Virus record (IMG/VR): IMGVR_UViG_2645728048_000025
DNA length: 15,946 nucleotides
Source of the DNA: a virus
Lineage: Duplodnaviria > Heunggongvirae > Uroviricota > Caudoviricetes
Reading direction: 5' to 3' (one strand)
The first letter of the stretch is position 1, and each line of letters begins with the position of its first letter. The translations under genes and the position numbers were made by a program. Below, in pieces: positions 1 through 15,946 of this stretch. A model generated the notes under the pieces. That model saw only the letters and a list, made by a program, of their open reading frames with translations. It was not told where the DNA came from and did not search any database.

Positions 1-561
1 CAGAGCGTCATACAGCGGCTTAACAGTGCGTGACCAGGTGGGTTGAGTAAGGTTTGGGATTAGCATCGTTACAGCGCGATATGCGGCGCTTGCTGGCATC
101 CTTGAATAGCCGACGCCTTTGCATCTTCCGCACTCTTTCTCAACAACTCTCCCCCACTGCTCCGTTTTGGCTATATCAACCGCACGGCCTGTACCGTGAC
201 AATCTCTGCATCTTGCTCCCGGCGTCGCAGCACTACGGCAATAATCCGCATAAGCGAATGTTGCGAGCACTTGCAGTACCTTTGCCTTAGTATTTCCTTC
301 GAGCTTTGCCACACCACGGTATTTCCCCGATACCTTGTGTGCAAATTGCATCAGATAGTTGATAGCCTTTTGTTTGTCGTTCTGGCTGAGTTCATGCTTA
401 CCGCAGAATGCAGCCATTCCGAATCCGGCTTGTGATTGCGCCATCCCCATAGCAGCCATCACATCAGTACCGGAAAGAGAGTCAGAAGCCGTAGCCCGTG
501 GTGAGTCGCTCATCATCGGGCTTTTTGGCGAATGAAATTTAGCTACGCTTTCGAGTCTCAT
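1..561 (-). CDS. Q: Late-gene antiterminator Q (lambda-type), partial; C-terminus lies beyond the window start
   Basis: Minus-strand translation from ATG at 561 reads MRLESVAKFHSPKSPMMSDSPRATASDSLSGTDVMAAMGMAQSQAGFGMAAFCGKHELSQNDKQKAINYLMQFAHKV..., which matches lambda Q as I recall it. Not in the ORF track because it runs off the window edge. Start overlaps the upstream small ORF stop (ATGA). Confidence 0.85.
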   Translation of the reverse strand, partial: MRLESVAKFHSPKSPMMSDSPRATASDSLSGTDVMAAMGMAQSQAGFGMAAFCGKHELSQNDKQKAINYLMQFAHKVSGKYRGVAKLEGNTKAKVLQVLATFAYADYCRSAATPGARCRDCHGTGRAVDIAKTEQWGRVVEKECGRCKGVGYSRMPASAAYRAVTMLIPNLTQPTWSRTVKPLYDAL

Positions 562-674
562 GGCCTTCCCCTTTTGCCCTGTTTGACCATCAGGACGCCG
601 TTAACTATTACGTGACGCTCGCCTTTGCTGTCTCGGTTGTACTTGAGCACTGTTCCTCTTGCGCAGGAAAGCAT
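558..674 (-). CDS. Small ORF (38 aa) between rusA and Q, MLSCARGTVLKYNRDSKGERHVIVNGVLMVKQGKRGRP; function unknown
   Basis: Hand translation of the minus strand; stop overlaps the Q start codon (ATGA). Weak RBS. Occupies the slot where lambdoid phages carry a small gene between rusA and Q. Confidence 0.35.
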   Translation of the reverse strand: MLSCARGTVLKYNRDSKGERHVIVNGVLMVKQGKRGRP

Positions 675-742
675 CCTTGCCACTTCGGTCTGATTGCCTC
701 GTGTCTAGATAAGAAGCTCTGGTATCGTTTGAATTGTGGCGT

Positions 743-1105
743 TCATACGTTCTCCAGTTCGGTGATTTTTATTCCAAGCCTTCCGCCTGGTACTTTCACG
801 CCACGAATTACGCGAATGTCATCGAATTGCTCGTCGTCTTCCGCAAATCCGGCGTGGATAAGGGAGTCGAGTAAACCTTTCAGGATGTTATCGAGGTCGC
901 GGCGGCGGGAGTCTGGAACGTCTGCGATGACTTTGATACGGAGTCGTGATTTGGTGAAAATGTCTAACTTGAGTTGGCGGATGATTTGCTGAACGTCTTT
1001 TCGGTATTTCTGGCCTTTATCGCTGATGTAGTATTGGCTTCCCCGTCTTCGCCAGTAGGTGTTCACCGACGGCGGGTAAGGAAGCACAAACTGATATTCT
1101 TTCAT
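743..1105 (-). CDS. rusA: RusA Holliday-junction resolvase
   Basis: 120-aa ORF MKEYQFVLPYPPSVNTYWRRRG... is a typical RusA family N-terminus; stop overlaps the next downstream start (ATGA); position upstream of Q as in lambdoid prophages. Confidence 0.88.
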   Translation of the reverse strand: MKEYQFVLPYPPSVNTYWRRRGSQYYISDKGQKYRKDVQQIIRQLKLDIFTKSRLRIKVIADVPDSRRRDLDNILKGLLDSLIHAGFAEDDEQFDDIRVIRGVKVPGGRLGIKITELENV

Positions 1106-1392
1106 GGCTTAATCTTCCCCTCCTTCAGCAGGATCGCCTGCGTCCTGATCACGCCTTCGAGGTGATAAAGTCTGGCGTCTTTGTTGTCGAGATTATGGGT
1201 GCGTCGGTCGATTTCATCGTGACACGCGCTACAAGCCCATGCGCCGATCAGGTCGTCAGGCTTCATTCCAGTTCCGCAAATTCCAGCCATCCGGTAATGT
1301 GCCAGAACTGTAGTTTCAGGATTGCCATTGCATACGCCGTAAATACGTACCTGGCATTCTCTGCCGCGCGCTTCTTTGCGTAGGTTAGCCAT
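1102..1392 (-). CDS. ybcO: YbcO-like small Cys-rich protein (DUF1364-type, putative nuclease)
   Basis: 96-aa ORF with several Cys/His (CQVRIYGVCNG ... CSACHDEIDRR); lies directly upstream of rusA with ATGA overlap, as ybcO does in DLP12-type prophages (recalled). Confidence 0.6.
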   Translation of the reverse strand: MANLRKEARGRECQVRIYGVCNGNPETTVLAHYRMAGICGTGMKPDDLIGAWACSACHDEIDRRTHNLDNKDARLYHLEGVIRTQAILLKEGKIKP

Positions 1393-2114
1393 TAAGCAGC
1401 CTCCCCTGTTACTTTCAGCATTCTGTTATCGAGCAGCTTTCTGGTCAGCCACTGTTGACCACGCCCGGTGATTTTTGTGGTGAACGATATCTGTATTCCG
1501 TGATTTGTGTTGACCGCTGTTTCTTTCACTGTGAAATAGCCGCGCTCCATATATTCCTGCATTGGCACATTGCGCCGGGAACCTGAAGCAATAAGGATTT
1601 TGTGATCGCGCATCCACGCAAACAGTTTGTTTGGACCAATTCCAACAACCTTTGCAAAGTTTCCAATCAAAATTCCGCTGGCCTCGCCAACGCGATCGGC
1701 AAACTCAACTTTAGGTGCGACAATTGCGAGCTGGTTTTCCAGTTGCATTTTCTGCTCAGCAAGATCGGCAGCAAGGCGCAACGCTTCCGGTAGCGTTTTG
1801 GGGATATTAACCGCAGCTTCTTCAAGATCTCGCCAGCGGTCAACAAGGCGAGCGGTGAACTCTGGCGACAACTGGGCAACAACGACAATACTGTCTCGCT
1901 TACCTTGTTCGCCCTCGAAGACGTAATGCTCGTACTGAACATTGAACCCTAAGTTATTGATTCTTTCGGAAACCTCAATTTGAGGAAGCCGGATAACACC
2001 ATTTTTAGCCAGCGTTTCTATGGTACGTTTCACATTGTCATGGCGCTTACCCACCAACTCAGCGATTTCAATGCTTGTCATTTTGATGGCATTGCCATTT
2101 ATTAACTCATTCAT
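1392..2114 (-). CDS. Phage regulatory protein, Rha-family N-terminal domain with KilAC-type antirepressor C-terminal domain
   Basis: 240-aa ORF; N-terminus MTSIEIAELVGKRHDNVKRTIETL resembles Rha-family regulators; C-terminal half (GNFAKVVGIGPNKLFAWMRDHKILIA...) resembles KilAC antirepressor domains. Start overlaps the NinF-like stop. Confidence 0.75.
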   Translation of the reverse strand: MNELINGNAIKMTSIEIAELVGKRHDNVKRTIETLAKNGVIRLPQIEVSERINNLGFNVQYEHYVFEGEQGKRDSIVVVAQLSPEFTARLVDRWRDLEEAAVNIPKTLPEALRLAADLAEQKMQLENQLAIVAPKVEFADRVGEASGILIGNFAKVVGIGPNKLFAWMRDHKILIASGSRRNVPMQEYMERGYFTVKETAVNTNHGIQISFTTKITGRGQQWLTRKLLDNRMLKVTGEAA

Positions 2115-2277
2115 CGTCTTCTTCCTCGTACATTGAGCTATTCGGATCGCTCATCAGTTCTGCGCAGCAATCGGAGCACACGTGAACTTCCAGCACATGC
2201 AGCTTCTGACCGCAGTTAGCGCACGTTAAAGCTCGCTCGACACTTCCTTGTTCGTAACTTCGATTTTGGTCAATCAC
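2107..2277 (-). CDS. ninF: NinF-like small zinc-ribbon protein (56 aa, GTG start)
   Basis: Hand translation: [56 protein letters not shown], matching my recollection of lambda NinF ([24 protein letters not shown]...). Below the 60-aa cut-off of the ORF track. GTG start overlaps the NinE stop (GTGA); stop overlaps the antirepressor start. Confidence 0.5.
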
Positions 2278-2456
2278 CTTGTTTTCCTCGCACGTTCTCT
2301 AAGCCACCGGATATCCCACAGGTGAGCCGTGTAGTTGAAGGTTTTTACGTCAGATTCTTTTGGGATTGGCTTGCGTTTATTTCTGGAGCGTTTCGTTGGA
2401 AGGTATTTGCAGTTTTCGCAGATTATGTCGGTGATACTTCGTTGCTGTCGCCTCAT
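2274..2456 (-). CDS. ninE: NinE family protein (60 aa)
   Basis: Internal ATG of the 90-aa track ORF, preceded by AGGAGG; product [64 protein letters not shown] overlap with the methyltransferase stop. Confidence 0.6.
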
Positions 2457-2980
2457 TCCGCCCTCCTGACGCCCTGCCCGATCGCCATCAATGCCGCTTT
2501 GGATACGGTAGTAAACATCCGTCGAGGACTGATGAACGGTCGCCAAATCAGCAGCATGGAGCCTTTGCTGTTTCCCTTCTTCTCCAGCCCTGTCGATGGT
2601 TCGATAAAATTAATCCGTCCATCAGTGATAATGCGAACTTCGTCGACACTCTCCAGAGCCTTGCTGAACCATCCGACTGACATATCCTCTGGCACAAGCA
2701 TCACTACCGTCTGTCGCTGTCGTATGCACTGCTCAGCGGCTTTTTCCACCCACGGCCTGATATTGCTGTACGGTGGGTTATTCCAGATTGCACCGTGGCT
2801 TACCCACTCAGAATTGAGCGCGTCGTCGGCCTCAGTTAGCCAGTGAGCACACAGAGCATTTTTGTCGCTCGCTGCCGAATCCAGCCAGAATCCAAACTCA
2901 ATATCCAGTGCATCAAAAAGCCAAAGCGGCGTTTGCCAGCAGTCCTTGTCGTGTGATGGCGTATTTGATTTGATAGTCAT
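2453..2980 (-). CDS. Phage-type DNA N6-adenine methyltransferase (orphan, no cognate endonuclease seen)
   Basis: NPPY motif ([10 protein letters not shown]), characteristic of N6-adenine methyltransferases. Start chosen at MTIKSNT (ATG 2980, AGGGAGAG RBS) because it overlaps the NinB stop; the track start at 3007 would overlap NinB by 31 nt. Confidence 0.78.
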
Positions 2981-3423
2981 GCAGCTCTCCCTTTTCGTTG
3001 TGACCATTCATACTCTCGCCAGGAGTCATCACTCCACCGCACGTTGCGCTCTGAGCCGAACCAGAACATGATTTCGATAAGCTCAGTCATGCTGGCCTTC
3101 CGCATTTTGCTGGTACGCACGCCAAGCATGACAACGCCACCGTCGATACCAGGCACACTTCGTTGCTCCAGTTTTTTGGTCTTAAGCCACAGGGCAGTGA
3201 ACAGGTCTTTCCAGTCTTCCGGCGCCAGCCGTTGACCATGCCATAGCACCTGACGCGAAACATCGTTCAGCATCGGCCACATACGGTCATTCTGCGCTTT
3301 GCTGCGCTTGGGTTCTTTAACGTGGACTTCGTGGGGTGACTTGTCGTCGATGGGTAGTGAGAGAATGGCGTCTATGGCGTTATTTCTGATTGCTTCGTTG
3401 CGAAGCAGAAAGGTTTGCTTCAT
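2977..3423 (-). CDS. ninB: NinB (Orf-family recombination mediator)
   Basis: From the internal start MKQTFLLRNEAIRNNAIDAILSLP ... [19 protein letters not shown]; collinear with lambda NinB as recalled. The track ORF begins 34 codons upstream at a non-ATG start. Confidence 0.8.
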   Translation of the reverse strand: MKQTFLLRNEAIRNNAIDAILSLPIDDKSPHEVHVKEPKRSKAQNDRMWPMLNDVSRQVLWHGQRLAPEDWKDLFTALWLKTKKLEQRSVPGIDGGVVMLGVRTSKMRKASMTELIEIMFWFGSERNVRWSDDSWREYEWSQRKGRAA

Positions 3424-3616
3424 CTCCTGCTCTCCGGTTCCATTTTTCAGCCGCCGCAGCAACTGATGGTGCCCATGCCCCCCTGGCTTCACAGAGGTCA
3501 CATTCTGCATAGCCCCACACATCAATATTTATTCCGGCCTCAACCCACAGACGAGCATTACCGCCGCAAAACGGACATTCTTTTAGCTTTGGCTGGGTTA
3601 ATGATAGGTCGCTCAT
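3380..3616 (-). CDS. Lar-family restriction-alleviation protein (78 aa)
   Basis: MSDLSLTQPKLKECPFCGGNARLWVEAG...AAAEKWNRRA; the CPFCGG ... AWNRR pattern is typical of Lar-family proteins. ATG at 3616 preceded by AAGGAG. The 3' end overlaps the ninB start by about 44 nt. Confidence 0.6.
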   Translation of the reverse strand: MSDLSLTQPKLKECPFCGGNARLWVEAGINIDVWGYAECDLCEARGAWAPSVAAAAEKWNRRAGDEANLSASQRSNQK

Positions 3617-3626
3617 GCTCACTCCT

Positions 3627-3842
3627 TCACTTAAAATCCAGACTCCGGATAATTCTGTTGCGCTGAAACTCATTGTTGAGTTTGAACAACCGTCGAAGAA
3701 CACGGTCACGCGGATAGCGTCGTGCGGCAGGTGAATGCTCATACAACTCATCAAGCGGCAAACTGGACGATGAACGATACCGATACCAACGCACCAACTC
3801 TTCACGAAAATTAGCCCTGACAAGCTCAGCTATCGTACTCAT
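3627..3842 (-). CDS. Hypothetical protein (71 aa), basic and Arg-rich
   Basis: ORF MSTIAELVRANFREELVRWYRYR... with GAGGAGG about 9 nt upstream of the ATG. No recognisable family. Confidence 0.5.
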   Translation of the reverse strand: MSTIAELVRANFREELVRWYRYRSSSSLPLDELYEHSPAARRYPRDRVLRRLFKLNNEFQRNRIIRSLDFK

Positions 3843-3974
3843 TTCTTAAAACCTCCTCAAACGCATTCTGACGCATTTTTCATTCTCGCTGCTTATCGGC
3901 ATGCCTTGCACGTGCTTACCTCACCACAGAGCGATTGTGATGCCTTAAAAGCGATTTATTGAAGTGATATTTGC

Positions 3975-4254
3975 TTAATCGAAATTCTTTTCTTTGATTC
4001 CTGCGGCCCTGATGGCTTTCATTACTGCAATTACCGTTTTGTCACGCCCATCCTCATAACCCATCGCATAAGCACCTTCTTCACCATCTTTCCAAAGGTC
4101 GTCATTCGATTCGGGCCAGTCGATATCCAGTTCAATAGCAGAGCGCGATGCCTGCCATATCACCCAGGCAAACTCTTTTAATTCATCGTCTCCCGTGAAC
4201 TGGCTTTTGTCTTTTGACCACCAGTTTTCAAACTGTCGGTAGCTATCGTTCACT
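3975..4254 (-). CDS. Hypothetical acidic, Trp-rich protein (about 92 aa, GTG start)
   Basis: Track ORF 3975..4268 starts at TTG inside the terminator T-tract; the GTG at 4254 preceded by GGGGGAGAGGGAA is a better start. No recognisable family; first gene after the tR2-like terminator. Confidence 0.45.
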
Positions 4255-4265
4255 TCCCTCTCCCC

Positions 4266-4298
4266 CAAATAAAAAGGCCTGCGATTACCAGCAGGCCT
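4266..4298 (-). terminator. Rho-independent terminator after the helicase gene (tR2 analogue)
   Basis: Perfect 8-bp stem AGGCCTGC / GCAGGCCT with an 8-nt loop, followed on the minus strand by TTTTTATTT; sits 29 nt downstream of the helicase stop. Confidence 0.65.
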
Positions 4299-4326
4299 GT
4301 TATTAGCTCAGTGATGTAGATGGTCA

Positions 4327-5763
4327 TCAGAATCCTCCTTTCTTCTTGGACTGCGGTTCCTCGCGTTCACGGCGGCGCATTTCAGCAGACTGTTGGTCTG
4401 TGTCATAAATAGCGCCATTTGCCTGTATGCAATACACCGTGCCGGTATTGCCATGACGATTGAGGCGAAGGATTAGTTCGGTTTCACCAGGAGGAACGCT
4501 GTCATCAAAAGCACCTTCACGATGGATCCCCACCCAATAATCGCAATCCTGTTCAATCTGCCCTGTATCTCGTGAGTCACTTGGTAATGGGCGTTTATTG
4601 GTTCGGCTTTCCAGTGCGCGGTTAAGCTGTGTCAGAAGCACAACAACGCAATCAAGCTCTTTGGCAAGGTTCTTCAGTCCTTTGGTGATCATGCCGTAAG
4701 CAAGGTCGTTGCGATCGGCCTTCTCAGCAGTCATTAGTGTCAGGTAATCGACCAGAATCATGCCAACACATCCTTTTTCTCGCTTGATTCGACGGCTTTC
4801 GCTGACGATTTGAGCCAGAGATAATCCCGGCGTGTCGTCGATGTAAAGCAGGTCGATTTCACTCAAGCGATTGGCTGTTTCGATCGCCCTGTTGAAGTCA
4901 CCATCGTAATCACCCTGATAGCCGTCATCAGCGTCATTTGTCGCCGGAAGGTAAAAAATATTCGGGTTAACACCTGACTTCTGTCCCACCAGTTTTTCCA
5001 GTATCTGGTCACCTGGCATTTCAAGGCTGAACATCAGAGCGGGCTTTTTCTCATGCACTGCACAGTTGATTGCCATCTGGCTGTATAGCGTCGTTTTCCC
5101 CATCTTAGGGCGAGCGCCAATGACAAACAAAGAGCCTTTCACCAGACCTTTCGGTGACAGCATCCTGTCCAGCGATGGGATCCCTGTGCTCATTCCCCGT
5201 TGTTCGCCTGATGGGTCAAATCGCTTCTCAAGGTCGCTAACCCAGTCTTCCATGACCTCACCAAATGAGCGAAGGCCGCGACGCGATCCGGTTTTTGCAT
5301 GGTCTGTCAGTTGCGTGAAAATCGCCTGAATAGCTTCGTACTTCTGCGTTGCAGTCATTCCATTGCGGGAATAGAGCAATTCCGTCGCTTCAGTCATGCG
5401 GTTGATGGCGTAGCGTTCCATTGCGGTTTCACGAACCTGCATTGCATAGGCAACGATGTTTGCTGCGCTTGGCGTGTTCTTTGCGATCTCAGCGATATAA
5501 GCAAAACCGCCAACAGACGCCGTTAACGATTTACGCTCCAGTTCATCGAAAAGCGTCAGGCCATCTACTGGCTTTTGCTCCCGGTGCATTCTGGTTATTT
5601 CTTCGAAAAGGATTTTGTGTGGTCGGCCGTAAAATGAATCAGGCTTCAGCATCGCCAGAACTTTCTGGACGCGCTCACTGCTGTCATCATCCAGAAGCAA
5701 TCCACCAATCACCGCCTGCTCTGCCTCGATGCTATGGGGCGGCGCATAAAAATTATCGGTCAT
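4327..5763 (-). CDS. Replicative DNA helicase, DnaB family (P22 gene 12-like)
   Basis: Walker A GARPKMGKTT and DnaB-like layout over about 478 aa. ATG at 5763 (MTDNFYAPPH) preceded by GAGGGTGAA is preferred over the track's GTG start at 5778; it overlaps the O-like stop by 11 nt. Confidence 0.88.
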   Translation of the reverse strand: MTDNFYAPPHSIEAEQAVIGGLLLDDDSSERVQKVLAMLKPDSFYGRPHKILFEEITRMHREQKPVDGLTLFDELERKSLTASVGGFAYIAEIAKNTPSAANIVAYAMQVRETAMERYAINRMTEATELLYSRNGMTATQKYEAIQAIFTQLTDHAKTGSRRGLRSFGEVMEDWVSDLEKRFDPSGEQRGMSTGIPSLDRMLSPKGLVKGSLFVIGARPKMGKTTLYSQMAINCAVHEKKPALMFSLEMPGDQILEKLVGQKSGVNPNIFYLPATNDADDGYQGDYDGDFNRAIETANRLSEIDLLYIDDTPGLSLAQIVSESRRIKREKGCVGMILVDYLTLMTAEKADRNDLAYGMITKGLKNLAKELDCVVVLLTQLNRALESRTNKRPLPSDSRDTGQIEQDCDYWVGIHREGAFDDSVPPGETELILRLNRHGNTGTVYCIQANGAIYDTDQQSAEMRRREREEPQSKKKGGF

Positions 5764-6514
5764 CGTGTTCACCCTCACGAACTTTCAGGTAGGTATTATC
5801 GTTAAGCAGGAAATCAAATCCCTTTTTGTGCCAGACGGTTCCGCGATGATGGTTTGGGCGCTCTTCGAACATCCATCGGCAATTTTCGCCTACGTAGCTC
5901 AAATAATTTCTCCAGTCCTGCATCGTGAACCCATGCCCGTCAAGCTGGCGGGTTATCACTCCGGCTTTGCGCCAGAACGTTCGGATCTGGTTTTTACGCT
6001 TGTCATTCAGTGCGCGGATTCTTGGCGCTTCAGGAAGGATTTCGTGGTAAGCATCGACAACATCCTGACAGCTAACGGAAGGTTTTTTCTTGTCAGACTT
6101 TTTGTCTGCTGTGGCACTCTCTAATACGTCAGTATTAGAGATATTATTTATATTATTGTTTATGGACAACCGTTGGACAACCGTTGGACAATTTTTTGCC
6201 TGAAAATCGTCATATTTAACGATTGTAAACAGGCTAAATTTCTTCCCCATCGAGCAAATATTAAGCATCCCTTTCGACTCAAAAGTCCGTAATAAGCTCC
6301 GAACTTTGTTGTCGGGGATGAATGTTTCTCTGACCAGCGACGGGCGTCCAGTTATCATCTGACCGCGATCAACAGTTATCGGACCGATATCCGTATTGAC
6401 GACAGTAGATTCGTGATTAGCCTTGAGGATTAAGTGAAGCCAAAGATGTACTGCCTGAGAGTCCTTATAGAGCCTGCTGTCCATAAACTGGCGGTGTATA
6501 GAGACATACCCCAT
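5753..6514 (-). CDS. Replication initiator, lambda O-like / P22 gene 18-like
   Basis: Start chosen at MGYVSIHRQFMDSRLYKDSQAVHLWLHLILKA (ATG 6514 preceded by CAGGAGG), a typical replication-protein-O N-terminal domain. An Asn/Ile-rich linker (SINNNINNISN) is encoded by the AT-rich ori segment. It sits upstream of the helicase. Confidence 0.8.
   Translation of the reverse strand: MGYVSIHRQFMDSRLYKDSQAVHLWLHLILKANHESTVVNTDIGPITVDRGQMITGRPSLVRETFIPDNKVRSLLRTFESKGMLNICSMGKKFSLFTIVKYDDFQAKNCPTVVQRLSINNNINNISNTDVLESATADKKSDKKKPSVSCQDVVDAYHEILPEAPRIRALNDKRKNQIRTFWRKAGVITRQLDGHGFTMQDWRNYLSYVGENCRWMFEERPNHHRGTVWHKKGFDFLLNDNTYLKVREGEHDDR
6118..6195. repeat. Candidate origin of replication inside the O-like gene: palindrome, AT-rich tract, 11-bp iterons
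   Basis: 24-bp perfect palindrome TCTCTAATAC-gtca-GTATTAGAGA (6118-6141); AT-rich tract 6141-6162; tandem TGGACAACCGT at 6163-6173 and 6174-6184 plus a partial third copy TGGACAATTTT (6185-6195). Confidence 0.55.
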
Positions 6515-6563
6515 ACTGGATGCCTCCTGATGTTGTACAGGGTTATGCCTGTAATCAGCTAAC

Positions 6564-6725
6564 TTAACGACGCCCATGTTTCACTCCTGCTTTGGCTAGT
6601 CTGTAAACACCAACAAGGCGCTCTGCGAACGCCCTGTTATTTGCTGCGGCTACCACTAATCCCTCAGGTGAATCAGGGTGTCGAATCTCTTCTTTTTCCT
6701 GGTATTTCTTACGACGTTTTGTCAT
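6564..6725 (-). CDS. Small basic ORF (53 aa) between cII and the O-like gene; uncertain
   Basis: MTKRRKKYQEKEEIRHPDSPEGLVVAAANNRAFAERLVGVYRLAKAGVKHGRR with AGGAG 5 nt upstream of the ATG. Its start codon coincides with a CATAAT -10-like hexamer on the opposite strand, so the interval may be regulatory instead. Confidence 0.3.
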   Translation of the reverse strand: MTKRRKKYQEKEEIRHPDSPEGLVVAAANNRAFAERLVGVYRLAKAGVKHGRR

Positions 6726-6759
6726 AATTACTCCTGTGGATTGATCCAGTCTTTCTACA

Positions 6760-7038
6760 TCAGGCCTCGAAGAATTCGCCGTTCTTCGGGGCTTTTTCTT
6801 TTGTCAGCATTCTGGCTACTTTCTTAGCCAGTTCCGCCAACTCCTCGTCTTCAACACCCCATTCAAGAACAGCAAGAAGCATTCCCATTTTGGGGATGAA
6901 GCTGTCTTTCCATCGAGAAATTTGCGATTCATTAATCCCTAACGCGTCGGCAACCTTTCGCTGACCACGTACAGCAATTCGATTCAGGATGTTGCTTGTA
7001 ATTGCATTCGCTTTCTTGCGAGTACTTGTAAGTTCCAT
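6760..7038 (-). CDS. cII: CII transcriptional activator (lambda cII / P22 c1 homologue, 92 aa)
   Basis: From the internal ATG (MELTSTRKKANAITSNILNRIAVRGQRKVADALGINESQISRWKDSFIPKMGMLLAVLEWGV...); the ESQISRWK ... MLLAVLEWGV stretch matches lambda CII as I recall it. Confidence 0.85.
   Translation of the reverse strand: MELTSTRKKANAITSNILNRIAVRGQRKVADALGINESQISRWKDSFIPKMGMLLAVLEWGVEDEELAELAKKVARMLTKEKAPKNGEFFEA
6767..6802 (+). terminator. Plus-strand intrinsic terminator inside the 3' end of cII (antisense), OOP-RNA-like
   Basis: Stem CGAAGAA / TTCTTCG (6768-6774 / 6782-6788) with a 7-nt loop, then GGGC and TTTTTCTTTT. Antisense to the cII 3' end, the position of the OOP terminator in lambda. 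Confidence 0.45.
6992..7005 (+). promoter_or_regulatory. CII-binding motif TTGC-N6-TTGC, candidate PRE -35 region (transcription towards cI)
   Basis: TTGC (6992-6995), ttgtaa, TTGC (7002-7005) on the plus strand within the 5' part of the cII coding region, the arrangement of PRE in lambda. Confidence 0.45.
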
Positions 7039-7096
7039 ATGTAAGTATTTCCTTAACAAATAAGAAGTTATGCGCATCAACTTATGCGCGTTGTAT

Positions 7097-7139
7097 TCCC
7101 GCATTTCGGCGGGAATGAGGACCATGACTGTTAAAGAGC
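7097..7139 (-). promoter_or_regulatory. nutR: boxA GCTCTTTAACA plus boxB hairpin
   Basis: Minus-strand boxA (plus 7129-7139) and boxB TCCCGCCGAAATGCGGGA (plus 7097-7114), immediately downstream of cro; both elements identical to nutL. Confidence 0.7.
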
Positions 7140-7146
7140 GGTGTTG

Positions 7147-7341
7147 CTATTTGTTTTTCTTGTTGCTTGGGAAAGGACGAACTTCCTCTCCAATCACACT
7201 GCCATCAGGCTTTACCGTAACCATGATGTTACGGCCTGCCAGAATGGCCTTGCTGATAGCGCACTGGATTACACCAAAGTCACTGGCTGCTTTAGCCTGT
7301 CCATGGATTTTGGCGTAATCGGCAAGTGTCATTCGAATCAT
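7147..7341 (-). CDS. cro: Cro repressor (64 aa)
   Basis: [62 protein letters not shown], collinear with lambda Cro (C-terminal FPSNKK). ATG at 7341 preceded by GGAGAG. Confidence 0.85.
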
Positions 7342-7370
7342 ATGCACTCTCCGTTATTAACCATGAACAA

Positions 7371-7399
7371 AGAATACTACAGGTATTCAAAGCAATCAA
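7371..7399 (-). promoter_or_regulatory. PR promoter candidate: -35 TTGATT, 17-nt spacer, -10 TATTCT
   Basis: Minus-strand hexamers with 17-nt spacing, overlapped by operator sites 1 and 2; the same -10/operator arrangement recurs at PL. Confidence 0.5.
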
Positions 7400-7436
7400 T
7401 ACTCAGGGTATTTTTAGTTTAAGTACCTTAGCTATT
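7372..7436. promoter_or_regulatory. OR operator triplet, consensus AATAC-N5-GTATT
   Basis: Site 1 GAATACtacagGTATTC (7372-7388, perfect 17-bp dyad); site 2 AATACtcaggGTATT (7398-7412); weaker site 3 AGTACcttagCTATT (7422-7436). Centre spacing about 24-25 bp, between divergent cro and cI. Confidence 0.65.
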
Positions 7437-7447
7437 AGAATTAAGCT
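7413..7447 (+). promoter_or_regulatory. PRM candidate giving a leaderless cI transcript
   Basis: -10-like TAGAAT at 7436-7441 lies 6 nt upstream of the cI ATG with no Shine-Dalgarno; weak -35-like TTTAGT at 7413-7418 abuts operator site 2, as OR2 abuts the PRM -35 in lambda. Confidence 0.4.
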
Positions 7448-8164
7448 ATGGAAAATAAAAAATCACTGACGACAGAACAGCTCGAAGACGCTAAGCGGCT
7501 TAAGGCTTTGTATGAGTCAAAAAAGAAAGAATTGGGAATAACCCAATACTCAATCGCTGATGAACTGGGTATCACCCAAGGAGCGGTAGGGCATTATCTT
7601 AATGGCAGAAACGCGCTAAACGTTGAGGTTGCATCTGGTTTTGCACGATTGTTGCAAGTCTCAATTGCTGATTTTAGCCAGTCAATTGCTGCCAAGGTTG
7701 CAGAACAGGCAGAAAGCCTTAAGAGCGATGCCAACGTAAGGTATGCAGGGGAATACAGAGCAGGAAAGAGGTATCCGGTGTTAAGCAGTATCCAGGCTGG
7801 CTCGTGGTGTGAAGCATGCGAACCATACACCATTAAAGACATAGATGTTTGGCTTGAGTCTGACGCGCATATTCAAGGTAATGCGTTCTGGCTTAAAGTG
7901 GAAGGTGATTCAATGACGGCACCGGTTGGGTTAAGCATTCCAGAGGGAACATTCGTTCTTTTCGATACCGGAAGGGAGGCGATCAACGGCAGCTTGGTCA
8001 TAGCAAAACTTTCTGACTCTAACGAAGCAACATTCAAGAAGCTGATAATCGACGGCGGAAATAAATACCTCAAGGGACTTAATCCTGCATGGCCTCTCGT
8101 GCCAATCAATGGAAACTGCAAGATTATAGGCGTTGCAATTGAGACAAAACTAAGGCTGGTTTGA
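7448..8164 (+). CDS. cI: CI repressor (HTH N-terminal domain plus S24 LexA-like autopeptidase domain)
   Basis: HTH region (ITQYSIADELGITQGAVGHYLNG), putative Ala-Gly cleavage site in YPVLSSIQAGSW, catalytic Ser in EGDSM and Lys in FKKL; collinear with lambda CI. Confidence 0.9.
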   Translation: MENKKSLTTEQLEDAKRLKALYESKKKELGITQYSIADELGITQGAVGHYLNGRNALNVEVASGFARLLQVSIADFSQSIAAKVAEQAESLKSDANVRYAGEYRAGKRYPVLSSIQAGSWCEACEPYTIKDIDVWLESDAHIQGNAFWLKVEGDSMTAPVGLSIPEGTFVLFDTGREAINGSLVIAKLSDSNEATFKKLIIDGGNKYLKGLNPAWPLVPINGNCKIIGVAIETKLRLV

Positions 8165-8181
8165 TCACGCAAGGGGCGATT

Positions 8182-8550
8182 ATGGTTGGAACCGCTATAG
8201 CAAGCTTTTTGGGGATGTTGGCAATCTCAACAATTTACGGCTTAGCGCATGCTTTTATTGCGAAATCTCTATCAGAAAAAATAAGCCAGGCTTGGGCGCA
8301 TAGATCTGCTCGTTTCATGATTCTAGTGGTCATAGCAATACAAGGGATATCTGCATTTATCCTCTATGGATCAAGCTTATACCTGTTGTATCAAGGCGCG
8401 ACATTTACGCCTTACACCAGTGATTACGGAACTCTATACGATGGTAGTGAAGACATCTCTATGGCTTGGATCGTCTTTGGTTTATCTATGGCCGTGTCTG
8501 TTGTAGCAGACATCATTAAGGTAATTCTCGTCTTAACCTTCGCTGACTAA
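8182..8550 (+). CDS. Small integral membrane protein (about 122 aa) immediately downstream of cI; function unknown
   Basis: ATG at 8182 preceded by AAGGGG, 18 nt after the cI stop. Three long hydrophobic segments. Visibly more AT-rich than cI. Occupies the rexAB/sieB-type slot. Confidence 0.6.
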   Translation: MVGTAIASFLGMLAISTIYGLAHAFIAKSLSEKISQAWAHRSARFMILVVIAIQGISAFILYGSSLYLLYQGATFTPYTSDYGTLYDGSEDISMAWIVFGLSMAVSVVADIIKVILVLTFAD

Positions 8551-8636
8551 CCCATAATCCCGGCAGCAATAGCTATCGGGATCCACTTCACATATCCCGC
8601 ATAAAAAGCACTGAACAAGCAGACACCGAAAAAATA

Positions 8637-8723
8637 AATATCCTTTGTATTCATTCGCTTATCATTATTTCACCAAAAATAAATACCTTGTGTATTTACA
8701 CAATAAAATACCTACAGTATTCT
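8637..8723. promoter_or_regulatory. OL operators and PL promoter candidate
   Basis: Operator matches AAATACcttgtGTATTT (8681-8697, perfect dyad), AATACctacaGTATT (8707-8721), and a weaker AATATccttTGTATT (8637-8651). PL candidate -35 TTTACA (8695-8700), 17-nt spacer, -10 TATTCT (8718-8723), overlapped by operators exactly as at PR. Confidence 0.55.
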
Positions 8724-8769
8724 TTAGCCATCAGCAGAACGCTTGAAGCCAAACGGAACAGATTGGCAG

Positions 8770-8810
8770 GCTCTTTAACATTGATGGGATTGTCCCGCCG
8801 AAATGCGGGA
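8770..8810 (+). promoter_or_regulatory. nutL: boxA GCTCTTTAACA plus boxB hairpin
   Basis: boxA 8770-8780; boxB TCCCGC-cgaaat-GCGGGA 8793-8810; about 40 nt downstream of the PL candidate and upstream of N; identical to nutR. Confidence 0.7.
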
Positions 8811-8917
8811 ACCAAAGAGTAGTTGGCTTTGGGGTGACGTGAAGTGCAGCTGCACGACGGCAACCGGAAGATAAGCACCCGGCGCGTCACCGCCAAAGTC
8901 AATCATCGGAGGTCAAC

Positions 8918-9190
8918 ATGACAGTAGTCATTACATATCTGGCTGACGATAACGCCAGAAATCGCCGCAGAGCACGCAGACAGGCTCAACGTGAACAGGC
9001 AATGCAAGAGCAGCAACTGGCGCGAAAAATTGCGCTAAAGCTCTCTGGTTGCGTCAGAGCAGATAAAGCAGCATCACTCGGAAGCCTTCGCTGCAAGAAG
9101 GCAGATGAATGCAGTGGAAGTATTTGCCTGCCAAACGTAGCTCTTTACGCGGCAGGCTACCGTAACTCCAAACAACTGACAGCAAGATGA
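8918..9190 (+). CDS. N: N-like transcription antiterminator (arginine-rich motif)
   Basis: 90-aa ORF with N-terminal ARM (DDNARNRRRARRQAQREQAM); GGAGG 5 nt upstream of the ATG; first gene downstream of PL/nutL. Confidence 0.72.
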   Translation: MTVVITYLADDNARNRRRARRQAQREQAMQEQQLARKIALKLSGCVRADKAASLGSLRCKKADECSGSICLPNVALYAAGYRNSKQLTAR

Positions 9191-9250
9191 CTTGTGTTGG
9201 TCGCCAGAAAATGAAATTAGGCAGCAAACCACTTATTTGAGGACTGATAC

Positions 9251-9493
9251 ATGAGAGTAAAAACTATGGGCGCAAGCCCATTAAGTGGTCGTATTTTTCA
9301 AGGAACATTAAACACTGAAAAAGGAATGTGGGTGGGAAAGAAAGAAGATGTAACCGAACAGGCAGTTAAGGCAGTAGCTGAACACATGATGATAAAAGAC
9401 CAGAAATATGCATACGAAACGAAGGATGGCAAATGGCTGATAATAAGTCATCAAATAGTTGATAAATTACCAGAAGAGTTTATTGCTGATTAA
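9251..9493 (+). CDS. Hypothetical protein (80 aa) directly after N
   Basis: ORF with GAGGA upstream; no recognisable family; followed by a hairpin and an intrinsic terminator. Confidence 0.45.
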   Translation: MRVKTMGASPLSGRIFQGTLNTEKGMWVGKKEDVTEQAVKAVAEHMMIKDQKYAYETKDGKWLIISHQIVDKLPEEFIAD

Positions 9494-9621
9494 AATTATT
9501 TTGGCATAAACAACAGAATAAACACTGCACTGTGTATTCATTCCAACGAGTGAATACACTGAGCAATGTCGCTCGTAACTAAACAGGAGCCGACTTGTTC
9601 TGATTATTGGAAATCTTCTTT

Positions 9622-9645
9622 GCCCTCCAGTGCGAGGGCTTTTTT
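9622..9645 (+). terminator. Rho-independent terminator in the PL operon (tL-like)
   Basis: Stem GCCCTC / GAGGGC (9622-9627 / 9634-9639) with a 6-nt loop, followed by TTTTTT (9640-9645). Confidence 0.6.
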
Positions 9646-9711
9646 ATATGCATACCAATAACGCTTCACTTGAGGCGTTTTCGTTATGCAATCAAACAGA
9701 AGGAGCATCCT

Positions 9712-9882
9712 ATGCAACAGTTCGCTATTGCAGGGGCGGCATCGGTTCGCCCTTTCAACCCGATTTTATCGGTGCAGCATTCACGAAAAAATATTTTAAC
9801 CGGAGCAGACTTTAAACAACCAAGAATGAAAAGTTTGCTCGAAAAGCTTTGGGATATTTTGAAACAACAAGGCCGTCCATGA
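9712..9882 (+). CDS. cIII: CIII-like protein (56 aa; putative FtsH-inhibitor that stabilises CII)
   Basis: MQQFAIAGAASV ... SLLEKLWDILKQQGRP, resembling lambda CIII as recalled (MQYAIAG ... RLIDILNQPG); AAGGAG 7 nt upstream of the ATG. Confidence 0.55.
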   Translation: MQQFAIAGAASVRPFNPILSVQHSRKNILTGADFKQPRMKSLLEKLWDILKQQGRP

Positions 9883-10037
9883 GTTTTACAGATAACTGGT
9901 CAGACGAAGAATTCATTCGTCAGATGAAAGAATTAATCGGTAACGAAGGAGATATTCATGTCACTTGCAACCACAGTGAAGGAGAGCAAGTTACAGAGAC
10001 GCATGTACACGCAGAAAGCTCTCTGGTATCGCCATAA
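9879..10037 (+). CDS. Small acidic protein (52 aa) translationally coupled to cIII; Kil-position ORF
   Basis: ATGA overlap with the cIII stop; MSFTDNWSDEEFIRQMKELIGNEGDIHVTCNHSEGEQ...; no recognisable family. Confidence 0.4.
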   Translation: MSFTDNWSDEEFIRQMKELIGNEGDIHVTCNHSEGEQVTETHVHAESSLVSP

Positions 10038-10136
10038 TGGCGACCGCGAAGGAATGCGGGTATGCCTTAATTTGTCCCGAGTCGAAGTATTAAATCAGCG
10101 TTATTTCCTTGGGCCTTGTCCATTCTGAGGTGAATT

Positions 10137-10844
10137 ATGGATTTGAACAAATTCGATGAGCCATTCAGCCCTGAAGATATCGAATGGCGAATACAGCAAA
10201 GCGGTAAAACACGCGATGGCAAGGTGTGGGCTATGGTGCTGGCTTATGTCACGAACCGGGCAATCATGAAACGCCTGGACGATGTTTGCGGCAAAGCAGG
10301 ATGGCGCAATGAATACCGCGATATTCCCAACAACGGCGGCGTTGAATGCGGCATATCAATAAAGATTGATTCCGAATGGGTAACCAAATGGGATGCTGCT
10401 GAAAACACGCAGGTAGAAGCCGTCAAAGGTGGTCGTTCCGGTGCAATGAAGCGCGCTGCCGTTCAGTGGGGAATCGGTCGGTATCTGTATAACCTTGAGG
10501 AAGGTTTCGCACAAACATCTCTCGATAAAAAGCAGGGGTGGCACAGGGCAAAACTGAAGGATGGAACAGGATTTTACTGGCTCCCTCCATCGCTTCCGGG
10601 ATGGGCAATCCCAGCATCAGATAACAAACCATCACCAGAAAATACCAACCAGAAATCTCCATCGGTTGACTGCGAACAAATCCTGAAAGACTTCAGCGAT
10701 TATGCGTCAACAGAAACTGACAAGAAAAAACTCATCGAGCGTTATCAGCGTGACTGGCAATTAATGGCTGGCAATGAGGATGCGCAGGCTAAATGCGTTC
10801 AGGTAATGAGCATCAGAGTTAACGAACTAAAACAGGCGGCATAA
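10137..10844 (+). CDS. Single-strand annealing recombinase: Rad52/Sak-like core with an Erf-like C-terminal tail
   Basis: Core motif AVQWGIGRYLYNLEEG is typical of Rad52-family annealing proteins; the C-terminal 60 aa (ILKDFSDYASTETDKKKLIERYQRDWQLMAGNEDAQAKCVQVMSIRVNELKQAA) resembles the C-terminus of P22 Erf as recalled. GAGGTGA RBS. Confidence 0.72.
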   Translation: MDLNKFDEPFSPEDIEWRIQQSGKTRDGKVWAMVLAYVTNRAIMKRLDDVCGKAGWRNEYRDIPNNGGVECGISIKIDSEWVTKWDAAENTQVEAVKGGRSGAMKRAAVQWGIGRYLYNLEEGFAQTSLDKKQGWHRAKLKDGTGFYWLPPSLPGWAIPASDNKPSPENTNQKSPSVDCEQILKDFSDYASTETDKKKLIERYQRDWQLMAGNEDAQAKCVQVMSIRVNELKQAA

Positions 10845-11351
10845 ATGGCAAGCAGAGGCGTAAATAAGGTGATTATCCTTGGTCGGGTAGGACAAGACCC
10901 GGAAGTTCGATACTCACCATCAGGAACAGCGTTCGCTAACCTGACAATAGCCACGTCAGAACAATGGCGAGATAAAAATACTGGCGAGCAAAAGGAATTG
11001 ACTGAATGGCATCGTGTTGCTGTATCCGGGAAACTGGCTGAGGTCGTGGGGCAGTATGTGAAAAAAGGTGATCAGATTTATTTCGAGGGAATGCTGAGAA
11101 CCAGAAAGTGGAAAGACCAGTCAGGGCAAGACCGTTACACAACCGAGGTTCATGTCGGAATTAATGGCGTGATGCAGATGCTTGGCGGCATTGGCGACAG
11201 CAAACAACAAGCAGCCAGCAGGCAATCACAGAAGCCACAGCAGCAATCATCACCAGCACAACACAACGAACCTCCGATGGATTTTGACGACGATATACCC
11301 TTTGCACCAGTAACTCTCCCCTTCCCTCGTCACGCTATTCACGCAATTTAA
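10845..11351 (+). CDS. ssb: Single-stranded DNA-binding protein with a 15-aa extension beyond the DDDIPF tip
   Basis: OB-fold N-terminus ([39 protein letters not shown]), Gln-rich linker, MDFDDDIPF, then [15 protein letters not shown] before the stop. Confidence 0.85.
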
Positions 11352-11364
11352 TCAGGAGAAAATC

Positions 11365-11661
11365 ATGCCAGCGCCTCTGTATGGTGCGGACGACGCGCGC
11401 CGCTGTTCCGGCAATTCCGTATCGGAGGTGCTGGATAAATTCAGAAAAAACTACGACCTGATAATGTCGCTACCGCAGGAAACGAAAGAGGAAAAGGAAT
11501 TTCGCCACTGTATATGGCTTGCAGAGAAAGAAGAACGCGAGCGAATTTACCAGACATCAATCCGACCATTCCGCAAAGCCACATATACCCACTTCCCTGA
11601 ATATATCGACCCGCGCCTGCGTAATTACCGCTCACGCTATGGCGCTATCAGTAATGACTGA
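11365..11661 (+). CDS. Hypothetical protein (98 aa)
   Basis: ORF with AGGAG upstream; no recognisable family. Confidence 0.5.
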
Positions 11662-11671
11662 GGAATTTACC

Positions 11672-11839
11672 ATGAGAGGACTTGCATACAATCCCGGAAT
11701 TCTTCCGGCAGAAATGATTATTCGCCAACGCGTAAAGCCAATGCCATCGATAGAGGAATTGCTTAAGAGAAATTCTTTTCCATCAGTGAATCAAAACAAA
11801 TATCTGAATGCGATGTGGCGTAAAGGAGGCAAGCAGTGA
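11672..11839 (+). CDS. Hypothetical small protein (55 aa)
   Basis: Internal ATG of the track ORF 11519..11839, preceded by GAGGAA; begins 11 nt after the previous stop. Confidence 0.4.
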
Positions 11840-12090
11840 GTAATTCCGCACGACTACAGCTTGGTTTTTCACCGCTATCAAAAACTATCATGCTGGCAAA
11901 AATGCGCGATGTTGAAGGTGGACGTATGCGCGTTGGCAATGATCCAGGTCGTGATGTTACCAATGAGGCTGCTCAATTGGTGTGGCGACTGGTCATGGCT
12001 GAAGGTGGTGAGATCGCGTGGGAGCTGGATGATGGTTCTCGCATGGTGTTGAAGGCAGAAAAGCAGGAGGCAACCAGTGAGCAAGATTGA
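11836..12090 (+). CDS. Hypothetical protein (84 aa, GTG start)
   Basis: GTG preceded by AAGGAGG, overlapping the previous stop (GTGA). Confidence 0.45.
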
Positions 12091-12721
12091 TTATCAAAAG
12101 CTTCGTGAAATCGCTGAAAAAACAAAAATTGCCGGTGAAGCACCTGTAATGCCTTGCGATCAGCGAATTAATGCGCTTAACGATTTTATGAAGCACTTTT
12201 CGCCAGATATCGCGCTGGCATTGTTGGATGAACGGGAAAGAAACCAGCAATACATCAAAAGCCGCGATCAGGAGAACGAGGATATTGCGCTTACGGTTGG
12301 GAAGCTGCGCGTTGAGCTGGAAGGCAAAGACAGCAAAATAGCCAATCTTACCGCCGAACGCGATGCTCTTCGTGAAGGTGAGATGGGCGACGCTAGGCAT
12401 AGCAACACACGGGCCGCAGCTGATATCTACTTCCAACTGGTCGAGGAGTGCGAAATTCCTGCTGGCGGTTCTCTGGTCGAGTACGTTGACGATATGCGCG
12501 AGAAGCTGGAAGCCGCAGAGAAGCGCATTGCAGAGTTAGAAAGTGGTTCTCAGGCACAAAAGTTAGTTGAAGCAATCATTGTTGCGATAGAAAACGAACA
12601 GGAAAGGCTTTTTGATGAAGATTACCTAATGGATTCGAAAGAATGCATTGACGTAATTCGTGAAGAAGTAAAGCGATGGAATGATTCCCGCGCCGCTGGC
12701 ATTCGCATCAAAGGAGAGTGA
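12077..12721 (+). CDS. Ea22-like coiled-coil protein (214 aa, GTG start)
   Basis: N-terminus [17 protein letters not shown] resembles the conserved start of Ea22-like prophage proteins as recalled; central heptad-rich segment. AGCAGGAGG RBS. Confidence 0.55.
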   Translation: MSKIDYQKLREIAEKTKIAGEAPVMPCDQRINALNDFMKHFSPDIALALLDERERNQQYIKSRDQENEDIALTVGKLRVELEGKDSKIANLTAERDALREGEMGDARHSNTRAAADIYFQLVEECEIPAGGSLVEYVDDMREKLEAAEKRIAELESGSQAQKLVEAIIVAIENEQERLFDEDYLMDSKECIDVIREEVKRWNDSRAAGIRIKGE

Positions 12722-12722
12722 T

Positions 12723-12914
12723 ATGGACGGACAAATATCAATCGTTCGACCAGGAGCATGTGACGATCGCGAAATACGAATAATTATTCGTCTGGCAATG
12801 GGGAAAACAATAACTGCTCTCATTACCCCAGAAAATCTCGCATTAGCATTAACAGGAAAGTCAGACCTGCCAGTAGAGCTAAAGCTGCGAAATGTTGAGA
12901 TTAAGGTGAAATAG
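12723..12914 (+). CDS. Hypothetical small protein (63 aa)
   Basis: ATG preceded by AAAGGAGAG, one nt after the previous stop. Confidence 0.45.
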   Translation: MDGQISIVRPGACDDREIRIIIRLAMGKTITALITPENLALALTGKSDLPVELKLRNVEIKVK

Positions 12915-12916
12915 CT

Positions 12917-13561
12917 ATGACCACTATTACCAAAGAACGTATCGAATTATTCATTAAAAATCCGCTTGAAAACGGGCTTACCCGTGGCGAACAAATGGAA
13001 CTGGCACGAATTGCACTGGCCTCGCTTGAGGCAGAGCCAGTTGGTGCATTCCACATTGCAGAACAGCAAGTTGACGGTACAAGTGACTACATCAAGGATG
13101 GAGAGTGGCCTATTGATAATGGGATTATTGAAGTCTACGCCGCTCCGCCAGTACCGGTAGTACCTGCTGCATTACCTGAGAACGACGATGAGGACGGGCA
13201 TGACATTGATTATCTTGAGCCATCTGAAGTTTACGCGCTTGGGCGAACAGCTGGATGGAGCGCCTGCCGCGCCGCCATGCTTCAGTCCGGAAACTTTCGG
13301 GAAAACAAGAATTCGTCAACCAATAATTTTCGGGATATTGCGGAAACGTCAACCAACTCTCCGGTAACTCCGGATAGTTGGATAAGCTGTAGTGAGCGAA
13401 TGCCAAACGAAGAAGATGTTTTGGTTTATTGTTCAGACACAAAAGAGCAGATGGTAGGGTTTCACAAAGGTAAAGGGTTATTTCAATTCTTTTACATGAA
13501 CGGTGTTGAGGGGGTATGTGAGCCGTCACACTGGATGCCGCTACCAGAGCCTCCACTTTGA
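12917..13561 (+). CDS. DUF551-like phage protein (214 aa)
   Basis: C-terminal WISCSERMPNEEDVLVYC ... HWMPLPEPP matches the DUF551 pattern common in lambdoid early-left accessory regions (recalled). Confidence 0.6.
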   Translation: MTTITKERIELFIKNPLENGLTRGEQMELARIALASLEAEPVGAFHIAEQQVDGTSDYIKDGEWPIDNGIIEVYAAPPVPVVPAALPENDDEDGHDIDYLEPSEVYALGRTAGWSACRAAMLQSGNFRENKNSSTNNFRDIAETSTNSPVTPDSWISCSERMPNEEDVLVYCSDTKEQMVGFHKGKGLFQFFYMNGVEGVCEPSHWMPLPEPPL

Positions 13562-13657
13562 AAGCGAAGCTTATACATATCTTTTACATCAGCAATCTAT
13601 TGTTAATCTCCAATCAATGTTACGTTGTCATCTCACTCATGCTTTGGAGGTAGTGAT

Positions 13658-13837
13658 ATGTCTTGTCCAAAATGCGGTTCTGGAAATATTGCAAAAGAAA
13701 AAACAATGCGTGGATGGTCTGGAGATTATGTGTGCTGCGATTGCGGATACAACGACTCTAAAGACGCATTTGGAGAGCGTGGTAAAAACGAGTTTGTTAA
13801 AATTAATAAAGAAAGCGAAGGCAACGAAAAAAGCTAA
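13658..13837 (+). CDS. Small zinc-ribbon protein (59 aa)
   Basis: MSCPKCGSGNIAKEK ... YVCCDCGYND with paired CxxC motifs; GGAGG upstream; Lys/Glu-rich tail. Confidence 0.5.
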   Translation: MSCPKCGSGNIAKEKTMRGWSGDYVCCDCGYNDSKDAFGERGKNEFVKINKESEGNEKS

Positions 13838-13902
13838 TTTATTTATTCATATATGAAAACAATGTAACCAATATTCGAATTGAAGAACTGAAAGAACACC
13901 AA

Positions 13903-13926
13903 GCCGCCTGATGGCGGTTTTTTATT
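13903..13926 (+). terminator. Rho-independent terminator closing the plus-strand early-left gene block
   Basis: GCCGCC-tgat-GGCGGT followed by TTTTTTATT. Confidence 0.6.
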
Positions 13927-13933
13927 GCCTGAT

Positions 13934-13949
13934 TTGCAGGTTCGATTCC
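13934..13949 (+). other. tRNA-derived fragment A (T-arm segment TTGCAGGTTCGATTCC); candidate att core
   Basis: 16 nt matching the T-stem/T-loop region of tRNA-Arg (argW) as I recall it; no 5' tRNA portion precedes it. Confidence 0.45.
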
Positions 13950-13968
13950 CTATTCGGAGATAGCACTC

Positions 13969-14169
13969 ATGCAACACGAACTACAACCTGATTCACTGGT
14001 TGATTTGAAATTCATCATGGCCGATACTGGCTTCGGTAAAACCTTCATCTATGACCGGATTAAGTCCGGCGACCTGCCTAAAGCCAAAGTTATCCACGGA
14101 CGAGCAAGATGGTTATATCGTGACCATTGTGAATTCAAAAATAAGCTCTTAAGCCGCGCCAATGGGTAA
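13969..14169 (+). CDS. AlpA/Xis-family small DNA-binding protein (excisionase-like, 66 aa), with no adjacent integrase
   Basis: LVDLKFIMADTGFGKTFIYDRIKSGDLPKAKVIHGRARWLYRD fits the AlpA-type winged-helix pattern; GGAGA upstream of the ATG. Confidence 0.55.
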   Translation: MQHELQPDSLVDLKFIMADTGFGKTFIYDRIKSGDLPKAKVIHGRARWLYRDHCEFKNKLLSRANG

Positions 14170-14242
14170 AATAGCGGGTAAAATATTTCTCATATCTCAA
14201 AAACACCATTCCAATCAATCCCCTGCTGCCTCAAGTAGATGT

Positions 14243-14257
14243 CTGCAGGGGACACCA
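14243..14257 (+). other. tRNA-derived fragment B (3' end CTGCAGGGGACACCA); candidate att copy or host junction
   Basis: Matches the 3'-terminal acceptor/T-stem sequence of argW as recalled, including the terminal CCA; the preceding bases AGATGTC look like a degenerate T-loop. Confidence 0.45.
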
Positions 14258-14645
14258 GATACCCTTCAAACGAAATCTACCTTCACCCCGTAAAAGATGG
14301 GTTTGGCAGCACACTTGCCTTATATCTACTCATTTTTACTGCAACAGGTTGAAATCTCAGCACTGTCAGAAAGCGCTGATGACTAAACAGCCCTGGGCCG
14401 GGCGATGTAACCATCACACAGAATCCTGATAGCGAAATATGGCGTGACTCGATACTTCACTCCGCAATGCATTCCTTGATGAATTCGCAGGACCGTGATA
14501 CACGGGACAGGTCACTGAATGACGACAATGTCCTGGAAATCAGCGAACCGCGCATCTGAAGTACATTTGAGCGACTGTACCAGAACATGAATGAGGCGTT
14601 TGGATTAGGCGATTATTAGCAGGGCTAAGCATTTTACTATTATTA

Positions 14646-14689
14646 TTTTCCGGTTGAGGGATATAGAGCTATCGACAACAACCGGAAAA
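14646..14689. repeat. 11-bp perfect inverted repeat TTTTCCGGTTG / CAACCGGAAAA with a 22-nt spacer, just downstream of the cscB stop
   Basis: Seen directly in the sequence; no U-tract follows the stem on either strand, so it is not a canonical intrinsic terminator. Confidence 0.4.
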
Positions 14690-14698
14690 AGTTTACGT

Positions 14699-15946
14699 CT
14701 ATATTGCTGAAGGTACAGGCGTTTCCATAACTATTTGCTCGCGTTTTTTACTCAAGAAGAAAATGCCAAATAGCAACATCAGGCAGACAATACCCGAAAT
14801 TGCGAAGAAAACTGTCTGGTAGCCTGCGTGGTCAAAGAGTATCCCAGTCGGCGTTGAAAGCAGCACAATCCCAAGCGAACTGGCAATTTGAAAACCAATC
14901 AGAAAGATCGTCGACGACAGGCGCTTATCAAAGTTTGCCACGCTGTATTTGAAGACGGATATGACACAAAGTGGAACCTCAATGGCATGTAACAACTTCA
15001 CTAATGAAATAATCCAGGGGTTAACGAACAGCGCGCAGGAAAGGATACGCAACGCCATAATCACAACTCCGATAAGTAATGCATTTTTTGGCTCTACCCG
15101 ATTCACAAAGAAAGGAATAATCGCCATGCACAGCGCTTCGAGTACCACCTGGAATGAGTTGAGATAACCATACAGGCGCGTTCCTACATCGTGTGATTCG
15201 AATAAACCTGCATAAAAGACAGGAAAAAGTTGTTGATCAAAAATGTTATAGAAAGACCACGTCCCCACAATAAATATGACGAAAACCCAGAAGTTTCGAT
15301 CCTTGAAAACTGCGATAAAATCCTCTTTTTTTACCCCTCCCGCATCTGCCGCTACGCACTGGTGATCCTTATCTTTAAAACGCATGTTGATCATCATAAA
15401 TACAGCGCCAAATAGCGAGACCAACCAGAAGTTGATATGGGGACTGATACTAAAAAATATGCCGGCAAAGAACGCGCCAATAGCATAGCCAAAAGATCCC
15501 CAGGCGCGCGCTGTTCCATATTCGAAATGAAAATTTCGCGCCATTTTTTCGGTGAAGCTATCAAGCAAACCGCATCCCGCCAGATACCCCAAGCCAAAAA
15601 ATAGCGCCCCCAGAATTAGACCTACAGAAAAATTGCTTTGCAGTAACGGTTCATAAACGTAAATCATAAACGGTCCGGTCAAGACCAGGATGAAACTCAT
15701 ACACCAGATGAGCGGTTTCTTCAGACCGAGTTTATCCTGAACGATGCCGTAGAACATCATAAATAGAATGCTGGTAAACTGGTTGACCGAATAAAGTGTA
15801 CCTAATTCCGTCCCTGTCAACCCTAGATGTCCTTTCAGCCAAATAGCGTATAACGACCACCACAGCGACCAGGAAATAAAAAAGAGAAATGAGTAACTGG
15901 ATGCAAAACGATAGTACGCATTTCTGAATGGAATATTCAGTGCCAT
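14699..15946 (-). CDS. cscB: LacY-family (MFS) oligosaccharide:H+ symporter, sucrose permease CscB-like (415 aa, complete)
   Basis: N-terminus MALNIPFRNAYYRFASSYSFLFFISWSLWWSLYAIWL and overall layout match LacY-family permeases, and to my recollection E. coli CscB specifically. The start codon is at the last base of the window. Confidence 0.8.
   Translation of the reverse strand: MALNIPFRNAYYRFASSYSFLFFISWSLWWSLYAIWLKGHLGLTGTELGTLYSVNQFTSILFMMFYGIVQDKLGLKKPLIWCMSFILVLTGPFMIYVYEPLLQSNFSVGLILGALFFGLGYLAGCGLLDSFTEKMARNFHFEYGTARAWGSFGYAIGAFFAGIFFSISPHINFWLVSLFGAVFMMINMRFKDKDHQCVAADAGGVKKEDFIAVFKDRNFWVFVIFIVGTWSFYNIFDQQLFPVFYAGLFESHDVGTRLYGYLNSFQVVLEALCMAIIPFFVNRVEPKNALLIGVVIMALRILSCALFVNPWIISLVKLLHAIEVPLCVISVFKYSVANFDKRLSSTIFLIGFQIASSLGIVLLSTPTGILFDHAGYQTVFFAISGIVCLMLLFGIFFLSKKREQIVMETPVPSAI

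Follow-up and report, generated by a model that had tools for sequence, protein, structure and literature searches.

The seven genes lying downstream of ssb in this Caudoviricetes sequence very probably constitute the 'ea' accessory segment (counterpart of the exo-xis region in lambda) of an HK620/P22-like (Lederbergvirus-type) prophage at E. coli argW, where they occupy the distal part of the PL operon, with Abc2 encoded first and exchanged accessory modules making up the remainder. Within the window, by which we mean the whole 15,946-nt stretch that was analysed, seven plus-strand ORFs (O1–O7) tile 11365–13837, a span of 2.47 kb (Table 1), and the spacing from one ORF to the next is +10 nt, an overlap of 4 nt (GTGA), an overlap of 14 nt, +1, +2, and +96 nt. 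O3 and O4 both initiate at GTG, the former within the GTGA that overlaps the O2 stop and the latter within the 14-nt overlap with O3. Because of these 4-nt and 14-nt overlaps and the 1–2-nt gaps, translation of O2 to O6 may be coupled. The overlaps and gaps given in the original prediction are confirmed, except that the gap before 12917 is 2 nt rather than 1. Gene calls in public assemblies return the same seven products (98, 55, 84, 214, 63, 214, and 59 aa).

Table 1. Features of the accessory block and its right flank, in window coordinates.
Feature	Position	Strand	Size and start	Description
O1	11365–11661	+	98 aa	abc2
O2	11672–11839	+	55 aa	DUF2737; HK620 hkaI / HK97 gp38 type
tL3 hairpin	~11765–11777, inside O2			HK620 annotation; HK620 tL3 sequence conserved
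O3	11836–12090	+	84 aa, GTG start	DUF7446
O4	12077–12721	+	214 aa, GTG start	Ead/Ea22-like
O5	12723–12914	+	63 aa	HK620 hkaF-like
O6	12917–13561	+	214 aa	DUF551; EaA / HK620 hkaE type
AT-rich spacer, 35% GC	13562–13657	+	96 nt	Moves together with the Eag gene
O7	13658–13837	+	59 aa	Eag; HK620 hkaD / P22 eaG type
GC-rich hairpin then T-run, intrinsic-terminator-like	13901–13920	+		Right boundary of the accessory block
Putative integration promoter with cII-binding site (13925–13937)	13924–13962	+		Identity to HK620 annotation
TorI-type excisionase	13969–14169	+	66 aa	100% identical to HK620 hkaC; phrog_66 excisionase
attR core CTGCAGGGGACACCA	14243–14257			Matches attP core annotated in HK620

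All seven ORFs have family matches, and an AGGAG/GGAGG-type Shine-Dalgarno motif precedes each of the seven starts (for O7, GGAGG lies 7 nt upstream of the ATG), in agreement with the original view of seven tightly packed plus-strand genes downstream of ssb. O1, O2, O3, O4, and O6 score above the Pfam gathering threshold, while PHROG profiles match O5 (phrog_1222, E = 4e-40) and O7 (phrog_2945, E = 3e-31). Most differences from homologues fall at third codon positions, as in O2 (505 of 854), and pN/pS is 0.15 for O1, 0.34 for O2, 0.26 for O5, and 0.23 for O7; the value of 0.31 for O3 comes from only 6 differences, too few variant homologues to be meaningful. The small ORFs that are variable enough to test are under purifying selection. 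It is extremely improbable that O2, O3, O5, and O7 are in part chance open frames in transcribed spacer. Their shortness (55–84 aa) and the 6 differences behind the O3 ratio would fit such a reading, but it is contradicted by strong family matches (E from 1e-18 to 4e-40), the Shine-Dalgarno motif at every start, the third-position excess together with pN/pS of 0.23–0.34 in O2, O5, and O7, protein conservation that reaches unrelated phage genera at 35–68% identity, and an O3 paralogue within the same operon (9251–9493, 31% identical). The original prediction had raised the possibility that the small ORFs lack a coding signal; that signal is present in O2, O5, and O7. Two antisense ORFs (11993–12436 and 13125–13556) match no phage family and were therefore treated as spurious. 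Rfam at gathering thresholds returned no RNA element, and a tRNA search returned none.

O1 is, by its sequence, Abc2, the anti-RecBCD protein of P22. It matches Pfam PF11043 (Anti-RecBCD_p2) with E = 4e-62 and 206.9 bits (cut-off 25), residues 1–98 aligning with profile positions 1–97 of 97; it belongs to phrog_656 ('abc2 anti-RecBCD'), and it aligns over its full length (residues 1–98) with P22 Abc2 in PDB 8b1t chain A (E = 2.3e-56). O1 differs from the crystallised P22 protein by only approximately nine substitutions or indels, which cluster in the C-terminal third. The earlier statement that no ORF in the block has an assignable function is thereby overturned. P22 Abc2 binds RecC, has been characterised structurally in RecBCD complexes (PDB 8b1t/8b1u), and contacts the Chi-recognition domains of RecC; it has been proposed that RecBCD is re-purposed rather than blocked, with ssDNA passed to the phage's own annealase (PMC9836394). 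By homology to P22, O1 would likewise re-purpose RecBCD so that ssDNA reaches the phage annealase. Directly upstream of O1 lie genes for a Rad52-type annealase (10137–10844) and SSB (10845–11351), the latter separated from O1 by a 13-nt gap. Whereas P22 Abc2 works with Abc1 and the Erf annealase, the prophage described here is without abc1 and has a Rad52-family annealase and its own SSB.

The closest known counterpart of the block is the hkaJ–hkaD region of HK620 (NC_002730), which corresponds to the P22 'ea' region (abc2 ... eaA–eaG). Gene order and orientation are the same: abc2, DUF2737, a variable gene, the Ead/Ea22-like gene, the hkaF type, DUF551, Eag, the hairpin and integration promoter, the TorI-type xis, and the attP core. 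Identities to HK620 are 96% for abc2 (hkaJ), 94% for hkaI, 98% for hkaF, and 100% for both hkaD and hkaC. In contrast, the Ead protein (hkaG) is just 55% and the DUF551 protein just 37% identical, hkaH (160 aa) stands in HK620 where the 84-aa DUF7446 gene stands here, and the upstream annealase is Sak4-like in HK620 and Rad52-like here. The 131 nt that follow Eag (13838–13968) are 100% identical to HK620, and the HK620 integration-promoter features (L001 5756–5794 and 5757–5769) have identical sequence in the window. The hairpin stretch itself is kept in 39–51 of 87 loci, far above its flanking genes. A tRNA-like string at 13937–13950 was considered and rejected as a tRNA, as it belongs to the HK620 integration-promoter region.

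Similarity to HK620 stops after the attR core, and for copies that have LysR and GntP genes as neighbours it ends exactly at 14257, which places the end of the prophage at that position. The excisionase carries the torI annotation in E. coli genomes, and the torI–permease junction occurs in 2622 of them. On the plus strand, the order of features is cI, N, a DUF7446 gene, cIII/kil-type small genes, the Rad52-type annealase, SSB, O1–O7, the hairpin, the integration promoter, the excisionase, and attR; matches within the window identify cI, N, cII, DnaB, the Rad52-type protein, and SSB. This order puts the block after the recombination genes and ahead of xis, with N and cI encoded on the same strand. 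Its place in the operon and what is known of the families suggest that it makes up the far end of the leftward early (PL) operon, where N-antiterminated PL transcripts would read through it.

The lambda/Stx exo-xis region (ea22, ea8.5, orf60a/61/63) shares this PL-operon position between recombination genes and xis, is dispensable and mosaic (dispensability of the present block being by analogy), and likewise holds a member of the Ead/Ea22 family. The two differ in that the anti-RecBCD role is here taken by Abc2 and not Gam, that DUF551 is here a separate gene, whereas in some Stx-phage Ea22 variants it is the C-terminal module (PMC10834534), and that, in sequence, the O4 C-terminal domain does not match the lambda Ea22 domain of known structure.

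Comparison of 87 related, abc2-anchored loci shows how the block is assembled. Every one of the 87 loci has the pair abc2 and DUF2737, whereas O3, O5, and O7 are each found in only about 8–11. The blastn depth drops from 86 loci to 7 at approximately 11830 and peaks again at gene junctions and within genes (12045–12095, 12195–12300, 12695, 12945–13000, 13345–13395, and 13845–13945). The 29 loci that contain both abc2 and a TorI-type xis have 26 distinct intervals between 1.2 and 4.3 kb. Genes in this region are swapped between phages as gene and sub-gene modules, with recombination at short conserved junction sequences. Both the cassette-like swapping anticipated in the original prediction and its description of a variable accessory region of lambdoid phages are thus borne out, the region being of the early-left P22/HK620 type. 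At least five public E. coli assemblies (L089–L093), and 22 contigs in all, contain the same 2.47 kb at 99.96–100% identity. Within the collections searched, 80% or more of the exact combination was found neither in any complete E. coli genome nor in any phage record; the combination occurs in draft and metagenome assemblies only. The best phage matches, HK620 and HK633, cover 58% of the block at 97% identity, and the genes under this match include abc2, DUF2737, ead/Ea22-like, DUF551, and Eag. The region as such is already known: its annotation goes back to the sequencing of the HK620 and P22 genomes, and several public E. coli assemblies contain the identical sequence.

The original labels 'Ea22-like' (O4), 'DUF551-like' (O6), and 'zinc ribbon' (O7) are correct, but the four remaining small ORFs, listed as uncharacterised, all belong to Pfam families with the exception of O5. 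O2 matches PF10930 (DUF2737; E = 2.6e-30, 104.5 bits, cut-off 25) and phrog_1117. Because its homologue follows abc2 in all 87 abc2-anchored loci, whatever annealase lies upstream, DUF2737 could be an overlooked partner of Abc2 in re-programming RecBCD. O3 matches PF24233 (DUF7446; E = 1.3e-18, 67.1 bits, cut-off 24.1) and phrog_1578 (E = 9e-34), and was found in 8 of 87 loci and in 21 phage records. O5 matches phrog_1222 over its full length (E = 3.9e-40) and occurs in 176 phage records, among them virulent Dhillonvirus. Searches for PDB sequence relatives of O2, O3, O4, O5, and O6 found none.

O4 matches PF13935 (Ead_Ea22) over residues 2–155 with E = 1.9e-18 and 67.8 bits (cut-off 27), as well as phrog_250. 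O4 has no PDB relative at E ≤ 0.1, and its C-terminal domain is therefore, judged by sequence, not of the lambda Ea22 type; published work on Ea22 treats the C-terminal domains of its variants as exchangeable. Ea22 of lambda and Stx phages has a pro-lysogenic effect in the control of lysis and lysogeny (PMC7093339, PMC10834534). Because the C-terminal domain differs from the lambda type, this phenotype may not carry over to O4.

The C-terminal portion of O6 (residues 154–213) matches PF04448 (DUF551; E = 1.4e-18, 68 bits, cut-off 22), and the protein is 100% identical to P0035, 'DUF551 domain-containing protein [Escherichia coli]'. A protein search returned more than 8000 relatives, and among the matches listed almost all carry PF04448. 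In alignment, O6 itself is composed of shuffled modules that meet at conserved junction peptides. An AF2 model from a 34-sequence alignment reached a pLDDT of 38 and was unusable, and the literature found gives no function for DUF551.

In O7, a Cys4 zinc ribbon precedes a Lys-rich helix; in its AF2 model (pLDDT 71), strands span residues 10–16 and 19–26 and a helix spans 33–55. The spacer ahead of it has the same blastn depth as the Eag gene itself (11 loci), and no promoter-like site was found within it on the plus strand. As an effector candidate, Eag combines a zinc ribbon with a 96-nt leader of its own and two alternative C-terminal tails. A small Cys4 zinc-ribbon protein is also encoded just upstream of the excisionase in the Rac prophage, where Lar/RalR lies between recT and xisR, and Eag might be read as a Lar/RalR-type restriction-alleviation factor or small DNase toxin. 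Along with the equal relative position, last gene ahead of the excisionase, this reading draws on a sub-threshold Pfam match of Eag to Lar_restr_allev (E = 8.7e-5), precomputed PF14354 matches on several Eag clusters, and a pairwise alignment of 54 residues in which Eag and K-12 RalR are 30% identical (E = 5e-4). However, the PF14354 score of Eag (23.1 bits) is below the family cut-off of 28.6, the hhalign probability for Eag and RalR/Lar is only 9.8%, from 26 columns that come down to the CxxC motifs, and the Eag signature WSGDY(V/I)C is missing from RalR. Distant Eag relatives match TFIIB, HVO_2753, and Lar zinc ribbons about equally and all below cut-off; they score 17–22 bits against PF14354, and unrelated zinc-ribbon families score equal or better. 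NCBIfam profiles gave just weak zinc-ribbon matches, and Foldseek with the pLDDT 71 model returned generic zinc ribbons, Lar-named BFVD entries at E > 1, and no PDB entry at E ≤ 1e-3. A full HMMER scan for Eag among 1.84 billion representatives yielded 17 matches only. Since profile, pairwise, hhalign, and AF2/Foldseek comparisons brought out a generic Cys4 zinc ribbon only, homology past that motif is unsupported, and we rejected Lar/RalR membership, which we judge to be quite improbable.

The original prediction also proposed that host-takeover and anti-defence genes tend to sit here. This is upheld for Abc2, but the other six proteins give no defence or anti-defence signal in PHROG or PADLOC, and Ea22 genetics concern lysis and lysogeny. 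In its stronger form, the proposal makes the block an anti-defence island in which at least one of the six proteins beyond Abc2 directly inhibits a host defence system or nuclease; we consider this possible but rather unlikely. Abc2 heads the block, block content is highly variable, and in a published screen (10.1101/2023.04.06.535777) abc2-containing accessory regions were treated as counter-defence hotspots, and abc1, the neighbouring gene in P22, set off abortive infection. In addition, other phages fuse DUF551 to dATP/dGTP pyrophosphohydrolase domains at the same locus (PMC10834534). Against these points, Abc2 is the only match to an annotated anti-defence PHROG and PADLOC found none, O2–O6 are without PDB relatives, Ea22 as the sole family with published genetics points to lysogeny control, and the supplements of the screen are silent on these families except for one truncated DUF551 fragment listed without function (10.1101/2023.04.06.535777). 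We propose only tentatively, and think unlikely, that a new effector of host takeover or counter-defence is among the six uncharacterised proteins, with DUF2737 and Eag as the best candidates.

Under the preferred interpretation as an HK620/P22-type 'ea' segment, the six genes other than abc2 would most likely be dispensable and serve to modulate host physiology and the choice between lysis and lysogeny, in line with what has been published for Ea22. The roles suggested for six of the seven proteins are provisional, drawn from genomic position or family literature. The block illustrates, cleanly and compactly, how modules are shuffled in the accessory regions of lambdoid phages, and it points to six very abundant phage families still without molecular function: DUF2737, DUF7446, Ead/Ea22, the hkaF type, DUF551, and Eag. 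It offers a single specific lead that can be tested, the invariant pairing of abc2 with DUF2737.

Family matches were obtained for all seven plus-strand ORFs of the block downstream of ssb (O1–O7), with Pfam scores above the gathering threshold for five of the seven, and O5 and O7 match phrog_1222 (E = 4e-40) and phrog_2945 (E = 3e-31), respectively; a search for family matches among the long antisense ORFs returned none. Each of the seven start codons is preceded in the window by an AGGAG/GGAGG-like motif. For O2, O5, and O7, this Shine-Dalgarno motif lies at the shorter ATG start, which is also the start annotated in the reference coliphage HK620 and the one chosen by gene callers in public assemblies. 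Differences from homologues of O1, O2, O5, and O7 fall mostly at third codon positions, with pN/pS values of 0.15, 0.34, 0.26, and 0.23, respectively. This third-position excess, together with pN/pS values of 0.23–0.34, provides O2, O5, and O7 with the comparative coding signal that the original prediction had singled out as a possible point of doubt for small ORFs. O3 variants among the loci were too few for a pN/pS test, and the protein is 61–99% identical across 21 phage records from several genera. The seven ORFs are real genes, and their order and junctions had been described accurately: neighbors overlap by GTGA at 11836 and by 14 nt at 12077, and 1 nt separates them at 12723. Only before 12917 does the description differ, the gap there being 2 nt instead of 1 nt.

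Features of the prophage and flanking host DNA (window coordinates)
Feature	Coordinates	Strand	Length	Remarks
cI-type repressor	7448-8164	+		
Hydrophobic ORF	8161-8550	+	129 aa	TTG start; phrog_6534, E = 3e-78
N	8918-9190	+		
Second DUF7446 gene	9251-9493	+	80 aa	Pfam E = 5.6e-29; phrog_1578
Rad52-family annealase	10137-10844	+		
SSB	10845-11351	+		
ssb/abc2 junction	11345-11365			
O1	11365-11661	+	98 aa	ATG start
O2	11672-11839	+	55 aa	ATG start
Weak hairpin	11765-11777			tL3 in HK620 annotation
O3	11836-12090	+	84 aa	GTG start
O4	12077-12721	+	214 aa	GTG start
O5	12723-12914	+	63 aa	ATG start
O6	12917-13561	+	214 aa	ATG start
Alternative-frame ORF	13503-13856			matches phrog_2945
AT-rich spacer	13562-13657		96 nt	35% GC
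O7	13658-13837	+	59 aa	ATG start
Hairpin + T-run	13901-13920			
att core	14243-14257			CTGCAGGGGACACCA; identical to attP core annotated in HK620
Host flank	14258-15946			
LacY-family permease	14699-15946		415 aa	host DNA

Elsewhere, the gene content of the window agrees with a lambdoid prophage that has its leftward early operon on the plus strand; cII and DnaB are encoded on the other strand. By nucleotide sequence, the coliphages HK620 and HK633 match the block best. P22-like Salmonella phages and Stx phages come next, and no record in these searches matches more than 58–66% of it. HK620 has the same gene order, namely hkaJ (abc2), hkaI (DUF2737), hkaH, hkaG (ead/Ea22-like), hkaF, hkaE (DUF551), and hkaD (Eag), followed as in the window by an integration promoter with a cII site, hkaC (a TorI-type excisionase), and the attP core. 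Because similarity to HK620 ends after this core, and because similarity to E. coli assemblies carrying the same prophage beside other host genes ends exactly at 14257, we place the prophage right end (attR) at this position. Since attP separates xis from int, as it does in HK620 and KplE1, the integrase must sit at the other prophage end, outside the window. The torI-permease junction is common to 2622 complete E. coli genomes. In the host flank, a PfkB kinase gene comes after that of the LacY-family permease, an arrangement resembling a sucrose (csc) cluster; LysR and GntP-permease genes replace it in other strains with the same prophage. The hydrophobic ORF directly follows the cI-type repressor, a frequent site in lambdoid phages for exclusion genes that the lysogen expresses.

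O1 matches PF11043 over its full length (E = 4e-62) and aligns end-to-end with P22 Abc2 as present in the solved RecBCD complexes (8b1t/8b1u, E = 2e-56), identifying it by sequence as Abc2. The claim that none of the seven genes has an assignable function is thus wrong for O1. For O2–O7 the suggestion of an anti-defense role is still speculation, and none of O1–O7 matches a defense-system model.

Anchoring on abc2 yielded 87 loci (HK620, six genomes, and 80 IMG/VR contigs). Of these, 8 have O3, approximately 8 have O5, and approximately 11 have Eag; Ead and DUF551 genes occur in most loci yet are only 26–60% identical. Nucleotide depth falls from 86 to 7 loci at approximately 11830, the end of O2, and recovers only briefly, in narrow peaks that lie within genes or at or close to their junctions (12045–12095, 12195–12300, 12695, 12945–13000, and 13345–13395) before rising again to 39–51 loci at the hairpin and integration-promoter segment (13845–13945). 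The 29 loci containing both anchors, abc2 and TorI-type xis, present 26 different intervals of 1.2–4.3 kb. Lambdoid phages classically exchange DNA at short conserved linkers, and the mosaic of this block, as judged from sequence comparison, fits that pattern. The description of the block as a variable accessory region is supported accordingly, and the anticipated cassette-like swapping between related prophages is seen across the abc2-anchored loci.

The variable genes themselves belong to recognizable families. O3 is a DUF7446 protein, and a second DUF7446 gene lies directly after N; since the two proteins are 31% identical, a single leftward early (PL) operon carries two diverged paralogues. 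Residues 2–155 of O4 are Ead/Ea22-like, and no solved structure matched the sequence of its C-terminal domain. In lambda and Stx phages, published genetics shows that Ea22 proteins, close homologues of O4, favor lysogeny; the C-terminal domains of the family are interchangeable (PMC7093339, PMC10834534). O5 is of the hkaF type, homologues of which also adjoin DNA polymerase I in virulent Dhillonvirus phages; one of these, the siphovirus Dhillonvirus vB_EcoS_011D5, has a 68% identical homologue (2501–2692) with DNA polymerase I on one side and genes for small endonucleases on the other. In addition, O5 shows a weak match (E = 4e-6) to the C-terminal end of phrog_11564, annotated as a DNA methyltransferase. 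O6, which is 100% identical to an E. coli protein named 'DUF551 domain-containing protein' and has more than 8000 relatives by protein search, is itself a patchwork whose variable modules are joined in alignments at five short invariant peptides (ARIALASLEAEP, VYAAPPVPVVP, GWNACRAAML, VTPDGWISCSERMP, and HWMPLPEPP). Its relatives differ in which N-terminal, middle, and linker modules they carry and in the DUF551 core itself, and some insert a domain of approximately 75 residues before DUF551.

O7 is Eag; it shares 100% identity with HK620 hkaD and is inherited with the AT-rich spacer as one module. A consensus scan of the spacer revealed no promoter, although it may hold a promoter or leader RNA specific to Eag. 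A Lar-like restriction-alleviation activity is suggested by the Lar label on some Eag clusters in precomputed tables and by K-12 RalR/Lar, which is 30% identical over 54 residues and has the equivalent place in the gene order of the Rac prophage. However, the Eag match to the Lar family (23.1 bits) falls below the cut-off of 28.6, and among 1.84 billion representatives, all scanned with HMMER, only 17 proved to be relatives. The distant ones scored similarly against the TFIIB-type, HVO_2753, and Lar zinc ribbons, in no case reaching the cut-off. Alignment of the Eag and RalR/Lar profiles by hhalign gave a probability of 9.8% and covered little beyond the CxxC motifs. The AF2 model (pLDDT 71), a zinc-ribbon hairpin with a C-terminal helix, retrieved only generic zinc ribbons from BFVD and the PDB, none at E ≤ 1e-3. 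Because the profile and profile-profile tests were negative and the fold searches gave nothing specific, we do not assign Eag to the Lar family, and a Lar-like activity, while possible, appears improbable. The Lys-rich tail of Eag occurs in nature in two reading frames (13658–13856): the window and HK620 end in ...GKNEFVKINKESEGNEKS, and P22-type proteins in ...GKTSLSELIRNAKATKKANLFIHI, the other frame of the same DNA with one A different in the A-run. Several database 'homologues' are versions frameshifted at the A-run near 13700, reflecting sequencing error or real variation.

The gene combination is not new. All seven genes occur together, at 98–100% protein identity, on one IMG/VR contig (L008), the exact O4 protein occurs on 22 contigs, and the 2473-bp block is 99.96–100% identical in five copies examined, with the same seven gene calls. 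Among these copies, the one on contig JHSN01000009.1 of GCA_001265995.1 belongs to a stretch of 7870 bp that is identical to the window. The block is therefore an ordinary, previously annotated region. Beyond its gene order, junctions, ribosome-binding sites, family memberships, mosaic pattern, and att site position, which are directly observed, the block would be transcribed from PL under N antitermination, with O2–O6 probably translationally coupled. Its genes may be accessory and dispensable, and the hairpin preceding xis could insulate it from unmodified transcripts.

O2, a DUF2737 protein, is the sole constant partner of abc2: a homologue lies downstream in 87/87 loci, sometimes beyond an extra gene of approximately 290 nt, and the pairing is kept even where abc2 is only 77–94% identical. 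The weak hairpin inside the DUF2737 coding sequence is conserved in the window. Of everything seen in the block, only this invariant pairing is a specific lead that merits experimental work. The target of P22 Abc2 in RecBCD is the pair of terms that define Chi recognition in RecC, its Chi-recognition domains; Abc2 leaves RecBCD activities largely intact and has been proposed to aid loading of the phage recombinase (PMC9836394). At 97–100% identity, Abc2 is found beside at least three upstream modules (an SSB 100% identical to that of the window, an SSB of approximately 70% identity, or none detectable), and the annealase is Sak4-like in HK620 but Rad52-like here. Because these modules and annealases differ, Abc2 is not bound to a single type of recombinase, a point relevant to its proposed role in loading one particular phage recombinase.

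Follow-up and report, generated by a model that had tools for sequence, protein, structure and literature searches.

We focus here on the question of why two short strings of a bacterial tRNA gene lie on either side of a small gene close to the end of a prophage, and on whether either string has a role of its own. Both were noticed in a 15,946-nucleotide stretch of DNA, which we refer to in its full length as the window. The first-pass annotation of the window recognized the two strings (here fragment 1 and fragment 2) as successive segments of the 3′ half of the tRNA-Arg gene argW, separated by about 290 bp with an AlpA/Xis-like gene in between, and took them for an att-site scar, possibly from tandem or successive integrations, in which the integrase had been lost and the gene orphaned. 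The observations themselves largely hold; the history built upon them does not. We show below that the arrangement is that of a well-studied prophage attachment site and that fragment 1, which belongs to the phage, may act as a control element for the neighbouring gene.

As the reference for argW, we used an unoccupied yfdC–argW–cscB locus (L003, 1441–1515, annotated as tRNA-Arg), in which the tRNA sequence is GTCCTCTTAGTTAAATGGATATAACGAGCCCCTCCTAAGGGCTAATTGCAGGTTCGATTCCTGCAGGGGACACCA. Both fragments match it exactly, as consecutive stretches that overlap by a single C (nt 61), and the chance expectation of either match is about 0.02–0.03 in shuffled sequence with two mismatches allowed. Fragment 1 covers the end of the variable loop, the 5′ strand of the T-stem, the T-loop and the first two nucleotides of the T-stem 3′ strand. 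The gap between the fragments is 293 nt and contains a 66-codon open reading frame. The fragments do not amount to a tRNA gene or pseudogene: only 30 of the 75 nt are present, in two pieces, and no cloverleaf was detected. In agreement with the first reading that there is no tRNA 5′ half nearby, ARAGORN found no gene in the window, nor any tRNA near torI in the window and 24 related loci, and Rfam, searched with the window at E ≤ 10, returned merely sub-threshold sRNA and leader matches centred on the terminator and no tRNA. An integrase domain is likewise missing from the ten largest open reading frames of the window, which instead encode domains usual for a lambdoid early region (DnaB, KilAC antirepressor, S24/HTH repressor, Rad52, SSB, NinB, Dam and Ead/Ea22). 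The gene on the right is a LacY-type permease, the sucrose permease that had been placed just beyond the junction.

The identity of the interval follows from alignments to HK620, Sf6, KplE1 and empty sites, taken together with the published core and module. Positions 13560–14257 are 99.0% identical to coliphage HK620, 13864–14257 are 98.5% identical to Shigella phage Sf6 and 13919–14257 are 97% identical to the K-12 cryptic prophage KplE1 (CPS-53). The HK620 alignment runs out at 14257 and the alignment to the empty argW–cscB site sets in at 14243, and the 15-nt overlap of the phage and empty-site homologies is fragment 2, which occurs only once in the 15.9-kb window. From there on, the host flank matches the sequence that follows argW in unoccupied genomes with an intact tRNA, at 100% identity. 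Furthermore, the published core of the KplE1/HK620/Sf6 module is CTGCAGGGGACACCAT (PMC2951348; the module is also described in PMC8787464), and the ‘attP core’ feature in the HK620 GenBank record maps to 14243–14258; attP and attB share 15 nt here versus 16 in K-12, with a G in place of T after CCA. The interval is thus almost certainly the ordinary attR end of a P22-like prophage (Lederbergvirus, HK620/Sf6-type) residing in argW, and the switch of alignment at the core bears out the earlier proposal of an att site in a tRNA-Arg gene at a prophage–host junction. The 3′ end of argW was the target of IntS-type site-specific recombination, in which strand exchange within fragment 2 left phage DNA to the left and the original host sequence to the right. 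The features of the interval are collected in Table 1. A small open reading frame of HK620, hkaB (gene 17 in Sf6), crosses the attP core and corresponds to window positions 14162–14302; in the prophage, its 3′ part is swapped for host sequence, and hkaB can thus be intact only in the excised phage.

Table 1. Features at and around the attR end of the prophage, in window coordinates
Feature	Position	Strand	Basis
eag/hkaD-like small gene, last early-left gene ahead of the recombination module	13659–13838	+	99% nucleotide identity to HK620 hkaD
Intrinsic terminator-like hairpin and T-run, left boundary of the torI module	13901–13925	+	Terminator scan, 8-bp stem
Putative ‘pI’ promoter	13924–13962		HK620 annotation
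TTGC-N5-TTGC, HK620-annotated CII-binding site	13925–13937	+	Annotation transferred via 99% alignment, offset 11559
Fragment 1, TTGCAGGTTCGATTCC, phage DNA equal to argW nt 46–61	13934–13949	+	Exact match, once in the window
Conserved motif CAGGTTCGATTCCC, with pentamer GTTCG at 13940–13944	13937–13950	+	Alignment of relatives
torI/hkaC, recombination directionality factor (excisionase)	13969–14169	+	PDB 1z4h; annotated torI in E. coli genomes
P-arm direct repeats GGGTAAAAT, two copies	14163–14185	+	HK620 ‘attP repeat’, repeat_region 2604–2626
Candidate core architecture	14238–14256	+	Inverted-repeat arms flanking TGCAGGG
Fragment 2, attR core CTGCAGGGGACACCA, equal to argW nt 61–75	14243–14257	+	Homology switch point
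Host intergenic DNA 3′ of argW	14258–14698	.	100% identical to unoccupied argW–cscB loci from the core on
cscB sucrose permease, host gene	14699–15946	-	Pfam LacY_symp, 640 bits; annotated cscB/oligosaccharide MFS transporter

The core region also holds computational hints of where the overlap region and the core-type sites lie. A candidate C arm, GATGTC (14238–14243), and a candidate C′/B′ arm, GACACC (14251–14256), form an inverted repeat around TGCAGGG (14244–14250). In Edwardsiella-type relatives (the attR of L138, L140 and L264), the two arms shift together, reading GGCGTA-TGCAGGG-AACGCC, and this change between the E. coli and Edwardsiella types tracks how the acceptor stem of the target tRNA differs. 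An inverted repeat with arms that vary together would place the overlap region at TGCAGGG. On the phage side, the P-arm direct repeats are probably the arm-type sites of IntS; the pattern TGGGTAAA..CGGGTAAAA is kept 3′ of the gene for the recombination directionality factor (RDF) in nearly all relatives.

The gene between the fragments belongs to this attachment site. Its product matches PDB entry 1z4h, ‘Tor inhibition protein’, over its full length (residues 1–66, E = 6.6e-43), and the open reading frame aligns with hkaC of HK620. TorI is the experimentally characterized RDF of the KplE1 module (PMC2951348, PMC3509656). Of the earlier label, AlpA/Xis-like, the Xis part thus stands and the AlpA part falls away: TorI scores 12.7 bits against Pfam PF05930 (Phage_AlpA), for which the cut-off is 21 (E = 0.12), and 16.9 bits against HTH_17, below the cut-off of 27, and is Xis-like in function while lying outside Pfam AlpA. 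In the published layout of the module, attP is flanked by the RDF gene on one side and the integrase gene on the other, and integration parts the two to opposite ends of the prophage (PMC8787464; PMC2951348); torI therefore occupies its normal place beside attR and is no orphan. On its left, the last early gene is annotated as ‘Eag protein’ in relatives. Two different terminators are found at this point in E. coli torI loci, one per locus, and the same ATTGCCTGATTTGCAGG... follows either of them. The T-run of whichever terminator is present bounds the module on the left, and ATTGCCTGATTTGCAGGTTCGATTCC... constantly accompanies torI. A sub-threshold Rfam match to the sRNA STnc130 on the minus strand (13892–14019; 24.3 bits versus a gathering score of 55, E = 0.46) owes most of its score to the hairpin of the bidirectional terminator and is thus taken as a chance match.

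Where the integrase and the intact tRNA should be sought is illustrated by strain F11 (L230), in which 77% of the window is covered at 97% identity. The order in F11 is yfdC, argW (6850–6924), intS (7086–8243), a P22-like prophage, eag, torI (46363–46563) and cscB, and the integrase and intact tRNA lie about 39.7 kb from attR. They go unseen here because a window of 15.9 kb is too short for this distance, and both the ‘orphan Xis’ and the ‘loss of integrase’ are effects of window size. Since the left end of the prophage falls outside the window, its intS and attL are deduced from relatives; IntS beside attL, and an intact argW at the opposite end, are present in both F11 and strain E94. In E94 (L005, NZ_CP119740.1 1551000–1600000), argW holds a tandem array: the tRNA is followed by an Arm-domain remnant, IS5, a tyrosine recombinase and a P4-like satellite (toprim protein, P2-family capsid, ogr/Delta), and then by MazEF, intS, an HK620-like prophage with an internal deletion, and torI, while its cscB is a pseudogene with an internal stop. 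Degraded and tandem states thus exist but are not indicated for the prophage in the window. In the integrated state, as seen in F11, fragment 1 (46328–46343) and the T-arm of argW (6895–6910) make up a second direct repeat besides that of the core, about 39.4 kb apart; the deletion product to be expected if these copies recombined is absent from 5,426 complete E. coli genomes.

The attR junction is thus already known, and it belongs to the KplE1/HK620/Sf6 argW module on every testable defining feature. KplE1 (CPS-53), HK620, Sf6, CUS-3 and Kapi1 have the same RDF, core, P-arm repeats and target tRNA, at 97–99% nucleotide identity, and likewise have torI at attR and the integrase at the far end. 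The surroundings, on the other hand, differ: the host flank of KplE1 in K-12 is dsdC, whereas that in the window is cscB, of the csc sucrose locus, and the early-region cargo to the left of the module in KplE1/HK620-type relatives is a different mosaic from that in the window. Displaced 3′ fragments of tRNA genes are reportedly found at the attR of tRNA-integrating elements, as in the type associated with Reiter et al. 1989. Fragment 2 fits this type exactly, with the host's original copy moved to the far junction, whereas fragment 1 differs: it stands to the phage side of the junction, and virions carry it in their genome. Some relatives (L128 1771–2020, L136 and L139; compare L001 2700–2860) combine the same TorI, P arm and core with P′ arms and with integrases that share only 31% identity with IntS, the integrase of L128 being a pseudogene. 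This combination indicates that the recombination module is itself mosaic, with a break at or in the core. The tRNA identity ends after TGCAGGGGACA or earlier in L128, L131, L139, L248 and L253 (TGCAGGGG in L139).

Having placed fragment 2, we turn to fragment 1, which does not differ between the window, the free phages HK620 and Sf6, and KplE1 of K-12. Its presence in free phages means that it is phage DNA and no remnant of an integration in the host of the window. All 58 distinct E. coli-type sequences upstream of torI contain it, with scattered single-base variants only. TorI homologues of about 60–88% amino acid identity, from Enterobacter, Citrobacter, Serratia, Pantoea, Edwardsiella and others together with viral contigs, were gathered with divergent single queries; in an alignment scan of viral contigs, every locus returned was of the E. 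coli type, with a TorI 100% identical. Within 65 nt upstream of the gene, the motif GTTCGATT is found for 27 of the 44 distinct TorI-family proteins, in several genera, its first G almost always 28–29 nt ahead of the ATG, and it is absent from the other 17. The motif core reads CAGGTTCGATT(C/T)CC, and GTTCGATTnC is invariant in 17 representative sequences while the flanks vary. Mean pairwise identity across eight lineages is 0.895 for the 14-nt motif, a value inflated by anchoring on the motif, for whose presence these lineages were picked, versus 0.576 at codon position 3, 0.839 at codon positions 1 and 2 and 0.32 in the 40 nt upstream. Judged from these alignments, retention at a fixed position across lineages that are 42% diverged at synonymous sites is not neutral.

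The motif is also found in more than one copy. In the window, a degenerate second copy, ATTCG (13952–13956), adjoins the Shine–Dalgarno sequence GGAG; tandem copies are seen in L233–L235 (CAGGTTCGATTCCCGT-CAGGTTCGATTCCCAT) and in L237 (TGTTCGATTCCCGC-GTTCGATTACCAGC), and L130 has triplicate phased copies at a spacing of 12–13 nt. The opposite state is found in Dryocola sp. (L134, 1440–1503), where TorI is 85% identical to that of the window and the whole motif has been lost, the terminator T-run and ATTGCCTG running directly into the Shine–Dalgarno sequence. This natural deletion is a possible comparison case for experiments.

How did a string of argW come to lie in front of torI, and does its origin account for its conservation? 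A match of 13–16 nt to the phage's own target tRNA is beyond chance, so that descent from the T-arm, or mimicry of it, is real. The reading given at first sight, that the fragments are the scar of tandem or successive argW integrations in the host that cost the integrase and orphaned torI, draws on their being consecutive segments of the tRNA, on a window with neither integrase nor tRNA and on the existence of tandem argW arrays such as the satellite and degraded prophage of E94. It is nevertheless very improbable. The packaged genomes of HK620 and Sf6 contain fragment 1, and with it the whole arrangement, base for base; the integrase is expected some 40 kb away, as in F11; and among 5,426 complete E. 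coli genomes, none shows fragment 1 and torI attached to the 5′ part of the tRNA. In addition, relatives hold a T-loop-like TTCGAT right beside the core as well, and the two pieces are thus not the halves of one split tRNA fragment. In fact, the C arm beside the core reads (G/A)TTCGATGTA in most relatives, which is a second T-loop-like stretch, and the family thus carries two overlapping partial copies of the T-arm rather than one fragment split by torI. A different kind of remnant is conceivable, in which fragment 1 is a functionless, phage-borne relic of an ancestral attP that contained a longer tRNA stretch, from the T-arm to the CCA. The length of the tRNA match speaks for it. So do additional tRNA bases that differ by lineage, the E. 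coli type having TTGCA to the left and the Serratia and Pantoea types CCTG to the right, which suggests that the ancestor contained 18 nt or more of the tRNA. A neutral relic should, however, decay like synonymous sites, and GTTCGATTnC is invariant in 17 sequences against 58% identity at codon position 3; the constant distance to the ATG and the tandem duplication argue in the same direction. Nor is there a phage attP with the contiguous 30-mer TTGCAGG...CACCA among the viral-contig matches listed (at least 120), all of which are full argW genes or are cut by the contig end. We thus consider a functionless relic unlikely; descent from the tRNA as such is compatible with a present-day function.

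Two further readings grant fragment 1 a function of another kind. The HK620 GenBank record annotates a promoter, ‘pI’, and a CII-binding site over it, and fragment 1 would then simply provide the second TTGC repeat and the spacer of a CII-activated promoter, for which the occurrence of a lambda CII family gene in related prophages offers some encouragement. The lambda CII consensus is TTGC-N6-TTGC, straddling the −35 region. The spacing here is N5, the TTGC repeats are gone from most of the motif-bearing relatives and are not conserved outside the E. coli type, and the N6 spacing and conservation with the gene expected of a CII promoter are thus both lacking at this site; a simple sigma-70 scan upstream of torI detected no promoter, and the annotation is a prediction for which experimental support was not found in the literature searched. 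On balance, a CII-activated promoter seems a rather doubtful explanation of fragment 1. The element might alternatively act as RNA, as a T-arm-like hairpin in the torI 5′ leader that serves as a processing or stability signal, and short hairpins can indeed be drawn in the Edwardsiella type (ACAGG-TTCGATTC-CCTGT) and the Serratia type (CAGG-TTCGATT-CCTG). RNAalifold, on the other hand, gives no consensus structure, 54–62% of cells are paired in either T-arm register, which is no better than in shuffled or slid controls, the outer three pairs are open in most sequences, and the E. coli type is limited to three pairs. With folding null and pairing at the level of controls, an RNA hairpin or T-arm mimic was rejected, and a role as RNA is extremely improbable.

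The reading that we prefer is a putative protein-binding element that controls torI, and we regard the case for it as evenly balanced. Fragment 1 is conserved in cis to torI, about 29 nt ahead of the start codon, and its sequence copies the T-arm DNA that flanks the crossover region of attB. If TGCAGGG is the overlap region, the stretch that fragment 1 shares with the tRNA stops precisely where the B arm gives way to it, and fragment 1 may thus be a full copy of the left half-site of attB. TorI would be the likeliest binder, acting through the pentamer GTTCG in an autoregulation of torI, with the core-binding domain of IntS as the alternative; TorI specifically is put forward here as a tentative candidate. 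Five TorI sites in the KplE1 attL (I1–I5) have been defined by mutating GTTCG, GATCG and GTCCG (PMC2951348), and fragment 1 shares the pentamer GTTCG with them. The corresponding sites in the P′ arm of HK620 are CAGTTCGC, CAGTCCGT, CAGTTCGT, TGGTTCGC and CAGATCGT, and the motif of fragment 1 holds GGTTCG, identical to the I4-type site TGGTTCGC. Furthermore, the P′ arms that go with the divergent integrases (31% identical to IntS; L128, L136 and L139) contain CGGTTCGAT(G/A) among arm-type repeats just ahead of the int start, which is the position of the I3–I5 block of KplE1. Tandem phased copies are typical of RDF sites. The shared pentamer, the parallel in the P′ arms and the tandem copies are suggestive of a protein-binding site.

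The resemblance to the attL sites is nonetheless partial. Pentamers of the GTTCG type are common, with 5.6 loose matches per kb in the window, and are a weak feature alone; over the 8-mer, AGGTTCGA agrees with CAGTTCGY of the HK620/KplE1 P′ arm at six of eight positions. The variant CAGTTCGA is found in L254 and L279, and L128, L136 and L139 have GGTTCGAT again close to the start of int. The conservation of fragment 1 also runs on into ATTCC, which is missing from the attL TorI sites. The absence of the motif in 17 of the 44 family members, with the closely related L134 among them, likewise weighs against the binding-site reading. Compared with I1–I5, which lie in attL, fragment 1 is thus a putative site in a different location, upstream of torI, with an extension of its own. 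It is in addition remote from the minimal substrate: a 135-bp attR is sufficient for excision in vitro (PMC3509656), and its left primer, CTCTTAAGCCGCGCCAATGG, maps to 14146–14165. This substrate starts 197 nt to the right of fragment 1, which is thus dispensable for that reaction. On the minus strand within torI codons 3–5 (13976–13983), TAGTTCGT presents the perfect 8-mer pattern of the attL TorI sites in inverted orientation, 38 nt from the upstream motif; it is confined to the E. coli type and dictated by Glu-Leu codons, and as an I-site it is probably a coincidence.

The logic proposed here has parallels. Vis of P4 and Cox/Apl of P2/186 are RDFs that double as transcriptional regulators, and in both cases, as in the putative autoregulation of torI, a binder of the excisionase family would act at promoters of recombination genes. 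TorI itself represses intS (PMC2951348). In the part of the literature searched, we found no functional description of the T-arm-like motif in front of torI, save for the predicted pI/CII annotation. That the motif serves as a working copy of the attB ‘B arm’, bound by TorI and/or IntS and setting the level of excisionase, is a possibility that we advance with some reserve.

For the attachment site itself, the outcome is the rediscovery of one of the best-studied prophage recombination modules in E. coli. For its regulation, the authors of the KplE1 work concluded that control of excision must reside in the expression of the RDF gene, and left this for study (PMC2951348). The motif offers a modest, testable lead on how that expression is controlled. 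If the proposal is correct, it would supply the missing control point for excision in a module in which the transcription of integrase and RDF is uncoupled, and the recombination proteins would read the DNA of a tRNA T-loop at the chromosome and at their own gene alike.

Follow-up and report, generated by a model that had tools for sequence, protein, structure and literature searches.

The window analysed here, a stretch of 15,946 nt, very probably carries at its end the right boundary of a lambdoid prophage of the HK620/Sf6/KplE1 type, inserted in argW and abutting the chromosomal csc regulon, within the argW-dsd variable region. Reading toward the end of the window, the last prophage gene, torI, is followed by an attR site, a segment of DNA specific to csc-positive strains, a decayed piece of a DUF4942 gene, a hairpin and an intact cscB gene on the opposite strand. 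Among 5426 complete E. coli genomes, a sequence search found the entire junction in 2621, and one contig (L025) is 100% identical to positions 6699-15946.

The prophage part of the window shares 97.5% identity with HK620 over 63% of the length. Its last gene, torI (13969-14169, plus strand), encodes the recombination directionality factor (excisionase), a product of 66 aa with 100% identity to both K-12 TorI and HkaC of HK620, and the name torI is also given by PGAP in near-identical genomes. As expected for an argW-integrating prophage, the gene adjoins attR. An arm repeat of attP and attR, in which GGGTAAAATA occurs twice (14163-14185), was detected with a repeat finder, and the stretch of the HK620 record that matches it, mapped via alignment, is annotated as an attP repeat_region. 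The sequence from torI to the core (14170-14242, plus strand) is a phage-derived attR arm with homology to CPS-53, HK620, Sf6, HK633 and Kapi1: positions 13900-14257 are 96-98% identical to HK620, Sf6, HK633 and Kapi1, 14170-14257 (88 nt of query) are 96.6% identical to K-12 CPS-53, and the homology with HK620, Sf6, Kapi1 and K-12 CPS-53 stops exactly at 14257.

The attR core, CTGCAGGGGACACCA (14243-14257, plus strand), is an exact k-mer match to nt 61-75, the 3' end, of the K-12 tRNA-Arg(CCU) gene argW, and corresponds to what the preliminary description had called the tRNA-like fragment B; the annotated attP core of HK620 maps to 14243-14258. A tRNA scan of the window found none; the pieces of argW lack the length needed for a call. 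On its left this 15-nt core has sequence that matches the HK620 attP arm, on its right sequence that matches the attB flank of a prophage-free csc-positive strain (L003), and the attP, attB, attL and attR sequences align as the scheme of site-specific recombination predicts. An integrase system of the IntS type recombined the phage attP core, equal to the last 15 nt of argW, with argW, and this event left an attR composed of the phage arm, the core and host DNA. The attR arm, the arm repeats, the 15-nt core and TorI are shared with the KplE1 (CPS-53)/HK620/Sf6 module at argW (PMC3509656, PMC2951348), the former paper describing the argW recombination module. The host-side arm differs, being of the csc-positive type (GATACCCTTC...) in the window and of the dsdC type in K-12, and the attL/intS end of the window's prophage falls beyond the window and beyond the reach of L025. 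Four GenBank records of "phage genomes" that contain cscB-cscK-cscA begin at a gene boundary inside host DNA; they were rejected as evidence of transduction and are read as over-extended prophage boundaries.

The host DNA that follows attR is a scar, made up of about 125 nt of DNA, a DUF4942 fragment, the hairpin and cscB. The interval 14170-14698 had been described as free of ORFs, and it does lack any ORF of 60 aa or more, the longest ones that overlap it measuring 43, 44 and 43 aa; these small ORFs have no NCBIfam match and are treated as spurious. It is not featureless, however, since a pseudogene relic lies inside it. The first segment (14258-14382) is argW-downstream DNA specific to csc-positive strains, which directly follows intact argW in those that are prophage-free and stands in place of the K-12 argW-dsdC spacer; a sequence search gave no match to it in K-12 or elsewhere in E. 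coli, and neither Pfam nor Rfam matched it. An Rfam scan of 13800-14800 returned no match at E<=1 within 14170-14698. A candidate STnc130 at 13892-14019 (minus strand) was rejected as sub-threshold (24 bits, where the gathering score is 55) and lies outside the junction, and a sigma-70-like promoter at 14616-14643 (plus strand) was ignored as a single weak site where 2.2 are expected by chance.

The DUF4942 relic (approximately 14383-14610, plus strand) is a decayed internal piece of the gene, identified by tblastn, PF13708, DNA identity and PGAP. It covers residues ~76-151 of a 280-aa DUF4942 protein (51% identity in tblastn, E=1e-18), has an in-frame stop and lacks both ends. The frame that starts at 14260 matches profile positions 5-62 of 190 in PF13708 with 35.2 bits (cutoff 25). 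Intact DUF4942 genes elsewhere in E. coli share 73-76% identity with the DNA of the relic, and PGAP calls a partial DUF4942 at this position. There being no intact full-length frame, the piece is a pseudogene relic. An extension of the relic toward argW was not accepted, the match there being weak and non-colinear (E=0.14) and the other frames having no Pfam match. A shorter relic of the same gene is retained beside a csc allele of E. coli that has diverged to 90% DNA identity. The usual place of a DUF4942 (PF13708) gene is the distal end of a tRNA-linked integrative island of the CP4 type, and an intact copy is the last gene of such an island beside tRNA-Ser; the window's relic likewise passes the Pfam threshold and adjoins a tRNA gene, but only ~27% of the gene is left, with its in-frame stop, and the remaining island is absent. 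The relic would be what an earlier integrative island of the CP4 type left behind at argW. This former island is a step that we infer, because the relic spans only ~76 codons and an intact csc-bearing island at argW was not found.

The gene at the end of the window, cscB (14699-15946, minus strand), is an intact ORF of 415 aa that encodes a predicted sucrose:H+ symporter of the LacY family, assigned by profile matches and alignments. Its ATG lies at the last base of the window, and its stop codon (14699-14701) is 441 nt from the end of the 15-mer at 14243-14257; the preliminary description, which had a complete CscB-like permease on the minus strand with its start codon at the window end and a distance of 440 bp to the tRNA-like fragment, was accurate on these points. 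The protein matches TIGR00882 with 590.9 bits (cutoff 220; profile positions 1-396 of 396) and PF01306 LacY_symp with 640.3 bits (profile positions 2-412 of 413), one residue separates it from the PGAP-named CscB WP_001197023.1, and its nearest solved structure is LacY (E=2e-62). Coupling of H+ and sugar in LacY needs the charged residues R144, R302, H322 and E325, together with E126 and E269. In an alignment with K-12 LacY, residues R147, R300, H320 and E323 of CscB are identical, D129 aligns with E126, and E270 falls three residues off the E269 column, and the alignment in this way bears out the coupling residues of a LacY-family permease. The conserved glycine of the N-R-x-G-x-K-N motif in loop 8/9 is absent from the window's CscB, in which residue 285 is E; LacY has G at this position, as do the 14 genome loci and 43 metagenome loci compared. 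Lying in a conserved motif, the G285E substitution may leave this permease defective; it bears on activity and not on membership of the LacY family.

Beyond the window end, where the preliminary description had proposed to look for cscK, cscA and cscR, all three are present in the identical contig L025, which runs on through PfkB/cscK, GH32/cscA and LacI/cscR genes into a 72-aa dsdX stub and dsdA. The same genes are found in a second locus (L001), in which PGAP names them cscK, cscA and cscR. Because L025 continues with the csc genes, the permease is not a LacY-family paralogue devoid of csc neighbours. The resulting gene order (argW, an optional lambdoid prophage, cscB-cscK/cscA/cscR, truncated dsdX and dsdA) is that of the known argW-dsdCXA/csc region of E. 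coli (Jahreis et al. 2002; Moritz & Welch 2006; PMC3032704), in which dsdC and the 5' part of dsdX are replaced by csc; here likewise the segment replaced relative to K-12 extends from the argW 3' end into dsdX. The location of csc at the argW hotspot of E. coli and of a lambdoid prophage at argW in the csc-positive E. coli W has been reported (PMC3032704, PMC11251922, PMC4366372), and Jahreis 2002 and Moritz & Welch 2006 are the sources that these papers cite for csc/argW. The arrangement of csc next to argW is thus already described in the literature, real but ordinary, and no essential difference separates it from the present copy, which has a mosaic HK620-like prophage and a G285E CscB. 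The csc/dsd alternative at argW determines which of the two, sucrose or D-serine, an E. coli strain uses, and the choice between them is linked to pathotype and to the selection of industrial strains. The refinements obtained here are small, namely the mapping of attR, DUF4942 relic and hairpin on the junction at base level, a probable donor-flank hairpin and G285E, and none of the three alters the understanding of the system.

It had also been suggested that the prophage and csc both used the same tRNA-linked insertion hotspot. Both do lie in the argW-linked variable region, since attR is at argW and the junction, compared with relatives, directly follows intact argW in prophage-free csc-positive strains; site-specific use of argW, however, is shown only by the prophage and not by csc. 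The csc segment would have joined the relic DNA by illegitimate recombination or deletion, and the joining would also have removed dsdC and most of dsdX. That csc reached argW as cargo of a tyrosine-integrase island, integrated site-specifically like the prophage, is unlikely. Such an origin would fit the csc-positive specific DNA, which starts exactly at the last base of argW, and the DUF4942 relic between argW and cscB, a gene typical of CP4-type tRNA-linked islands. The hallmarks of a site-specific csc island, an integrase and a distal tRNA 3'-end repeat, were nevertheless not found: in the prophage-free strain L003 no gene lies between argW and cscB and no integrase accompanies csc, and near the cscR/dsdX boundary no second argW repeat was found as a k-mer of at least 9 nt. 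Moreover, this far boundary falls inside dsdX, which implies deletion or replacement, and the same csc module occurs in Citrobacter at yjfF-fbp, in tRNA-free surroundings.

The 3' untranslated region of cscB contains a two-tier hairpin (14646-14689, minus strand), recognised with a repeat finder, by folding and by conservation. It is separated from the cscB stop codon by a spacer of 9 nt (14690-14698, minus strand; ACGTAAACT as read on the cscB strand), and the TAAAC motif immediately before it is common to csc-positive and csc-less Citrobacter loci. The perfect 11-bp inverted repeat with a 22-nt spacer that had been noted here was located with arms at 14646-14656 and 14679-14689, of 11 nt each, 100% complementary and 22 nt apart, and the structure consists of an 11-bp outer stem, an internal loop and an inner stem of 4-5 bp (GAUA/UAUC). 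Folding energies range from -16 to -20 kcal/mol, with z-scores from -3.9 to -5.2 (7 variants). This is the only perfect 11-bp inverted repeat of the window with a spacer of 3-40 nt. Dinucleotide shuffles yielded 0.23 such repeats per whole window (at least one in 16% of shuffles) and 0.007 per junction, and because of these frequencies the inverted repeat by itself is only mildly beyond chance; that it is real follows from its fixed position after cscB and its conservation across genera.

In eight distinct sequences from E. coli and Citrobacter, 15 of 15 pairs are invariant: none of the 30 paired columns varies, against 14 of 19 unpaired ones (Fisher p=1.7e-8) and 12 of 18 flanking ones. No compensatory change occurs in the stems among these eight sequences, all pairs being simply invariant, and arm conservation could therefore equally reflect a role at the DNA level or in protein binding. 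Divergence within Escherichia alone is too small to prove selection, with 0 changes in 30 paired positions where ~3 are expected at 10% divergence. The hairpin is present in 2641 of 5426 E. coli genomes, always beside cscB, and occupies one place per genome (maximum 2) across these 2641; being single-copy, it was rejected as a dispersed repeat of the REP/BIME or MITE kind. A CscR operator was also rejected, the cscK-cscA control region having different palindromes (AGTTAACGTTAACA) and nothing that resembles the arms. In a pattern scan of metagenomes for the arms, 52 of the first 120 matches listed were of the csc type and 68 were unrelated palindromes with other loops, so the arms are not a general motif. 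In one Escherichia genome an IS66 element is inserted inside the hairpin loop, and in another an IS605-type element lies 30 nt from the hairpin.

In Citrobacter amalonaticus, the locus yjfF-MCP-fbp-mpl contains the same 5-kb cscR-cscA-cscK-cscB module, at 80-83% identity, and then the same hairpin. Compared with E. coli, csc is there at another chromosomal site that is not tRNA-linked, a chemoreceptor gene comes after the hairpin, and the hairpin is also found in csc-less relatives; homology between the two species ends 3-15 nt beyond it. In three csc-less Citrobacter-like contigs (L142, L067 and L130), yjfF and the MCP (chemoreceptor) gene flank the same hairpin, with a 48-nt filler where csc-positive genomes have 5 kb. 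These contigs make it probable that the hairpin stems from the donor's flank and travelled together with csc; by sequence comparison, the inverted repeat thus probably belongs neither to the prophage nor to the tRNA site but to the DNA that arrived with csc. For the csc segment of E. coli, the source would be a Citrobacter-like locus in which csc stood between yjfF and the hairpin-chemoreceptor pair, and the hairpin would be donor flank brought along. The csc-less contigs could in principle be deletion derivatives and not an ancestral empty site; the C-terminal tails of YjfF favour the empty-site reading only mildly. The DNA just past the hairpin in E. coli was rejected as a relic of the start of the Citrobacter MCP gene, alignments being no better than shuffles (p = 0.1-0.86); the 35-nt spacer between the DUF4942 relic and the hairpin (14611-14645) has no significant similarity to this gene start (shuffle p >= 0.1) or to DUF4942.

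It may be proposed, tentatively, that the hairpin is a functional cis-element native to the Citrobacter-type yjfF-MCP region, which was carried to Escherichia with csc and re-used as an element of the cscB 3' end. In Citrobacter its 3' arm and the likely ribosome-binding site of the chemoreceptor gene overlap, and by this position the hairpin could couple or gate translation of that gene. If the proposal is true, the hairpin shows from which donor locus E. coli obtained its csc regulon. On the cscKB transcript, the features of the sequence indicate that the hairpin most likely acts either as a 3' stem-loop, which would block 3'->5' exonucleases, or as a mark of the 3' end, which would be set after factor-dependent termination; the first ~80 nt of the cscB 3' UTR have a C/G ratio of 1.8 and are weakly rut-like. 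Some stem-loops at the 3' end that lack a U-tract stabilise mRNA, as REP-type hairpins do at operon ends. The hairpin of the window is likewise stable, placed just past the stop codon and devoid of a U-tract; it differs from the REP type in being single-copy and two-tier, with an interior of 22 nt, and its function is putative. In the literature, no paper linking cscB with an sRNA or describing a cscKB terminator was found.

Intrinsic (Rho-independent) termination does not appear to be the function of this structure, in agreement with the earlier remark that it is not a canonical terminator: a terminator scan reported no site at 14646-14689 and a T-run after the hairpin is absent on both strands. 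A non-canonical intrinsic terminator of cscKB, or one that works in both directions and would halt read-through from torI as well, is decidedly unlikely, even though a stable hairpin that begins 9 nt past the stop codon has a position typical of operon-end terminators. The runs that are present are ordered T-run, stem, A-run, the opposite of a terminator, and pair with each other, the interior measures 22 nt against a canonical loop of 3-8 nt, and in Citrobacter 4-8 nt separate the hairpin from the start codon of a downstream, co-directional gene, which is an odd site for a strong terminator.

It is very unlikely that the hairpin is a DNA-level element at the edge of a mobile csc segment, for instance a palindrome bound by a protein or a hotspot of recombination or insertion. 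The breaks in homology 0-15 nt from its outer edge, both between E. coli and Citrobacter and between two E. coli alleles, the invariant arms without covariation and the two insertion elements in or near it would agree with such a role. Yet the other end of the csc module has no matching repeat, the motif occurs once per locus and in single copy per genome, and it is unlike the palindromes of the cscK-cscA control region; among the metagenomic arm matches, those with other loops seem to be palindromes that arose by chance in unrelated DNA, and in Citrobacter the boundary between csc presence and absence lies upstream of the hairpin and not at it. Finally, a chance palindrome in decaying junk DNA, functionless in E. 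coli, is highly improbable: although the shuffled windows do produce such repeats and any native role may have been lost with the MCP gene that follows in Citrobacter and is missing in E. coli, the stem columns stay unchanged where interior unpaired and flanking columns vary, and the hairpin is kept in all those E. coli genomes, the divergent csc allele included.

The open reading frame at 14699-15946 (minus strand; 415 aa, its ATG being the window's last triplet) scores 590.9 bits against the oligosaccharide MFS transporter model TIGR00882 (cutoff 220) and 640 bits against Pfam LacY_symp, with the whole profile covered; LacY and CscB are 30% identical in alignment, and R147, R300, H320 and E323 of CscB fall on the coupling residues of LacY. 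The public contig L025, 100% identical to window 6699-15946, continues past the window end with PfkB (cscK), GH32 (cscA) and LacI (cscR) genes, a 72-aa GntP/DsdX stub, dsdA, emrY and emrK, and the same genes are named cscB, cscK, cscA and cscR by PGAP in L001. The permease had been proposed to adjoin sucrose-utilisation (csc) genes, which these neighbours bear out; since csc genes lie beside it in both L025 and L001, the alternative of a LacY-family paralogue with none adjacent does not hold. Positions 13900-15946 have matches of 95-99.7% identity in 2622 of the 5426 complete E. coli genomes, where they carry the annotations torI and oligosaccharide/sucrose MFS transporter; the sequence of the window is that of E. 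coli.

The body of the prophage, a lambdoid mosaic, comes closest to HK620 and mEpX2, and its torI gene (13969-14169) encodes a product 100% identical to K-12 TorI and HK620 HkaC. From torI, homology with HK620, Sf6, HK633, Kapi1 and K-12 CPS-53/KplE1 extends to 14257 and ends there, with the core CTGCAGGGGACACCA (14243-14257), which equals nt 61-75 of the tRNA-Arg(CCU) gene argW and falls on the attP core that the HK620 record annotates, just as the GGGTAAAATA repeats (14164-14185) fall on an attP arm repeat marked there. Aligned with HK620 attP, K-12 attL and attR, and the end of argW in a csc+ strain free of the prophage, the window shows a textbook attR, made of phage arm, core and host arm. 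This argW recombination module has been characterised in detail (PMC3509656). The final 30 nt of argW, a contiguous stretch of that gene, are split around torI, with TTGCAGGTTCGATTCC (argW nt 46-61) upstream at 13934-13949 and CTGCAGGGGACACCA downstream, separated by 293 nt; the split is also present in K-12 CPS-53 and in HK620, where the TTGCAGGTTCGATTCC piece overlaps a stretch annotated as the 'phage integration' promoter that depends on cII. Immediately before the torI promoter region, at 13901-13920, a hairpin resembles a canonical terminator and carries a T-run (AAGCCGCCTGATGGCGGTTT TTTATTG), and an STnc130 Rfam match on the minus strand (13892-14019) is sub-threshold, at 24 bits vs 55.

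That prophage and csc share an argW-linked hotspot, as the preliminary description held, is right and has been in the literature for a long time: in E. coli W, for example, argW houses a lambda-type prophage and the csc genes lie in the interval from the argW region to dsdX (PMC3032704), csc at the argW-linked region is also covered in PMC11251922 and PMC4366372, and the replacement of dsdC-dsdX by csc is the published arrangement. The junction arrangement is real, was correctly read and is already known. In csc+ strains without the prophage, the counterpart of 14258-14698 comes straight after an intact argW, with cscB next; relative to K-12, the csc+ chromosome diverges at the final base of argW and remains different as far as a site within dsdX. 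Neither an integrase nor a second argW repeat was found at the far side of csc, so site-specific integration of csc is not supported.

The junction (14170-14698) indeed contains no ORF of at least 60 aa, those overlapping it reaching only 43-44 aa. Its plus strand carries at 14383-14610 a relic of a DUF4942 (PF13708) gene, already flagged by PGAP, which corresponds to residues 76-151 of a 280-aa protein (51% identity, E=1e-18, one in-frame stop) and whose frame scores 35.2 bits against Pfam DUF4942 (threshold 25; profile positions 5-62 of 190). Intact paralogues have 73-76% DNA identity to it, and in the locus examined the DUF4942 gene is the last of a CP4-type island (DUF932, antirestriction, RadC-like, YeeU/CbtA and others) with an adjacent tRNA gene. 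A CP4-type island probably once occupied argW, csc having joined its remnant. With only 90% DNA identity to the common allele, the csc allele of one E. coli assembly (L007, SCPM-O-B-8794) suggests either a long-standing polymorphism or acquisition from a different Escherichia lineage; it retains a smaller remnant of this DUF4942 gene, and the csc-DUF4942 association is therefore old. The L007 junction is itself shorter, with 171 nt (5302-5472) between the hairpin that follows cscB and the argW-proximal 24 nt.

This hairpin corresponds to the inverted repeat reported in the preliminary description, with arms TTTTCCGGTTG (14646-14656) and CAACCGGAAAA (14679-14689) and a 22-nt spacer. No other perfect 11-bp inverted repeat with a short spacer occurs in the window, against a dinucleotide-shuffle expectation of 0.23 per window and 0.007 per junction; by itself the repeat is weakly significant, and it is the context that makes it real. 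It begins 9 nt past the stop codon on the cscB strand and its predicted fold has an outer stem of 11 bp and an inner one of 4-5 bp (GAUA/UAUC), with an internal loop between them, at energies of -16 to -20 kcal/mol and z-scores of -3.9 to -5.2 in seven natural variants. In 2641 genomes it is single-copy and cscB-adjacent in every case; it matches no Rfam family and bears no likeness to the cscK-cscA control-region palindromes. In eight distinct hairpin sequences, all 15 pairs are invariant, whereas 14 of the 19 unpaired columns in the interior vary (Fisher p=1.7e-8), as do 12 of the 18 in the flanks, and no pair covaries. Judged from these sequences, the arms are under constraint, which would fit an RNA role as well as one in DNA or in protein binding. 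Insertion sequences occur at or near the hairpin in L006 (~5259-5341) and L023 (~560-600): an IS66-family element lies inside its loop in Escherichia sp. MOD1-EC7003, and a TnpB/IS605-type element ends 30 nt from it in an ETEC genome.

The hairpin also follows cscB in C. amalonaticus, whose 5-kb csc module is 80-83% identical to that of E. coli, and homology between the two stops 3-15 nt past it. There, csc is flanked by yjfF, which encodes a galactofuranose ABC permease, and by a short gene for a chemoreceptor (MCP), beside fbp and mpl, with no tRNA nearby. Among the matches listed in a metagenome scan for the arms, 52 were csc-type, three of these on csc-less Citrobacter-like contigs, L142 (2601-2650), L067 (~12950-13000, reverse strand) and L130, where the same hairpin lies between yjfF and a 370-aa HAMP-MCP gene, 4-8 nt before the start codon of the latter. 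In L142 and L067, 48 nt (YjfF tail and spacer) replace the 5 kb carried by csc+ genomes; L130 has the L067 sequence upstream of the hairpin and is too short for comparison across the site. Because the csc presence/absence boundary in L142 and L067 falls at the stop codon of cscB, short of the hairpin, the hairpin probably belongs to the Citrobacter flank rather than to csc itself. The csc segment of E. coli would then have come from a Citrobacter-like locus and carried the hairpin along, a donor-flank origin that is possibly new, as a minor point. The csc-less contigs could instead be deletion derivatives; the YjfF tails mildly favour ancestral empty sites. An MCP-start relic suspected in E. 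coli was rejected, its alignment being no better than shuffles.

As regards function, the repeat is not a canonical terminator, as had been stated: no terminator-like site was called, and on neither strand does a T-run come after it; with the U-tract absent and an interior of 22 nt, an intrinsic terminator was rejected. Our best guess among the functional options, to which we give an even chance, is a 3' stem-loop protecting or defining the cscKB mRNA end, in which case termination would come from Rho further downstream; a C/G of 1.8 in the first ~80 nt of the cscB 3' UTR lends weak support to such termination. A non-canonical terminator is one rival, and a DNA-level breakpoint or binding site is another, with which the constrained arms are equally compatible; a functionless passenger has to be set beside 15 invariant pairs. 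In the csc-less Citrobacter-like contigs, the 3' arm may occlude the ribosome-binding site of the MCP gene, given its position 4-8 nt before the ATG.

The window's CscB has E at residue 285 (codon at 15092-15094, minus strand), within the conserved N-R-x-G-x-K-N motif of loop 8/9, whereas G occupies this position in every other homologue checked, namely 14 genome loci (to 62% identity), 43 metagenome loci and LacY. The exact protein was found in only seven contigs of a large protein collection. Although the ORF is intact, the E285 protein may be impaired, G285E being a candidate loss-of-function allele and possibly a new, minor point. Separately, in the prophage-free csc+ strain YJ1 (L003, 6457-7704), cscB contains an internal stop and has a pseudogene annotation, which fits the csc decay reported to be frequent in some lineages.

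Four GenBank 'complete phage genome' records (L018, which is ON470589.1, ON470594, ON470608 and ON470622) include host cscB, cscK and cscA; two of the four also contain tRNA-Arg, and one opens precisely with the start codon of cscA. The prophage boundaries in these records were probably drawn too far out, although specialised transduction of csc from its attR-adjacent position is conceivable.
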